The notes under the pieces are model-generated. The model saw only the letters and a program-made list of their open reading frames with translations. It did no database searches and was not told the DNA's origin. Of a DNA stretch of 64,000 nt, positions 1 through 64,000 are shown in pieces. The stretch spans positions 1 to 64,000 of the forward strand of contig JAYZEG010000010.1 in the NCBI GenBank assembly GCA_036337435.1, written 5' to 3'. The DNA is from Myxococcota bacterium. GTDB lineage: Bacteria; Myxococcota_A; Bradymonadia; UBA7976; UBA1532. Position numbers and translations under genes: made by a program. Positions within the stretch are counted from its first letter, which is position 1. Each line of letters begins with the position of its first letter.

Positions 1-1988
1 AGGTCACCCGTTGCATGACTGAATTCAAGCACGAATCGCCATGGGCCTTGCACGTCGATGAAATAGAAGTCACCCCGTCGTCCGCACACACCACCTCTAA
101 TTCGCTCGGCTCCGATCCGACTGGCCTCTTGAGGTGTGTCGTTCGGCTCGAGGTCTTCGTCAGCACCATCGGGACAATTTGATGGCAGCGTTGGTCTAAT
201 CGTCGCAGGGCCGGGATTGCTCCAATCAGCTTGGGGGTCTTGGGCAATCTCGACATAAGGTAGGTGGTCTCCACCGCGGGTCTGCTGAGTCGCAATCACC
301 CGCATATCTGAGCGCCTCACGACAAAGGCAGACGGCAAATGGTCGATCAGGGGCGTATCCATGAGTCGAAAATCAAACTGACTGTTTAATTCGCCAACGC
401 GAACACCGCTTTGTTGAGGCGTCGCCTCTCTGAGTATGGTCTGCGTCTCTGCCAATCCGATGGGTGCACCGACAGCCGATTGCGCTCCGACAAACACGAT
501 GCGACCACCAGCCGCCTCAATTTGAGGGGACAGTGCGTCGACGTAGGCCACGTACTCGTAGAGCCAGGGAATCCATTCTGGTACAACCACAAAGACAACA
601 GTTTCGACATCCTGCCAATCATCACCGCAAAAAATGTCGAGGGCACCAAAGCGACCCATCTGTTGACCAGCTTCACTGGCATTAGACCAGCTGAAGGGGG
701 GCAACACCTGCCCGAGCCCGATCTGGCTTGTCCACTGGGGATATGTACACGACCCCATTTGAGGCATGGTCGGTTCGATTACGCCCGCTTTGGTATCGCC
801 GACGGGATCGATGTAATTGGCGGTCCCCTCGAAGGCATTTACGTACCAGAGTTGTCCTGTCGGACTGATGGTCAAACCCATAACGCCTGGCTTGCCGGTG
901 ACCAGTCGATCGATTTCAAGCCCGTTAAAATCGTATGCAACGATATCGCCCGTTTTGGGAAATGAGACGAAAATGTGCTCATCGGTGACGGCAAAGCCCG
1001 ACGGTGTATCCAGTCCGTCGATGAGAACCCGATGGGCAACACCCGTGATTTGGTTAAACAGCTCCAAGGGTTCATTGATGGCAATTAAGTTCCCGGCCGG
1101 TGCTCCAGTTGTCAGGTCAGCCACTCGAACAGCACCCGCCCCTGTGTCCACGTAATACAGGTCTGTACCAATCAACTCCAAATGAGAGGGTACATCCGGA
1201 ATTCGAGTAAAGGTCAGTTCTGGATAACGCGATACGCGTCCATCGGAGTGGTCGTCTCCACCCGGGACATGGGGCTGCTGGAAGTCGTAGCGAACGATAT
1301 GCCCATTGGCCCCATCGGCGACGAAAAACGCATTTCCATCTTCGTGAGCGATACCCATACACATCGGACTTTGATGCAACATATCCAAATGGCTTCCGTT
1401 GAGACCGCCTGGGACTTGGGTCTGATTGACGCTGCAGTGAATCATGAGGTCAGTCGACCACAAAACTGGGCCCATAAAATCGTTGGGAAAGGCAAAGCCA
1501 TCCATGCCATTCCGGCTTTCTTGGCAAGTCCCAAAACTCCGCTGATTCCCAAAAGCAATGCTGGACACCTCCTCCATGAAGTGGCTGGCTGCCATGTCTC
1601 GCATCCGATCGATCCGTTGCTCTGGCGTCCCCGCACCAAATAGGACGACGTTCCCATCCCAATCCCGGTCAACGATCCAGAGCTGGTCCTGTGCGTCCGG
1701 GTTGAATTCGAGATCGCGAGGGTGAGAAAGCCCATCGCTTCTGCGGGCTGCGGTGATCAGCTGTCGCTCAGAGACCCGGCCAAATTGGGCCACTTTGACC
1801 GGTTCTTGGGGTCTCATCGCGTCTGACGCTTGTCCGCCATCTGCAAGCGGTACCAAACCGCCATCGTTCTCAACGGGCTCAATGCCATCACCGGCCAAGA
1901 CCACAACAACGCCGCTCTGAGAGTCAGAGTCGTCGCAACCGGCCAAGGCAGCACAGGCAAGAACAACGCCTACAAAAAAATTTTTCAT
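1..1988 (-). CDS. Secreted lipoprotein, 3'-truncated by the window edge: propeller-like His-rich domain + degenerate thioredoxin-like segment + start of a PPC-like domain
   Basis: Not in the ORF track. Manual translation from ATG 1988 is open to the edge: MKNFFVGVVLACAALAGC (lipobox), PRDLEFNP, GSHLDMLHQSPMCMGIAH, DFQQPHVPGGDDHSDG, later VFVVVPEWIPWLYEY and DEDLEPNDTPQEA. Confidence 0.8.
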   Translation of the reverse strand, partial: MKNFFVGVVLACAALAGCDDSDSQSGVVVVLAGDGIEPVENDGGLVPLADGGQASDAMRPQEPVKVAQFGRVSERQLITAARRSDGLSHPRDLEFNPDAQDQLWIVDRDWDGNVVLFGAGTPEQRIDRMRDMAASHFMEEVSSIAFGNQRSFGTCQESRNGMDGFAFPNDFMGPVLWSTDLMIHCSVNQTQVPGGLNGSHLDMLHQSPMCMGIAHEDGNAFFVADGANGHIVRYDFQQPHVPGGDDHSDGRVSRYPELTFTRIPDVPSHLELIGTDLYYVDTGAGAVRVADLTTGAPAGNLIAINEPLELFNQITGVAHRVLIDGLDTPSGFAVTDEHIFVSFPKTGDIVAYDFNGLEIDRLVTGKPGVMGLTISPTGQLWYVNAFEGTANYIDPVGDTKAGVIEPTMPQMGSCTYPQWTSQIGLGQVLPPFSWSNASEAGQQMGRFGALDIFCGDDWQDVETVVFVVVPEWIPWLYEYVAYVDALSPQIEAAGGRIVFVGAQSAVGAPIGLAETQTILREATPQQSGVRVGELNSQFDFRLMDTPLIDHLPSAFVVRRSDMRVIATQQTRGGDHLPYVEIAQDPQADWSNPGPATIRPTLPSNCPDGADEDLEPNDTPQEASRIGAERIRGGVCGRRGDFYFIDVQGPWRFVLEFSHATGD

Positions 1989-2330
1989 CGTATCAAATCC
2001 CGTCCAAATGAGCCATGAGATGCAGCTGTTCTTCAGTCCTTAGTAGGTACGTGCCAGAATCCCGGCTGTGTTGATAAAAAACCGGCAGACTAGAATGCGG
2101 ATTCCAGTACCGGAAATCCAGCGTCTTGGCGAGGGATAAGAGCTTTTTTTACCAACACCATTTCATGCTTCCAGTGCCATACCGGCAGTACATCCGCCGA
2201 AATGAGTTCTTGCATGCCTCCAAAAAGCTCAACCAACAGAATCAGAAAAAAGACCGCAACGACACACCGCACACGTCGAGTACCGGAGGTGTAACCCAAA
2301 TGGAATAAGTCTCTGAAGGAGTTTTCTGAT

Positions 2331-3008
2331 ATGCCACTGCACTCGTCTTGCCCGCCTAGTCATCAAAATATCACCAACCCGGAAACGTCACGTCGGGCTC
2401 GAATACGGTGCCTCGAGGCAGAGCGAGAACTGACACGTCTCGTATCTGACTCTCAACAATTTGAGATGCTGTCGGTCGCGCAGCTAAAAGACGTTGAATT
2501 TGCCGCCACCGATTTGTCAAAACGAGGGTATTTGGCCCACCTGTGGTGGCGTCTATTCTGGAATAGCAACGAGCGACTCGATGGGGAGAGTCTGTTGGCC
2601 AAAGTCTATCGAAAAGGGCACCCTCGATATGCCATGTTTAAACGGTTTTCCGGTGCAGAAGTCCTTTTGTCATGGCTTTGTACAGCAGGAATTAATCCCG
2701 ATCGAGTACAGCGGTCTGAATTAGAGTTTTTCCTGGTCCATATCTATCCTTCACACCCCGATTTTGTTGACTCAAATACCGTTGCGGATCTTGTCGAGTT
2801 TAGTTGTGTTTGCGAGTTTCTTAAACGGACCGGTGCCGTCTATGCCGAGGATTTCTCGGGTCTCTTTGATGAGGGTATGGTCACCAAAGTTCTCGAGCGA
2901 CGTGCGGACATCTACGCGTTATCCAATGGTAAAAACCGAGGGCGGTGGGCTGCAATGAACGAAGGGGCCGCCGCTGAGAAGACGCGTCGCAAGAAGACTG
3001 CTGTCTAG
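2331..3008 (+). CDS. Hypothetical protein
   Basis: 225-aa ORF filling the gap between two genes; no recognisable motif; start uncertain. Confidence 0.55.
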   Translation: MPLHSSCPPSHQNITNPETSRRARIRCLEAERELTRLVSDSQQFEMLSVAQLKDVEFAATDLSKRGYLAHLWWRLFWNSNERLDGESLLAKVYRKGHPRYAMFKRFSGAEVLLSWLCTAGINPDRVQRSELEFFLVHIYPSHPDFVDSNTVADLVEFSCVCEFLKRTGAVYAEDFSGLFDEGMVTKVLERRADIYALSNGKNRGRWAAMNEGAAAEKTRRKKTAV

Positions 3009-3283
3009 ATCTTTGGAACAACACGAGAGTAATAACCCATCGTGCCATGGTTCGCTTTGACAAGCCGATCATCGGTCTACCGATTGGTCTTTTTCTCGAG
3101 GGACACTTTGTCCTGAGATGTGTCAAGGCCCATTAAATAAAAACAAAAGGGGTCAAAGAGGAGTCAGCGCATCGTGTAATTTGTCTTGCCTGTTGGCATC
3201 TGCGTACAGATGTTGCCGCGTCCCAATATCAACGTTGTGATGGTGCCCATGTCTAAATTTTTTTCCAAATCCAGCGTTGAAGC

Positions 3284-3311
3284 TTGACAAAACCTTCCGA
3301 ATGGTAGATAT
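3284..3311 (+). promoter_or_regulatory. Sigma70 -35 (TTGACA) followed by operator copy 1 (AAACCTTCCGAATGGTAGATAT)
   Basis: Perfect TTGACA at 3284-3289. 3290-3311 matches the 16510-16531 palindrome at 18/22 positions and covers the spacer/-10 region. Confidence 0.6.
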
Positions 3312-3427
3312 GCGCTAGGGATTCATACCAGATCCGGATCGTCAGACCCCATATCGGTTCTTTTGGACGATTCATATTGAGATAGAAAATGCGTCAGGTA
3401 ACCGAGAACTTTAGAAAGGAGATAAGT

Positions 3428-6367
3428 ATGCAGAGGTCCAGCGTACTTTTACTGATTATTTGCTGTGCATTCATCGGCTGTGGGGGCGACGACAACGATA
3501 CAGACGTCGTCAATTTCCCAGGGGATCCAACCACGATCACCGACGCAGGTGCCGGCTCTGACATCGGATTCATTACCGAACCAACTCCCGGCGAAACTGG
3601 CCGTTTCATTCGACAGACTATCGATGCCAATGCCAATGGCCCGGCGTTTGCTGAAGTCGCTGATATCAATGGTGATGGTAAACTTGACCTAATTATTTCC
3701 GAGTTTGGTCAAGTGGGCGGCAATACTGTCGAGCCCGGTGGCATTGCAATCTATCTACAAGGGAACACCATCGACGAATGGCAACGGCAGATGGTCACCA
3801 ATGATGATGAGCCCCTATACTGGCCGAATTCCGTCCATGTCGAAGACATCGATGGCGATGGGGACGTTGATTTGACTGTCGGTGCTGGATTTCTAATCTG
3901 CGAAATTCTGAGCCGGGTCGATGAGACAGGGCAAATGCGCCCACCCGCGCCATGTGGCGGCCTTTTTTGGTTCGAGCAGACACCCAATGGGTGGATTCGA
4001 CACGACATCGTCAGCGAAGGCAGCGAGCTCTTCTATCACCACGGTTTACTGGCCGATATGGACAATGACGGTATCCTCGATATGGTGACCGTCGGAGAAC
4101 GTCGCTATCTCGGTGCAGACGGACGTCCCGTGGACGACGCTCAAGCGAAATGGTTTAGGGGTGTACCCACCGCCGAACGTTTCGAAACGACACCCCGTGC
4201 CATCGGACCGGGCATGGGTAGTCTGGCGGAACTCAACGACGTGGATGGCGATGGCGACCTAGACTTAATCAGTGCCGAATACTTTGCGTCGTTCGAACAA
4301 AAATCATTCGCTTGGTATGAAAATGTTGCCGCCCCAGATGCAAATAATGCGACCGGAACTTGGGTGCGTCATGTCATCGACGATTCCGTAGGCCCTGCAA
4401 TTCAGATGACCCTCGTCCCCAACTTTTATGGAGACGGTCGAACCATTGCCATCGGCTCAAATCACACACAAACAACGGGCGACAACCCGCAACCTTGGGA
4501 ATCAGCCATTTTCGCCTACGAGCCCCCAGCAGATCCACGACAGCCTTGGACACGAACACAACTCTCTGAAAACATTGTGTCTATCCCCAGGGCGAATCAG
4601 GCCGCACCAGGTATTTTTGATGCGGGCGATGTTGATGGAGACGGTGATATCGACTTATTGGTGTCCGGCGATGGAGACAGCAGAGTCTTCATGCTGACTC
4701 AAGACGCGAATCGAGGATTCACAACATGGGTGCTAGACGAGAATTTACCGCAAGCTGGCGCTATGAAGATTGTGGACTTAGACAATGACGGCACAACCGA
4801 ACTGATTGTGACCAGCTTCGATAACAACGTCCTTTATATGTACCGGAACAATGCCGAAGGCCCTCATCCGATTGGCGTGGCAACTCAGCCGGAATGGGCC
4901 GCGTCCGAAGGCGGTTCGATTCGGGTCAACTATGATGGGAACGCGACTGGACAACTGGTGGTCGCTCTGTTCACGTCATGGCCCCCGGCTGGCCCTCCAA
5001 GTGGCTTCAAACTGATCCAAGATCCCAGCTACCCTGTGGTCGCCGAGTTTCCGTCCGTAGAGCCGGGCGACTACGTGGCACTCGCGTTTATCGATGTCGA
5101 CGGGTCTGGACCGATGGGACCAAACGAGGCGGATGTTCAGGTTCAGGCGGACGTGAGCTTCCCTGCATCCGGACCAATTGACTTGTACCTGCGGGGTGAA
5201 GGTGGTGAAGGCCCGCAGCCAAATCCAGGAAATCGGTTGCGCGTCACCTACGGCGGTAATGAGTCCGGTCCCTTGGTGGTCGCTATGTTCACTTCATGGC
5301 CTCCGATGGGTCCGCCGAGCGCATTCGAACAATTCCCAGCCCCCACCTACCCTGTTGATGTCGAGTTTCCAACGCTTGCACCAGGCGAGTACACGGCGAT
5401 GGTCTTCATCGATGTGGACGGCTCAGGCATCATGGCTGCGAATGCCGAAGACGTCCAAGCTCGCGAGACTGTGAATTTTCCTGCTGACCAACCCATTACG
5501 ATCGATCTTGGCGGCTCAGCCGAGGGACAAGGGTTCGAGACTGTTCGGACAGAGATTATGAGGAATGGTCGGCTCACACCACTCGTTGCCTATGTTCCAA
5601 ACGAGGGAGAAAACCTGCCAGTGGTGGTATTTACGCCCGGTTTTCAGCTGGAGTCGGCAGGCTACGGACCGCTTTGCGAAGCATTTGCCCAAAACGGATA
5701 CGTTGTCGCTCGACTTGACCCTCCGGGAACCATTTTCGATGTCAATCACATCGAAATGGGCGCAGATGTGCGTATGGGTATAAATTGGCTTCTAAACCAG
5801 AGCCCTTTTGCCGATCGAATCGACGGCACACGAGTCGGGACCATGGGACACAGTCTTGGTGGTAAGCTTGCGATTATGAACGCTATCGAAGATCCGCGGG
5901 TACGGGCCGTTTTTGCAATCGATCCGGTTGATGGTGACCCGAGCCCATTTCCCGATCCGGCGACCCGTCCAGATCTGGTTCCTGGACCCATCGATTCACT
6001 CACAGTGCCATTGGGTCTGATCGGTGAGACAACAAATGCGACCAGCAGCAATGCGTTCGCCCCTGCATGCGCGCCAGCCGAAGAAAATTTCCAAACATTT
6101 TTCGACGGTGCGACGGCCAGTGATTGGGTTGTCGAATGGAACATCATCGGTGCCGACCACATGGACTTTGTATACTCCTGTCCCGAGGGACTATTCTCAC
6201 CATGCGAACTCTGCGATGACGGTCCATTGGATGCCGCTCGAGTTCGTGAGATCACGCTTGATTTGGCGCTCGCGTTCTTTGGCCTTCATTTCAATGGCGA
6301 GGCGGACATGAACTCGCAACTGACAGGTAACAACGTGCCGGCTGAGGTTGAAGTTCGCCAGCGTTAG
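3428..6367 (+). CDS. FG-GAP/VCBS repeat lipoprotein with two duplicated beta-sandwich domains and a C-terminal chlorophyllase-like alpha/beta hydrolase
   Basis: AGGAG RBS before ATG 3428; lipobox AFIGC; several DxDGDGDxD repeats; two copies of a ~95-aa unit; GHSLGG nucleophile elbow, IDPVDG, GADHMDF. Confidence 0.8.
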   Translation: MQRSSVLLLIICCAFIGCGGDDNDTDVVNFPGDPTTITDAGAGSDIGFITEPTPGETGRFIRQTIDANANGPAFAEVADINGDGKLDLIISEFGQVGGNTVEPGGIAIYLQGNTIDEWQRQMVTNDDEPLYWPNSVHVEDIDGDGDVDLTVGAGFLICEILSRVDETGQMRPPAPCGGLFWFEQTPNGWIRHDIVSEGSELFYHHGLLADMDNDGILDMVTVGERRYLGADGRPVDDAQAKWFRGVPTAERFETTPRAIGPGMGSLAELNDVDGDGDLDLISAEYFASFEQKSFAWYENVAAPDANNATGTWVRHVIDDSVGPAIQMTLVPNFYGDGRTIAIGSNHTQTTGDNPQPWESAIFAYEPPADPRQPWTRTQLSENIVSIPRANQAAPGIFDAGDVDGDGDIDLLVSGDGDSRVFMLTQDANRGFTTWVLDENLPQAGAMKIVDLDNDGTTELIVTSFDNNVLYMYRNNAEGPHPIGVATQPEWAASEGGSIRVNYDGNATGQLVVALFTSWPPAGPPSGFKLIQDPSYPVVAEFPSVEPGDYVALAFIDVDGSGPMGPNEADVQVQADVSFPASGPIDLYLRGEGGEGPQPNPGNRLRVTYGGNESGPLVVAMFTSWPPMGPPSAFEQFPAPTYPVDVEFPTLAPGEYTAMVFIDVDGSGIMAANAEDVQARETVNFPADQPITIDLGGSAEGQGFETVRTEIMRNGRLTPLVAYVPNEGENLPVVVFTPGFQLESAGYGPLCEAFAQNGYVVARLDPPGTIFDVNHIEMGADVRMGINWLLNQSPFADRIDGTRVGTMGHSLGGKLAIMNAIEDPRVRAVFAIDPVDGDPSPFPDPATRPDLVPGPIDSLTVPLGLIGETTNATSSNAFAPACAPAEENFQTFFDGATASDWVVEWNIIGADHMDFVYSCPEGLFSPCELCDDGPLDAARVREITLDLALAFFGLHFNGEADMNSQLTGNNVPAEVEVRQR

Positions 6368-6567
6368 GTTGGGGAGAAAACACAGTCCGTGACACTGTCT
6401 GCGCTCTATCGGCCCCATCGTATGGGTGGGGTCGACGCAGGCTCCAATCAAAAGGCGTCAAAAAAAAGGCGTAATTCGCCCTCTTTTACCCCCACCCTTC
6501 AAGCCCCATTCCGCACTCAAAACTGAAACCAACGTGAATGTCTACGCATCAGGAGATCCATTGAGCG

Positions 6568-9252
6568 TTGCAACGGGCGGCCTCTTCCACCATTGTGGTA
6601 CGGCATCTTCATCCAGCGAATTGTTCAAGGGGCAAGGCCGTGGGCCGACTGACACAAAACTCGCCAATCGCCGGCTGGTTTTTGGTACTGCTCGTCCTGA
6701 CGTGCATATCATCACCTGTGCGAGCGCAAGACAGCCAAAGCACAGTGGCAAGTCAAAAGCCTAAATTAACAAAACCACCAAGCGTGATTCAGTTTATCGA
6801 AGCTGAGTATCCCGTCGATGCAAAGGCCAAAGGCGTCGAAGCACAGGTGACGTTAGCGCTAACAGTCAACGCCGACGGTCAAGCAGACGATATCCAGGTC
6901 ATCACCAGTGCCGGCACCGCCTTCGACCAGGCTGCGATAAGTGCCGTAAAACAATTTAAGTTTTCTCCTGCGGAGGTTGACGGAAATGTTGCACCCGTTC
7001 GAATACAATACACCTATAATTTCACCCTCCGAAAGGCGGTCGACCCATCACCAGAGACAGGTCCGAACGCCGATCGTGACTCAACAACCGACATCCAGAG
7101 AGACAACGGTCGCTTAGTCGGCCGTCTGGTACTGAAGGGGTACCGAACGCCTTTGGTTGGATTCGAAGTCAAGCTGTCGACTGGGGTCCAAAGCTTCACA
7201 GATGAAGCAGGCCGTTTTAGTTTCGAGAACGTGCCGGCCGGCACCATCGTTGTCAGCATCGATCAGACAGACTTTTTCCCGATCAAATCCGAGGAGACAG
7301 TGAGCAAAGGCAAAGAGACCGATGTGACCTATTTTGTCGAACGGAAATCCTTTGATGACTCTGTTGTTGTGGTCGGTAAACGCGTCAAGAAAGATGTTGT
7401 CAAACGAACCATACGAATCGAAGAGATCCGACTCATTCCAGGAACCAACGGCGATGCACTGAGCGTAATACAAAATTTACCGGGTGCCGCCCGAACGCCC
7501 TTCGGAAATACCGACCTAATCTTACGAGGCGGTGGTCGGACCCAAGCCTATTTGAACCAGCAGCTGATTCCGATCCCATTCCATTTTGGAGGCCTCCGAA
7601 GCACTGTCTCCAGTGCTCTAATCAGCGATATTCAAATTTATCCGAGTAACTTTGGGGTCGAATATGGTCGAATCAACGGTGGCGTCGTCAACGTCCAATT
7701 ACGGGAACCACGACGAGATGCCATCCACGGTTTTGTAGAGGCCGATGTCTTCGACGCCGGACTTTTACTCGAAATGCCAGTCGGCGATTCGGGCGGTCTT
7801 GCCATCGCTTTTCGCCGCAGCTATTTCGATGCGATTCTCGCTGTCGCCTTGCCGGCTGACTCCGCCGTTTCGTTGCCAACGGCACCTCGCTATTATGATG
7901 CACAGATTTTGTACACCAACAACCATGGTCGGCACGCCTACAAAATTTTGGCGTATGGCTCCAGCGACCGAGTCGTCGCACTGCTGTCGGAAGCAAATGA
8001 GAACAATCCGCAAGCACGGGGCAATGCGCGCCTGGCTCTAGAATGGGTCGGCGGACAGCTTGAGTGGCGCTATCGCTTCAGCCCGAATCTGAACAACACC
8101 CTTAATCTGAGCTATCTAACCACATCGACGGAGGCCAGTTTCGGTTCGACTGTCGACCTCGATTTTCTGTTTCATCAAGTCCTGGTACGAGACACCCTAA
8201 ACTGGACACTATCCGACAGGTTCAAACTTCGGGTTGGCCTGGATGCCGATATTTTATGGAGTCAAATCGATGCATATGGCAGCGGGGGACCACCCAAGGA
8301 AGGCCAGCCCACTAATGCCAGTGGTCTAGAAGAAACCATCGGTATCGATTTAACGGACTTTCTACCCTCACCGGCGACCTGGCTTGAATTGCAAGCCAAA
8401 TGGGGCCCCGTTCTTTTCGTCCCTGGCCTGAGGTTGGACTATCTGGCACCAACAGACGAATATATTCTCCAACCTCGAGTCACCACACGATGGCAAACCA
8501 CTGAGGATTTGGTGCTGAAAGCTGGGTACGGATTCTATGCTCAAACACCCGAAGGAGATGAGTTCAATGAAGGACTCGGAAACCCAAACATCAAATCTGA
8601 ACGCGGCTGGCATCTGAGTGCAGGTGCAGAATACAAGTTTACCGACTCTTTGGGGTTTGATGGCTCAATTTTTTACAAGGATTTCGATCGCCTTGTGCGA
8701 CGTGTTGATGATCAAACAGTGCGGGTCGACAATCAGGGGGTGGGTCGGGCTTACGGTCTAGAATTACTTTTAAGACAGACTCTCACGTCTCGCTTTTTCG
8801 GATGGATCGCATACACACTGCAACGGTCAGAGCGACGAGATTCACCGACCGAAAGATGGCGTCTCTTCGACACCGATCAGACCCACAACCTGATTTTGGT
8901 GGCTCAGTACAAACTGACTCGAAAATGGACTTTGGGACTGCGTTTTCGGTACGTTACCGGTAACCCCGATACACCCGTCGAGGGGACCATCTACGAAGCA
9001 GATGCAGACCGATTCGTCCCGCTGTATGGCGATACGAATTCCGAACGCTTCGATGACTTTCATCAATTAGATCTCCGGATCGACCGTGAATGGACTTTTG
9101 ATACCTGGCGGTTGACTGCATATCTAGATGTTCGAAACGTTTACAATCGAGCAAATGCGAGCGCACGCACTTACAATTATGATTACAGCGAATCCATGCC
9201 GAGATTTGAAATCCCGGTCGTGCCATCCTTTGGACTCAGAGGAGAGTTTTAA
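6568..9252 (+). CDS. TonB-dependent receptor with N-terminal TonB C-terminal domain and carboxypeptidase-regulatory-like domain (true start probably slightly downstream)
   Basis: YPVDAKAKGVEAQV..FDQAAISAVKQFKFSPA (TonB_C); plug motif DALSVIQNLPG; C-terminal GLRGEF barrel end. Confidence 0.9.
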   Translation: MQRAASSTIVVRHLHPANCSRGKAVGRLTQNSPIAGWFLVLLVLTCISSPVRAQDSQSTVASQKPKLTKPPSVIQFIEAEYPVDAKAKGVEAQVTLALTVNADGQADDIQVITSAGTAFDQAAISAVKQFKFSPAEVDGNVAPVRIQYTYNFTLRKAVDPSPETGPNADRDSTTDIQRDNGRLVGRLVLKGYRTPLVGFEVKLSTGVQSFTDEAGRFSFENVPAGTIVVSIDQTDFFPIKSEETVSKGKETDVTYFVERKSFDDSVVVVGKRVKKDVVKRTIRIEEIRLIPGTNGDALSVIQNLPGAARTPFGNTDLILRGGGRTQAYLNQQLIPIPFHFGGLRSTVSSALISDIQIYPSNFGVEYGRINGGVVNVQLREPRRDAIHGFVEADVFDAGLLLEMPVGDSGGLAIAFRRSYFDAILAVALPADSAVSLPTAPRYYDAQILYTNNHGRHAYKILAYGSSDRVVALLSEANENNPQARGNARLALEWVGGQLEWRYRFSPNLNNTLNLSYLTTSTEASFGSTVDLDFLFHQVLVRDTLNWTLSDRFKLRVGLDADILWSQIDAYGSGGPPKEGQPTNASGLEETIGIDLTDFLPSPATWLELQAKWGPVLFVPGLRLDYLAPTDEYILQPRVTTRWQTTEDLVLKAGYGFYAQTPEGDEFNEGLGNPNIKSERGWHLSAGAEYKFTDSLGFDGSIFYKDFDRLVRRVDDQTVRVDNQGVGRAYGLELLLRQTLTSRFFGWIAYTLQRSERRDSPTERWRLFDTDQTHNLILVAQYKLTRKWTLGLRFRYVTGNPDTPVEGTIYEADADRFVPLYGDTNSERFDDFHQLDLRIDREWTFDTWRLTAYLDVRNVYNRANASARTYNYDYSESMPRFEIPVVPSFGLRGEF

Positions 9253-10091
9253 TGCGAATTAAACTGTCGATCGTACTCCTCTTAGGACTGGGATGTAACG
9301 ACTTTGACCCTCGGAGTTTATTGCAAGCACCACGAGTTGTCGGCGTCGTGGCAGACCCACCCGCTCTCGGTCTCGGCGAGAGTGTCACGCTTACGTCAGT
9401 CGAGCACAGCCCGATTCCTACCGCACGGACTTGGTCAGTCTGCTTAGCCAGTCTGGGCCCTTTTGGAGATTATGCCTGCTTGGACGACAGTTTAATCATC
9501 CCCATTGATGACAATGCTGTGACCGTACAATTTAGCGTCGACAACACGGTTGTCACGACCTTAGCGAATTATTTTAATCAGAATGCCGAAGCACTCGCTG
9601 CGGATTGTGGAACCGCCTGTATGACACGGGAGGGGACTGAGCGGGACTACTTCGACATTCAGGTGAGTTTGGTCAGCAGCTGGGACGATGGTAGCCAAAT
9701 GAAAACCATCAAACAGGTGCGAGTGCATCTAGACGACGGACCACGAAATTCGAACCCCCGGATTCTGGACCTCAGGCTGGATGGAAATAACGCGGCAGGC
9801 GTACTGACAACGGCAACGCGCCACACCTTGGAGATCGAGGTCGATGAGGACGGGCTAGAGACGTTCGTTGATTCCGGTGGTCGAACCATAAGCGAAGAAG
9901 CAACAACCACATGGTATACCACAATAGGGCGCTTCGAGCTCCCAGTGACCTACGGACAATCTCAGGCCACAGAATTAGTCATGCCGAAGACGACTGACGA
10001 GTCGAGCGCCAGCATCATGGCCGTCGTTCGGGATGGTCGAGGTGGCACAGATTTTCGCATTGTAGACTTTGAGGTTACATCAGGACAATGA
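9252..10091 (+). CDS. Lipoprotein typically encoded after myxobacterial TonB-dependent receptors
   Basis: TAATG overlap with the receptor stop; lipobox GLGC; PRVVGVVADPP, NSNP and VVRDGRGG motifs. Confidence 0.8.
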   Translation: MRIKLSIVLLLGLGCNDFDPRSLLQAPRVVGVVADPPALGLGESVTLTSVEHSPIPTARTWSVCLASLGPFGDYACLDDSLIIPIDDNAVTVQFSVDNTVVTTLANYFNQNAEALAADCGTACMTREGTERDYFDIQVSLVSSWDDGSQMKTIKQVRVHLDDGPRNSNPRILDLRLDGNNAAGVLTTATRHTLEIEVDEDGLETFVDSGGRTISEEATTTWYTTIGRFELPVTYGQSQATELVMPKTTDESSASIMAVVRDGRGGTDFRIVDFEVTSGQ

Positions 10092-10110
10092 CTGTCCGAC
10101 AGGCGATTCC

Positions 10111-11253
10111 CTAACCTTTTGGATGTTCAATCCGACCGTCGGCATGTCGAGCAAATCGTTTGGGCTCAAGTCCATGAATTGGCCCGTTGGAGGTCCATGG
10201 CCAACCACCAAATTGAGTCCGCTGATAGTCTCTGATGGCCTGGCGGATTTCTTCCCGTGTATTCATTACGAATGGACCGTGTTGAGCCACCGGCTCTCCG
10301 ATAGGGCGACCTTGAAGTAAAAGACAGCGCACTGGCCCCTTGTCCGCTCTCAGGGCCACTGGCTGCGTGGGCTCCAGGACGTATCTGAATCGAGATTGGT
10401 TTGATGTCCCATCGATCATTAAGGACGGACCATCACATACGTATAAGCTTCGCGTGATGCCCTTAATGGATGCAGGCATAAGCCATTCAGATTGGGCATC
10501 AATACGAATATCCCAAATCGCAATTTCACTGTTTTTATCGGCCGCATAGCTGTCAGCTGGTGGTGCAAGTGCAGCCTGCGCGTTCAACCGTCCTGCAATC
10601 ACCTTGATTTGTGTTCCGCGACCCGCATTGGAAGGCACCTGCACCACAGGGATTTGGTTGGCCCAGTACATGTTGAATCGCGGGTCGACCATTTTGCTCA
10701 TCGCGGGTAGATTGAGCCAGATTTGAAACAGGTCTAGGGGGTTTCCAGCCTGTGTGTTAAACAGGGGCATCATTTCTGCATGATTGATACCATGGCCAGC
10801 GGTCAACCACTGGACATCGCCTTGTCCGTATCGGGCTGCGGCACCCAATGAATCCGCATGATCGACGATGCCCTGTTGAACAATCGTTACGGTCTCAAAA
10901 CCACGGTGAGGGTGCCTGGGAAATCCCGGAATACGATCACCGTGATACATGCTCCAACCATCACGATTCGAAAAATCGGACCCGATCGTACGCCCGACCA
11001 ACCCGTCTTTAGGCCCAAGGCGGCCATCTGCCGCAGGAAACTTGTCATTGTGGTGGACACAGAACAAGAACGGGTCGCTGATAGGCCATGGGCCAGTGCT
11101 GGGCAAAGGGTCACGACTGATGATCGTGGGTTTACGCAACATCGTGCCACCTCCGTTTTCACTTGATTTGTTTATCTGGAAACAGCCTGCGGACACAGCG
11201 GCACCACCAGCCGCCAGCGTTTTGACCATGTCGCGACGTGTCACTTTACTCAA
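10111..11253 (-). CDS. Pirin family protein with Tat/lipoprotein-like N-terminal extension (alternative start at 11142)
   Basis: GFPRHPHRGFETVT, HADS, VQWLTAGHGINHAE, FQIWLNLP, GPFVMNT; N-terminus TRRDMVK...SAGC. Confidence 0.9.
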   Translation of the reverse strand: MSKVTRRDMVKTLAAGGAAVSAGCFQINKSSENGGGTMLRKPTIISRDPLPSTGPWPISDPFLFCVHHNDKFPAADGRLGPKDGLVGRTIGSDFSNRDGWSMYHGDRIPGFPRHPHRGFETVTIVQQGIVDHADSLGAAARYGQGDVQWLTAGHGINHAEMMPLFNTQAGNPLDLFQIWLNLPAMSKMVDPRFNMYWANQIPVVQVPSNAGRGTQIKVIAGRLNAQAALAPPADSYAADKNSEIAIWDIRIDAQSEWLMPASIKGITRSLYVCDGPSLMIDGTSNQSRFRYVLEPTQPVALRADKGPVRCLLLQGRPIGEPVAQHGPFVMNTREEIRQAIRDYQRTQFGGWPWTSNGPIHGLEPKRFARHADGRIEHPKG

Positions 11254-11617
11254 GTGCACTCTCCAACCAACCTATTGTCGTTTCAGTTAACCAGTGGACC
11301 CTGACGATACACAGCAAAGTAAAGATGAACAAAGTCTCGTTTCGGTGGCAAGAGAATCAATCCATCCGTACAAGCAAAGCCTTGCCTGGATGCGTGATTA
11401 ATCCAAGAGCCCCCTCCATTCAAACTGGGGTTTGAGACCGAACTACAGACTCGAACTCTTGGTTGTTCGTGGCTCGCTGAACGCTTTGGACCGTTTGGGT
11501 TTACGGCCAAGACGCACTCGTCGCCGAGACAAATCCGCACCGGCTCAACATAGTAATTGTCGCCTGCGATGTAGAATGGGTATCTTTAACGAGTCTTACT
11601 CAGGGGGTCTTGTCACG

Positions 11618-14206
11618 GTGCATTTTGTTTGGAGAATCCTACTCTACGTCTGCCTACTTGTGACCATTGGGGCTTGCTCTACGGAGACCGAACCTAAGCC
11701 CCCACTCGTGCTTGATGTCGTCATTCCGATGAACAGCGAGCCGGGCCTCGAAAAAGCCGCCTCAGACCTGAAACTTGCTGCCCGCTCCATCTCAGGCTCA
11801 GGTCAAAACCAATTACCAACGGCCGTTGTTTACGTGACAATAATCAACGATTCTGAGGCCATCGCTGAGCAAGGTTACAGGCTGGACACCAGCAGTCGTG
11901 GCGTCGAACTCAGTGCCAGCAGTCACATCGGAGCGATGTATGGCCTCTACCAAATTGCCGGTGATCTAGGTGCCCGTTACATCCATCCTGAACAGACCAT
12001 CTATCCATCCAATCCATTGGTCGAGATGCCTGCCTACAGTAGCGGTGAAGCAACGCATCCACACTTCGAGATGAGGGGATTCCACGAGCATACGCAGCAC
12101 CCCACTGTGATGAGTGATTATCTATTGCGGCCGAACGTCGATTCATTTCGTTCGGGGGTATCCCGATATTTTCGCTGGCTCGCGAGAAATCGACAAAACC
12201 AGTTGACGTTCCATATGTTAAATACCGTAGACCTCGAGGCTTGGATTCCATACATGCAGAGCATGACCACAGAAGCACTCGAGTATGGAATTAAAGTGGG
12301 TGTTGTCATCGGATTTGTCGACCAACAGCAGAATGCATTTCGATTGGTTAAACCTCAGGAGGTCGACCCCGAGACAGGTGAGTCGATTGACGCCGAGGTT
12401 CAAATCACCACAAAACTGGACCGATTTGCTTCAACGGGCATCGAGCTTCTTGGCTTCCAAATTGGAACGAGCGAATTCACCAAACCAGATGAACAGGTCA
12501 TGCTCAATTGGCTCAATTTAGCGACTGAACACCTGAGCGTGAATCACCCATTCGTCAAGCCTTTTGCCTGGATTCATACCACCTGTGGGCTGGATCGTGA
12601 TACCGGCGCAGGCGGACCCTATTATCACCTTCCACTGGAGGCCGATGAACGCTTGGGTGCTTTTGTTCACACGACCATGTTCTATGACCTTGAACACCCC
12701 GCGCCCGTCTACGATTGTGAAGACTTCCAACACCAAAGGCATTTTTTTGATGCCGCCAATGGGACTCGCGACTTGGTGTACTTTCCGGAAACAGCGTGGT
12801 GGCTCGGCTTTGACAACAATCTGCCCATGATCACGCCCATCGCTGCAAGGTCGAGGCAATATGACGTCGATACAGTTCTGCCCGCCTACACAACGCTGGG
12901 CCATGTCACATTCACGACAGGCCGAGAATGGACCTATTGGCAATACGATCATTACCTGACCCAACTGACTTGGGACGGAGAAATAAGCTGGGCCAATTAT
13001 TTGGATTGGCTCGGGCCGATCTATCAAGATTCGCCGGTCGATCTCGTACACATCTTCAAAAAGTGGACCGATTTCCAATGGCGAGATTTCTATGAATCGG
13101 AGCCGGAACTCTACTTTTATCTTGCTGGTGAATTACCTCAAGACGAACTGGGCGCCGCTGCGGGTATCATTGCGAGACCAACAAAACCATCATTTAAGTC
13201 CATCGTTGCGTTGTCTGACGAGGCCTTCGATGAGTGGCAAACCGGCCCATTCCAGAGCCTGGTCGATATGGAAAGAGACTATGGGCTTCTCTTGAATGAG
13301 CTGCCCGAGCAAATGCCCGACAAAATCAGCGCCGAGGCGATGATTGCCCTCCGGGTCTCCCATCTGCGAATCGCCCACACTCTGGCACTCTATAGGGGCA
13401 CCTCAGCCGTGCGGTCAGGAGACAAAAACACGGCTGAAGCAGAGTTGAATACAGCACGTGAGATCACAGAGCGGGTCAAATCACACGTGCAGTCAATGGA
13501 ATCACTCTATCGATATCCCATTGAATTATTGGCGACGGACAAGCCAGAGAGCTTGACTACTTATCCGTTCGGTTACCTTGCTGAAACCCGAACAGCGTTC
13601 TTCTGGACGCGACGAGATGACCAATTGAGCGCATTGATCGAATCTACGTTTAATCCGCCCGAGGAGGCTTGGACAGAATCTCTGGCACATCAGTACCGGG
13701 GCGAAAGTTCCGAATTGCAGATTCTGATACCGGACAGTCCACTCTTGGCCACGCTGCTGGGCGGGTTTGTACCAAACCTGTTGCTGGCCGTTGCATCGGG
13801 TGACGTTGAACGCGCAATCTTGGCGCAAGATCGAAATGCAAACGACCAACCCGATGTCGGTACACAACAGGAATTGATGCTCACAAAGGACGCTGAGTCC
13901 TGGCGGGCGAGTAGTCAACAATACAGAGTGGACGTCGTGGATGATGGGGGTGCACTGGTTGGAAATTTTGAATTCATCAGACCTGAATTTCAATTTTTTG
14001 GCTCAGACGTGGGCCAGTTCGACTCCTTTGACTTAACGGCTACGGTCTCATCAGCCAATATTCAGTCGATCGTAAGCCCTTTTGGAATCGAACCAGACGC
14101 TCTCGGTGAAATTTTAAAAACCATCTGGGGTCTCGATGCATCGGAACCCCTCCCCCAGTTCCTTCCCCTGAGGCTCAGCGTCCCACTCGAAGCCTTCGAA
14201 CAGTAA
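11618..14206 (+). CDS. Large hypothetical lipoprotein with an N-terminal GH20 domain-2-like module
   Basis: GTG after AGGGGG; lipobox IGAC; EQGYRL...GAMYGLYQ...PHFEMRGFH pattern typical of the hexosaminidase-type accessory domain. Confidence 0.7.
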   Translation: MHFVWRILLYVCLLVTIGACSTETEPKPPLVLDVVIPMNSEPGLEKAASDLKLAARSISGSGQNQLPTAVVYVTIINDSEAIAEQGYRLDTSSRGVELSASSHIGAMYGLYQIAGDLGARYIHPEQTIYPSNPLVEMPAYSSGEATHPHFEMRGFHEHTQHPTVMSDYLLRPNVDSFRSGVSRYFRWLARNRQNQLTFHMLNTVDLEAWIPYMQSMTTEALEYGIKVGVVIGFVDQQQNAFRLVKPQEVDPETGESIDAEVQITTKLDRFASTGIELLGFQIGTSEFTKPDEQVMLNWLNLATEHLSVNHPFVKPFAWIHTTCGLDRDTGAGGPYYHLPLEADERLGAFVHTTMFYDLEHPAPVYDCEDFQHQRHFFDAANGTRDLVYFPETAWWLGFDNNLPMITPIAARSRQYDVDTVLPAYTTLGHVTFTTGREWTYWQYDHYLTQLTWDGEISWANYLDWLGPIYQDSPVDLVHIFKKWTDFQWRDFYESEPELYFYLAGELPQDELGAAAGIIARPTKPSFKSIVALSDEAFDEWQTGPFQSLVDMERDYGLLLNELPEQMPDKISAEAMIALRVSHLRIAHTLALYRGTSAVRSGDKNTAEAELNTAREITERVKSHVQSMESLYRYPIELLATDKPESLTTYPFGYLAETRTAFFWTRRDDQLSALIESTFNPPEEAWTESLAHQYRGESSELQILIPDSPLLATLLGGFVPNLLLAVASGDVERAILAQDRNANDQPDVGTQQELMLTKDAESWRASSQQYRVDVVDDGGALVGNFEFIRPEFQFFGSDVGQFDSFDLTATVSSANIQSIVSPFGIEPDALGEILKTIWGLDASEPLPQFLPLRLSVPLEAFEQ

Positions 14207-14214
14207 GCTGCCAA

Positions 14215-16395
14215 TTAATGCCTTTTGATGATTTGGACTGCACCGCTCTGAGCTGAGACCAAGTCTCCGGATTGTGCGAGTCGTATTCGCAATGCAGCGT
14301 AGACATCGCATCCCGTCCGGCAAAAGATTGCCGGCTGTCCGATGGGGGCGGATACAGAGACCCATTCGCCGGTCACCGTTGCAATGGATTTTTCACTCCA
14401 CAAGTGAGTCCAGTCACCATTGGGTAGATACGCATCAACGCGATCGGTTTTCGGATCAAGCACCGGCGCGAACAAAATGTCGTCCCCCAACATGAACTGG
14501 AGATCTAGGTCCAAACAGGTCTTGTCATCGGGAAAAGCCAACCACATGTGGCGAATCACCGGATGACCCTGGTCGGCAGCTTGCTCAAAGTACACCTGGC
14601 GGTAATCCGCCAACGCTGCGTACAGTCGAGCAAATCGCGCAAAGTGCTCTAGCGTCTCATGGTCGCTATCAATTTGGTGGTGCCGACTCGGCTGATTGCC
14701 CTCATGAGTTCGAAACACAGGCGTCATGGCATTCAACTCGATCCAGCGCATGAGGAGCTCGCGTTGGCGAACGTATCCAATGCCAGGGATTTGAAAGGGC
14801 AAAGACGGCACGGTTGTCGCAGTATACCCACCGATATCGCTGTGATTGATGCTCATGCCACTCATACCTGAAGACAGCATGGCAATCAGAGTGCTTTTGA
14901 TCCCATCCTCAACCCGCCAGCTGGTCAACTGATCACCCATCCAAAAAAGGGTGCAGTACTTGGGAGACCGTGTAAATCCAGAGCGCATAAAGAAGACAAT
15001 CTCATTTCCGAGCCCAGCCTCCTCGATGGCCTCTCGGTTTAGTTTTGCCCATATCTCGGGATATTCGTTGTGGTATGACTCAGCATTGATGCCGTCGTGT
15101 AAAACCGCATCGAATGGGAGTGCTTCTCCGAAATCAGCCATCCAACCCGATGACCCAACCGTTAAAAGTTCGTCTTTGATAACCGATTTGAGCCATTCAT
15201 ACGCATCCGGATTGGCGAGGTCGACCATCGCTGCTGAAAAAGACGTATTCAGGATCATGTAGGGACTGCCATCATCGCGCTTGATCAGGTAGCCAAGCTC
15301 GTTCGCCTCCTGAAACAGGTTTCTCTTGAAGCTCCCTTTTTCAGCCGGATCGACGAGGAAGGGATTAATGTATGTCATCAATCGCACATCGTCTTTGCTT
15401 AAATCGGTTCGCAAGTCGTCCCAATTGGGATACCGGTCCTCGTCCAATTCCCAATTCCACCAAAGTTGCCAGCCAACCGATGTCTTTCGAGCACCCACCC
15501 AATCCTGTAACCAAAACGCAGATACAGGAGCGGCGACAGCTTGAAGCTTGCGGTGGAGCTCACGGACAGCCTCGGTTCCTCCTTGCATGCCGATCACAGC
15601 CCCTTGGCCAATCCATGGTGGGAGAGCCCGCATTCGACCTGAATAACGACTGTACGCACTCACCAAACCCATGGGGCTGTCACCAAAGAAGATTCGACCG
15701 CACAATGTAGATGCAAAAACATGAACGCAAACACGGTCGGTCACTGAGAAATCAAAAACGCTATATTCTTTATTTTCCAAACAGAAAGATTGCAATCCAC
15801 TGGTCAAAAACCAGGGCATAGGTGCATTTGAATTGTGCCACTCGCCGCCGGCTTTAAAGGCTGTGTTCATGACCCACGTCAAGGGCTGTACGCCACGACC
15901 AATACCTGGTTCCTGGCTGAGTACAGGGATAACTCGTCCCGCCATGTTGAGGTGAGTGAATTGCTCACCGAAACCGTAGATATGGGATGCGTCTGAGAGC
16001 CGGCTGCGAAGCGTTAATCGATTGAGAGTGGGATCTGAGGTCGACAAATCGAAGCGGACTTGGCAATCATCGACGACTTCAAACGTCAGCAGCCAACGCT
16101 GTTTATTGGTCAGTCGACCAACGATAAAAAGACGATCTTCTTGGAGCGTAATCTCGTCTACCGAAGTCAGTTGAGCCCGGCCGACTTGCTTGTCTTTGAC
16201 ATCAAAAAAACCACGGGATTCCGTAACATCGGACACACCAATTGCGGCACTGACCGCATCTGAATCAAAGTCAATGGACCATAATATAAAGTCTGGCCGA
16301 TCACGCCGATGAAGCGCTAAGCGCAGGTCGACGCAGGTGAATTCGAAATCACCAACCGCCCAAGAGCCATTTGTGCTTGCATTAATCGAATTCAA
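14215..16395 (-). CDS. GH31 alpha-glucosidase, sulfoquinovosidase (YihQ)-like
   Basis: YGFGEQF, GMQGG, WLQDWVG...WWNW, YINPFL, GWMADFGE (nucleophile), WMGDQ, HSDIGGY, RTHEGN. Confidence 0.9.
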   Translation of the reverse strand: MNSINASTNGSWAVGDFEFTCVDLRLALHRRDRPDFILWSIDFDSDAVSAAIGVSDVTESRGFFDVKDKQVGRAQLTSVDEITLQEDRLFIVGRLTNKQRWLLTFEVVDDCQVRFDLSTSDPTLNRLTLRSRLSDASHIYGFGEQFTHLNMAGRVIPVLSQEPGIGRGVQPLTWVMNTAFKAGGEWHNSNAPMPWFLTSGLQSFCLENKEYSVFDFSVTDRVCVHVFASTLCGRIFFGDSPMGLVSAYSRYSGRMRALPPWIGQGAVIGMQGGTEAVRELHRKLQAVAAPVSAFWLQDWVGARKTSVGWQLWWNWELDEDRYPNWDDLRTDLSKDDVRLMTYINPFLVDPAEKGSFKRNLFQEANELGYLIKRDDGSPYMILNTSFSAAMVDLANPDAYEWLKSVIKDELLTVGSSGWMADFGEALPFDAVLHDGINAESYHNEYPEIWAKLNREAIEEAGLGNEIVFFMRSGFTRSPKYCTLFWMGDQLTSWRVEDGIKSTLIAMLSSGMSGMSINHSDIGGYTATTVPSLPFQIPGIGYVRQRELLMRWIELNAMTPVFRTHEGNQPSRHHQIDSDHETLEHFARFARLYAALADYRQVYFEQAADQGHPVIRHMWLAFPDDKTCLDLDLQFMLGDDILFAPVLDPKTDRVDAYLPNGDWTHLWSEKSIATVTGEWVSVSAPIGQPAIFCRTGCDVYAALRIRLAQSGDLVSAQSGAVQIIKRH

Positions 16396-16477
16396 TGGAA
16401 TGCATACTCCTGTCGGACCGTTATAATGGCCACGTCCTGTTGGACAAGTTGGTGGTCGCTGCCGGCGGCCAGAGTGT

Positions 16478-16506
16478 ATCTTATTCCTTGATTTTTTGTC
16501 CGTAAA
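16478..16506 (-). promoter_or_regulatory. Sigma70-type promoter for the GH31 gene
   Basis: Minus strand TTTACG-17 nt-TAAGAT. Confidence 0.5.
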
Positions 16507-16509
16507 GAT

Positions 16510-16531
16510 ATATCTACCAAATGGTAGATAT
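16510..16531. promoter_or_regulatory. Perfect palindromic operator (copy 2)
   Basis: ATATCTACCA-AA-TGGTAGATAT, a 10-bp perfect inverted repeat in the divergent GH31/AKR promoter region. Confidence 0.75.
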
Positions 16532-16595
16532 TGAAGGACACTTGTCGTTCATACTGAAGATCTCTTAGCATATTGTAGAAACGGGGGAGCCTTTC

Positions 16596-17528
16596 ATGAG
16601 CACACTTACAATTACGGCCGAACACCGACGACTGGGTCGCTCAGACCTGAGCAGTTTTCCACTCGCCTATGGGTGCTGGCGCTTTGCAGGCACAGACGTA
16701 AAGACAGCTCGAGAAAAGGTCGAGTTTGCTTTGGAAATGGGCATCAATTTATTTGACCACGCAGACGTTTACGGTTGCGATGGCGGTGGAGAGTTTGGCG
16801 ATGCGGAAACTCTGTTCGGTGCCGTTTTAAAAGACGCGCCTCACCTAAGAGATAAGATGCTGATCGCGTCCAAGGGCGGCATCGTTCTCGGTGTCCCATA
16901 CGATTCGAGTCCAAGCTACCTACGGCGGGCCGTGGATGCCTCTCTACAACGTTTGCAGATTGAGTCCATTGATTTGTATCAAATCCATAGGCCCGACTTT
17001 TTGGGCCATCCTGAAGCCGTCGCTACGGTGCTGACCGAGCTTCGTGACCAAGGCAAAATTAAAGAGGTGGGCGTCTCAAATTACACCCCATCTCAATTCA
17101 GGGCCCTTCAAGCATGGCTGCCCTTCCCAATCGCGACGCGACAACCGGAATTCTCATGTTGGAATCACGATGCAATTCGAAATGGAATTTTGGACCAATG
17201 CATGGAAACCAAAGTCACTCCGATGGCGTGGAGCCCGATGGCTGGTGGACGGATTGGACTCGATGCGGCGGCGGCGCGCGCAGACGCTGGTGGTGAGCGA
17301 CTCGCTCAAATGCTGGAGACTCTAGATGCCATTGCCGGTGAACAAAATGTCAGCCGTTCCGCAGTTGCGTTGGCTTGGATTCTTGCTCATCCAGCAGGCG
17401 TCATTCCGATTATCGGCACCCAGCGACTGGAACGGATCAGAGAATCCATAGATGCTGTGAAAGTCCAACTGACGCGGACACAGTGGAATGACATTTTGGT
17501 CGCCGCCCAAGGGGAACCATTACCCTGA
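16596..17528 (+). CDS. Aldo/keto reductase (YdhF-like)
   Basis: GCWR, FDHADVYG, SKGGI, IDLYQIHRPD, VGVSN, PIIGT. Confidence 0.92.
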   Translation: MSTLTITAEHRRLGRSDLSSFPLAYGCWRFAGTDVKTAREKVEFALEMGINLFDHADVYGCDGGGEFGDAETLFGAVLKDAPHLRDKMLIASKGGIVLGVPYDSSPSYLRRAVDASLQRLQIESIDLYQIHRPDFLGHPEAVATVLTELRDQGKIKEVGVSNYTPSQFRALQAWLPFPIATRQPEFSCWNHDAIRNGILDQCMETKVTPMAWSPMAGGRIGLDAAAARADAGGERLAQMLETLDAIAGEQNVSRSAVALAWILAHPAGVIPIIGTQRLERIRESIDAVKVQLTRTQWNDILVAAQGEPLP

Positions 17529-17568
17529 CCGCAGAATTCACGAACCCGGCTATCTAGGAGGAGATAAC

Positions 17569-18561
17569 ATGCGGACATTAACGGCACGTGCAGCGACAAG
17601 ACCCAGTAGGAGAGCTTGGGCCGTAGGTGTGCTCTTTTTTTTGTTCGGCACTTTAGCGAATACAAGCGTAGCACAAGTTCTTAAGCCAAGACCCATCAAC
17701 GCCGAGGCATACGGAGAGAGCTATACGGCCATTGCCCACATGACCGATGGGACATATCTGCTCATCCAATATGTGTTTACGAACGCGGGTTGGGGGGATC
17801 GGAAAGCTGCATGCCGAATATTGCACGTTCCCAACGGGTCGAAAGGAACAAATGAGGCTGCGCGTTTCGATAAAGATAAGTGGTCGTACTCAGCGAACGG
17901 AAACCAGCTAAACGTCGGCTCATGCTTCCTCACGAGTTCTGCTGGCGAGACAACATTCCACGCAAAAACTGAGTCCATGTCGGCGACACTAAAACTGAGT
18001 GCTCCGAGCGTTGCAACTCGTGCTCCTGGACACAAGATCACTGTGGATGATGACGAATTCTACCAATCTGAAATTTTGATACCATGGACGGCTGCGAGGG
18101 CAGAGATTACAACGTCTGCCGGCAAAAGGTCGGTGTCGGGCCACGGTTACCTGGATCACAGCCGTTCAAACACAAGACTCCCCAAAGTCGCACAGCAGTG
18201 GGTTCGCTTTCGTGGTTTCGTCGGAGCTGATCAAGTCCTGATCGAATACAAGAAAGATGCTGATGGAAAACCTACAGGCTGGATCTGGAAAAAAAGTGTA
18301 GGTAAACCCAAAGCGGTGCCTCAGAGCGCGTATGACGTAAAAAAATTCGGGTCTGGACTCAAACTGGCCACGGCTGTCGGGACTATCAAAACGCAGAAAA
18401 CCTTGTATGCGTACCGCCCCGCCAAGGAGTGGGGCTTGCTCGGAAAAATGGCCAAGCCATGGGTCGGAGACCCGATTACGACAACCTATGCCGCGACCTT
18501 GGTCAATCAGGATGGAACATCAATCTCTGGTATACTTGAATACGTCAAGATTACAGATTGA
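17569..18561 (+). CDS. Secreted hypothetical protein, possibly AttH/lipocalin-like fold
   Basis: AGGAGG RBS; signal peptide; beta-rich with a GHGYLDHS motif; co-transcribed with the AKR and Omp85 genes. Confidence 0.7.
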   Translation: MRTLTARAATRPSRRAWAVGVLFFLFGTLANTSVAQVLKPRPINAEAYGESYTAIAHMTDGTYLLIQYVFTNAGWGDRKAACRILHVPNGSKGTNEAARFDKDKWSYSANGNQLNVGSCFLTSSAGETTFHAKTESMSATLKLSAPSVATRAPGHKITVDDDEFYQSEILIPWTAARAEITTSAGKRSVSGHGYLDHSRSNTRLPKVAQQWVRFRGFVGADQVLIEYKKDADGKPTGWIWKKSVGKPKAVPQSAYDVKKFGSGLKLATAVGTIKTQKTLYAYRPAKEWGLLGKMAKPWVGDPITTTYAATLVNQDGTSISGILEYVKITD

Positions 18562-19814
18562 TGACCTACGCCGGCGCCACCAAACAGCGTAAAAGATTAA
18601 TCGGACTACTGGGGAGCATGGCTTTCATAGCCATAATTTTTGCGTCGGCGAATGCGAAACGCCCCGGTCAGAAATTAAAACCAACCCCCGATTGGGACCT
18701 TGTGGGTGTGCCACTTCTGAGTTTCACCTCGGATCGTGGAACGGGCTACGGGGCTTACGCTGCGGCATTTCTTCGCGGTGAAATTAACCCAGGCCAAAAA
18801 GCACCATATAACCTGTCGATTGGGGGCCAATTTTATCAGACCACCGGCGGATATGCTTTTCACAAATTACTATTTGATATTCCTAATGTGGCCGATAGCG
18901 GCATCCGGATCGATCTGGATTCGGGCTACGAGACCTGGGATAGCGCTTGGTATTTTGGCTTAGGAAACCGACTGCCGAGACTCAGGCCTGAGAACACACC
19001 GGACAAATACTATACCTTTAATGCTGAAAGTCTCTGGGTTGTGCCGAATGTGCGGATCCCCATTAATCAAAAACTGTGGATGTTTTCTGGGATTGTATTT
19101 CGAAAGACACACATCGATGCCTATCCAGATACGAAGCTCGCAGCAGATGGCCCCATGGGCCTCGAGGGTGGTTACCTCAATCAACTGCAGCTGGGCTTGA
19201 TGTTCGACACCCGAAACCGAGAGCCGGATACACAAAGCGGTCTATTTTCCGAAATCTCAGTTCGATTCGCCCACCGATTGACCGGGTCCGATTATTCGAT
19301 GTGGGGAGCGAATACAACCCACCGACACTGGTACGCCTTGACTCAGGATAAATCGCTGATATTGGCTCTAAGATTGGGGTTTGACATCCAAGGCGGCTCA
19401 CTGCCCTTCTTTCATCAGCATATTCTGGGTGGCAGCCAACGGGTTGAAGTTGGTGGCAATGTTGCCTTGCGGGGGTTTCCCAACGGGCGCTTCCGAGGGA
19501 ACGCAACCCTTTACAATAACACTGAACTTCGATGGACGTTTTTCTCTCTGACGCGCGGACGATCTACCTATGCCTTCTTACTGGTTCCATTTGCGGATTT
19601 AGGACGGGTATGGCTCGACGGCGAAAAAGACGATCTGTCCCACGTTCACGGCAGCATCGGCAGCGGACTTCGATTCGTTTACAATTCAGTTTTCGTGGTT
19701 CGCTTCGATGTGGCCAGTGCACTCGAAGAATTTAGCGAGCCAGAGAGGCCCGACCAAATCGAGGAGCGGGGGCTCGTCATGGGCGTATACGCGATCGTCA
19801 ATCACCCGTTTTAA
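18558..19814 (+). CDS. Omp85/BamA-TamA family outer membrane protein without evident POTRA domains
   Basis: FDTRN, LRGFPNGRFRG, ELRW, FADLGRVW, GSGLRF, terminal HPF. Confidence 0.85.
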   Translation: MMTYAGATKQRKRLIGLLGSMAFIAIIFASANAKRPGQKLKPTPDWDLVGVPLLSFTSDRGTGYGAYAAAFLRGEINPGQKAPYNLSIGGQFYQTTGGYAFHKLLFDIPNVADSGIRIDLDSGYETWDSAWYFGLGNRLPRLRPENTPDKYYTFNAESLWVVPNVRIPINQKLWMFSGIVFRKTHIDAYPDTKLAADGPMGLEGGYLNQLQLGLMFDTRNREPDTQSGLFSEISVRFAHRLTGSDYSMWGANTTHRHWYALTQDKSLILALRLGFDIQGGSLPFFHQHILGGSQRVEVGGNVALRGFPNGRFRGNATLYNNTELRWTFFSLTRGRSTYAFLLVPFADLGRVWLDGEKDDLSHVHGSIGSGLRFVYNSVFVVRFDVASALEEFSEPERPDQIEERGLVMGVYAIVNHPF

Positions 19815-19823
19815 AAGGGTGGG

Positions 19824-20606
19824 TTAAAAAGAATACCGCAAAGCCGATCCGAGACGGAGCTGATCGGCGACATCGTTTTGGCCACCCTGTAAGTCTTTTT
19901 CGTCGAGACAAGGACCCGCACCACCATACTTTGCGCAGCGTATTCCTCCGCTGTGCATCAGCAGGTCGGCGTTTAAATCCAGAGTGAAGCCGTCGGGGAA
20001 ACCAAAGGGTTTCAAGTCGACTCCAACACCAGCCGTGACCTTCATCGCCTGCCAAAACGTTGTCCAAGACGCCTCGGACCGAGAGCTGTCTTCAGTGACC
20101 CACTGTTGGCCATATCCCATGCCGAAACCTAAGAAAATATCTATGGCCTTCAATGGGTAATAGGCTTTGATTACAGGCATCAGATGCATGCTTAAACTCG
20201 CTACATCGAAGTCATCGTCTTCGGCGACTAAGTAGCGGCCATAATCAAAATCAAGCGCGATACCGAGATACCAGAAGCGGTATTCCATCCCCGTGCTGAT
20301 GAAAGTACCAGGATAGGTGTTGCTACAGTCTGCTGCTCCGTCAGGTACGCAAGTCATAAAGCCCAGACCGCCATACAGCTGGAAACCCTTGCGGTGGGCT
20401 GCCAAATCTATGTCTCCAGCAGGCTCTTTTACTCCAGATGACGTCGTCTCAGTGGAAGGTCTCCCATCTTTGTCTGGGTCAGTTGATGGGTCGACTTCAG
20501 TTTGAGCAATCCCATCGTGTTCCGCCTGTTGAGATGGATTCGCCCAACTCGTCGAAAGACCGATACCCGCAACCAAAAACCATACTTTGCAAACCGGCAG
20601 CCTCAT
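19824..20606 (-). CDS. Outer membrane beta-barrel protein
   Basis: Signal peptide, alternating aromatic/Gly strands, C-terminal LRYSF. Confidence 0.7.
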   Translation of the reverse strand: MRLPVCKVWFLVAGIGLSTSWANPSQQAEHDGIAQTEVDPSTDPDKDGRPSTETTSSGVKEPAGDIDLAAHRKGFQLYGGLGFMTCVPDGAADCSNTYPGTFISTGMEYRFWYLGIALDFDYGRYLVAEDDDFDVASLSMHLMPVIKAYYPLKAIDIFLGFGMGYGQQWVTEDSSRSEASWTTFWQAMKVTAGVGVDLKPFGFPDGFTLDLNADLLMHSGGIRCAKYGGAGPCLDEKDLQGGQNDVADQLRLGSALRYSF

Positions 20607-21583
20607 GGATCGGCACTGCCATCGAATTCGTCGACTGAATTGTCATCTGTCGATGTCATCAGTTGAGGACAAGGAAACTGGTCGGGATTGTCGTCGAGCC
20701 AGTTGTCGTGACGCGTTGAGTCATTGATTTGGTTGGAGATCAACGTCGACCGAATGGTCTCATCTGGGATTGGAATGACTCCTGTATCAACGTTGAACCA
20801 ATTTGCGTGAATTCGTAAAGATCCTGCGCGACTCAGTGCCTCTTGCTGCGCGTCGATATCTCGCCCAGCCTGACCCACGGTGCCATTGGCAGCGCGCCTG
20901 AATGCTGGCGAGATGGGTTTGGCGGCACGTCCTCCATCATCCATAATGACCCCGATGTAGTAATTGGCGTTCATTCGAACGTCAAAAGAATCTCCAGCCA
21001 CCGGATCTTTTAGCCAGAAGCGCTGCAGCATCATCCAGCCGTATTTGGTCTCTACCCAGCGAAATTGAATGGTATACTTTGACTCCATCTCCACCAGACC
21101 AGCCCACGCTGAACGCGTGTGGCTATCCGCTTCCACCTGTGTACAGGCTCGTTCCCCGAAACAGGTGGGATCACTTCGAAAAGTGCGCTCGTACAATGTA
21201 AAATTATCTAAGATGGAACCAAACTCTTGCCAGGTCAGCAGACCGGCGATCGCCCGCGAACAATATGGGCTTTTGGTTGCAACCGTAATGCCCTCGAGCC
21301 CCGAATCGGAACGGTCTTTTTCATCGAGCGCGGCGAGCGCACTGGCAGGCAAGTTTTTGACTAAAAAGCCTTCTCTCGCGTCTTGCAACTGGGCATCGTC
21401 TTGGAACCAGTCGTATAGGTTTTCGAGACCGGTTGTCAGTGCCGCGGGATCATCGTCGGTCATATGCTCGAACAGAAACCCCAACAGGGACTCTAAATCC
21501 TTTGGTGCTGCCGGTGGATTATTGCACCCCGTCGACGCACCGAAGGTAGAGACGATGAGCAGAAAAGAAAGCAGAAGTCTCAA
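20603..21583 (-). CDS. Hypothetical lipoprotein
   Basis: Signal peptide ending STGC; ATGA overlap with the downstream gene. Confidence 0.7.
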   Translation of the reverse strand: MRLLLSFLLIVSTFGASTGCNNPPAAPKDLESLLGFLFEHMTDDDPAALTTGLENLYDWFQDDAQLQDAREGFLVKNLPASALAALDEKDRSDSGLEGITVATKSPYCSRAIAGLLTWQEFGSILDNFTLYERTFRSDPTCFGERACTQVEADSHTRSAWAGLVEMESKYTIQFRWVETKYGWMMLQRFWLKDPVAGDSFDVRMNANYYIGVIMDDGGRAAKPISPAFRRAANGTVGQAGRDIDAQQEALSRAGSLRIHANWFNVDTGVIPIPDETIRSTLISNQINDSTRHDNWLDDNPDQFPCPQLMTSTDDNSVDEFDGSADP

Positions 21584-21700
21584 GGTCTAAATCCTCTCAG
21601 CAAACGGGTTACAATGGTCGATGTCAGTTCTCGCCATCACCTGATGTTAATGGGTCGGGCGGCCATGAGCAACCAAGGCAGGCCAACATTTCAGTCGAAC

Positions 21701-22678
21701 CTATCCAACCGCAATAGACGCGAGAATTCGGCGTGCGCCAGTATACGGCCTGCGAGAATGCATCACGAGACTGTTGTCGATCAGAAGTACGTCGCCTCGC
21801 TGCCACTTAAATGCAACGCACTCCTCTTGCATGGCTGAGTGGGCTTCCATAACGGCTGCATGGTCAACTGGCGAATCATCCCCGCAAACAACAGCGTTTT
21901 TTGGATCGTTTCGTTCGTCGACCCAGCCCGTGTAAGCGGCAACGACTGAGTTGTAAAACGTTTTTATCCCGGTTCGCTCTTCGGTTCGTATAGCGGGAAC
22001 AATGGCTGTCTCCGTATACAAATTACCATCACCTTGCCAGTTCCAACTGGTCCCGATAGAACGCATCTTTTCTTCAGCCTCTGCTGGGTCATCGGTCAGA
22101 AAGGTCGAGCGCCACGAACGGCCGATCGGCGATGAATGGTCATCTTGATCTGGCATTACTCTTCGGTATTTGACACCGAGCTCTTCAACTTTCTTGGCGA
22201 ATTCTGGACTGCTCTTTGAGAACCTTTCATACACTCTCCCGGAATGTACGATCGCTGTTTCACCACCCGTCTCTGAAGCAACGTCGCAGTAAAAGAAAAT
22301 ATACGCGGGTGGCTTGGGCACTTGTGCCATTTCATGGTGAAACGGAATCGGCTGGTCGGGTGGCGACTCATTCGCAGTCAAGATACGACCCTTGGTGACC
22401 TCCTCGCGTGGTGCCGCCCCACCGACATAAGGCATGTTGATGAACTCGGCACTATCAAGTACCGCTTCGAAATCATCAGGACCATCGATGGGACAATTAC
22501 GCAAAAGAACGGCCCCATGCTCCATCATCAGCTGTCTCAAATGAGCTTGATTGTCCGAAAGCCAAGTAAGAAGAGCTTGTTTGTTCTGGGTGTACCCGTC
22601 TTTGGGTGCTAGGATCAGAGGGAAATCTTTCCCTCGATAAGACCGCTGTTCCTGGATTTTAATTGCTTCGAGTTCCAT
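21701..22678 (-). CDS. TauD/TfdA family Fe(II)/2-oxoglutarate dioxygenase (clavaminate synthase-like)
   Basis: HGAVLLR, IPFHHEM (HxE), GGET, WQRGDVLLIDN..VMHSRRPY; GGGGGAG RBS before ATG 22678. Confidence 0.92.
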   Translation of the reverse strand: MELEAIKIQEQRSYRGKDFPLILAPKDGYTQNKQALLTWLSDNQAHLRQLMMEHGAVLLRNCPIDGPDDFEAVLDSAEFINMPYVGGAAPREEVTKGRILTANESPPDQPIPFHHEMAQVPKPPAYIFFYCDVASETGGETAIVHSGRVYERFSKSSPEFAKKVEELGVKYRRVMPDQDDHSSPIGRSWRSTFLTDDPAEAEEKMRSIGTSWNWQGDGNLYTETAIVPAIRTEERTGIKTFYNSVVAAYTGWVDERNDPKNAVVCGDDSPVDHAAVMEAHSAMQEECVAFKWQRGDVLLIDNSLVMHSRRPYTGARRILASIAVG

Positions 22679-22767
22679 AAAACTCCCCCATTTCACGTAC
22701 TACTCGTTGACCGACGTCTCGTATCTTGGAGACTGAATTCCGTTGATGATACTGTAATTAAGTAAAA

Positions 22768-22789
22768 AAATCTACCAAAGGTTAGAATA
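22768..22789. promoter_or_regulatory. Operator copy 3 (AAATCTACCAAAGGTTAGAATA)
   Basis: 16/22 match to the 16510-16531 palindrome; overlaps the -35 position of a minus-strand TATCAT -10 upstream of the TauD gene. Confidence 0.55.
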
Positions 22790-23025
22790 ATGACACACGT
22801 CAGGTGAGTGTCCTGCGGACAGCATACAGAAACCGCTTTTTGACCAAGCAACCGATATAGTGAACCATAAGTGAGTTACTATCTGAGCAAAGTTGTGGAC
22901 ATTAGGCGATTGATGCAATAGACGACTCTGTCTATGGTGTCTTCGAGCATTGGATCATTGTATTTGAGATAGATTTGTCGAATGCTCGGGCGTTGGGCAA
23001 TCTGGTTCCATCAGGATTTAGAGTC

Positions 23026-24168
23026 ATGACTAGAACGATACAAAGAATTGGAATTCTGACAAGCGGTGGCGATGCACCCGGTATGAATGCGGCTATCCGA
23101 GCCGCCTTTCGCCGTCTCAAAGCATGCGCGAAAGAAAACGAAATCGTCTTATTTCGAGAGGGATTAAACGGATTGGCGGGTCGCCTTGAGGTCAATCATC
23201 TGAGTGAAATTAATCGCAGCGATCTACGCGGGATAATACACCGTGGCGGTACTTTTATTGGAACTGGTCGTATCCCCGAACTCAAGCCCGCGCCCGCAGA
23301 CTGCCCAGATCCGGATGCATGGGAAAAACGGCGTCAAGAAATTACGGATGTCGCGGTCGTGAATCTACGCCAACTTCGACTGAGCGGTGTCATCGTTCTC
23401 GGTGGCGATGGCTCTTTTAAAGGGATGGACCATATCAGGCGAGCCTACGAAGCACGTTATGGAGACCACCTTCGACTGGTCGGTATACCGGCCACCATTG
23501 ACAATGATATTTGGGGTACTGACGCAAGCATTGGTTTCGATACAGCGTTGAACAGCACTGTCGATGCGCTCAGAAAATTGCGAGACACCTGTGAAAGCCA
23601 TCGCCGCTGCGCCATTCTTGAAGTGATGGGGAATAGCAGTGGGTGGATTGCCTTGGCCGCAGGCATAGCGGGCGGAGCAACAACGCTCATGATCCCAGAA
23701 CGCCCAGAGACATATGACATCGAATTGGTGCTGGCTCGTGTCCGCGCAGCTGTTCGGCTCAACTATCGCTCTATCGTCATCGTCATGGCTGAAGGCGTTC
23801 GCAAATCATCCGGTCAAAAAGACCTCCCTGATCGACTTCGGGAGCTGATCGAAAATGATGAAGTCATCCGCGAATATCAAGGTGGACGCCTGTTGGAGAC
23901 CCGAGTCAATATTATCGGCTATATCGCTCGAGGTGGCCAACCGACAGCTGCTGATAATCTGCTCGCGAGCGAGCTCGGTTTTGAGGCGGCGAATGCCGTG
24001 ATCGACCAATCGCTGACCAATCCAGTCATGATCGCTATCCAGCGAGGTCAACTCACCCGAGTTGCATTTGATGAAGTGGTTCGGAATTCCCCCCGCTTGG
24101 TCGAAGAGACATCCCCTATGGTCACTGTGGCCCGAAGTCTGCTCATCAGTGCCGACCAAGATTTCTAA
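23026..24168 (+). CDS. pfkA: ATP-dependent 6-phosphofructokinase family protein (atypical MGN motif)
   Basis: ILTSGGDAPGMNAAIR, GGTFIGTGR, GGDGS, PATIDND, IGFDTA, EVMGN, GYIARGG. Confidence 0.85.
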   Translation: MTRTIQRIGILTSGGDAPGMNAAIRAAFRRLKACAKENEIVLFREGLNGLAGRLEVNHLSEINRSDLRGIIHRGGTFIGTGRIPELKPAPADCPDPDAWEKRRQEITDVAVVNLRQLRLSGVIVLGGDGSFKGMDHIRRAYEARYGDHLRLVGIPATIDNDIWGTDASIGFDTALNSTVDALRKLRDTCESHRRCAILEVMGNSSGWIALAAGIAGGATTLMIPERPETYDIELVLARVRAAVRLNYRSIVIVMAEGVRKSSGQKDLPDRLRELIENDEVIREYQGGRLLETRVNIIGYIARGGQPTAADNLLASELGFEAANAVIDQSLTNPVMIAIQRGQLTRVAFDEVVRNSPRLVEETSPMVTVARSLLISADQDF

Positions 24169-24189
24169 AGCGGAGTTTGCCTCGCAAGC

Positions 24190-26367
24190 CTACAACGGCT
24201 CGACAGCAATCTGACACAGCGTGCGAGGAGGCACGACGACTGTAAAAGAGTGTGTGTCATCGATTTGGTCGACGCGACCAGCCGTGGGCATGCGCCGGTT
24301 GCAGCTCATCTCCCATCGATAGGCACTGTCGTTGAGACGATAAAGTGAGATCGGAATTCGACGGGACGATTCTGAGAAATTGAACAGCTCCGACTCGAAG
24401 GAATCTGTTCGATTTCGGTGCACCCGAACAGCCAAGTCGGTGGGTGCGATATTCCATTTCACAGCCCGCAGTGGAAAGTAGATCCCGTCACCGAAGTCGC
24501 CCGTAATCATTTGGTACAGAAATTTCGTATCTGGACGGCCATGTGAGACATCCCGAAATTGGTCTGCATAGCGTCTATGGAATTTGAAAACGCGGTCCGT
24601 AAAGAGAACTTCGGAGGTGTGCGCTGGATAATCCACAGAAAGCTGGTCATTGAGCACGTCGAGGGCGCCGTCTAACAAGTCTCTGTTTCCGGTCAGAATG
24701 CTGCGAACGTAGACGTTACCACGGCTGCGCAGCATACCGTCGAAAAGTGCCTGATCCGTTGCCAATCGATACTTGGACATGGCATCGAGCATTTGCCCTG
24801 AGAGTTCAGAAAGTGCCCAAGCCAGGCTACCTGGTTCGGCATCCGGGTCCGCCTGATCTCGATTGTCAGCCACAAACCGAAGCGGCTCTAGATAACGGGG
24901 CTCGCCCGTCATGACATGCGCCTGCACCAAAGCTATGGACAGCATACTGACCGCTCTAGGGTAGCGAAATAAGGTCGGCAAAACATGACAGCCTGGTCGC
25001 CACCATTGAGCGTTGTCTTGCCGAACCTGCCCACTTGGAAAATCAATCGCTGCTGGCAGCAGGCCAGCTGCTTTTCCAGACTCATCACGGGCTGAGACGG
25101 CAACCCAATTATCGAGCCAACCCCGGATCAGTTGACCAACGGAATGCTCTGGTTCCAACTGCCAGAGACGCAGAACTGGCGCGATGACTCGAGTGTGGTA
25201 AGGCGTATCACACGCATGCTCGGGACTGTCGTCAATCGCTGTGGAATTAAGGTACGTGCTTTTGAACTGTTGAAAGCCAAACTCGTTTTCACCAAACCAA
25301 AGGCGACTCATCAACTCACCGATTACAGCTGCGCGACCACGGTCCAAAATGCTGGCTGGGTCTCGCAACAAGGCCGGAATAATGGTGTCAGCTGTTTCTT
25401 CCGATGAATGCTCTACATCGGTCAAAATACTACTGTAGCCTAACTCCATTCGAGGAAGCGAAAAGACACCGTTTGCCAAGCGTCTATGTGCCTCCGATAC
25501 CTTTGGGTCTTCAAATCCAATCAGAATGGGAGCCCACCACCTCCAGAGTTCTACGTCATCACCCCACCCCCCCCCAAATTGGCCATCGTCTGCCTGTCGC
25601 TGATCGATCCAAAAATGAATCACCTGGTTGAGCTTATGAAGTGCCAAACGCTGCTGATTGGCCCAATGAGGGGCCGTCGGATCGGACACCAGGTCGGTGG
25701 TCCACGGAATTGGCCGGTCTAAGTACATGCCAATAATTTGATTGTCGGGAAATGCATCTTGGGCGACCCGGAGACAGACACGCGCCTCCTCAAATGCTTC
25801 GTCAGAAAATAAACCCGTTTGAATCGTCGACCAAATGAGCACTCGAGCACGGTAAATGCACCAGATGGGCCTCAGTCGAGCGTCCGGCTCGATCGAAGGT
25901 GGGTAGCTCTCTGCGCCCGGCCAAACGCGCTGAACAAAATCGGACGCCAAATAGCCGCCTTCGCCAGCCATCTCTTGCTCTCCCGGTGACCAAAATCGTT
26001 CACGTCCGTAGGCCCATCGTTCAATAATGGGCAGAATTTTCTGAAGGTCGACCTGGAGGTGGTGGTCACTGGGAAGTTGAGCAGCCAACTCGGTGAGAAC
26101 GTCAAATCGAACCCGCTCATCTTCCGTTTGGCCAGCCGCAAAAACGGCTCGCTCAATGACCGCCTGTAGGGCGTCATCGAAAGGCATTGAATCCTGAGGC
26201 AATGCCGCATCGTTGGTACCGCCATCAAGCTCTGCGTCAATGCCAATATCAGCCATATCGGTCAATTGAGACGAATCAGCTTGTCGCGATGTATTGCCGC
26301 TATTTGACTGGCAGGACGCCGAAAGGATGCACACTAGGGCAAGTAAAATCCGCATAGTGTTGAGCAT
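24190..26367 (-). CDS. Hypothetical lipoprotein, probably with a helical (alpha/alpha) catalytic domain
   Basis: Lipobox SASC; QFGGGWGDDVELWRWW and TDVEHSSEE motifs; 725 aa. Confidence 0.7.
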   Translation of the reverse strand: MLNTMRILLALVCILSASCQSNSGNTSRQADSSQLTDMADIGIDAELDGGTNDAALPQDSMPFDDALQAVIERAVFAAGQTEDERVRFDVLTELAAQLPSDHHLQVDLQKILPIIERWAYGRERFWSPGEQEMAGEGGYLASDFVQRVWPGAESYPPSIEPDARLRPIWCIYRARVLIWSTIQTGLFSDEAFEEARVCLRVAQDAFPDNQIIGMYLDRPIPWTTDLVSDPTAPHWANQQRLALHKLNQVIHFWIDQRQADDGQFGGGWGDDVELWRWWAPILIGFEDPKVSEAHRRLANGVFSLPRMELGYSSILTDVEHSSEETADTIIPALLRDPASILDRGRAAVIGELMSRLWFGENEFGFQQFKSTYLNSTAIDDSPEHACDTPYHTRVIAPVLRLWQLEPEHSVGQLIRGWLDNWVAVSARDESGKAAGLLPAAIDFPSGQVRQDNAQWWRPGCHVLPTLFRYPRAVSMLSIALVQAHVMTGEPRYLEPLRFVADNRDQADPDAEPGSLAWALSELSGQMLDAMSKYRLATDQALFDGMLRSRGNVYVRSILTGNRDLLDGALDVLNDQLSVDYPAHTSEVLFTDRVFKFHRRYADQFRDVSHGRPDTKFLYQMITGDFGDGIYFPLRAVKWNIAPTDLAVRVHRNRTDSFESELFNFSESSRRIPISLYRLNDSAYRWEMSCNRRMPTAGRVDQIDDTHSFTVVVPPRTLCQIAVEPL

Positions 26368-26437
26368 ACCGCAAATTTCTCAGGCCGGCTTTCTTCTGCC
26401 TAAAAATCCATGTCCGGACGGGTAACACAAACCCTGA

Positions 26438-27337
26438 TTACCCAATATCGAAGAGCAACGCCATGCCAAGAGTAGCGATGAGGGCAGCCCAAATTGAGCG
26501 ACCTGTCAGCCGATCATGCAGCCAAATGGCAGCCAGGGGTAAAACAAAGATAGGCGAAGTCGACGATAGGGTCGCCGCTATGCCAGCCGGGGCAAATCTT
26601 AGACCCGCAACCTGTAACCAAATTCCCAAATAGGTGCCAAGAAGGGTCGCTACAAGGACCATGAAGAGCGTTTTCCCATGCTTCAGTGGTCTCAGCTCAG
26701 ACCGAATTTTTCGGGTCAGTAAGACTAAAATAACCAACCCGACTGTGCCAAATGTGATTCGAACGAGCCCCATTTCCAAGGGGGCATGGTGCCCGCCGAG
26801 TTTGGTTCCAATATTGCCAACTGCTTGGCAAAGAGCCGCCGCCGCTGCGAGCATCAATCCAACTTTGTCAGACTCTTCGCTGGCACTGTCCTCCCGATCA
26901 TCGATGATAAGAGCGACCCCGAAAATGGTGACCAGAATACCGAGACACATTTTTAGAGTGATCGGTTCACCAAGAAAGGGCCACGCAAGGAGTGCTGTGG
27001 TTGGTGGGGCTAAGGTCATGAATAACAGGGATTTCCTGGGCCCGACTCGATTGAATGCCATGAACAGTAGTGTATCACCCACAGTGAGGCCCAACAGCCC
27101 GCTCCCGGCAAGCCAGGCCAACTCTGCTTTCGTCATGGTCTGTGGCCAGAAATGGCCCGCGGCCAGCTTAAGAGTTAACAACATCAAGATACAGGCAATA
27201 CCGGTCTTCAACAGATTCAGGACGAGCGCATTTATGGTCGAACCAAGACGGGTGAATAAGATGGATGCAACGGCCCAGAGAGCTGCGGCTGAAATCGAGG
27301 CAATGTGACCGATGTAAGGCGTATCAGATATCCACAT
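26438..27337 (-). CDS. DMT/EamA family transporter
   Basis: About 10 hydrophobic helices in two repeats; AAALWA, GLTVGD, FLGEPIT. Confidence 0.9.
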   Translation of the reverse strand: MWISDTPYIGHIASISAAALWAVASILFTRLGSTINALVLNLLKTGIACILMLLTLKLAAGHFWPQTMTKAELAWLAGSGLLGLTVGDTLLFMAFNRVGPRKSLLFMTLAPPTTALLAWPFLGEPITLKMCLGILVTIFGVALIIDDREDSASEESDKVGLMLAAAAALCQAVGNIGTKLGGHHAPLEMGLVRITFGTVGLVILVLLTRKIRSELRPLKHGKTLFMVLVATLLGTYLGIWLQVAGLRFAPAGIAATLSSTSPIFVLPLAAIWLHDRLTGRSIWAALIATLGMALLFDIG

Positions 27338-27542
27338 ATTGCGCTCGATGACCATTTGTGTTTTGAGACAGTAGATGATTGGCGATGGCCGACAAACAAC
27401 ATGATGGTTCAGTGCGTGCGACGACACCAGGAATAATTTAGTCGTGAGACGCAATTTCAACTGATCTTGTTACAATTCAGAGTAACATCAAGTGGCTTTG
27501 GTCATCGATTCAACGACCGAGCGGTAACCGGGGAATGGATGC

Positions 27543-28484
27543 TTGAAAGTGGTGGATGTGATCAGACGATTTAAGTTCGGCCTGGTAGGGATCTTGGCTC
27601 TTTGCCATCTCCTCTCTTGTACTCGAGCCGAAGCAAAGGGCCAAGGGGCTGAAGGCCTGGTGCGTGATCTGATCACCTTGATCAAGACGGCGGAACAACA
27701 ACGTTGGCAAATAGACCATTATGAGTATGAAGATCTGATGAGCGACGCACTGATCTTGGTCTGCGTAGCGGATAAAGAGACCCGTGACGCGGCACTGGCT
27801 CACTTAGCCAGGTCTCAAGAAACGCTGGGGGGCGAACCCAGCAAGCATTGGTCCGAGGCCAACAAAGATGAAGCAAAGATCAAAGAGTTGATGACCATAA
27901 GCCGAAGCAAAACCTTATTGATCAAATCACTCGATGTTGCGCAAACACGATGCCCATTCCGTCTCACACAAAAACCAATCTATACCGAGCGGCATCGGGT
28001 CACCGACCGTTTTTTCATGGCATTCCAGGGTGGTGGTTTGATGAATATCCGATTTTCAGATGAAAATCGGGCTGGTGGTGGCGGCTCTGGCCGAATCGAT
28101 TTTGGATACGGTTTCGGACCGTTTTGGTCATTGCGAACGGGCTTAGAAATGGGCGGCGCAGGGCTCTTTGATGAAAAAATAGATGCCGGCGATATCGACC
28201 TCATGTTTTATTTTGCGACGCCCATTACCCTCAGACATAGACAACGTCTTTGGCATCAGGATATCGAAATTGCGCCTGTCGCTCTGGGTCTGCCTTGGCA
28301 AGACGAAATGAGATTTGGCGGCAGAATCGGCGGACTCTTTGGCCTCACTTACTCACGTCTGGGTATGATTCAACCCTGGGGGGGACTCAAAGTCGCTGCG
28401 GAATACATTCCAGACCAAAAGGGACGAGATGAACTTTTAATCATGCGGCTGGGTCTACGTTTTGGGTTTGATTTACATCTCTAG
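27543..28484 (+). CDS. Hypothetical exported protein with a C-terminal beta-barrel-like region
   Basis: Signal/lipoprotein-like N-terminus; Gly/aromatic strands ending LRFGFDLHL. Confidence 0.65.
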   Translation: MKVVDVIRRFKFGLVGILALCHLLSCTRAEAKGQGAEGLVRDLITLIKTAEQQRWQIDHYEYEDLMSDALILVCVADKETRDAALAHLARSQETLGGEPSKHWSEANKDEAKIKELMTISRSKTLLIKSLDVAQTRCPFRLTQKPIYTERHRVTDRFFMAFQGGGLMNIRFSDENRAGGGGSGRIDFGYGFGPFWSLRTGLEMGGAGLFDEKIDAGDIDLMFYFATPITLRHRQRLWHQDIEIAPVALGLPWQDEMRFGGRIGGLFGLTYSRLGMIQPWGGLKVAAEYIPDQKGRDELLIMRLGLRFGFDLHL

Positions 28485-28502
28485 CCGGCGTTCGGACGGC
28501 GG

Positions 28503-29810
28503 CTATTGGATTGCACCGGAACGGATCCCACTGATAATGTGTCGATAGGTCTCGGCAATGAGACGGTCTGTTTCGTGATATTTTCGGTGCGCCTGCAGCT
28601 GACTGACAATAAAAAACTCTCTCCCTAAATTCAACGTCGGCTGGCCCTGCTCATCTAGGACCGGGAGACATGCATACCCGGCGTTGACAAATTCGCCGCC
28701 CCTCGAATATCCAAAACCAAGTTTGCTAAAGATTCGCCATTGACCTTGAGCGGCTCTCTCAATCGCTGCCGTGTCGATGGCGTTTTGCAAATAGACAGTT
28801 GGATCTGATTCCATACCTTGTGGCTGCTCATCTTCAAATAAAACCGAATTAGCGGACCCATAAAGCAATGTTTGAACATCGGGCCATTGAAGATGGGGCA
28901 TCGCGTATCGCGGGTTTTCTCGGTGCATCACTAACCGTTTAAGGAATTCTGCTATCGTGTATGTGGACAGCTGATTCTCCGGCCCGTTTCCGTCATCACC
29001 AGGCATCTCAATACGCCCTGCCTCGCCAATAAAATAGGTGCCGACGGCGGCACTCGGATGACCATAGTTACCACCCAGTGTTTCGTCTTGCGATCTCTGC
29101 AACCAGCCTTCATGAATCAAATGATCGAGCTGGGTGCGTGTGCCGATATTGAGAAACCAGCGAGCAAGGCCATTAGACGTGAATCGCTGCTCATCGTAAT
29201 TGTGGACAATGGTCGATAAATCACCGATTGGAAGAGAGTCTACTGTGGCCGTGAGCCCAAGTGCGCCATCAGATGCCTTACGAAGTGCCGCACCCGCATT
29301 AGCGACAGCCATGAATTTAGTGGAACTCCAGGGCTGTATAATCACATCGTGAGTTCCATTGCTTAAGTACCGATAATGTGGCTCACCATTGACTCGCCTG
29401 ACCAAAATGACCGTGATATTCATGTCGTCAGGTACAAGGCCAACGAGGGCGTCGCTATCGACCTCCGGGGCATCGGCTGCGGGTCGATATGTATGAGATT
29501 GGTCAGTACTTGTCCCATGGACGTGCGGTGAGCTGTGTTCTGTGGGACATGTGAACTCCCGATCGCGCTGGGTTGGGATCACCTTGGTACATTTCGTATC
29601 GTCTAGATACTCGAAGTAATCGTTAGGAAAGGGGCCGCATTCGTCTCGATTTACTTGAGTCGAATCACCTTTACCTGGACGATAATCGGAGTCGGGCTGC
29701 ACAGAATCGGCGCGTGTGTCCATCACCTCCAACTCATCAGAACAACCGGTCACGATAAGACTCACTGCCACGAGCAGCTCAACCAATCTGTCGCAAATCC
29801 AACGACCCAT
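28503..29810 (-). CDS. Hypothetical lipoprotein with serine beta-lactamase/PBP-like motif spacing
   Basis: GGAG RBS; lipobox VTGC; WSSTK (SxxK), TSNG, SKLG. Confidence 0.65.
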   Translation of the reverse strand: MGRWICDRLVELLVAVSLIVTGCSDELEVMDTRADSVQPDSDYRPGKGDSTQVNRDECGPFPNDYFEYLDDTKCTKVIPTQRDREFTCPTEHSSPHVHGTSTDQSHTYRPAADAPEVDSDALVGLVPDDMNITVILVRRVNGEPHYRYLSNGTHDVIIQPWSSTKFMAVANAGAALRKASDGALGLTATVDSLPIGDLSTIVHNYDEQRFTSNGLARWFLNIGTRTQLDHLIHEGWLQRSQDETLGGNYGHPSAAVGTYFIGEAGRIEMPGDDGNGPENQLSTYTIAEFLKRLVMHRENPRYAMPHLQWPDVQTLLYGSANSVLFEDEQPQGMESDPTVYLQNAIDTAAIERAAQGQWRIFSKLGFGYSRGGEFVNAGYACLPVLDEQGQPTLNLGREFFIVSQLQAHRKYHETDRLIAETYRHIISGIRSGAIQ

Positions 29811-30125
29811 CTTTTGGACTCCAAAAAACATCCAGTCCGAATAGTCCAGCAAACATCATGCCAGAGCATGACACGAGCAAAAAATATTTTGTTCAATATT
29901 ATTAGAAAGTTAACTGAAATCAATCCGACCAAGCATCAGCTCACCAGAAGCCTGGGTACTCTTGGACACAGTCATCCAGCCTGACTGGGGACAAAATAGC
30001 CCAATGGGGGTTTTTATTTTATTACGAGATCTACTTGGCTATGAAATCATTTGCGGTATACACAGTAGACACATTTGTTTGCCTTTTGTGGTCGACGCTC
30101 AACAACACAGTAAACGGATTGCAAG

Positions 30126-30872
30126 ATGGATGCACTCGGAATAGATATTGGTGGCACCGGTATCAAAGGCGCTGTTGTCGATACCACCACGGGTCGTTTA
30201 TTGACCGACCGACACCGACTGCTCACGCCCAAGCCTGCAACACCCACCGCTATTATAGAAACCGTGAGAGAGATACAGACCCATTTCAACTGGAGTGGTG
30301 CTATCGGCATTGGTTTGCCGTCGGTCATACAAGGTGGCGTTCCTCAGACAGCTGCTCACATCAGCGAACAATGGATCGGCTTGAACGCAAAGGAATGGTT
30401 GTCGCAAGGGCTCTCGACATCGGTCACACTGCTCAATGACGCGGACGCTGCCGGATTAGCCGAGTTCAGGTTTGGTGCAGGCCGACGACAAGCCGGAACG
30501 GTTCTCATGGTGACTCTTGGTACGGGCATTGGCAGCGCGTTGCTGATAGATGGCCAATTAGTCCCCAATACCGAATTCGGTCATCTTCAGATGGGCTCAC
30601 TCGAGGCTGAGCAATATGCGGCGGACTCGATCCGGAAAATTGAGGCACTGGATTGGGCTGTTTGGGCTGCTCGACTCAATGAAGTCTTGGGGGCTTATGA
30701 AGCCCTCCTCTGGCCGGACCTTCTCATTCTCGGGGGCGGAGGAAGTAAGAAGTACACAAAGTACCAGCATCTGCTCAAGACAAGGGCACCGATCGCCGTA
30801 GCAGAGTTTGGCAACATGGCTGGAATCATTGGTGCTGCCGTAGCAGCTGCTCAGTCAGGCAGTCTGCGTTAA
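30126..30872 (+). CDS. ppgK: Polyphosphate glucokinase (ROK family)
   Basis: [50 protein letters not shown]. Confidence 0.9.
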
Positions 30873-30912
30873 ATCCACTTGATTGAGTAGTGTGTCAGTC
30901 GGTGACACAGGC

Positions 30913-30945
30913 AAAAAAAAACGCCCCCAAAGGTGGAGGCGTTTT
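30913..30945 (-). terminator. Rho-independent terminator of the MtsC-like gene (possibly bidirectional)
   Basis: Minus strand CGCCTCC-ACCTTT-GGGGGCG followed by T9. Confidence 0.8.
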
Positions 30946-30967
30946 CTACGTCAGCGCAATGTCGTCA

Positions 30968-32317
30968 TCAACGACGTCGGCGAACCCGAATCAGACCGAT
31001 TCCTCCAAAGAGGGCGACCATGAAGAGTGCTGCGAGTCCGTTGCCTGAGGCTGCGCTGGCTGCACACCCACCTGCGTTTGCGTCTGTGGCTTGAGGCTCA
31101 CCCGACGCTTTGAGTCGCATTCTGTATTGTGCAACTGTTTCGACTTCGGTTGTGTTTGCATCTTCAAACGCTGTCACAACCTCGACCATGATGGTGTACT
31201 CACCTGGCATGTCTGGAATGACTGTCGGGCGGTCTGCCAGGTAGTGATACTCAAATGGGCTTGATTGCTCTACCGAGCCTTGTGGAGCCGCAATCTTTGC
31301 TCGTGAACCGTCTGGGCTTGAGACAATGGCCCATGTGTAACGGAACTCGCGGTTCGTCCGGTTAATGAATAAGCGAAGTGGTACTTCATCGCCGGTATTG
31401 GCCATCAGGCTCGGGGAGTAGACGGTCAAAGTCGCGTCTGGGTCGAGGCAATTCTCTACGTCGCCGTAGACGGCATAGCAGAAACTTGGGTCGCAATCAT
31501 CGCCCTTGCCATCACGGTCAGCGTCGATCTGACCTGGATTGACCATGAGTGAGCAATTGTCGAACTTGTTGGCGATTCCATCGCCGTCTCTGTCCGAATC
31601 GCACTTGTCTCCGAGGCCGTCGCCATCGGTGTCGAGTTGGTCTTCGTTCGCGATGGTTGGGCAGTTGTCCTTGCTCAAAGGATCAACTTCACTCACGCCA
31701 TCTCCGTCCACATCTGGGAAACAAATCGACCGCTCATCTTCAGAAGGAGCCTCGAGTGTCGCATTGTACGGACAAGGATCCTCCAGATTGGTTTTCAAGT
31801 CGCCATCGATATCATCGTCACACGCGTCACCAATGCCGTCTCCGTCAAGGTCCGGCTGTCCTTCTTCCCCGGCTTGATTGGGCACCAACATGCAGTTGTC
31901 GAGCTCGTTTTCGATGTTATCATTGTCAATATCCGCATCGCAGGCGTCGCCCTTCGCGTCTTCATCCAGATTGAGCTGGTCTTCATTACGCGTGTTGACG
32001 CAATTGTCGCAGCCGTCTCCAATGCCGTCACCGTCGCGGTCAAACTGCTCCGGATTCCGAACACGTGGACAGTTGTCGGAGTTATCCTCAATGCCGTCGT
32101 CATCGAAGTCATCGGCGCGCTGGTACGTGTCGCCAAGGTCGGTGTTATTAATGAGGACGGCACCGCCCCCGCCACCGCCGCCGCCGCCGCTCATATTCGG
32201 CGTTCCGCAGTCGCCGAAGTTGTTATCGCACTCAAATGGTGCGTCCTGCGCTGATACGACGAGCGGGAACATGGCCGCTGCCGTAAGCGTAACGAGTAAA
32301 CGAATCGATGCCGCCAT
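30968..32317 (-). CDS. Thrombospondin type-3 repeat, MYXO-CTERM surface protein (MtsC-like)
   Basis: GAGGAG RBS; CGTP..GGGGG..NTDLGDT..ADDFDDDG N-terminus; many DNCP/DGDGxGDxCD repeats; C-terminal GGC + TM + RRRR. Confidence 0.85.
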   Translation of the reverse strand: MAASIRLLVTLTAAAMFPLVVSAQDAPFECDNNFGDCGTPNMSGGGGGGGGGAVLINNTDLGDTYQRADDFDDDGIEDNSDNCPRVRNPEQFDRDGDGIGDGCDNCVNTRNEDQLNLDEDAKGDACDADIDNDNIENELDNCMLVPNQAGEEGQPDLDGDGIGDACDDDIDGDLKTNLEDPCPYNATLEAPSEDERSICFPDVDGDGVSEVDPLSKDNCPTIANEDQLDTDGDGLGDKCDSDRDGDGIANKFDNCSLMVNPGQIDADRDGKGDDCDPSFCYAVYGDVENCLDPDATLTVYSPSLMANTGDEVPLRLFINRTNREFRYTWAIVSSPDGSRAKIAAPQGSVEQSSPFEYHYLADRPTVIPDMPGEYTIMVEVVTAFEDANTTEVETVAQYRMRLKASGEPQATDANAGGCAASAASGNGLAALFMVALFGGIGLIRVRRRR

Positions 32318-32534
32318 AATGTGTCTCCTCATTTATCGGCTGTCTAGAGAGTAGCAAAAGTGCCAACTGTACTCATTAAAGCACACGTCCGCGACGGCTT
32401 TGCCTATCCCTGTCTCATTAACTACGTTTGTAAGGACAGCGTTCGCGTCCAAATCTAACCCCACGCTATAAAGAATGACGATCAAAACCGGTTTTTTCAA
32501 GATATTTCAGTGTCGGGATCGCGAAATTATCGGG

Positions 32535-33461
32535 TCAATCGTCGGATTGAAACTCGGGGTCGAGAAAAATAATCTGATCGGCACGCGTCGAAAGTCGTAA
32601 CATCGTGCGATATCCGGATGTTTTTCTTTCGAACAAATCTTTCACATCGAGCACACCGGCCTTCCTCAATTGGCTGCGCAGTTTGCCCCGCTCAAAACCA
32701 AGCCGTTCGATCCCCGAATTGGGATTACCGCCGAGTTTGAGCCACTGTTGATGACTCTCCGGTGCTGTGAGCCAGCCGCCCTCCGTGTAACTCTCATCTC
32801 TGCGGACCAATGCATAGGCAGCCAGTACGCGGACGCACTCCCCTGTGACTCTGACAGAGCTTTCGTCGCTTTCGAAACAGGCCCAAAGCTCCGAAACTGA
32901 AATTCGCAGGCTGCATTCATCGATGATCAAATGAAGTTGAGCCACCAACGTCGGTGCACCGAGAACCGGAAAGAAGAGACGATATAGCGAGGTCCCCGAA
33001 CTGACAAGATCACCATCTTTCAACTCGTAGGATGCGTCAGCTCCATGTTCCCATCCAAACCGATAAAAGCGGTCATCGACACACTCGTAGAGGTCATCTA
33101 ACGCATCTCCGCTGACGAACTCATTGTTTTCGACATTCATCGCGAATGCTTGTGGCGGAGTTGTATCGGTTAATTCAGCAACGATGCCGTCATCGATGGT
33201 AATGCGGGCGACACGGCGACTTAGGCTATTGATGATACGCCAGCCGTTTTGATCAACCGAACCGGACCCTCTCGTTTCATCGACACGATTGAGCGGTCGC
33301 CAACCCCAATTTTGACCTAACCAACGAATCTCAAACCAGAACTGAGGCACACTGGATGAAAAAAACCGGGCATGACAGCTCCAATGCCGCCCAACAAGAC
33401 AAACCTCTGATATGGGAATGATTCGCGTAGTAGAACCATCTGTTAATTTCAACGCCCCCAT
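32535..33461 (-). CDS. FHA-like domain protein with a possible C-terminal DNA-binding region
   Basis: CLVGRHWSC at the N-terminus; basic helical C-terminus (KLRSQLRKAG). Confidence 0.6.
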   Translation of the reverse strand: MGALKLTDGSTTRIIPISEVCLVGRHWSCHARFFSSSVPQFWFEIRWLGQNWGWRPLNRVDETRGSGSVDQNGWRIINSLSRRVARITIDDGIVAELTDTTPPQAFAMNVENNEFVSGDALDDLYECVDDRFYRFGWEHGADASYELKDGDLVSSGTSLYRLFFPVLGAPTLVAQLHLIIDECSLRISVSELWACFESDESSVRVTGECVRVLAAYALVRRDESYTEGGWLTAPESHQQWLKLGGNPNSGIERLGFERGKLRSQLRKAGVLDVKDLFERKTSGYRTMLRLSTRADQIIFLDPEFQSDD

Positions 33462-33657
33462 TTAACGCCCCACACAGTCCACACGTCTCCACTAATCAAA
33501 CCACGCCCACCGAAAGCACGTGGTGCGCAAATATGACTGGGATGCAGTTATGATATGAATTGAGCTGCTGATTTTGCAAGAGGCGTTAGACAAAAACCCC
33601 CTCTACACAACCAGCAGACCAATGGGTTTAGAGCCCTTCGAAAGACTCCAGAGCCCC

Positions 33658-33999
33658 CTAGAAGGCGGTCCAAAGAAATCGTTTAAAATCAACGAGGCCT
33701 CGGTCTGAGAAAACAATACCCTCCACTTCGAGGAGATTTTTCTGCAATTGAGCGCGTACAGATTGACCCCGACCACTGATGTAACCACGACTGTTTATAA
33801 TTCGATGCCACGGGACGTCGGCGTCTTTGTCCGTAATCGACGCAAGAGCCCAGCCAACATGTCTCGCCACTCTCGGACTTCCAAGTTGTGTTGCGATTTG
33901 GCCGTAGGTAGACACCCGACCAGCGGGGACACGACGCACCAAATCATAGACACGTTGGTGGAAGCCGGGTCCGACAATCTTAGGTTCTAGTTGCGTCAC
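33658..33999 (-). CDS. Alkyltransferase-like (ATL/YbaZ, MGMT family) protein
   Basis: VPAGRVSTYGQIA, ARHVG, PWHRIINSRG (Trp in place of the catalytic Cys). Confidence 0.92.
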   Translation of the reverse strand: MTQLEPKIVGPGFHQRVYDLVRRVPAGRVSTYGQIATQLGSPRVARHVGWALASITDKDADVPWHRIINSRGYISGRGQSVRAQLQKNLLEVEGIVFSDRGLVDFKRFLWTAF

Positions 34000-34047
34000 A
34001 GATACTCCAAGTAAAGATGTCCAAGGCAGCCGGGCGACCCAGGGGGG

Positions 34048-35505
34048 TCAATCGATTGTGCAAAAGGCTGGAAAACTGACGTTTAATCCAGTCTGGAACG
34101 GACTCGGCGAATTCAGCCTGTGGGCAAATAAAAATTCGAGAAACCAAGGGGTGAACAGCGGCTTCCACTCATGCCCTGTATCGTGATTACACGTCGCAAC
34201 AAGGTGGCCATTGGATTTAAGCTTAGGAATGGCATCACTGGCGAAGGTAGAAAAGTTTTGACCTGCCGACTCATCGCAATCACCACCCCAACCGTAAATG
34301 ATCGGCATGGTGTTGGCGTTTGAATTAGGCATATCAAAAATAATTCCGCCCGAGTTGATTGCAGCTGCAGCAACAGTCTCTGCAAATTGACTCACAAGAA
34401 ACGTTGTGAACATGCCTCCGCCGCTGTCTCCCGCAAGATACAGTCGTTCAGGATCAGCGCCGAGTGTTTGTTGAGCACATGTCAGTAAGTCATCCACCAA
34501 AGCGACGTCTGGATTATCGCCAGGCCGCCCTTGATCCCATTCGATTGCCAAACGCCGGGAGTAGGGTGAGATCAAGATAAAATCAAAGGGGTCTACCAAT
34601 CGATTCATGGCCGTGTCTTCTTCAATATCATCGACTTGATCCGCATTGATTCCATGAAACAGCAAGACTGTTTTGTACCGACCTTGCTGCGAGTGAGACT
34701 GCGGAAGTCGAATTCTCACCGTCCGTTCAATGCCGCAACTCGTAATGATGTTTTCCCCACTCACGAGGTTTGGACAGGCGTTCGGTTCGATCCGTTCACA
34801 TGTTGTTTCCGCACCAGAGGAGCTGCAGCCATATGGTGAATCGGGCCTACGTTCAGACCACGGAACACCTCCAAAAGTGCTCTGCTGGAGCGCTAAGTCT
34901 AGAGTTTCAACCTCCCCTTGAACAAAGCCACAGATCGAGGCATTGCCCGTTACAACACCAATGAATTCTAGATCGAAGACCACATCGCTGCCCGTAGGGC
35001 TAAAATCACCGGGCATGACCGCATTTTCAAATGCCGCGACAAACTGCCCATTTTCATCCACATTCACATCACTGGCGACAGCGAACGGCTCGCTGACTTG
35101 ATCGTCCTTGTAGGCTCTCAGCCGAAGCTCGCTGAATCGCAAGCCTTGGTCATCAGCAAACACATCAATTTCGAGCTGGGTGTCGAGGAAAAAGTCGATT
35201 TCGGCCAGATAAATTCGCAGAAAATAAGCATCTGACTGCAAGGGGTCTTCACTGCCTTCAGGAAGCAAACTGCGGACATCGACATCGGGCATGTCTTCAT
35301 TGGTTTCAGCGGGCATTGACATGGATACAGACGTCGGTTCCATCACCGGATTTCCGTCTTGTTCTTCACAGCTTCGATAATCGTGATAGGTGCCACCGAG
35401 TTGGTATGGATCTGTCGTCGATTTATGGGAATCACCACTGCAGCCAAATACAAGCACGACAAGGCTGGTGAGCCCAACTCTAAACCCAACAATTTGATTT
35501 TTCAT
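34048..35505 (-). CDS. Lipoprotein with a C-terminal PHB-depolymerase/LpqP-like esterase domain
   Basis: GAGGAG RBS; lipobox VFGC; LLFHG, DPERLYLAGDSGGG, GHEW. Confidence 0.75.
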   Translation of the reverse strand: MKNQIVGFRVGLTSLVVLVFGCSGDSHKSTTDPYQLGGTYHDYRSCEEQDGNPVMEPTSVSMSMPAETNEDMPDVDVRSLLPEGSEDPLQSDAYFLRIYLAEIDFFLDTQLEIDVFADDQGLRFSELRLRAYKDDQVSEPFAVASDVNVDENGQFVAAFENAVMPGDFSPTGSDVVFDLEFIGVVTGNASICGFVQGEVETLDLALQQSTFGGVPWSERRPDSPYGCSSSGAETTCERIEPNACPNLVSGENIITSCGIERTVRIRLPQSHSQQGRYKTVLLFHGINADQVDDIEEDTAMNRLVDPFDFILISPYSRRLAIEWDQGRPGDNPDVALVDDLLTCAQQTLGADPERLYLAGDSGGGMFTTFLVSQFAETVAAAAINSGGIIFDMPNSNANTMPIIYGWGGDCDESAGQNFSTFASDAIPKLKSNGHLVATCNHDTGHEWKPLFTPWFLEFLFAHRLNSPSPFQTGLNVSFPAFCTID

Positions 35506-35664
35506 CTCGCTCCTCAACTGAGATTTGGTGGCGCAATTCATTGGGTCAATGCCCATGACGAACGCCTGAGGTTGTCTGCAACTCAGCTTAGTCAAGTGAA
35601 TTGCTGCTCTTCAAGCCCATCCCAAAGGTGACCGATACAGATGAGTGATGAGTAACCCGTGACG

Positions 35665-36453
35665 TCAGGACCGAAACGCCTTCTTCTTCCGCGCCATCAC
35701 TTGTTCAAGCTTGGCCCAGTTCTCTTTCACATCCGGTTCTGTCTGTACCACGACCGCATCCGATGACGAGTCAAAAAGTGGCTCTCGTTTGGCGTGTAAT
35801 AGATCCGATTCCGTCATCAGTGCGCCCTCAAAATTCACGTCTCTGAGGTCTGCACCCTTAAAATTAGCCCCCCTCAAATCGGCCGCTTCAAAACACGCCA
35901 TCCGGAGAGAGCTGCCTCGCATATCCAGGTGCTCGAGATCCATGTTACGAAGACCGGTATCTTTCAGAACTGACGACAATTCATCGGGTCCGTCAGGCCA
36001 TGGTGAAATCGAATCAACCAGAATGTTGGACGCCCGGAGTCGCTGCGCCATGATGCGGGACAGGTTGCGATAAATTTTGAGAGACAAACTGTGGGGCGCG
36101 TTTTCAAGAAGCGTTTCAGAAAACGCAAATAAGTTGACCTCAGTGGCTGCCACGACACTGGCTGAGCGAGGCGCATTATCGATCAATGACATCTCGCCAA
36201 CAGTCGCACCTGGTTCGAGTCGAGCAAGCTCGTCTCCACGGCCATTACTGTCGGATGTGACAACGAGTTGGCCGGCCATCAAAACAAACAGAGATTGAGC
36301 CGGTGTCCCTGCTGAAATCAAAACACTGCCGGCCTCCAAACGACGCGGCTTTGCTTGCTTCAGAAGGTATGAAATCTCGGAGGGGCTCAGGTCGCTAAAA
36401 AGCCTGACTTTTTCAATGAGCCTGCTCAACTTGTCCTTGATCGCCAAGGCCAT
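35665..36453 (-). CDS. Cyclic nucleotide-binding domain protein with pentapeptide repeats
   Basis: LFSDLS, GEMSLIDNAPRSASVVA; ADLRGANFKGADLRDVNF. Confidence 0.85.
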   Translation of the reverse strand: MALAIKDKLSRLIEKVRLFSDLSPSEISYLLKQAKPRRLEAGSVLISAGTPAQSLFVLMAGQLVVTSDSNGRGDELARLEPGATVGEMSLIDNAPRSASVVAATEVNLFAFSETLLENAPHSLSLKIYRNLSRIMAQRLRASNILVDSISPWPDGPDELSSVLKDTGLRNMDLEHLDMRGSSLRMACFEAADLRGANFKGADLRDVNFEGALMTESDLLHAKREPLFDSSSDAVVVQTEPDVKENWAKLEQVMARKKKAFRS

Positions 36454-36951
36454 CCCCCAATCCAGAGTCAACACGTCGCAATGCACAGGCGTCTTACTTA
36501 AGCGATCTAAGCACTTAAGACAAATCAAAACAAACCCACAGCAAAACCGCGAATCATGTTTGCCTGATACAGCCTGTAGTGGCCTATATGGCCGACAAAG
36601 AAGGACCTTGGTTCGGTGAGAACGAATCCACACCGAGTTGGATGACCAAGTGGACGTCTGATATACGGCATTCGAACAGCAAGTGACCGGCTTACAGTAT
36701 GCCTGAGTGATTGGGATAAAAACGGAGAGCGATGCAACCCAAAGTCTGCTGGTGACCTCTTTAAGCGTGTACTCACAGGGCGAGGCTGACTGCTTTCAAA
36801 CAGCACCGGCCGCGCGGGTCACGCAAGACTTCGGGCCAGAATCGAACGGGTTAAAGTGGACCGAATGCAGCCAGGCGCTAGCTGTGTGGGCGAGGACAGT
36901 GTATTTGAACAGAGTGGCGCTGAATGCATCAGCAGGGGGTTTAAATCAACG

Positions 36952-37983
36952 ATGAAAAAACGAACCGGGATTCTTCTCACCCAACTCGGCACGCCGAAAG
37001 CGGCGACGGTGGGTGCTGTACGTCCTTACCTTCGGCAATTCTTAAACGACCCCCGAGTGATCGACATTCCAGCGTTGGTCCGACTGGTTTTAGTGAATCT
37101 CGTCATCGTCCCATTTCGCGCGCCGAAATCGACCAAGATTTACAAGGAACTCTGGGAGTATGGTAACGGGCGATCCCCCTTGTTGACCATCACCAAAGCA
37201 CTCACCGAAGAATTAAATTCACGGCTCAACGACGATGATATTTTTGTCCATATGGCAATGCGGTATCAGGAGCCGTCCATGGACTCAGTCCTCGAGTCGA
37301 TGCAACGCGAAAACTATGACAAGATCGTCATCCTGCCCATGTTTCCCCATTATGCATCGTCTAGTTCTGGTTCAGCCATTCAAAGGGCGATGGACATCAT
37401 CGCGAAGTGGTGGGTCATTCCGGAACTCGAAGTTGTCAGCCAATTTTACGATGCCGAGTTCTACATCGATACACTCGTCGAGCAAGCGCAGAAGCATGAT
37501 CTAGACTCCTATGACCACATTATCATGAGCTACCACGGGCTTCCCGACCGCCACGTGGACAAAGTGTATTTGGACAAAGCAGACCTATGCGCACAACATA
37601 ATTGCGAAACGGTGCTCGATGATACAAACAAGTTTTGTTACAAAGCCACCGCCTTTGAGACGTCGCGTCTGATCGCTGAAAAGATGGGACTTGATGACGA
37701 TGATTATACGGTGGCTTTCCAATCGAGATTGGATAAGAAGTGGTTGACACCCTTCAGTGATGAGGTGGTCGAAGAGTTGGCCAAAGCGGGTAAAAAGCGG
37801 CTGCTGGTTTTCTCGCCTGCTTTTGTGGCTGACTGCCTCGAAACAATCATCGAAATCGGGTCGGAGTATCAGGAAATCTTCGAAGAGCACGGCGGTGAGA
37901 AAGTTCAGCTTGTCGCCAGTTGCAACACGGAAGAAACGTGGGTCAGCGGTCTCAGCGAGTTCATTCGCGAACGACGCGCATAG
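36952..37983 (+). CDS. hemH: Ferrochelatase
   Basis: LGTP, YLRQFLNDPRVID, AMRYQEP, PMFPHY, SYHGLP, FQSR, FVADCLET. Confidence 0.95.
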   Translation: MKKRTGILLTQLGTPKAATVGAVRPYLRQFLNDPRVIDIPALVRLVLVNLVIVPFRAPKSTKIYKELWEYGNGRSPLLTITKALTEELNSRLNDDDIFVHMAMRYQEPSMDSVLESMQRENYDKIVILPMFPHYASSSSGSAIQRAMDIIAKWWVIPELEVVSQFYDAEFYIDTLVEQAQKHDLDSYDHIIMSYHGLPDRHVDKVYLDKADLCAQHNCETVLDDTNKFCYKATAFETSRLIAEKMGLDDDDYTVAFQSRLDKKWLTPFSDEVVEELAKAGKKRLLVFSPAFVADCLETIIEIGSEYQEIFEEHGGEKVQLVASCNTEETWVSGLSEFIRERRA

Positions 37984-38070
37984 GTCGACATCGTTGAGGG
38001 AACTCGGACAGACTGACTCGACGGGTCGGCGGTCTTCTTGGGTCGATACCGTCGTTCGGTTACACAGCCA

Positions 38071-38943
38071 TCAGCGACTCAGCTGGTAGACATAGTTGGT
38101 GTCATACGTCCGTACGAACAGGCGGCCCAACTGATTTAAGTAAAAATCATCCGGCCCGGAACGCACTTTATGGCGTTTCAGCACGACGCCTGAGCGCGCG
38201 GAGACCTGGTAGATATAATCAGGCTCTGAGGAAAACCCGTATCCGCTGACGATCACATCGCCAATCAGTAAAAAGCGCTTCGCATTAGACACCAGGGGCG
38301 GTGACTGCCAAATGACTTTGCCCGTGGCTGGCTTGACAGCCACCAAGGTCGCATTCCAACCATAAGTGCTCGCGGCGTATGTGTTGTGACCAACGGAGGC
38401 ATACATGATTCCGTTCTGCATGATCACATGGCCGAGATTGGCTCCCACGAATTCTTCGTCACCGCTGCGTACTCTGCGGGGTGCCAGAAGGGCTTCGAAA
38501 TCCAGTGCATGAATGCGTTGACCCGCTGCACCAAAAGCGACGGCCCAGCGGCCTGGTGTCCATCGATATCCGGTTGGTCGTATGCCATAGACGCCGACGA
38601 CGGGTTGCCCGACGCCTGTGGCCGTTGAATAACTGAGCTGCTGCAACCCGTAGCTCGTTGGAACACTCGGAAAGACTGTCCGGGTTTGGTCGACGGTGAA
38701 CATACTGGCTTGGTACCCGACGCTCGCCCTCCACTCATCGTCATCGGTTATCTGATTGCGACGTTCAGAAAGCTTTCTCAACTTAAGCGGCTTCACTTTC
38801 ACTTTACATGTCGCGCCATGGCAAATGGCCTTCGACGGAGTCAATTCAACCTTTTTTGATTGTTTGGCGAGAATTTGCCCAAACGACAATAAAGGGAGCG
38901 CAAGCGTTGAACCAAGCACCATCCAGGCGAATGCACGGATCAT
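38071..38943 (-). CDS. Secreted hypothetical protein with PQQ-like propeller blades
   Basis: AAGGAG RBS; signal peptide; LVAVKPATGKVIW, GYGFSSEPD. Confidence 0.7.
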   Translation of the reverse strand: MIRAFAWMVLGSTLALPLLSFGQILAKQSKKVELTPSKAICHGATCKVKVKPLKLRKLSERRNQITDDDEWRASVGYQASMFTVDQTRTVFPSVPTSYGLQQLSYSTATGVGQPVVGVYGIRPTGYRWTPGRWAVAFGAAGQRIHALDFEALLAPRRVRSGDEEFVGANLGHVIMQNGIMYASVGHNTYAASTYGWNATLVAVKPATGKVIWQSPPLVSNAKRFLLIGDVIVSGYGFSSEPDYIYQVSARSGVVLKRHKVRSGPDDFYLNQLGRLFVRTYDTNYVYQLSR

Positions 38944-39192
38944 AATTAACTCCTTTGTCTCATCACAGAGTGGCTCGATGGCGTTGAACACCGGCGGGAC
39001 TGGATGTGTTCCCACAATCGGCTTGTTGCCGGAGAAATATCAACGCTGAATTAAACCAGAGTCAACATCTAAACGGCCTCGCTGACCGATTCAGTTCGAC
39101 CTCAACTGACCCAAGTTCGGATCCCTATTGAGCGAAGGCCCATCCGCTGTTAGGCTGCGCCGGTTCCAGACTAAAGAACTTCAGGGGGGATT

Positions 39193-40710
39193 ATGGACCA
39201 GTTCATGAGTTTTGTTGGTATTCTGACTTTGCTCGGTATCGCCTGGCTAATGTCCAACAATCGACGGTTAATGAATTGGCAGACCATCGGCGTAGGCATC
39301 CTGCTACAGGTTATCCTTGGTGCGATTCTGCTCAAGTGGCAACCCGGAATCGACGGGATTTCGTCATTCAGCGACGGGGTGAAAGATTTTCTTAAATTGT
39401 CCGAGCAAGGGTCGGGCATGGTCTTCCAAGACCTAGGTGTGTCAGCAAAATCCGGCTTTCAATTTGCCTTTCAAATCTTACCAACGATCATTTTCTTCTC
39501 CGCCGTTATGGCTGTTTTATACTATCTCGGTTTGATGCAAATCATCATCTCGTTTATGGCTAAATTCGTAAAGAAAGCCATGGGCACGAGCGGGTCAGAA
39601 ACTCTGTCCGTTTCAGCAAACATTTTCGTCGGTCAGACGGAAGCTCCGCTGATGATTCGACCTTTCTTGCCTAAAATGACGAAGTCCGAGTTGTTCACCG
39701 TGATGGTCGGTGGGTTCGCAACCGTGGCTGGTGGTGTACTGGCAGCCTACATCGGCATGGGTGTCGATGCAGGCCACCTGGTCGTTGCATCAGTGATGTC
39801 AGCGCCCGCTGCCTTGGTGATTGGAAAAATCATGTACCCGGAAACCGAGGTATCGCAAACGGCTGGGGACGTCGCCTTGCCAGATATTGATTCCGGCGAC
39901 AATGTAATCGATGCAGCCGCTCGGGGTGCCACCGATGGCCTAAAGCTCGCGCTCAACGTCGCGGCTATGCTGATCGCATTCTTAGGCTTGGTCGCGGTTG
40001 CCGATTGGTTATTAGGAGGCCTCGATTCTTTGATCGATGGCTCGATGCTCGGTGGCGAGCAAATGGCGAACAAAGAGTATTCCGGTTTTTTTCCTGGAAG
40101 CCTGACAACGATTTTTGGAACCCTACTGGCTCCCATCGCCTTCGTCATGGGTGTGCCCTGGGCCGATGCTGCTGCCGTCGGGAACCTGCTGGGTCAAAAG
40201 CTCGCGGTGAACGAATTCGTCGGTTATCAAACCCTGAGCGACTTGATTAAATCAGGCACGATCACCGAGCGGTCCGCCATTATTTCAACCTACGCATTGT
40301 GTGGCTTTGCCAATTTTGGCTCCATCGGGATTCAAATCGGTGGAATCGCTGCTCTTGCACCTGAACGCCGGAAAGACCTCGCTTCGATGGGTTTTAAGGC
40401 CATGCTAGGTGGTGCATTCGCGACCTGGCTGACCGCATGTGTTGCCGGACTGATGATCGGTGCACCAACCACCGCAGAAACAGGCAAAGCGGTGAAGACT
40501 CAACCAGCCGTTCACTCAGTCGTGACCAGTTCCCGCTCCGTTGTTGCACCGACCATTGAGGAGACTGCAAAAACGATCATCAGAACGTCCGAGGCTCAAT
40601 TGGCTCGAGCCACCGTTGGTGCCGTTGACAAGCAGCCCAATACGAAGGCCAATCGCCCTTTGCCGCTTACCCACGGGAAAGAGGCACGAGACGATCGCAC
40701 GGACCCGTGA
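39193..40710 (+). CDS. NupC/CNT family Na+/nucleoside transporter with a soluble C-terminal extension
   Basis: FAFQILPTIIFFS, NIFVGQTEAPL, GGFATVAG, KLAVNEFV, LCGFANFGSIGI. Confidence 0.95.
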   Translation: MDQFMSFVGILTLLGIAWLMSNNRRLMNWQTIGVGILLQVILGAILLKWQPGIDGISSFSDGVKDFLKLSEQGSGMVFQDLGVSAKSGFQFAFQILPTIIFFSAVMAVLYYLGLMQIIISFMAKFVKKAMGTSGSETLSVSANIFVGQTEAPLMIRPFLPKMTKSELFTVMVGGFATVAGGVLAAYIGMGVDAGHLVVASVMSAPAALVIGKIMYPETEVSQTAGDVALPDIDSGDNVIDAAARGATDGLKLALNVAAMLIAFLGLVAVADWLLGGLDSLIDGSMLGGEQMANKEYSGFFPGSLTTIFGTLLAPIAFVMGVPWADAAAVGNLLGQKLAVNEFVGYQTLSDLIKSGTITERSAIISTYALCGFANFGSIGIQIGGIAALAPERRKDLASMGFKAMLGGAFATWLTACVAGLMIGAPTTAETGKAVKTQPAVHSVVTSSRSVVAPTIEETAKTIIRTSEAQLARATVGAVDKQPNTKANRPLPLTHGKEARDDRTDP

Positions 40711-40979
40711 CAACGTAGACTGTTCATCTCTGTGACCGCTTACTCCAACTGGCGGGTCGGTTCGTGAATGAGACGATAGTGTGACGATCATGAAAAATTC
40801 ACAAAGAATAATGATCTCATCTTGAATTGTCTGGCATACTCGAGATGTTGACTGGGCATTCGTCGCATTTGTGCACGAGCAATGAACACCAGTCTAAACC
40901 GCACATTCACCCGAAGACCAGTGTGGTTTTCGAGGTGAATGATGCTTATACCTCCCGAAAAAAAGAGCCTTAGCGACGT

Positions 40980-42356
40980 TTACTCCGACGAGTTTGGCTG
41001 CTTCAAAACGCCTCGATATGTGATTTCACCGGTATTCGAATCAATGAATGTCACGGTGACCGAGTCTGTAATCGGGTCAAAATTAAGGGTCGTGGCTGCC
41101 CAATCGCCCGATGAATATTCGACTTGTTCTGCCTCAAAAAACCTTTCAAATAAAGCCGGGTCAGATGAGGCCAATTCATATCGAGCACTTTTTTTACTGC
41201 CACCCGGGCCGCACAAGATTTCCCAAATGTTTCGCCTTAAACCGGTTTTTTCGACACGCCAAACAGCCCCCATGTGAAAATCACCAGATAGAAACCACAC
41301 ATTACGGATAGGGGAATCCGTAATAAAATTGAGTAGTTCATCACGTTGATCGGGAAACCCTTGCCAACGTTCATTCTCCGCAAACCAGACTGATGGTAGC
41401 TCGGCTATCGGCACAGAGTTTAGGATTACTTTGAAATGACAGTCGCTTTCTGCGAGTGCTGATTTGAGCCAGTTCATTTGCGCAACCGACATATATCGGT
41501 CCTCGGCCGGTGTGCGCTCATGTCGACAATCCAATACGAAAAACTCCGCGGTCTTACCCCATGTGTAGCTTGTCCACAACGAGCCGTTGGATCCACGCTG
41601 AGTCGGTGTTGATTCGAAGAAGGCATCAATCCCGATCTGGCGAATCACCGGATCAATATCCAGAAGTTCGTCATTATTAGCGACCTCATGGTCATCCCAA
41701 GTCTGATAGCTCCCAACCGAGCTCAGCAATTGACGATACTGTTCATTCTTCAATGTCAGGCCCCAAGCGGTCCTGAACTCGTCTCGGGTGGATGCACCAT
41801 CGTTGTAACTCATGTCACCGAGATGGCAGAACAGGTCAAGCGGCAAAGTTGCCAGCGTGAGCAACGATGGAAAAGGCGCCCGTCCAGCAGATGTACATGC
41901 GGTCGCACCGATGAGCAAAGGTCGCAGGGTTTCAGCCCGATCGACGGTTCTAAAGCGACCGATATCGGACCAAGTCTGGGTCTCCGATAGCCAGCCAAAT
42001 CGATAAACTTGTTCTAAAGCCAAATCCGTCACGCGAACTTTGAGATAACCTGACTCGGATTCAACCCATTGATCCAAGACAGCATATTCCGGCCGGTCTT
42101 CCTCTCGCCACACCAACAATCGAGCCGCATCGGAGTCAGCGCAATATCCCCATAAAATCACGCTCGTTCCCGCCATTGAACCCGCTTGGACACCATAGGG
42201 AAATGTCAGTGACCGGCGATCTGGATCATCTGTAAAAGCCGGTAAATCGACGACTGTAGCCGGCCTTTCAGCGTCACACCCGGACGCCGTGGCAACGCTT
42301 GCGACAGCGAGGGTCTTGATAAACCGTCTGCGGTTTAAAACGGATGAGTGTGGCAT
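40980..42356 (-). CDS. phoD: Alkaline phosphatase D family, Tat-exported lipoprotein
   Basis: NRRRFIK Tat motif; FPYGVQAG, HLGDMSYND, WDDHE, LDCR, LSGDFH. Confidence 0.88.
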   Translation of the reverse strand: MPHSSVLNRRRFIKTLAVASVATASGCDAERPATVVDLPAFTDDPDRRSLTFPYGVQAGSMAGTSVILWGYCADSDAARLLVWREEDRPEYAVLDQWVESESGYLKVRVTDLALEQVYRFGWLSETQTWSDIGRFRTVDRAETLRPLLIGATACTSAGRAPFPSLLTLATLPLDLFCHLGDMSYNDGASTRDEFRTAWGLTLKNEQYRQLLSSVGSYQTWDDHEVANNDELLDIDPVIRQIGIDAFFESTPTQRGSNGSLWTSYTWGKTAEFFVLDCRHERTPAEDRYMSVAQMNWLKSALAESDCHFKVILNSVPIAELPSVWFAENERWQGFPDQRDELLNFITDSPIRNVWFLSGDFHMGAVWRVEKTGLRRNIWEILCGPGGSKKSARYELASSDPALFERFFEAEQVEYSSGDWAATTLNFDPITDSVTVTFIDSNTGEITYRGVLKQPNSSE

Positions 42357-42607
42357 CTGCCTACCTTAAGGACGTGTGAAACCGAACTGCGAGGAACCAA
42401 ATAATGCATAACCATACGATACAGATTTCCATCGTAAAAGATCCACCGCGAAGGCAAAGCAGTGGACCTTTACAAAATAAACATCCCAGTGCCCTGGGTG
42501 TTGATATCGAACGGGCTACGCAAACGACGTTTCAATGACAGATCACGGACATCGCAAACGCGAGTTTTCCTTGTCGCAGTGAATTGGATGTGACAGACCA
42601 ATAGTCG

Positions 42608-44599
42608 ATGTTTAAACGTTTTATCAGCTTCGGCATTCTGATCTTGGGTGGGTGTAGCCAAACCCCTCAAATTCATGTCCAAGGCGTACCAGACACGACG
42701 GCAAAGCAGACAGCCACTGGTAACAAAGGGACCAGAGATAGTGCCGTCGACTCAATGCTGCCCCAGGATCCAAAGCCTGAGCCTGCGCCAGAGAAGTGCG
42801 AGAAAATACTGGGACATTGGACTAAATGCTACGAGGGGGGCTGGCTATCCAACACGAAGGTTACGTCAATGACGCAACTGTGCTTCGCGAGCAAGACACG
42901 TGAACCAGCAATTGAGGCGGAGGGTCGACGTTGGCAAGAGACGATTTACAGCGATATTGATGCCGTCAGTGAATGGGACTATGAACGGTGTCAAGTCGCT
43001 GGGCAGTGTCCCAAAAAGCTAGACCAATCTAGGCCGCCTGACATGGTGCCGAATGAGCCTGTTTTAGGCGTTACACAAGCGGGTGCAAATGCCTACTGCA
43101 GTGGACTGGGAAAGCGCCTGCCTACGCCCTCAGAATGGGCTCATCTGGGCGGATGTGGTGATAATGAGTCAACGAGGATCCTTCGGTGCGTCGATGCGGT
43201 TAAACCGGGGAAACTGAAAGCTGATTCACAGAAAAAAACGTATGCACGTCCCTATGCCAAAGCCGTTCGGAATGCTTACCTCTCTCGATTGAAGAAGGCC
43301 GGTACAAAGCAAAAAGGCGATCTGTGTAAACGCGCCTGTCGGAGAGGCGTGCCCTGGTTAGCGTGTGACCCCCATTTCGCAGACCACTACGGCCATCCAC
43401 CTGAGAAAATGGCGACCGGATTTAAAATTGAAGACACCTACAAAGGAAGCGAACGCGTCGAAGCCCTGTTGCGGGGCTATGCCAATGAATTCCCACAGGT
43501 CACCCAACTGAAAACCATCGGCTACTCCAATCAGGGTCGAAGGATTTGGGCACTCCGAATTTTTCGACAGGCTGAAAAGGAAACTGGAAAGCCAGCTGTG
43601 CTCTTAAATGGCGCTCATCATGGAGATGAGCTCTTGGCTGTGGAATATGCAATTGATGCTGCACATTATCTCTTGAGTAATCAGGACAAGCCCCGTGTAC
43701 AGAGGTGGTTGGATAGACTCGACATCTGGATTATTCCGCTGGTTAATCCAGACGGCAATCATCACACCTTATTTCGCTCATGTAAAAATAACATTGGACG
43801 TAAAAACGGTAGAGACATTAATGGAGACGGCCGCTTTACGAGCGGTGAGGGCGTAGATCTAAATCGCAATTATCCCTTTAAGTGGGGCTTTCTAGGCGAA
43901 GTGGGCAGTAAATCAGATTTTCGGCATCACCACTACCGCGGGCAAAACCCGGGGTCGGAGCCAGAGACAAAGGCTCTTATTGAACTGGCGAAGACCCATC
44001 GGTTCGTTACGGCTTTTTCATGGCACACCAACGGTAAACTGATCTTGTCGCCGTACACCATTCGCAAAGTAAAGAACATCGCACCTGATTTAGCATGGAC
44101 GGCAGCTGAAAAACTCCAGTCAGCCATGACACAGAAAAAGTCACTGCGGTTTCGCGTACAGAAAGACATGTATCCGGTCGATGGGGTCGACCAAGATTGG
44201 CATTTCAATGCCAACGGGACGCTCGCCTATATCATTGAGGGTACACATCACAACCCGCAACGAATGCGGACACGTAGGCTGTCTATCGAAACGTCCCGGC
44301 CCCTCTTTTCGGCACTGCTCGACTATACGCTCGATGCGCCTCGTGTCAGTGGCCGTATCGTCGACGGGCAAAAGCGACCACTTGATGCTGTGGTGATGGT
44401 AGACAAAGTTCGTTTCTACGAAGGGGAAACGTGGCGAACCCGAGCGCGCGACGGCCGCTTCGACCGCTTCGTGCCAGCTGCAGGCGTGTTTCGGGTGACG
44501 GTGTCAAAGCCGGGCTATACGACGCGATCCGTCGCCATAACAACAGGCCTGAAGGCAGAAGACACTGTCATCCAATTAGACCGCACGCCGGACCCCTAA
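42608..44599 (+). CDS. M14 zinc carboxypeptidase lipoprotein with an N-terminal FGE-sulfatase-like fragment and a C-terminal CarboxypepD_reg domain
   Basis: HHGDE, VNPDG, GVDLNRNY, SEPET, SWH; AYCSGLGKRLPTPSEW. Confidence 0.88.
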   Translation: MFKRFISFGILILGGCSQTPQIHVQGVPDTTAKQTATGNKGTRDSAVDSMLPQDPKPEPAPEKCEKILGHWTKCYEGGWLSNTKVTSMTQLCFASKTREPAIEAEGRRWQETIYSDIDAVSEWDYERCQVAGQCPKKLDQSRPPDMVPNEPVLGVTQAGANAYCSGLGKRLPTPSEWAHLGGCGDNESTRILRCVDAVKPGKLKADSQKKTYARPYAKAVRNAYLSRLKKAGTKQKGDLCKRACRRGVPWLACDPHFADHYGHPPEKMATGFKIEDTYKGSERVEALLRGYANEFPQVTQLKTIGYSNQGRRIWALRIFRQAEKETGKPAVLLNGAHHGDELLAVEYAIDAAHYLLSNQDKPRVQRWLDRLDIWIIPLVNPDGNHHTLFRSCKNNIGRKNGRDINGDGRFTSGEGVDLNRNYPFKWGFLGEVGSKSDFRHHHYRGQNPGSEPETKALIELAKTHRFVTAFSWHTNGKLILSPYTIRKVKNIAPDLAWTAAEKLQSAMTQKKSLRFRVQKDMYPVDGVDQDWHFNANGTLAYIIEGTHHNPQRMRTRRLSIETSRPLFSALLDYTLDAPRVSGRIVDGQKRPLDAVVMVDKVRFYEGETWRTRARDGRFDRFVPAAGVFRVTVSKPGYTTRSVAITTGLKAEDTVIQLDRTPDP

Positions 44600-45049
44600 T
44601 CATGCTCCGTCAGCGCCCACTTCCATGGGCGCAATTCGACACTGCCCATCGGGTTCACAAACCCCGCCCCGCGACTTAAAACGCCATCTTGCAAACAGGA
44701 CGTATCCCCAATCGAGAATCCGCCTCAGACCAGGGACCCGCGAGAGCGGAACGAGGGGTCTAAAGAGCGTTCGTGCATACAACTGCCGAAAGACCTCAAC
44801 GCCCTCAACCAACTCTCCGTTGGACAACCGGCCGTGGATGCGCAGCATAATCTCTGCGTACGTCAAACCGGTTTCTTTCTCCGAGTCGAAGTCACGTGTA
44901 GAAATGTCTGTGAAAATCAGTCGCGATTGGCGGTCGAGCCGCCGCAAAAGATTGATTTCGGCGGTACAAAGACGGCATCCGCCGTCGTAGTAGACCTCAA
45001 AGGGGGTGCTGTAGTCGGGCCGCTGGACCGGAACCGTATTCTGAGTCAT
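44600..45049 (-). CDS. DUF393/DCC family thiol-disulfide oxidoreductase
   Basis: YYDGGCRLC, FTDIS, GVEVF, YVLFARWR. Confidence 0.9.
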   Translation of the reverse strand: MTQNTVPVQRPDYSTPFEVYYDGGCRLCTAEINLLRRLDRQSRLIFTDISTRDFDSEKETGLTYAEIMLRIHGRLSNGELVEGVEVFRQLYARTLFRPLVPLSRVPGLRRILDWGYVLFARWRFKSRGGVCEPDGQCRIAPMEVGADGA

Positions 45050-45506
45050 ATGCTAAAGCTCCTTCGTTGTAATGACGACAGAGCTCGGTGGGAGGTTACG
45101 GACAACCCGGGTGGACCAATGGGAGTTTTGTTCAGATACGGAAGCATTGAAATCGATGGTCTCGGCTGATGGGGGAACATGAGAAGAAACGGATTCTTAC
45201 AGATGCCGCTTTCAATCAACTCTTCAATAAATGCATCAAGCAATGTTTTCTCCGAAGGTTATCACCAAATCATTGAGGTGGCCCGATCGCCCAGCCCCTC
45301 GGTAATTTCGTCCCGACAAAACAGCAGTTTTACAAATGGTTGACGTCGCTTCGAGCAGGCTGGCGGTCGCGATGAGTGTCCCCAAATTGAACAAACCTAT
45401 GGAACATACCCATTTAAAAGTAATTAATTACAGCTATTTAAAACTTTTCTGAGAAAAAACTACCGTTCGTATGGTTTTTCACAATCTGAAGTGATAGTAT
45501 GCCGCC

Positions 45507-45617
45507 ACATAACGACTCGGACATCTGTTTCGGTTCGTCGCTGCTTTCTCGTACCCCCCCATTCCCCTACACGAGAGAGCGGTTGACCGCTCCCTGCCCC
45601 GGGAGCGGTTTTTTTTT
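45507..45617 (+). ncRNA. Candidate sRNA: weak 5' hairpin, 13-bp hairpin with C-rich loop, intrinsic terminator
   Basis: Extended -10 TGATAGTAT at 45492-45500; stem GCTGCTTTCTCGT/ACGAGAGAGCGGT around loop ACCCCCCCATTCCCCTAC; no + strand CDS to explain the terminator. Confidence 0.6.
45586..45617 (+). terminator. Rho-independent terminator
   Basis: ACCGCTCCC-TGCCCC-GGGAGCGGT followed by a T run. Confidence 0.85.
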
Positions 45618-45705
45618 CTCAAAACTGCCTTTGGTAGCCATATAGGATGGATAGGCAGGTCGCCCTGAACCGATAACAACTCAGACATCGAGGTGGATAA
45701 AGACG

Positions 45706-46190
45706 GTGACCCAAGTCGGAGTATTCATGCCGAAGGGTGTTTACAACACAATGTGGAATGAATCGATCACACGCATCGATGCCCAAGGCGTATTCAATCA
45801 TCAAAGGGTGCTGCGATTCACCGTTCCAGGCGCATTTGCGCCTGGCTGCACGCAAGAACATCGACCCGATCATGTGCGAACAGCAAATGAGATTTACAAA
45901 AACGAGTTTGGCATCATCGCATCATTGACTGTCGATGATGCCTGGACCATAAATTCTTGGGTACAGCTTACCAATGCAAAGGGTCCAATACGAACGCGTT
46001 CCAATGGCAGTCACGACGATGAAAGTAAAAGAGACATGTAAACTTGGCTTGGAATCTGTTCTCACACGGATAAATATGAGTGTCCGATGCAGGCGGTACT
46101 CAGTGGTCACCAAAGAAGGTGTTGCCAAACGCATCTACGAGGACAAGCGAATGAGTGAATTCATTGGGGCTCGTAACACGTTAGCCTTTC
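45706..46190 (+). pseudogene. Frameshifted, degenerate peroxiredoxin-5 (Redoxin) gene
   Basis: Frame A: VPGAFAPGCTQEH...TVDDAW..NSW. Frame B: KLGLE...MSVRCRRYSVVTKEGV. The two halves of Prx5 are split near 46015-46040; end coordinate approximate. Confidence 0.75.
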
Positions 46191-46278
46191 CATCGGGCAA
46201 TAGACCTGACACTCCATCGCAGGGTCAAACAACGATTACAGCCAACTGACTGACTTAATTAGATAGGGAGATGAGGTC

Positions 46279-46920
46279 ATGAATCCGATGGCATACCTGA
46301 TTACAGGACTTCTCTTTGGCTGTGGGGCCAGTGTCTCTAAGTCGACAAAATCATCCAATAAATCGCCAAATATCCAAGAGAGCACGCGGCTACTTTCCCA
46401 TGCAGATATGGACGATGAGGAGGCGATGCTCGATGAAGGCGACAGCGACCATTTGTTCATTCCCGATCCAATTCGGGCAGACCGTAGCAAAATAAGGTGT
46501 ACTAAAAGCTCCAAATCAGACTTAGAGACCGTCCAATGGGGCCACTTATTGGCCTTCGACACCAGTGGCTGCGCTGTCGTTGATGTTGGGTTGGACGCCA
46601 AGGGGATCCCCGTCCTGGTTAAAAATAAGCGAGACCTTTTGAGACTGACAAACTGTGAGCAAGTCAGACCCCAACCAGAGATCCTGGTTGACTTCAAAAC
46701 GCAGCAAGTGCTCGTGATTGAGGGACTGCATAGCAAGATGGCCTCGGAGCCTCTCGATGCCTGGTTAATGTACACGCAGAAAACCCTTCGAATCGGTTTG
46801 GTCTTCGACTGGCAATCAAGCGAAGAAACTCGACTGTATCGTGCGATTGTCATTGCACCACGTCGCACGACTCGCATCGAAACAGACCTCTGCTACGCCC
46901 CGACAATAGAGTCTAATTAA
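46279..46920 (+). CDS. Hypothetical lipoprotein
   Basis: GAGG RBS; lipobox LFGC. Confidence 0.65.
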   Translation: MNPMAYLITGLLFGCGASVSKSTKSSNKSPNIQESTRLLSHADMDDEEAMLDEGDSDHLFIPDPIRADRSKIRCTKSSKSDLETVQWGHLLAFDTSGCAVVDVGLDAKGIPVLVKNKRDLLRLTNCEQVRPQPEILVDFKTQQVLVIEGLHSKMASEPLDAWLMYTQKTLRIGLVFDWQSSEETRLYRAIVIAPRRTTRIETDLCYAPTIESN

Positions 46921-47152
46921 CGCCTGTCATTTTAAATTTCGAGCAGCCCGTCTCGCCCACGATAAAAGTCAGCATGGACCGTGTTAGCCGAGAAAACACG
47001 ATGTGCCATCGCGTCAACCGGAGAGAGAGCAGCCAGTCGTCAGTCTGGCAAAAAATTGGTCACAAACTCCGTTTTAATCACTCGAATCTTTCGGGGGAAA
47101 CAGACTCCAAAAAGCTGCGAGTCAAAACATGGCTAAGTCGGTAATTTGGGCA

Positions 47153-48046
47153 TCACTTGAGCTCGAAGAGCAAGAAGTTCCCTTCGCCCGCATCCTGAGC
47201 CATTATTGTATGTTCATAACGAGTACTGGATAAGAAAGACATAGATGTCACAAGGCCACGCCAAAATGGGTTTCGCATCGTGCCATCGCCCCTGAATGCA
47301 ATGGCTGCAACGCTGAGATGACGACCCGATACGTCGATCAAAGCTCCCCTAAACACATTGCCTATTTCTCGTAAGGTATTCTGTTCGTCGGGATTAAATC
47401 GTCGATTCGTTTGAACCTGATTGACCGATGCGCCAGGCCGTAAGCAGCGGATGAGCATGTGTGCCAAATTAAAGTCGAGTCCAATGACGAAGTTGATCTC
47501 CTCGTCTGCATCGGCATAGGCAATGGCAGCACCGACAGACCCGTCAAATCTAAATCCGTCACTCTCAATGAGTGACAGACGCCGGTCCACCATGGCACCA
47601 AAAGCCTTTATACAGTGACCGGCTAGTGAGAATTGCGACCCGTCTGACGAGTTCGTTTCCGCAGGGGGACGAGGTAGATCCAAGGCAATGTGAATTGCCT
47701 TTTTGATTTCCGCTGGCGAAAATGGCTTGGTAACGACGAACGCTGCCCCAGCCCGAAGTGCCTCCATACGTTGGTCATCACTGGCATTTCCCGTAACCAT
47801 GCCAACGGGTACTTGGGCTCCGTTTCGAACGAAGGCGCGTAAGAGCTCGAGTCCCGATATGCCAGGCATGGCCCAATCAGTAATGACAAGATGTGGTCGA
47901 ACCTGGCGAAAGATCGGCACCGCTTGTCGAGCATCCCTCGCCTCATAGAACGTTGTCCGCCAGCCAAAAGAACGGATGGTTCTGACCAAAACCGCACGCA
48001 TTGCCGCGCTGTCATCAACAACCAGAATTCGGAGTGTATCAATCAA
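47153..48046 (-). CDS. Response regulator with a C-terminal CheC/CheX-like domain
   Basis: ILVVDDS, ITDWAMPGISG, VTKPF; C-terminal LREIGNV (ExxN). Confidence 0.85.
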   Translation of the reverse strand: MIDTLRILVVDDSAAMRAVLVRTIRSFGWRTTFYEARDARQAVPIFRQVRPHLVITDWAMPGISGLELLRAFVRNGAQVPVGMVTGNASDDQRMEALRAGAAFVVTKPFSPAEIKKAIHIALDLPRPPAETNSSDGSQFSLAGHCIKAFGAMVDRRLSLIESDGFRFDGSVGAAIAYADADEEINFVIGLDFNLAHMLIRCLRPGASVNQVQTNRRFNPDEQNTLREIGNVFRGALIDVSGRHLSVAAIAFRGDGTMRNPFWRGLVTSMSFLSSTRYEHTIMAQDAGEGNFLLFELK

Positions 48047-48375
48047 GCAATCGGACTTTCTTTTGAAATGAACAATTCATGCTCTCGTCAGTTTAAATCG
48101 GCTGTATTTCATGTCGACCCTCACCGAAAAAGATGGATCACGTAAGAGGCGACGGTCTTCGATCATATCACAAACGTCAAAACAATCGCTGCTCCGGTTG
48201 AGTCGTTTAGCACAGGTAAAGCGAACACGGCCAAGTCTAACCCTTAATCAGTCAGCGAGGGGAACAAAATTGACGTAGGGCCGTTGTTAAACCTACTCTG
48301 GCCGAGAGGGTCATCGCCAAAGCTGCATGAGTGCAAACCAAACGTAGCCGATTGGCCCGTACCTAAGGACCGATT

Positions 48376-50322
48376 ATGACGGCGATTGAAATCCTGGCCT
48401 CTCGAAAGCTACTGGACGAACTCGAACCATTTCATTTGATTTGGTGCAAATCAGGGCCACTCGAACACATCTCTGAAAAGGCCCGGGCGTATTTTGAATG
48501 CGCTTCAACCAGCAATGAATCCACCGGCACAATCGTTTATCTGCTCCATCCATTCCACGCAGTGATGACACTAGAGATCATGAAAGGCCTAGGCCAATCG
48601 ACCATCAAGATTAGCCATCAGCCCAAAGGATCACGGGTTCTTTCGGGTCGACTTCTAGACAGTGAAGGTGTGGGAGGCTGGCTCTTTGTCGGCACACCCG
48701 AGAACGTGGATGACCAAATGGACAGCACGCAGACGGACAAAGCTGTGCGCCCGGATGGCGTACAAAACAGCTCGAAACAAGTCCGATGGAGCCACAGCGA
48801 GAGTGACTTTGATGTGGTGTCAGACTTGAGTCCACACAGTGAACGTCAAGGCCGGGACGATAAGCGACCCGTATACAATGCACCCCTGAGCCAACTCGAA
48901 CTCGAGAGTACACTGGGTGAACTGAAGCGAACGCAGGCCACGCTGGTACAGCAGGAGCGATTGAAGGCGGTCGGCGAGATGGTTCGAGGGATTGCCCACG
49001 ACTTCAGCAATATACTGACTCCGATTTCTGCGTATTCATGGTTGCTCAAATCTCACCCAGAGGTATCCCCTGCTGAACGGGACGAATATGTTGACTTGAT
49101 CATGACAGCCACCAAGGATGCCCATGCTTTGATCGAACGACTTCGGCGCCTCTATAATCCAGCCAGTTCGTCTGCCACATACTCGTCTTTCGATATCAAC
49201 GGTCTCATCAAAGAAACGCTGCGTTTAGCTGAACCAAGATGGGCTGACCAATTGGGAGCAGAATCACAGTCGGTTGAGATTGTTGAGTCTCTACAGTCCG
49301 TGGGATTGATGACGGCGGTCGAAAGTGACATTCGTCAAGCCCTACTCAATCTTCTGTACAATGCGGCAGATGCCATCAAGAAAAACGGTGTGATTGCGGT
49401 GGAAAGTATCTCGGATGAGCAACGGATATGGATCTCAATCTGTGACGATGGGTCCGGAATGAATCCTGAGGTTCTTGAAACATGTGCGACCCCGTTTTTC
49501 ACGACCAAGGGTGACGCCGGAACCGGCTTAGGTCTGCCGATGGTCTTCGAGACGGCAGTGCGGCACGGCGGGGACGTACGGATTGAGTCAGAGCTGGGTC
49601 ATGGCACACGCGTCACACTCTGTTTACCCAGGCAACCGCTAGAAAATGGAGCGAGTGAAATCCATGCGACATCGACAGCCATCGCTGCGAGGCTTGTGAC
49701 CCGGGTTGGACTCGACGCCGGTGCGCTAGCCACACCCATTGGCCAAGGCGATGGTGAACATCATATGAGTGACAGTGACGTACTTGACGCCCTTTTCGAG
49801 GCTGCACTCGATCCGAATATGGTGACTCAAGAGGTCATGTATCCACCAGGCGCGTTCGCTTTGGAACAAACCGCCTCCATGGACGTTCAGAGCAGCACAA
49901 AGCCAAAAACTTCAGACCCATCAGAGCAACAGGCACTCAAGTCGGATGATACGCTCCACATTCTCGTCGTCGATGATGATGAGGCCATCCTCAACGTCCT
50001 CAGTCGAATCATCGATACCCATGGCCATACGAGTTACACAGCTGAAAATGGCTCGCAGGCTCTCGTACTCGCTGACCGCTTGGATTTTGACCTGGTGATT
50101 TGTGACTTGGACATGCCTGGCATGAAGGGAGACCAGCTTTGCCTGTCTTTAAAGCAACTATCTCCCAGGGCCAAGCTCATCATGTTTACTGGAAATCCCG
50201 ACGGCATAGTCCCAGATGCTCGACATATCTTGGACGCGATAGTGACCAAACCAAACTCTCCCGTCGATGTACTTATGGCCGGCATTGACTTGGTATACTC
50301 CGGACGTAACACGTCGAATTAA
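48376..50322 (+). CDS. Hybrid sensor histidine kinase/response regulator with an N-terminal H-NOBA/PAS-like domain
   Basis: GIAHDFSN H-box, NLLYNAADA, DDGSG, FFTTK, GTGLGL; REC ILVVDDD/CDLDMPG; N-terminal PFHLIW..LLHP..LSGRL..LFVGTP. Confidence 0.9.
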   Translation: MTAIEILASRKLLDELEPFHLIWCKSGPLEHISEKARAYFECASTSNESTGTIVYLLHPFHAVMTLEIMKGLGQSTIKISHQPKGSRVLSGRLLDSEGVGGWLFVGTPENVDDQMDSTQTDKAVRPDGVQNSSKQVRWSHSESDFDVVSDLSPHSERQGRDDKRPVYNAPLSQLELESTLGELKRTQATLVQQERLKAVGEMVRGIAHDFSNILTPISAYSWLLKSHPEVSPAERDEYVDLIMTATKDAHALIERLRRLYNPASSSATYSSFDINGLIKETLRLAEPRWADQLGAESQSVEIVESLQSVGLMTAVESDIRQALLNLLYNAADAIKKNGVIAVESISDEQRIWISICDDGSGMNPEVLETCATPFFTTKGDAGTGLGLPMVFETAVRHGGDVRIESELGHGTRVTLCLPRQPLENGASEIHATSTAIAARLVTRVGLDAGALATPIGQGDGEHHMSDSDVLDALFEAALDPNMVTQEVMYPPGAFALEQTASMDVQSSTKPKTSDPSEQQALKSDDTLHILVVDDDEAILNVLSRIIDTHGHTSYTAENGSQALVLADRLDFDLVICDLDMPGMKGDQLCLSLKQLSPRAKLIMFTGNPDGIVPDARHILDAIVTKPNSPVDVLMAGIDLVYSGRNTSN

Positions 50323-50327
50323 AGCCT

Positions 50328-51158
50328 TCACACGTCCTTAAACCACGGACTGGTCGAACCATAAACAGCCTGCTCTACAGACTGGTATATGTCCGGATTC
50401 AGGGCCGCAAATTGCTGTATGACCGTTTTGATGTCACGCCGTTTTGCTCGGGGAAAAGTATCACATACGGGACATGCAACAGCACCAATGCCCGACGTCG
50501 AAAGCCAGCTTCGAATCTTACGTTCATCGACGAAAAGCAGTGGGCGAATGGTCAACGTTGGAGACGCTGAGGCCGGTGTCATAGCCTTCAAAGGATCTAA
50601 TCGTCGTCCAAATAATAAGTTGAGAAAAAATGTCTCCAGGGCGTCATCCAGGTGGTGCCCGAGCGCGAGCTTGTTATAGCCGTTTTCAGCACACCAATCG
50701 TTCAATATGCCGCGTCGCATGCGACTACAGATCGAACAGGGAATCTGGCCCGGCTTTAGCTTCTGTTCAACCACCGACCAAGTGTCTCGATCGATGATTT
50801 CACACTCGACATCAAGTCGTTTCAGGCTGCGTTCAAAAGTGACATGATCGAACCCGGGTTGACCCTGGTCGAGATGGATGACCTGAAAATCGAAGCTCAA
50901 ATCATGTCGCAGCATCAACTGCTTGAAGACACTGATGAGCAACAATGAGTCTTTACCACCAGAACAGCCAACCGCAACGCGGTCACCATTTTTGATTAAG
51001 TCAAACTTGTGAATGGCATGTTCGACAGAGCGCATAATTGCTTTGGACGGGGTATCCGACGACGCAATGGACGGTTGAGGATCAGCCGCGTCTCTCAACT
51101 GGACTAATTCCGGTTCGGATACCGAGGTTAATGGTCCTAAATCTGACATCGTATACAC
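50328..51158 (-). CDS. ttcA: tRNA 2-thiocytidine(32) synthetase
   Basis: SGGKDS PP-loop, LDQGQPGF, CSICSRMRRG, LGHHLDD, IRPL, CPVC. Confidence 0.9.
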   Translation of the reverse strand: MYTMSDLGPLTSVSEPELVQLRDAADPQPSIASSDTPSKAIMRSVEHAIHKFDLIKNGDRVAVGCSGGKDSLLLISVFKQLMLRHDLSFDFQVIHLDQGQPGFDHVTFERSLKRLDVECEIIDRDTWSVVEQKLKPGQIPCSICSRMRRGILNDWCAENGYNKLALGHHLDDALETFFLNLLFGRRLDPLKAMTPASASPTLTIRPLLFVDERKIRSWLSTSGIGAVACPVCDTFPRAKRRDIKTVIQQFAALNPDIYQSVEQAVYGSTSPWFKDV

Positions 51159-51235
51159 CCAGAAAAATCACATCTCGTGTGATCTACTAGCAAAAACTGA
51201 GAACGCTTTCCACGGGTCGGTGCCAGAGTTGCTGC

Positions 51236-52324
51236 CTAGTCATCAGCAACAAATCCAGGCCAGCGAGTAAGATAATCGGCAAAGACGGAACTCACACCCT
51301 CGTGGGCCAACACCTGTCGAGTGACAGGCAATGGTCGCGGATGAAAATTGCGATCAGCCATCACCAAAGCTGGGAAATCGTGATGAAGAATACCGGCACG
51401 ACCGATACCAACGAAGTCGACTCCCCGAGAAAGGACGGTTTCTACATCTGGCGCGGTTTTAATTTTTCCTGCGACCGTCAGTTTTGTCTGTCCACGTTCT
51501 AGGGAAGAAAAGACCTCCAACAAACCATGCTCATCATCTGGATTATGGTCACTTTTCTTCTTGTAATCCCACAAGGAGACATCCAAAAAATCCACGTTTT
51601 TTTTTCCGACCAAGAGTCTGAAAACGTCAATGGCCTCAGGCAATTCGATGCCGTACTTTTCCGGCGAGAGCCTTAATCCCAATAAAAATTGTGAACCACA
51701 AACCTGACGTATGCCGTCGATAATGTCCGAGATCAGTCGCATGCGGTTCAAAACTGAACCGCCGAACTGGTCGGTTCTGCGGTTGTACTTGGCACTTAAG
51801 AATTGGCAGAGCAGATAGTCGTGAGCCCCGTGAATCTCGACCCCATCATAGCCTGCTGATTGCGCTCTGAAAGCCGCTTCGACAAAATCGCCGCAGAGGG
51901 CCTCTATCTCATTGAGTGTTAATGCACGGGCGCCGGTGGACGCGTCAGGGGACGGACAGACCGGTGGCCCATCGATGACATCAAGGAGGGCTCGCCTACC
52001 TGCATGATGAAGCTGAATAACAGCCACGGCTCCATGTTCTCTGATCCCGCCTGCGAGTCGTCGATGCCCATCGAGAAGCGAATCGGCGTAAATGCCTAAC
52101 TGGCCGGGAAATCCCTGGCCGATTGTTTGAACATGAGCAGCACAAGTCATCACCATGCCAAATTGGCCGACGGCTCGTTTAACAAGCCAATCATATTCTT
52201 CGTCACTGAGAGTGCCGTCCTTAAAGCTCTGACAGTTGGTCATCGGGGCCAACATAAAACGGTTTGGCATAGTCACACCGCAGCGAAAGGACAAGGGCGT
52301 GCCTTGGTCAATGCTTTGATTCAA
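51236..52324 (-). CDS. NADH:flavin oxidoreductase (old yellow enzyme family)
   Basis: NRFMLAPMT, QLHHAG, GYDGVEIHGAHDYLLCQFLS, NRRTDQFGGS. Confidence 0.93.
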   Translation of the reverse strand: MNQSIDQGTPLSFRCGVTMPNRFMLAPMTNCQSFKDGTLSDEEYDWLVKRAVGQFGMVMTCAAHVQTIGQGFPGQLGIYADSLLDGHRRLAGGIREHGAVAVIQLHHAGRRALLDVIDGPPVCPSPDASTGARALTLNEIEALCGDFVEAAFRAQSAGYDGVEIHGAHDYLLCQFLSAKYNRRTDQFGGSVLNRMRLISDIIDGIRQVCGSQFLLGLRLSPEKYGIELPEAIDVFRLLVGKKNVDFLDVSLWDYKKKSDHNPDDEHGLLEVFSSLERGQTKLTVAGKIKTAPDVETVLSRGVDFVGIGRAGILHHDFPALVMADRNFHPRPLPVTRQVLAHEGVSSVFADYLTRWPGFVADD

Positions 52325-52493
52325 TGGCGAACCTCCTTTTTCAAAGTGAGTCGGAGCCCAATCAAATATCAGTGAGCTAAAGACCTATGCAAAATTGGCT
52401 TACAAGAGAAATTCGGGTTCATCATACGAAATTCAGTTTCTGCCGATGAGCAATCTCAGCTCTCATGGAGGCCCAGACAATACGGGGCCATCA

Positions 52494-54236
52494 TCAATTA
52501 TCAGCCCATTCAATACGGCGGGCGGCTGATACAATATCTGAAGGCAAAGCCGACCGATAGGCCTGGTCGAAGGCATCGGCCAATTGACCGGCAGTCGAAA
52601 ACCGGTCTACGGGATCGGGTGCCATGGCGATGCTCAGAAAATCGCTGATCTGCCCATCTAAATCCGGGGCTACGACCTGAGGGCGAGTTGGCCTTTGATA
52701 CGCTGCTGCCGCAACGGCATTAAAGCCAGACCCCTGGAAGGGCGGTGCGCCAGTCAAGCAGCGGTAGAGAACCGCACCCAGTGCATACAAATCTGTACGG
52801 TGATCTAGCTCGTGTCCTCGAGCCTGCTCAGGTGCCATATATCGGGGCGTTCCAACCACACAGCCGGCATGTGTCAATGTCTCGGCACCGGTCGTCCACT
52901 TTGAAACACCAAAATCGAGTACCTTCCAAACATTTCGAGTACTGCTTTCTCGGTGCGCGAAAAGATTATGGGGTTTAATGTCCCGGTGGATAACGCCTTG
53001 TTCGTGTGCGGCCGTGAGCCCGCGGCAGATGTGATGTACGAGACGGTGACATGCCCGAACGGATAAGCGTCCGCGGCGCCTCAGAATCGCGGCCAAGTCA
53101 TGTCCGTCGAGACGCTCCATTGCGATATATAACGTTCCATCAGTGTCTTGACCAAATTCATACACTTGCGTCACATGTGGCGACCGGATCTGGCGGGCAA
53201 TTTGTGCCTCGCGCTTGAATCGAGACACGATGGCTTCATTCTGAGTGTCTGACGTGTTCAGAATTTTAAGTGCTGACCGTTTTCCGCTCTTTTGCTCAAC
53301 CGCGTCGTACACTTCACCAGATGCACCCCGCCCGAGTAAGGGACCTAGGCGGTAATCTGAAATTGACTGGCCTGTCAGGCGACCAGACAAGCCCTCATCC
53401 CCGAAAATTCTTTCCAACTCAGCTTGGGCTTCTTCGAGCTGAACTTTTTTTAAATTGATGTCCATAACGGCACTTGCAACCGAGCCCATAGCATTTTCAA
53501 CCGCGTCCCGTGACCAAGTGGCCTGGGCAAAAGTGACGAGCAGAACCATGGGAACCATCAGGGTCATAAAGAGCATAGCCGATGCCCCCGCGTTGTTCCC
53601 GGTGAAAACGCCGATATCCTGGATTCGCCCTGTCAAGACACCAAGGAACAAAGCGAGGGTTAAAATAATGGCTGCAGAGCAAATGAGTACGGCGCCTCTT
53701 CGGTCAGCACCTTGCCCAAAAAAGCTGATACCGAGAGTGATGGCGAGCGCAGTTGGCGAATATGGCCCCAAATAAATAAGCGCGTTTACACAAGCAACGA
53801 CACCCACGATTCCGAAAATCCGAAACACGTTGCGATCGTATTTTTTGGGATTCTTGGCAACCCTCCAAACACCCAGACCTGTCAGTGCGAAAACGAAGAG
53901 GGTCGACGCAAAAATCAAGCTGTGTCCGCTGTGACCGGAATCTAAAAACGGCAGCCAAGCGAGTGTAACCAGACAAATCACACTGAATATGAGTCCGATA
54001 TTGCTTGCACGGATCGCTTCAGCTTCATGCAAACTGAGCTGTATATGTGAAACGGTCACCGCTGATTCAGGGCGTCGATCAAGATTTGAATGATCAACAG
54101 AAATTGGATTGGAGGGTGCGCGCTGGCCTGTTTGTATGGTGACGTCTTGTTCAATATGCCGAACCGCCCGGTCGGTCAGATTCTGAATTGACTCGATTGG
54201 AAAACGAGCGTCGGGTTTTCTGGGCTCAGACATCAA
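52494..54236 (-). CDS. Membrane-anchored Hanks-type Ser/Thr protein kinase
   Basis: N-terminal multi-TM region; LGRGASGEVY, ALKIL, HRDIKPHN, DFG, GTPRYMAPEQ. Confidence 0.93.
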   Translation of the reverse strand: MMSEPRKPDARFPIESIQNLTDRAVRHIEQDVTIQTGQRAPSNPISVDHSNLDRRPESAVTVSHIQLSLHEAEAIRASNIGLIFSVICLVTLAWLPFLDSGHSGHSLIFASTLFVFALTGLGVWRVAKNPKKYDRNVFRIFGIVGVVACVNALIYLGPYSPTALAITLGISFFGQGADRRGAVLICSAAIILTLALFLGVLTGRIQDIGVFTGNNAGASAMLFMTLMVPMVLLVTFAQATWSRDAVENAMGSVASAVMDINLKKVQLEEAQAELERIFGDEGLSGRLTGQSISDYRLGPLLGRGASGEVYDAVEQKSGKRSALKILNTSDTQNEAIVSRFKREAQIARQIRSPHVTQVYEFGQDTDGTLYIAMERLDGHDLAAILRRRGRLSVRACHRLVHHICRGLTAAHEQGVIHRDIKPHNLFAHRESSTRNVWKVLDFGVSKWTTGAETLTHAGCVVGTPRYMAPEQARGHELDHRTDLYALGAVLYRCLTGAPPFQGSGFNAVAAAAYQRPTRPQVVAPDLDGQISDFLSIAMAPDPVDRFSTAGQLADAFDQAYRSALPSDIVSAARRIEWADN

Positions 54237-54510
54237 CTGCGTCCAACATGGCTAGGTCTCGATTAGTCTAGCATGATCTTATCGTCTGCACCCATGTTCA
54301 TTGGACATCCGACTCTATTCTAAACGGATAGCATCATCGGAATGTCACAGGTCAAACGTAGATGACTGACCGACGGGCTGACGCCTCAATTATAACGCCC
54401 GATGAGGGCAATTAATGACTCGGTCTTTTGACCCCACTTGTGTGACCTACTGTCCACATTTATCGGTTCATGACGGCAAGGTTCACCTGAGCTTGGCCTC
54501 CCCGTAAACT

Positions 54511-54526
54511 TGGCATGCGGCTTGCT
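54511..54526 (+). promoter_or_regulatory. Sigma54 (-24/-12) promoter
   Basis: TGGCATGCGGCTTGCT: GG-N10-GC, one mismatch to TGGCAC-N5-TTGCW; predicted TSS near 54537. Confidence 0.8.
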
Positions 54527-54536
54527 ATCTCATGGA

Positions 54537-54946
54537 CGCAGGAAAGCAACTTGGGTCCAGAAGGAGGACCACCACGAGGGTCGATGCCGTGACACGTACG
54601 TCAACGCATCGGACAAGAAATTCAGTCTCGGCCTACAAGCTATAGAGGTAGCGGGCATCACGTCCCCCATCCCCCCCAGTGGATGCTCGCTACCCTCATT
54701 TTTACCAGGGTGCGTGACAGTCTGGTTGCTAAATGAGGGTGCTCAATAAGCGAGTCAGACAGGCTAAAGGTAGCGGGCATCACGCCCCCGTCCCCCCAAC
54801 AGGATGCTCGCTACCTCTCATTTTTTTCGGTAGGCAAGCCGTAAACCCATACGCGTTGCGGTTCTTGACATGACCTAAACTCTAGGCAGCGGGTATCCGT
54901 CTCCCCTCCGTCCCCCAAACAGGATACTCGCTGCCTCGCCTCACTT
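54537..54946 (+). ncRNA. Candidate sigma54-driven multi-module structured RNA (Pxr-like sRNA array)
   Basis: Three conserved C-loop hairpins with compensatory changes, separated by unrelated long hairpins; no credible CDS on the + strand. Confidence 0.65.
54647..54936 (+). repeat. Three imperfect ~50-nt hairpin repeats at ~120-nt period
   Basis: 54647-54694, 54768-54816, 54884-54936; consensus GGYAGCGGGYATC-[C-rich loop]-GATRCTCGCTRCC followed by CTCAYTT. Confidence 0.9.
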
Positions 54947-54996
54947 AAAACAAAGCAGCTACCAGGGACCAGACGGGTTGGTCAATACCCCCGAAA

Positions 54997-56178
54997 TTAA
55001 GAGAATAGCGACGACGAAAATGGGGGGATCAGCTTCATGGCAGTTGCCACAATGTACGCAGTCCAGAAAATGTACAAACTGCCGAGGAACCAGCCTCTTC
55101 CCTTACCAACGCTGACAGTTCGAGTCCCATCATCGGCGGTGCCTCGAGGCCCAGTCAGAAAGGTCAACAAGATAATGACGGTTGCGCCAACCAAGATAAT
55201 TCGAAGGTCTTGAACTGCCGCCCCGCTTCCAGCTGTACCGCCCGTCAATGCGATCTCACTGCCGTTGTAGAGGCAGTAGGCCAGCAGGGGTAATCCCAAG
55301 GCAACACAGATGTCGAAAATATTACTCCCAACAGCATTAGACACCGCATCGTCGTAATCTCCCTTCATCGCGTCTTTGTAGGAGATGACGGTATCTGGAA
55401 CGCTGGTTGCCGCAGCCCCCAGGATGACAGCAGTGAAGTATGCTGGTACACCGAGTGCGTCAGCGGAATGGATTACGGCCTCGGCTAAGAAATAGCATGC
55501 ACCGCCGATGGTTGCCGTGGCGCAAATCAGAACGACCCATGCGGAGCCTTTGGTAAACTCGTTGCCGCCATAAATCAGATTATTGTAATCGAAGGTAAGC
55601 AGATTGGCGACAAAGCCCTTATGCTCGTCCTCCTCATCATCATCATCATCGTCGTCGTCATCATCTCCCCCGCCCATGCCACGAAGGAGAACGCCAAAGT
55701 AGACGACATAAATACCGATCAAAGCTGCACCCATCCACCAAGCCAATGCGGTGTTGCCGAGAAATACGATGAGTGCGACCTCAGCTAGGATGAAGAAGAA
55801 TCCGTCTCGCAGAAGCGTACTCTGCCCCAAACTAACGCTGTTAATTACCTCGCCATTTACGCCTTTCGTGGTCACGGCAATAATGCAGACGGCTGGTATG
55901 ACAGCTGCATTGAACACGGCACTGCCCGCGCATGTTGCGATACCAGCGGAGAAGCCATCGGTGTCGTGATAGAGAAAGAGCAGAAATAAGGTGGTGAACA
56001 ATTCCGGTAGAGAACTTGCGATCGCTTCGATGGTCGCGCCTCGAATACCGGGCTTCATCTTATAGACTTTCTTCCCCAAATGGTCTGAAGCCCCCTCAAA
56101 CGAATCGCAGGCGAACTTAATGACATACATCGCGGCACAAACCAGCCCTAAAGACTGCATGAGTTTCGTTACGTCCAA
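54997..56178 (-). CDS. Na+/Ca2+ antiporter (CaCA, Na_Ca_ex) with a poly-Asp loop
   Basis: Alpha-1 GATIEAIASSLPE..GSAVFN; alpha-2 AAATSVPD..GSNIFD; D10-EEDE central loop. Confidence 0.92.
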   Translation of the reverse strand: MDVTKLMQSLGLVCAAMYVIKFACDSFEGASDHLGKKVYKMKPGIRGATIEAIASSLPELFTTLFLLFLYHDTDGFSAGIATCAGSAVFNAAVIPAVCIIAVTTKGVNGEVINSVSLGQSTLLRDGFFFILAEVALIVFLGNTALAWWMGAALIGIYVVYFGVLLRGMGGGDDDDDDDDDDEEDEHKGFVANLLTFDYNNLIYGGNEFTKGSAWVVLICATATIGGACYFLAEAVIHSADALGVPAYFTAVILGAAATSVPDTVISYKDAMKGDYDDAVSNAVGSNIFDICVALGLPLLAYCLYNGSEIALTGGTAGSGAAVQDLRIILVGATVIILLTFLTGPRGTADDGTRTVSVGKGRGWFLGSLYIFWTAYIVATAMKLIPPFSSSLFS

Positions 56179-56345
56179 TTTATGCTTCTCCTTGAAATGA
56201 ACGGAGGTATAGGCGAATCAAAAGTCATCTAGCCGGTCAACGCAATCTGAGTCGACCGGCTAAATCATGGCCCGTTAAATACCCGTCTGACAACCCGATG
56301 CCGTATCGTGTTTGACGGCACGGCACCGGAGTCGTTTCCTCGGAC

Positions 56346-58124
56346 CTAATCGTCCAAGTTGTATTGGAAGAAATTATCCCATTTCTCGTCCATGGCGCGA
56401 AGTGCTTCGTCCATTGGAACCGCCCAATATTGACCATTTTTGTGGGCCACGATGGGGAGAAACTTCCTCATACTATCCTGTTCTTCAGACGGCTTCGGTA
56501 GATTGTCCGCACCAGCATCGGCCGCGACGAGTTCCAAAGCACCGTCGACATCAAAATCGACCTCGAGGTCGTTGAAATTATCTTTGAGGAAAACTTCGAC
56601 AGCTTCGTCTAGATCTTCCGATGACATGGTTTTAGTCGGTTGCCCATTGGCACCGATAACAGCTTGGTTTTTGACAAGTAACAGATATGAGAGGAACGCT
56701 TCTTTAAATTCTTGTTCTTCAACCGAGTCGACCAAGAACTGCATCACGCCCATGTTACTGTCGAGATTTCGCTCGTAGAGGTCTTGCGCAATCTTAGCGA
56801 TGTATTTGACCCGTGTGCGTAAGAATCCAGTTACAGTCTTCAATAAGACCGCGACCATGATACCAATAAATGCGAGAAAACCACCGCCGCTGCCATCGTC
56901 TGAGCCGCCGGTTGCTTTGACAATACCTGTGATTAACGTCGCCAGAACAACGAGGCTTAACACCGTTTTGTCGAAAGGCCGCATCTTGAGTTTCTTCTCT
57001 GGGAAGACGACCTCAAGGTCAGCCATTGGAATGTTCTTGAAAATCTTGATGGAAATGGGCTTGACCGCCGGTTCCTCAGGCTTCTTGAACATCTTATTGA
57101 CCATGCCGCCCAAGAGCGGATTGGTTCGAAGTGCCCTAAATGGGTCTTTTGCCTTCAAGCGAAACAAACAAATGACACGCTCGAAAGCTGGTTCCTGCAG
57201 CGTTGTTTTGCCAACAAATGAACCCCAGTTGGTCAGCTGGTTCTCTAGATTCATTCGCCGCAACCAGCGGGGTAGAAATGCGACATCAATGTCTTTTCGT
57301 TCAGGTGCTTTATACTCTTCTTCAACAGCACCCAATTGCTCCTGCAGTTTCTTCGAGAAAGAGGCCACCAATCGAATCGCTAACTTGACGACCCGCTCGA
57401 CCAAGAGGTTCACCTTGCTTAAAAGAAAAGCACCCTCTACGCGTTCAGGTGTCTTACCCCGTGTAAAGATGAGCATTTGGTCTTTGGTATCTTCAGGCTG
57501 GTCGATCCACTCATTGAATGAACCTGCATCCGATGGAATACAGTCGGCCAACTGGGCTTTACCTTCAGCTGTTTCGGACCACGCCGAAAAATCTCTAATG
57601 AGCTCGGGATCATGGCCTGTCCAGTTTGCATCAACCGGCATATCGAATACGAAGGTCGACGCATCGGCTAAGTCGTATTCTGGCTGGGTCAATGGATTGA
57701 AGTTGCCGCGTTCCATCAACTTCATGAAATTGGACAGAAAACGGCGTTCCCGGTGCTGGATTTCTTCTTCGGACAGGGCAACGGCGACCGTCTCATCATC
57801 ATCGTCGTCATCGTCTTCCACGACATCAGGAGAGAAAAATTCGTAATCTTCTTTGAGCTGGTTAAGCGTTTCGTGGAAATGAAAATGATAAATCCCATCG
57901 AGCAATTCGACAAAGTGCTTAAATTTCTCGACCTCGTCCTCCGAGCGCGCGTAGTCGCCCTTAAAAGCGGCTACAACCTTGGCTTTGCTAATCGGGATAT
58001 ACATTTCATGAGGGATCTCGACCCACTCACGATCTTCGCCAACCCCGCTGGGCGGCTCCTCTCCGCGCCAATAGGTCTCTCCCCATTTCTCCGGCTTAAT
58101 CCAGACGTTTGCTTCATCACTCAC
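56346..58124 (-). CDS. TMEM143/DUF3754 family protein
   Basis: GGAGGAG RBS before GTG 58124; YIPISK, HFHFHETLNQLKEDY, KIFKNIPMADLEVVFPEK, EEQEFKEA, VDFDVDGAL, LDEKWD-like end. Confidence 0.85.
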   Translation of the reverse strand: MSDEANVWIKPEKWGETYWRGEEPPSGVGEDREWVEIPHEMYIPISKAKVVAAFKGDYARSEDEVEKFKHFVELLDGIYHFHFHETLNQLKEDYEFFSPDVVEDDDDDDDETVAVALSEEEIQHRERRFLSNFMKLMERGNFNPLTQPEYDLADASTFVFDMPVDANWTGHDPELIRDFSAWSETAEGKAQLADCIPSDAGSFNEWIDQPEDTKDQMLIFTRGKTPERVEGAFLLSKVNLLVERVVKLAIRLVASFSKKLQEQLGAVEEEYKAPERKDIDVAFLPRWLRRMNLENQLTNWGSFVGKTTLQEPAFERVICLFRLKAKDPFRALRTNPLLGGMVNKMFKKPEEPAVKPISIKIFKNIPMADLEVVFPEKKLKMRPFDKTVLSLVVLATLITGIVKATGGSDDGSGGGFLAFIGIMVAVLLKTVTGFLRTRVKYIAKIAQDLYERNLDSNMGVMQFLVDSVEEQEFKEAFLSYLLLVKNQAVIGANGQPTKTMSSEDLDEAVEVFLKDNFNDLEVDFDVDGALELVAADAGADNLPKPSEEQDSMRKFLPIVAHKNGQYWAVPMDEALRAMDEKWDNFFQYNLDD

Positions 58125-58530
58125 GTCAAAAAACTCCTCCCAACACATCAGCCTTTGCCGACGGTCGATCCAATGGTTTTGTTGTCATCATGAAAGGCGG
58201 GCCACAGTGAATTATATATCAAAAACAATCTAGGCTGGGACCCATTCCCCATCCGTTACTGGGCGCAGTCTAAGTCGTTCCATGCCCATTTGCCAAGTAA
58301 ATAGAAATAACAGAATCTGGCCCGTTGAAAGATCCGTAAAAAGACAAATGTTGTTCCGTATGCAGCGGCATCAATGTGCCGATTTTATGGGCTTTTAGAG
58401 AGATTAAGACGGAAAATCCTAATGCAAATCTCGGCAATGCGTTCGAAAAACCCGGTTTATTATACCCATTAAAGACTCTTGAATAGCCCATTGTTCACCT
58501 GTACTGTCCAGATACTTTGGAGGAAATATT

Positions 58531-58956
58531 ATGGTATCTAGAAAGCTTAAATTTACAGCACAACAAGTGGCGTGGCGGGCTGCATTTGCCCTGATTATCA
58601 CGCTGATCACGTTCAACCCGATCAAGTCATTCTTTGGTTCATTGGCCGATACGGTTTGGAGCCCAATGCCCTGGGGAACGATTCTATTCGCGCTCATTTT
58701 GGTCGCAGGGTGGGCATTCATACTGATAAATGCAAAACAACTCCTCGGCAAATGGGGCTTTATTGCAATTTTGGTCATTTTTGGAACTTTCGTCGCGATG
58801 CTGGTTTCGAAGGGGATGGTCTCAAGTGGCAAGGGGGCTGCCTGGATCGGGACTTTGGGCCTGTGGTTGCTGGCAACGATATCACTGACAGGCGGATATA
58901 TTTTCCGCTATTTGACCGGGCGCCTTCATGTCGAAGATGGAGATATGGACGCTTAG
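58531..58956 (+). CDS. Small membrane protein, DUF6524-like
   Basis: GGAGG RBS; four TM helices; ITFNP and C-terminal RYLTGRLHVED; followed by a terminator. Confidence 0.7.
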   Translation: MVSRKLKFTAQQVAWRAAFALIITLITFNPIKSFFGSLADTVWSPMPWGTILFALILVAGWAFILINAKQLLGKWGFIAILVIFGTFVAMLVSKGMVSSGKGAAWIGTLGLWLLATISLTGGYIFRYLTGRLHVEDGDMDA

Positions 58957-58976
58957 GCTCAGAAAATTATTTTGAG

Positions 58977-59007
58977 AAAGCCGGGCGTTGTGACGTCCGG
59001 CTTTTTT
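58977..59007 (+). terminator. Rho-independent terminator
   Basis: AAAGCCGGGCGT-TGTG-ACGTCCGGCTTT followed by more T. Confidence 0.85.
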
Positions 59008-59320
59008 ATTGACCCAAAACCGGCAACAGAACTTTGCTCAGGGTGATAGACCCCAACGGAGCCAAACTCAACGACTCGCACTCAGGGCGGCTTTGAACCA
59101 CATAGACAAACGAGAGGTGGTCTAAAGTCAATCTCCACTGCCTGAGGTCTGAATCGTTTGTTGACCGGCTTACCGAGCCAGGTCAGGCTAAAAATGCGAT
59201 GACGTCTAACAAGATATTTGATTCTCACGCCGCCTCATGTCGTACTTCGGTTTGTCTAGACTTGATTAATCAAAGACATACTTAATTTAAAATCGACCGG
59301 TCCCCGGTTGGAGCAGACGA

Positions 59321-61768
59321 ATGAAACGATACGTACTCTTCCTTTTGACAACCGCCCTCATCACCGGGTGCATCGAATCACGGACATCCTCGGTCGACCC
59401 TGGAGAGAGTGCCGACTCGGCGACAACGGATACAGGTGGAGACGGTCAAGACGGCGCATCCAATATGCCCGTTGATGCGAGTGTGGACGCCGTGCCAACA
59501 AATGGCTGCGAGATAGAGGCCGATTGCCCTGCCGGGTCTGATTGCGTAGACGGACAGTGTACGGACCCTGAATGTCTAGATGACGACCAATGCACAGCCT
59601 TCGTTCAGGGCTGTGTCGAAGGCGCTTGTCGGGACAGATGCGTTGGACCCGGCACGTGTTTTAGGGGGGGACAATGTCAAGATGGCTTCTGCCTTCCGCC
59701 TGAATGCGAGTCGGACGCCGCATGTGATGAGAACCGATTTTGCCGCGATGGACGTTGCGTCGATATCGCCAGCTGTGAGGCCGATTCGGAATGTGGTCCC
59801 GATGAGCGTTGCGTCGAGAATTTATGTGAGGCTCTTCCTGACTGTGTTGGCGACAGAGAATGTGCCGAGAATGCCATTTGTGAAAGCGGTCGTTGTCGCC
59901 CTCAGAGCGCATGTTCGTCAGACAATGACTGTGAGGGGGACGAGGATTGCGTAGGCGGCCGTTGCGTTCCGACGGTCTGCCGGGGCGCCAGCGATTGCGC
60001 CCCGGACCAAGCGTGCTGGGACGGCCGTTGCGTGGACAACACGATCCTCGAAATTGAAACCATTGCGATTACCAACTACCCGCGTGTCATCAGGGTTAAT
60101 GCAGCTCCCTCGGCCTTGAATGCCGTCGCGCTCGACATACGCGGCGATGTGGTTCCAATCGCAGCAGAACGATTTTCATGGCGCTCGAACGATGAGGCCG
60201 TGCTTTCGTTCAATGACCGGGGTCTGCTCCGTCCAGTCCAAGTTGGCACAGCTGAGGTGGTCGCCTCGTTCACTCTTAACTCTGGTGATGTCGTCGACAG
60301 TCCGCCTGTATCTATTCGAGTGATTCCGAGCCGAATGGACGAAGTCCAACCGGATCAGATGACCCTCCGCATTGTGGATGCCGACGACGGGCGCTCGGTA
60401 GGTGGGTCCGTGATTGTCTACGGTGATCAAGAGGTGACGGTGGATGAGACGGGTGTCGCAATACTTGACGTCATCGAAGACGTCATCCCGATGCACGTGT
60501 TCTCTAACGATCATGATTATTTCACCGTGGTCGCGACACTTGAGAGTGATTCGTACGTGATTCCTTTACGCCGTCGAAGCTCTAATTCACGCATCGCCGG
60601 TATGTCCGGAGCTGTAGACTTCAGCGATATTCAAACCGAGGGAGGCGTCGATATCAGTCTTTCGGGGCCTTCCGTAGGTCAGCGGATGTCTGACCTGTCG
60701 TTCAATAGCTTGCTCGGCCCCACTTTCAATGTCGCCATCAATGCGGGACCCGCCAGTTTCGACATCCCAATCCCAAGTGGTGTGACGTTAGCCGCCGATG
60801 TACCGATCATCGGTCGAATCGAAGCCAAAAGTGATTTCTACGGAACGACAGAGCCAGGCATCCGACTGGCCTGGTCACTGGCTGGTCGAATAGATATTGG
60901 CCGACTCACTCAACTGGCACAAGGAGGTGACGGAGGTGCTGTGGGACAAGTCCTCGCGGCGATTCTTCCGTATTTTGAGACGTTTCAGCATGGACTGAGG
61001 GTCGGAGAGCGATTGGTCGCACTCCCCCAAGTCCCCGACGAAAATGATCTCGATGGTGATGGTGACGTCAATGAACTTAGACCGGATTATGACCGATTCC
61101 CCGTGCTCAATATCCGGCCAAACCAGGCTCAAGACCTGCGGTTGACCATCGATGTCAGTAACATATTTGTCCCTGAAGACCTATTGATCGTCTTTTCTGG
61201 TGTCACACTGCCAGGCATTGGTTTTGTGCCGTTGGGTGTGACGGCGGCGGACGAACCGGGGGAATACCCGGCCCGGATGGCCGCACCGTATGGTGGTCTG
61301 GAAGTGGGTATCCCGACATTTGTTGGCTTGTCTGCTCGTTTCGGCGATGGCCAGACCTTACCTGAGTCTCTGACAATTCATGTCCAGCGCAGTGACGATT
61401 TGAGGATTCCCAATCAGGTGGCCTTTGCGGCAGCACCCGTAACACGCCCTGAGATTGCAGAATGGAACAGCGTCATGCGCTCATTCGACGGTGCAGGTTC
61501 AGACGCATCGGATGCACACCGACTCGTACTCTTCGGTCCGGACGGTCGATGGGATGTTTACTTTGGTCCAAACGCCGATACTCAAATTAACCTGCCCTTT
61601 CCACCCGACGGGTACGATGACCTCGCCGCTGGCCCGGAACGACGCTTCGAGGCTCTCCAGTTCTCTGAAGACGTCCAACAAACGCTCAGTGAACTGTTCC
61701 GATTCGAAGGCAGAGGCATCAGTCAACTCGACGATCTACTGAGAACGATTGGCAAGCGGACACTCTAA
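59321..61768 (+). CDS. Cys-rich repeat lipoprotein with an Ig-like (Big_2) domain
   Basis: Lipobox ITGC; about eight CxxDxxC..C.xG.C repeats; FSWRSNDEAVLSF..G..GTAEV. Confidence 0.85.
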   Translation: MKRYVLFLLTTALITGCIESRTSSVDPGESADSATTDTGGDGQDGASNMPVDASVDAVPTNGCEIEADCPAGSDCVDGQCTDPECLDDDQCTAFVQGCVEGACRDRCVGPGTCFRGGQCQDGFCLPPECESDAACDENRFCRDGRCVDIASCEADSECGPDERCVENLCEALPDCVGDRECAENAICESGRCRPQSACSSDNDCEGDEDCVGGRCVPTVCRGASDCAPDQACWDGRCVDNTILEIETIAITNYPRVIRVNAAPSALNAVALDIRGDVVPIAAERFSWRSNDEAVLSFNDRGLLRPVQVGTAEVVASFTLNSGDVVDSPPVSIRVIPSRMDEVQPDQMTLRIVDADDGRSVGGSVIVYGDQEVTVDETGVAILDVIEDVIPMHVFSNDHDYFTVVATLESDSYVIPLRRRSSNSRIAGMSGAVDFSDIQTEGGVDISLSGPSVGQRMSDLSFNSLLGPTFNVAINAGPASFDIPIPSGVTLAADVPIIGRIEAKSDFYGTTEPGIRLAWSLAGRIDIGRLTQLAQGGDGGAVGQVLAAILPYFETFQHGLRVGERLVALPQVPDENDLDGDGDVNELRPDYDRFPVLNIRPNQAQDLRLTIDVSNIFVPEDLLIVFSGVTLPGIGFVPLGVTAADEPGEYPARMAAPYGGLEVGIPTFVGLSARFGDGQTLPESLTIHVQRSDDLRIPNQVAFAAAPVTRPEIAEWNSVMRSFDGAGSDASDAHRLVLFGPDGRWDVYFGPNADTQINLPFPPDGYDDLAAGPERRFEALQFSEDVQQTLSELFRFEGRGISQLDDLLRTIGKRTL

Positions 61769-61838
61769 CGCAGCTGCGCAGTCCCGTGCGTCATCAAACC
61801 GCAAATCGGCGTTCTTCTGCTCGGGTTCTTGATTTAAG

Positions 61839-62735
61839 TCAACTCAGTTTCTGGTCGGCCATCCGCAATGCTGTTGCAGCATTCGCCAGGGAGGCTACGG
61901 CCTCTGGCCAATGTTCGTCGACAAGGGCAGACCATGCACGACTTACGTTTCTTTCACCCGCTGAGAACGGACCGAAAGCCTCGGCAAAAGCGGCTAAACC
62001 GATTTCAGCTTGCAGTCTGTATCTTGCGTCCACGATGGGCTGAAAATGAGAGAGCGCAAGACGCTCAATCTCTTGCCTGATCTCGTCAGCACAGGCGATT
62101 GTTGGCGATTGATTCTCCTTGACCCGCTCGGCTAAGCCGCCGACTTGTTCGGCTACCTCGGTTACCATTACGCGGACATTGACTGCGCTGATCGAACCCG
62201 AACCGGACTCGGTGCCCGATCCAGTTAATTCTGCTTTTTTAACACGTCGGGCGATCAGCGCGCCGATTACGATGAAAAATAATCCAGCACCGAAGCCCGC
62301 ACCACTGTCTGTGACCCAAGAGGCCAATCTAAGGTTCGGTCCTGGTTTTTCTAGAAAAGCGATTTTAGTTTTCTGTGCTAAGGCCGACCGCCTTGCATCT
62401 AGCCAACTGCGGCGGAGGGCATCTAATTTGGCATCACTGTGTCGCTTGAGAGATGCGACGTATTCGTCATGCTGAGCGATCAATGCAGTTAAATAAGCGG
62501 ATTGGGACGTGTAGTCCTTGGTGAGTGGGTCGGCAGGTATTTTATGGCTGGACGCATCTTTTCCCTCTGCGTTTTTAAGTGCCACCTCATATTTTGATTT
62601 GAGCGTGGACAACTCGTAACTCAGAAGTTGACCCTGTTCTTTTTTCATCTCATACATCGGCTGACTCAATTGAGCCCCGAATGCGGCACATAAACCAACG
62701 CCGATAGCGAAAAGACCTGTCCCTAAATGCTTCAT
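61839..62735 (-). CDS. Hypothetical membrane protein
   Basis: Two hydrophobic segments; GERNVSRAWSALVD motif; co-transcribed with the OPT gene. Confidence 0.7.
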   Translation of the reverse strand: MKHLGTGLFAIGVGLCAAFGAQLSQPMYEMKKEQGQLLSYELSTLKSKYEVALKNAEGKDASSHKIPADPLTKDYTSQSAYLTALIAQHDEYVASLKRHSDAKLDALRRSWLDARRSALAQKTKIAFLEKPGPNLRLASWVTDSGAGFGAGLFFIVIGALIARRVKKAELTGSGTESGSGSISAVNVRVMVTEVAEQVGGLAERVKENQSPTIACADEIRQEIERLALSHFQPIVDARYRLQAEIGLAAFAEAFGPFSAGERNVSRAWSALVDEHWPEAVASLANAATALRMADQKLS

Positions 62736-62744
62736 CAAGAACTC

Positions 62745-64000
62745 CTAAGCAGCCGTGAGGCCCATGATCATGGCGGCAACGAGATTGGTCACGGCCTCTC
62801 CGATAATAAATCCAGCAGCGATGGGGACGAGCGTAGAGCCAATCCATTCTTGGCCTTTTGTCCGGGTGAGGTAAATGGAGCCCAAGCAGCCGATGCCGTA
62901 GGTAAGCGTAATTGAAAACGGCAGATACATCGCAAGTCCGATCAAAACCCCCAGACCGGGTACAGGGAAAAGGCCGAGGCCTAAACCGATGGCAGCACCA
63001 CCCAAATATTTATCCAAGGGAGCAGCGCCTTCACCAAGACTCTTGATCACCTGCGCAAGTGCGTCCCCTTGAGGTGCACTGAGCTCCGGATTGATGTCGG
63101 AACCGAAGCCGACACTGTTCCAGAGAAAAAATAACACGCCGACGGCCACCGGAACACCAAGCCAACCTACCGCAAATTGAGCCAGCTGCTGTTTTCGAGG
63201 TTGGGCCCCGACCAAATGTCCGGCTTTCAAATCGCCCATCATGTCGGCACATTGCCCAATACCGACACAAACCGCGACACCGAGAATAATGGCCGAGACG
63301 GCATTGCCTCCGGACATAAAGAACATCAAGGTGACACCGATGAGTGACATGCCCGAGAGAGGGGATATATCGGTCATGCCCGTGGCCTGAGCAACGATTA
63401 AACCCGCGAGGGCGAGCCAAATTGTCCCGACAACGGCAATACCGATTCCCTGACCGACAGTGATATCGGGACTCGATGTCATCGCGGCAAAATAGAGGAT
63501 AACAACCGACCCAATCATGCCCGCATAAAGAACACGACTGCTGAGTTCTTCACTTCCCCCCTGACCCCCTGCTTTTGCGGCCTGTGACAAACTCTTGATG
63601 GCACTCTTCAATGCAGGAAAACTGGCCACCACACCTGCAAATGCACCGCCAATGAGCACGCCGATGCCCAGTGGTCGAAGCATCTCACCGTATAAAACTT
63701 GATTGCTCCACGCCTCATGCCCAGCCCAATCTGGGGCGGTGAGGGCGGCTTGACTTGGAACCCAGCCGAGTCCGATGGCAATGGGACTGATAAGCCACCA
63801 CGCGAGAACGCCACCGAAGACAAAAGGCAGGCCACCAGAACCAGATAGAAGGCCAGCTCCGAGGCTTGCAAAACTCACATACACGACCAACGGGATTGAC
63901 ATAGGAAGCCCAAGTGGCCCCCCGATATCGATTTCATCAGGTAGCATTTTCACGTTGCATAGAATATGAATCGTGGTCGCCAGAACAACGCCAATGGCCA
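62745..64000 (-). CDS. OPT/YSL family oligopeptide transporter, 5' part outside the window
   Basis: Frame is open to the right edge; TDISPLSG, ADMMGDLKAGHLVGAQPRKQQ, APQ, GLAMYLP, AAGFIIGEA. Confidence 0.9.
   Translation of the reverse strand, partial: AIGVVLATTIHILCNVKMLPDEIDIGGPLGLPMSIPLVVYVSFASLGAGLLSGSGGLPFVFGGVLAWWLISPIAIGLGWVPSQAALTAPDWAGHEAWSNQVLYGEMLRPLGIGVLIGGAFAGVVASFPALKSAIKSLSQAAKAGGQGGSEELSSRVLYAGMIGSVVILYFAAMTSSPDITVGQGIGIAVVGTIWLALAGLIVAQATGMTDISPLSGMSLIGVTLMFFMSGGNAVSAIILGVAVCVGIGQCADMMGDLKAGHLVGAQPRKQQLAQFAVGWLGVPVAVGVLFFLWNSVGFGSDINPELSAPQGDALAQVIKSLGEGAAPLDKYLGGAAIGLGLGLFPVPGLGVLIGLAMYLPFSITLTYGIGCLGSIYLTRTKGQEWIGSTLVPIAAGFIIGEAVTNLVAAMIMGLTAA

Follow-up and report, generated by a model that had tools for sequence, protein, structure and literature searches.

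What is encoded in a 760-nt intergenic gap that contains three similar hairpins and no conserved open reading frame (ORF), and how might its product act? The gap lies in the 64,000-nt stretch of DNA analyzed here in full (the window), and a preliminary description had read it as a sigma-54-driven, Pxr-like array of C-loop hairpins that is processed into several small RNAs (sRNAs). To our knowledge, Pxr is the one well-studied small RNA from Myxococcota, and a literature search on sRNAs in this lineage found no relevant paper. We compared the window's own genome (G000; 4.38 Mb, 87% complete) with two sister species (G001 and G002), all three known only as metagenome-assembled genomes (MAGs), and with a fourth species of the genus (G003). 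Sequence comparison establishes the hairpins, their strand and covariation, and the conservation of a promoter motif and an upstream block. Very probably, this is a real noncoding RNA gene; with less assurance, we favor the reading that the array is a modular, sigma-54-dependent sRNA gene restricted to the genus.

Hairpin units and their surroundings

The array (54647-54935, + strand) and the features around it are as follows.

52494..54236, − strand: upstream neighbor, a divergent Ser/Thr kinase gene, 580 aa (Pfam Pkinase, 6.9e-48, residues 296-549)
54418..54449, + strand: conserved upstream block, with the core TGACCCCAC-N3-TGTGAC at 54429-54446 (from the alignment with G002; core present in G001)
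54511..54526, + strand: sigma-54 type −24/−12 promoter motif, TGGCAT-GCGGC-TTGCT (read from the sequence; conserved in G001 and G002)
54537..54646, + strand: leader of ~110 nt, poorly conserved in sequence (35 to 55% identity to G002)
54647..54694, + strand: unit 1, a hairpin of 13 bp whose 22-nt loop includes C5-AU-C7; the tail CUCAUUUUU comes next (−24.2 kcal/mol, z −3.8)
54691..54741, + strand: spacer hairpin between units 1 and 2, arms 54692-54701/54731-54740 (10 of 10 positions complementary; −25.5 kcal/mol, z −4.7)
54769..54815, + strand: unit 2, a hairpin of 13 to 14 bp whose loop includes C5-GU-C6; the tail CUCAUUUUUUU comes next (z −4.7)
54885..54935, + strand: unit 3, a hairpin of 15 bp (loop CCCCUCCGUCCCCC), then a tail ending in CUCACUU (−27.6 kcal/mol, z −7.2)
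54997..56178, − strand: downstream neighbor, a convergent gene for a Na/Ca exchanger family membrane protein (Pfam Na_Ca_ex, 8.3e-30)

Each unit consists of one hairpin (arms at 54647-54659/54682-54694, 54768-54781/54803-54816, and 54884-54898/54922-54936), and the repeat of about 120 nt noted previously holds whether spacing is measured in loop register (121 and 120 nt) or between successive stem starts (122 and 116 nt). The single loops are 17 to 23 nt long, with a core of C5-(G/A)U-C5-7, and the tails after units 1, 2, and 3 read CTCATTTTT, CTCATTTTTTT, and CTCACTT in the DNA; both loops and tails are as first described. Units 1, 2, and 3 score 74.9, 79.7, and 76.0 bits, respectively, against a covariance model. 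Folds of the units on the + strand are better than those of shuffled sequences (z −3.8, −4.7, and −7.2, with 0 of 200 shuffles in each case), compared with z scores of −0.9, −2.7, and −3.75 on the − strand, and the whole 424-nt stretch likewise folds better on the + strand (z −4.0) than on the − strand (z −2.0).

Only the first unit is followed by a spacer hairpin, which shares positions with the foot of that unit; the corresponding G002 sequence folds as well (z −2.6). The leader measures 110, 108, and 95 nt in the three genomes, and its fold is no better than shuffles (z −0.7). Runs of U5 and U7 lie 5 to 6 nt after units 1 and 2, and none follows unit 3 or the units of G001, such runs being conserved neither in G001 nor in the last units. 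A terminator scan of positions 54000-55300 reported none on the + strand because the loops of the array exceed the 3 to 8 nt to which the scan was limited.

The + strand of the gap contains small ORFs of 79, 46, 37, and 25 aa. The 79-aa ORF has no Pfam match, and none of the ORFs has a counterpart of equal extent or frame in the sister locus; we therefore reject a coding reading. Two types of DNA repeat were likewise rejected. A search of the whole G000 genome for the stem-loop-stem pattern yielded three forward matches, all at this locus, and no reverse matches (a reversed control yielded none), so that three copies in 4.38 Mb, all on the + strand and at one locus, take the place of the dispersed copies in both orientations expected of a REP/MITE-like element. 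Nor is the array a CRISPR array, since its repeats differ and covary, and G001 repeats the whole unit of 105 to 106 nt, spacer included.

The exchanger gene, whose convergent orientation had been pointed out previously, is the sole neighbor that adjoins the array in all three genomes (its proteins are 87 to 94% identical among them), whereas the upstream side is rearranged: the Ser/Thr kinase gene, of whose product the N-terminal 295 aa match no Pfam family, is common to G000 and G002 and is absent beside the array in G001. The distance from the last unit to the exchanger stop codon is 61 nt in the window versus ~310 nt in G001. As read from the sequence, a hairpin and a T7 run are situated between the last unit and the exchanger gene of G001.

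A conserved promoter motif and upstream block

Alignment of the window with G002 gives 44% identity over the intergenic region as a whole (393 of 890 columns), within which the −24/−12 motif and the upstream block stand out as conserved islands. The motif reads TGGCAT-ACAGC-TTGCT in G002 and TGGCAC-AGAGA-TTGCT in G001, the −24 and −12 elements being conserved and the spacers between them varying, and each of the three loci has a single such motif, ahead of the array. Sequences of the form TGGCAYN5TTGCW occur twice in the 64-kb window, versus 0.13 expected from shuffles, and the second of these is ~38 nt before a gene start. Given the usual 12-nt distance from the −12 element to the transcription start, transcription is predicted to begin near 54537. 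The near-consensus promoter previously said to point into noncoding sequence is thus present (54511-54526), followed by the 110-nt leader and no conserved ORF.

The upstream block is the best-conserved 20-nt stretch of the alignment with G002 (85 to 95% identity). Its 18-nt core is conserved in all three genomes, and the full core occurs once in the 4.38 Mb of G000. Both the window and G002 have 64 nt between the end of the block and the promoter, and G001 has 85 nt, a difference of 21 nt, or about two helical turns. The block is a candidate binding site (UAS) for the sigma-54 activator.

Genes for such regulators are available: G000 encodes rpoN and 16 activator-like genes. In G001, a gene for a 434-aa protein with Sigma54_activat and HTH_8 domains lies on the same strand as the array and ends just upstream of the block, whereas the window and G002 have no adjacent activator gene and have the divergent Ser/Thr kinase gene upstream instead. 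No receiver domain is visible in the G001 activator because its N-terminal 144 aa match no Pfam family. An orthologue of this activator was not found in G000, G002, or G003: its full length matches G000 proteins in the ATPase core only (38 to 46% identity), and tblastn of its N- and C-terminal parts against G000 gave weak matches only (best E value 0.002, over 31 aa). Of 113 genomes, 5 encode homologues of the N-terminal domain, namely G001 and four from outside the genus (37 to 42% identity), and the DNA following three of these four (in G021, G033, and G011) contains no array. From the motif, the block, and their conservation, we consider it likely that the RNA gene is sigma-54 dependent.

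Covariation and distribution across genomes

Both G001 and G002 have the same locus beside the same convergent exchanger gene, supplying the structural conservation that had been sought in relatives. The window has three units, G002 has two, and G001, whose assembly is interrupted within the array, has at least five, with stem-start spacings of 122/116 nt, 124 nt, and 105 to 106 nt, respectively. All ten loops from the three genomes contain (G/A)UCCCCC, and 94% of the 150 stem cells in the ten units are paired. Both sides have changed in 5 of the 15 pairs (11 cells), a cell count reached by none of 500 shuffles, and sliding the pairing partners by 1 to 3 columns leaves only zero or one such pair; the base for these counts is three related genomes in an alignment fitted to the model. 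The covarying pairs include the two compensatory swaps previously seen in unit 3, where U-A has become C-G and C-G has become U-A relative to units 1 and 2 (pairs 12/58 and 19/51). The G-U pair said to be shared by the three window units is also present (pair 17/53), and G-U or U-G occupies 12 of the 150 stem cells, which would be A-C mismatches if read on the opposite strand. Together with the better + strand folds, these pairs favor the + strand orientation assigned at the outset.

Searches beyond the genus found nothing, either by pattern among 401 genomes of the phylum (3 with members) or by covariance model among 113 genomes of the class (3 genuine); the model recovered these loci and weak reverse-strand echoes of two of them. 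No Rfam family matches the units at E values up to 10. In metagenomes, the pattern GCGGG-gap-CCGTCCCCC-gap-CGCTRCCYC matched at least 118 stretches, of which the 80 scored by the model, among the matches listed, all reached 18.4 bits or less; we regard these matches as chance. The exchanger protein, when used to search genome contigs, detected a 55% relative (in a MAG labeled "Myxococcota bacterium") and an unrelated 40% fragment, neither of which is accompanied by an array. Six exchanger homologues (53 to 57%) from other genera of the family likewise have no unit alongside, with a best score of 9.7 bits when filters were off. The lack of an array in G003 is uninformative because the exchanger gene is itself missing from that 840-contig assembly. 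One model match of 30 bits, in G041, belongs to a different repeat, the palindrome GCTCGCGAGC with a 42-nt period, and was rejected as a homologue; this palindrome repeat occurs in 8 of the 113 class genomes at several loci, with spacers that are mostly not C-rich.

Expression is touched on by one metatranscriptome library, X19, which contains a 163-nt contig (depth 9) over 54635-54797, covering units 1 and 2; libraries X18 and X20 contain no contig over the intergenic region. Logan contigs show neither strand nor ends, and DNA may contaminate RNA libraries; the X19 contig is a weak hint of expression.

Mode of action, precedents, and alternatives

In the reading that we favor, sigma-54 RNA polymerase would start near 54537, aided by an enhancer-binding protein at the 54429-54446 block, and would produce a primary transcript of ~400 nt. 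This transcript would comprise the 110-nt leader and then three modules, each a stable hairpin of 13 to 15 bp with a single-stranded C5-(G/A)U-C5-7 loop of 17 to 23 nt, parted by spacers of ~70 nt, the first of which would itself form a hairpin. What evolves would be the number of modules (2, 3, and at least 5 in the three sister species). One-hairpin RNAs might arise in either of two ways: cleavage of the precursor within its single-stranded, A/U-rich flanks, or partial termination at the U-runs that follow units 1 and 2. The C-rich loops of these RNAs might then base-pair with mRNA G-runs, chiefly ribosome-binding sites of the GGGGG type, silencing these targets once the activator is switched on.

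As an architectural precedent for such a gene, NrsZ of Pseudomonas is closer than Pxr, and the C-rich loops resemble those of CcsR. According to Wenner et al. 2013 (PMC4253122), NrsZ depends on RpoN/NtrC, lies between ntrC and a tail-to-tail next gene, and consists of three repeated stem-loops with one loop motif and stem-loop spacers, which are processed to units of ~44 nt; there are 6, 3, 2, or 1 copies depending on the species, and the study reports no protein partner and favors base pairing. As in NrsZ, one RpoN-type promoter serves a gap with an activator gene behind it and a convergent gene ahead (the arrangement of G001), stem-loops with one conserved loop motif are repeated, and the spacers can be stem-loops. 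Module number varies by species in both systems (2, 3, and at least 5 here), and spacer length is constant within a species but differs between species (in our case, 122/116, 124, and 105 to 106 nt). The two differ in loop motif (ACAGGCAG in NrsZ versus C5-GU-C5 here), in the longer stems and larger loops of our array, in phylum, and in the lack of an adjacent activator gene in G000; moreover, the processing and targets demonstrated for NrsZ are proposals here. The NrsZ type of architecture (one RpoN-type promoter, a repeated loop motif, and variable copy number) is thus found in all three loci, and the units do not belong to the Pseudomonas NrsZ family itself: their C-rich loops have GU or AU at the center, and they have no Rfam match (which bears on NrsZ only if Rfam holds that family).

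CcsR1-4 of Rhodobacter (PMC8034643) are four homologous sRNAs with C-rich anti-Shine-Dalgarno loops, cut by RNase E from a precursor of ~400 nt that is transcribed from an alternative-sigma promoter. These and the related "cuckoo" RNAs (Rhodobacter and rhizobia; RF02791, CcsR1) resemble our array in their tandem arrangement, precursor length (proposed here), alternative-sigma promoter, and C-rich anti-Shine-Dalgarno loops; RNase E cuts CcsR at U-rich flanks, and G000 has genes for both RNase E and RNase G. They differ in having two hairpins per unit with CCUCCUCCC loops, where our units have one hairpin, and in being situated in the UTR of a DUF1127 gene under RpoHI/HII, where our locus has a sigma-54 type promoter and no DUF1127 gene. 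The units go unmatched by the Rfam CcsR1 model, whose one match (13.7 bits; gathering threshold, 65.3) is on the − strand inside the exchanger gene.

Whether the loops pair with G-rich mRNA sites was approached through the sequences themselves. In G000, GGGGG is 4- to 5-fold enriched between −20 and −1 relative to crudely called gene starts (147 occurrences versus ~15 to 20 per 10-nt bin elsewhere), and ribosome-binding sites of the GGGGG type and of the GGAGG type are both used; the 3′ end of the 16S rRNA is absent from the assembly. Predicted loop-mRNA duplexes at 5′ regions are no better than those at mid-gene controls (mean −16.0 versus −16.6 kcal/mol), and regions at or below −22 kcal/mol show no 5′ enrichment (302 versus 346 in the controls). 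Two top candidate targets were checked across the genus, and a G-run site is conserved in neither: for one the genus contains no orthologue, and for the other the site in G001 is an ordinary GGAGGAG. In G000, a G/C-rich complement of the loop (C58) is located where a contig ends and probably reflects noise in the assembly. Action by loop pairing with G-rich mRNA sites is, in our estimation, possible but falls a little short of an even chance.

The RNA could instead act as a protein sponge whose loops titrate a protein that binds C-rich loops, with copy number setting capacity, in the manner of CsrB/RsmZ with CsrA or of CrcZ with Hfq/Crc. The recurrence of one loop core 2 to at least 5 times per transcript, its constancy while copy number varies, and the lack of a conserved mRNA target among those checked would all suit such a role, for which no candidate protein has emerged: the CsrA encoded by G000 recognizes GGA motifs, which are absent from the loops. 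A different partner may be required, since a search of G000 found no Hfq. CrcZ, which titrates Hfq/Crc, is reported to be sigma-54 dependent (PMC5113210), and for NrsZ, with the same repeat design, no protein partner was reported, base pairing being favored (PMC4253122). Overall, we consider a sponge unlikely.

A further possibility is that the promoter serves as a convergent-transcription device directed in cis against the exchanger gene, with the hairpins as roadblocks or stabilizers. In its favor, all three genomes retain the exchanger gene as their only shared neighbor, unit 3 has no clear + strand terminator after it, and a − strand hairpin at ~54930-54960 overlaps the foot of that unit. 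However, the gap between the last unit and the exchanger stop grows from 61 nt in the window to ~310 nt in G001, where the hairpin and T7 run read from the sequence separate array and gene, and the selection that is visible acts on loops and stems, not on gene overlap; such a device thus seems highly improbable.

The Pxr-like reading holds as an analogy, to which the activator gene directly upstream in G001 adds, but not as family membership, against which architecture, promoters, and the lack of an Rfam match all speak. In the published accounts (PMC5568312, PMC5684412), Pxr is a single RNA of ~108 nt with three stem-loops, of which SL1 and SL2 show strong conservation in sequence. It is encoded directly downstream of an NtrC-like response regulator gene, pxrR (nla19), behind a predicted sigma-54 promoter. 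Its first loop is essential (one C-to-A change abolishes function), and it controls entry into fruiting-body development. Those accounts report Pxr only from Cystobacterineae and its host as having no hfq, and they give each of the tandem pxr paralogues of Cystobacter its own sigma-54 promoter. Pxr and our array are alike in a sigma-54 promoter after an activator gene (here in G001), the hairpin loop, tandem copies, and the absence of a detected hfq. They are unlike in that each Pxr RNA has three stem-loops where each unit has one hairpin, and in that each tandem copy in Cystobacter has a promoter where one promoter serves our whole array.

Could the units nevertheless descend from the first stem-loop of Pxr and be true family members? 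G001 has a similar gene order (activator gene, sigma-54 promoter in the gap, and RNA with its loop), and a printed primer covering pxr positions 13-33 corresponds to a stem start and then a C-run and, over its first 13 letters, resembles the 5′ side of unit 2 at 11 (counted by eye); the nearest outside relative of the exchanger gene, moreover, is in the "Myxococcota bacterium" MAG. Yet the 11/13 match holds for one unit only, and single-hairpin modules behind one promoter are unlike the three-stem-loop Pxr with its own promoters. The G001 activator has no recognizable receiver domain, unlike the NtrC-like response regulator PxrR. Rfam gives no match at E values up to 10, which bears on Pxr only if Rfam 15 holds a Pxr model, and a literature search on Pxr together with Rfam found nothing. 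The 21-nt pxr segment derived from the primer has no match at ≤2 mismatches in G000 and G001 and none in 121 genomes of the phylum of the "Myxococcota bacterium" MAG; among 196 phylum genomes that are ≥98% complete, it has one match, in a coding region with 2 mismatches, and Myxococcus is not among the matches. Sequence homology to Pxr, which the preliminary description did not claim, is not demonstrated, the parallel standing as an analogy, and true membership has very little probability. Hardly more probable is the broader view that the array is either a deep relative of Pxr or an independent reinvention in the same phylum, multiplied into a dosage array; in either form, this view would place the activator gene, sigma-54 promoter, and C-rich working loop common to both regulators in a marine, probably nonfruiting myxobacterial lineage.

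Finally, it is very unlikely that the locus has no RNA function and is a duplicated DNA palindrome (a protein-binding array or a leftover bidirectional terminator) beside a chance promoter-like motif: the inverted repeats of units 2 and 3 do fold on the − strand too (z −2.7 and −3.75), the class does have periodic palindrome arrays of another kind, and expression is only hinted at, but an RNA is favored by the G-U pairs (12 of 150 cells) and by the folds being better on the + strand, the loops are as strongly conserved as the stems, the promoter and upstream block are conserved in three genomes with distances that are either fixed or helically phased, and an RNA-library contig covers units 1 and 2.

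Were the array homologous to Pxr, Pxr-type riboregulation would be older than fruiting-body development, and its original job would have been different, for example, the selective silencing of about a hundred genes with GGGGG-type ribosome-binding sites. As the modular sRNA gene that we favor, the array offers a test of selectivity, in that all-C loops are expected to favor, in pairing, ribosome-binding sites of the GGGGG type over those of the GGAGG type. If real, it would represent an RNA family that is new and unmatched in Rfam, found in an uncultured marine lineage that is probably within the Myxococcota, and a third independent case, after NrsZ and CcsR, of hairpin-module arrays whose copy number varies among species. 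Such module arrays would then point to a general means by which bacteria adjust the dosage of a regulator.

Anatomy of the C-loop hairpin array

The array lies in the intergenic gap between a divergent and a convergent gene and comprises three hairpin units, with stems of 13 to 15 bp and loops that are unpaired in the predicted folds. The first unit lies ~110 nt downstream of the promoter region.

Features of the array locus in the window
54237-54996: intergenic gap of 760 nt holding the array
One flank of the gap, divergent: gene whose 580-aa product has a Ser/Thr kinase domain
54511-54526, +: -24/-12 promoter-like site TGGCAT-GCGGC-TTGCT, read from sequence
54647-54694, +: unit 1 hairpin (inverted repeat and predicted fold), loop C5-AU-C7
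54769-54815, +: unit 2 hairpin (inverted repeat and predicted fold), loop C5-GU-C6
54885-54935, +: unit 3 hairpin (inverted repeat and predicted fold), loop CCCCUCCGUCCCCC
54997-56178, -: gene of the Na/Ca-exchanger family, convergent, on the other flank

The compensatory swaps between units, the G-U pair common to them, and the CTCAYTT tails after the units, all listed in the preliminary description, are present in the sequence. Relative to shuffles, units 1 to 3 fold with z-scores of -3.8, -4.7, and -7.2 on the + strand, versus -0.9, -2.7, and -3.75 on the - strand, where folds are weaker because an A-C mismatch stands in place of the G-U pair; the entire 424-nt stretch scores -4.0 (+) versus -2.0 (-). 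Within its genome, G000 (4.38 Mb in 95 contigs, 87% complete), the stem-loop-stem pattern occurs three times, always at this locus and on the + strand, which excludes the REP-like element initially considered as an alternative. Small ORFs across the units match no protein family where tested, and neither their extent nor their frame is kept in the sister species G002.

The proposal that the hairpins covary is supported by ten units, within two limits: just three related genomes contribute, and the alignment is fitted to the covariance model (itself made from five units). Standard pairs occupy 94% of 150 stem cells (G-U or U-G in 12), and in 5 of the 15 pairs both partners differ between units (11 cells), a level reached by none of 500 shuffles. 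With partners slid by 1 to 3 columns, only 0 to 1 such pairs remain. The spacer between units 1 and 2 also folds as a hairpin, overlapping the foot of unit 1, and this is kept in G002.

Other structures adjoin the array. Downstream of the exchanger gene, the - strand has a 13-bp hairpin that includes G-U pairs (54930-54960) and shares sequence with the foot of unit 3; possibly this structure forms the 3′ end of the exchanger mRNA, in which case the two convergent transcripts may overlap. The exchanger protein has an acidic run of ~13 Asp/Glu in its central loop, kept in 3/3 genomes (alignment consensus). A leader hairpin with AAGGA in its loop is found at 54553-54571 and at about 1422-1447 of the G002 locus sequence (L005) and is absent in G001, another species of the genus. 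Such hairpins are the type of motif that CsrA binds, and G000 has a csrA gene; the match may be coincidence.

Promoter, upstream block, and an activator gene in G001

The promoter-like site is one position off TGGCAC-N5-TTGCW, the consensus given in the NrsZ paper (PMC4253122). TGGCAYN5TTGCW occurs twice in the window, versus 0.13 times expected from shuffles. The other exact match (29848-29863, -) lies ~38 nt upstream of an ATG at 29810, before a gene of roughly 435 aa (ORF 28503-29852, -), and probably serves this protein gene as an ordinary sigma-54 promoter; judged by sequence, it is placed as one would expect of a working one. Sigma-54 is encoded in G000, where a search gives 16 matches to proteins of the activator type. 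Such abundance of activator-type genes, together with the Ser/Thr kinase gene next to the array, is typical of myxobacteria, and on indirect grounds of this sort the phylum is probably Myxococcota.

Aligned to G002, the intergenic region shares 393 of 890 columns, with identities of 85-95% over 54413-54452, 80% over the promoter, and 70-85% over units 1 and 2, with nothing aligned to unit 3. A second conserved island (54243-54302, 60-80% identity to G002) adjoins the start of the kinase gene, whose own promoter or 5′ UTR it presumably represents. In the upstream block, the core TGACCCCAC-N3-TGTGAC is found in all three genomes (G000, G001, and G002) and, in full, only once in G000, at this locus. 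Its end lies 64 nt from the promoter in the window, 64 nt in G002, and 85 nt in G001; the 21-nt difference, about two helical turns, would fit an activator that has to face the promoter.

A candidate for such an activator is encoded in G001, in a gene that ends just before the block on the same strand; its 434-aa product has a sigma-54 interaction domain and a Fis-type helix-turn-helix.

Activator gene beside the G001 array
L018 688-1992 (= G001:C110), -: sigma-54 activator gene, identified by domain search

The order of activator gene and array is that described for pxrR-pxr (PMC5568312, PMC5684412) and for ntrC-nrsZ (PMC4253122). Three findings speak against so simple a scheme. Protein homology searches found no orthologue of this activator in G000, G002, or G003. 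Its N-terminal 144 residues, which match no Pfam family, may form an undescribed sensory domain; four genomes from other genera (G011, G021, G027, and G033) encode homologues of this domain at 37-42% identity, and no array was seen in the DNA after the three examined (G011, G021, and G033).

Distribution among relatives

When 61 genomes (G000 plus 60 relatives) were searched at the DNA level, the locus turned up in G000 and G002; the latter has two units, flanked by matching kinase and exchanger genes. The covariance model also detects G001, making 3 of 28 family genomes positive, all of one genus; G001 has at least five near-identical units, and its contig breaks inside the array. The number of modules differs between species, and the period is constant inside each: 122/116 nt in the window, 124 nt in G002, and 105-106 nt in G001. 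In G003, the fourth species of the genus, the exchanger gene is absent from a fragmented assembly, which says nothing about array presence. The degenerate stem-loop-stem pattern occurs in 3 of 401 phylum genomes (G000, G001, and G002), none of six exchanger homologues from other genera has an adjoining unit, and a metagenome-wide pattern scan gave chance matches only among 80 scored loci of the matches listed.

At the class level, the model matched 4 of 113 genomes. The fourth, G041 (30 bits), proved a false lead: an array with C/U-rich spacers belonging to a different repeat. This palindrome, GCTCGCGAGC, forms tandem arrays of exact 42-nt period, with spacers that vary from locus to locus, in 8 of 113 class genomes at several loci per genome.

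Arrays of the 42-nt palindrome
L185 1376-1607 (= G041:C24:375617-375848): array matched by the model
G041:C24:47569-47704: further array
G041:C34:88673-88932: further array
G047, G056, G403, G383, G018, G039, G672: arrays in other genomes

Also rejected was G000:C58:310930-311024, where the loop core has a perfectly matching complement: the contig terminates there in long homopolymers of C and G, which most likely arose in assembly.

Transcription, proposed working, and relation to known small RNAs

Sequencing runs that carry the 5.7 kb around the array bear the labels marine or seawater metagenome, and four of these runs were mapped to the locus. Of the 30 bins of the stretch, 29 are covered by a DNA run. 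A 163-nt contig at depth 9 (54635-54797, unit 1 to the unit 2 loop) comes from one metatranscriptome library, along with neighboring-gene contigs at depths 2-7.5; because DNA may be present in RNA libraries and such contigs give no strand or ends, this is only a hint that the array is transcribed.

The anatomy is probably that of a modular small RNA, in which one regulated promoter would be followed by a leader and then by repeats of one hairpin presenting one loop sequence. RNase E and RNase G genes are present in G000; Hfq was not found there. The all-C loops could pair with G-run ribosome-binding sites, a class that exists in G000, since the 20 nt preceding gene starts, as crudely called, show a 4-5 fold enrichment of GGGGG, alongside GGAGG and AGGAG. 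Loop duplex energies are no better for 5′ regions than for gene interiors. Two candidate targets were compared within the genus: for one, no orthologue exists in it, and the other does not keep its G-run site. That the array acts as a protein sponge seems to us unlikely.

Read as a modular small RNA, the array has parallels in three described systems. NrsZ, as described (PMC4253122), is transcribed from an RpoN/NtrC promoter located behind ntrC and carries a stem-loop repeated three times, its loop motif conserved, with further stem-loops as spacers; the product is processed to ~44-nt units. Across four species of Pseudomonas its copy number is 6, 3, 2, and 1, with spacer length fixed per species. 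This matches the array almost point for point in architecture and control logic, but the loop motif is a different one. The four homologous RNAs CcsR1-4 are described as having anti-Shine-Dalgarno loops of sequence CCUCCUCCC and as being released by RNase E from a precursor of ~400 nt (PMC8034643); the array shares their loop chemistry (C-rich loops), but the Rfam CcsR1 model gives no match on its units. The array is a member of neither.

The Rfam check suggested in the preliminary description was run, and across the window no match to an Rfam 15 family attains the gathering score. The interpretation given there was right in substance: covarying C-loop hairpins in a non-coding array, driven by a promoter of the sigma-54 type. 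Naming Pxr was too specific. By the published descriptions, Pxr resembles the array in gene logic and in the importance of a loop, whereas the three-stem-loop architecture is its own and every Cystobacter paralogue has its own promoter. The likeness is one of analogy, and true homology with Pxr is unlikely. In our view the array is a well-supported candidate for an RNA family that would be new, restricted to one genus, and of a kind already known; its hosts are uncultured, and it is a clean example offering testable selectivity.
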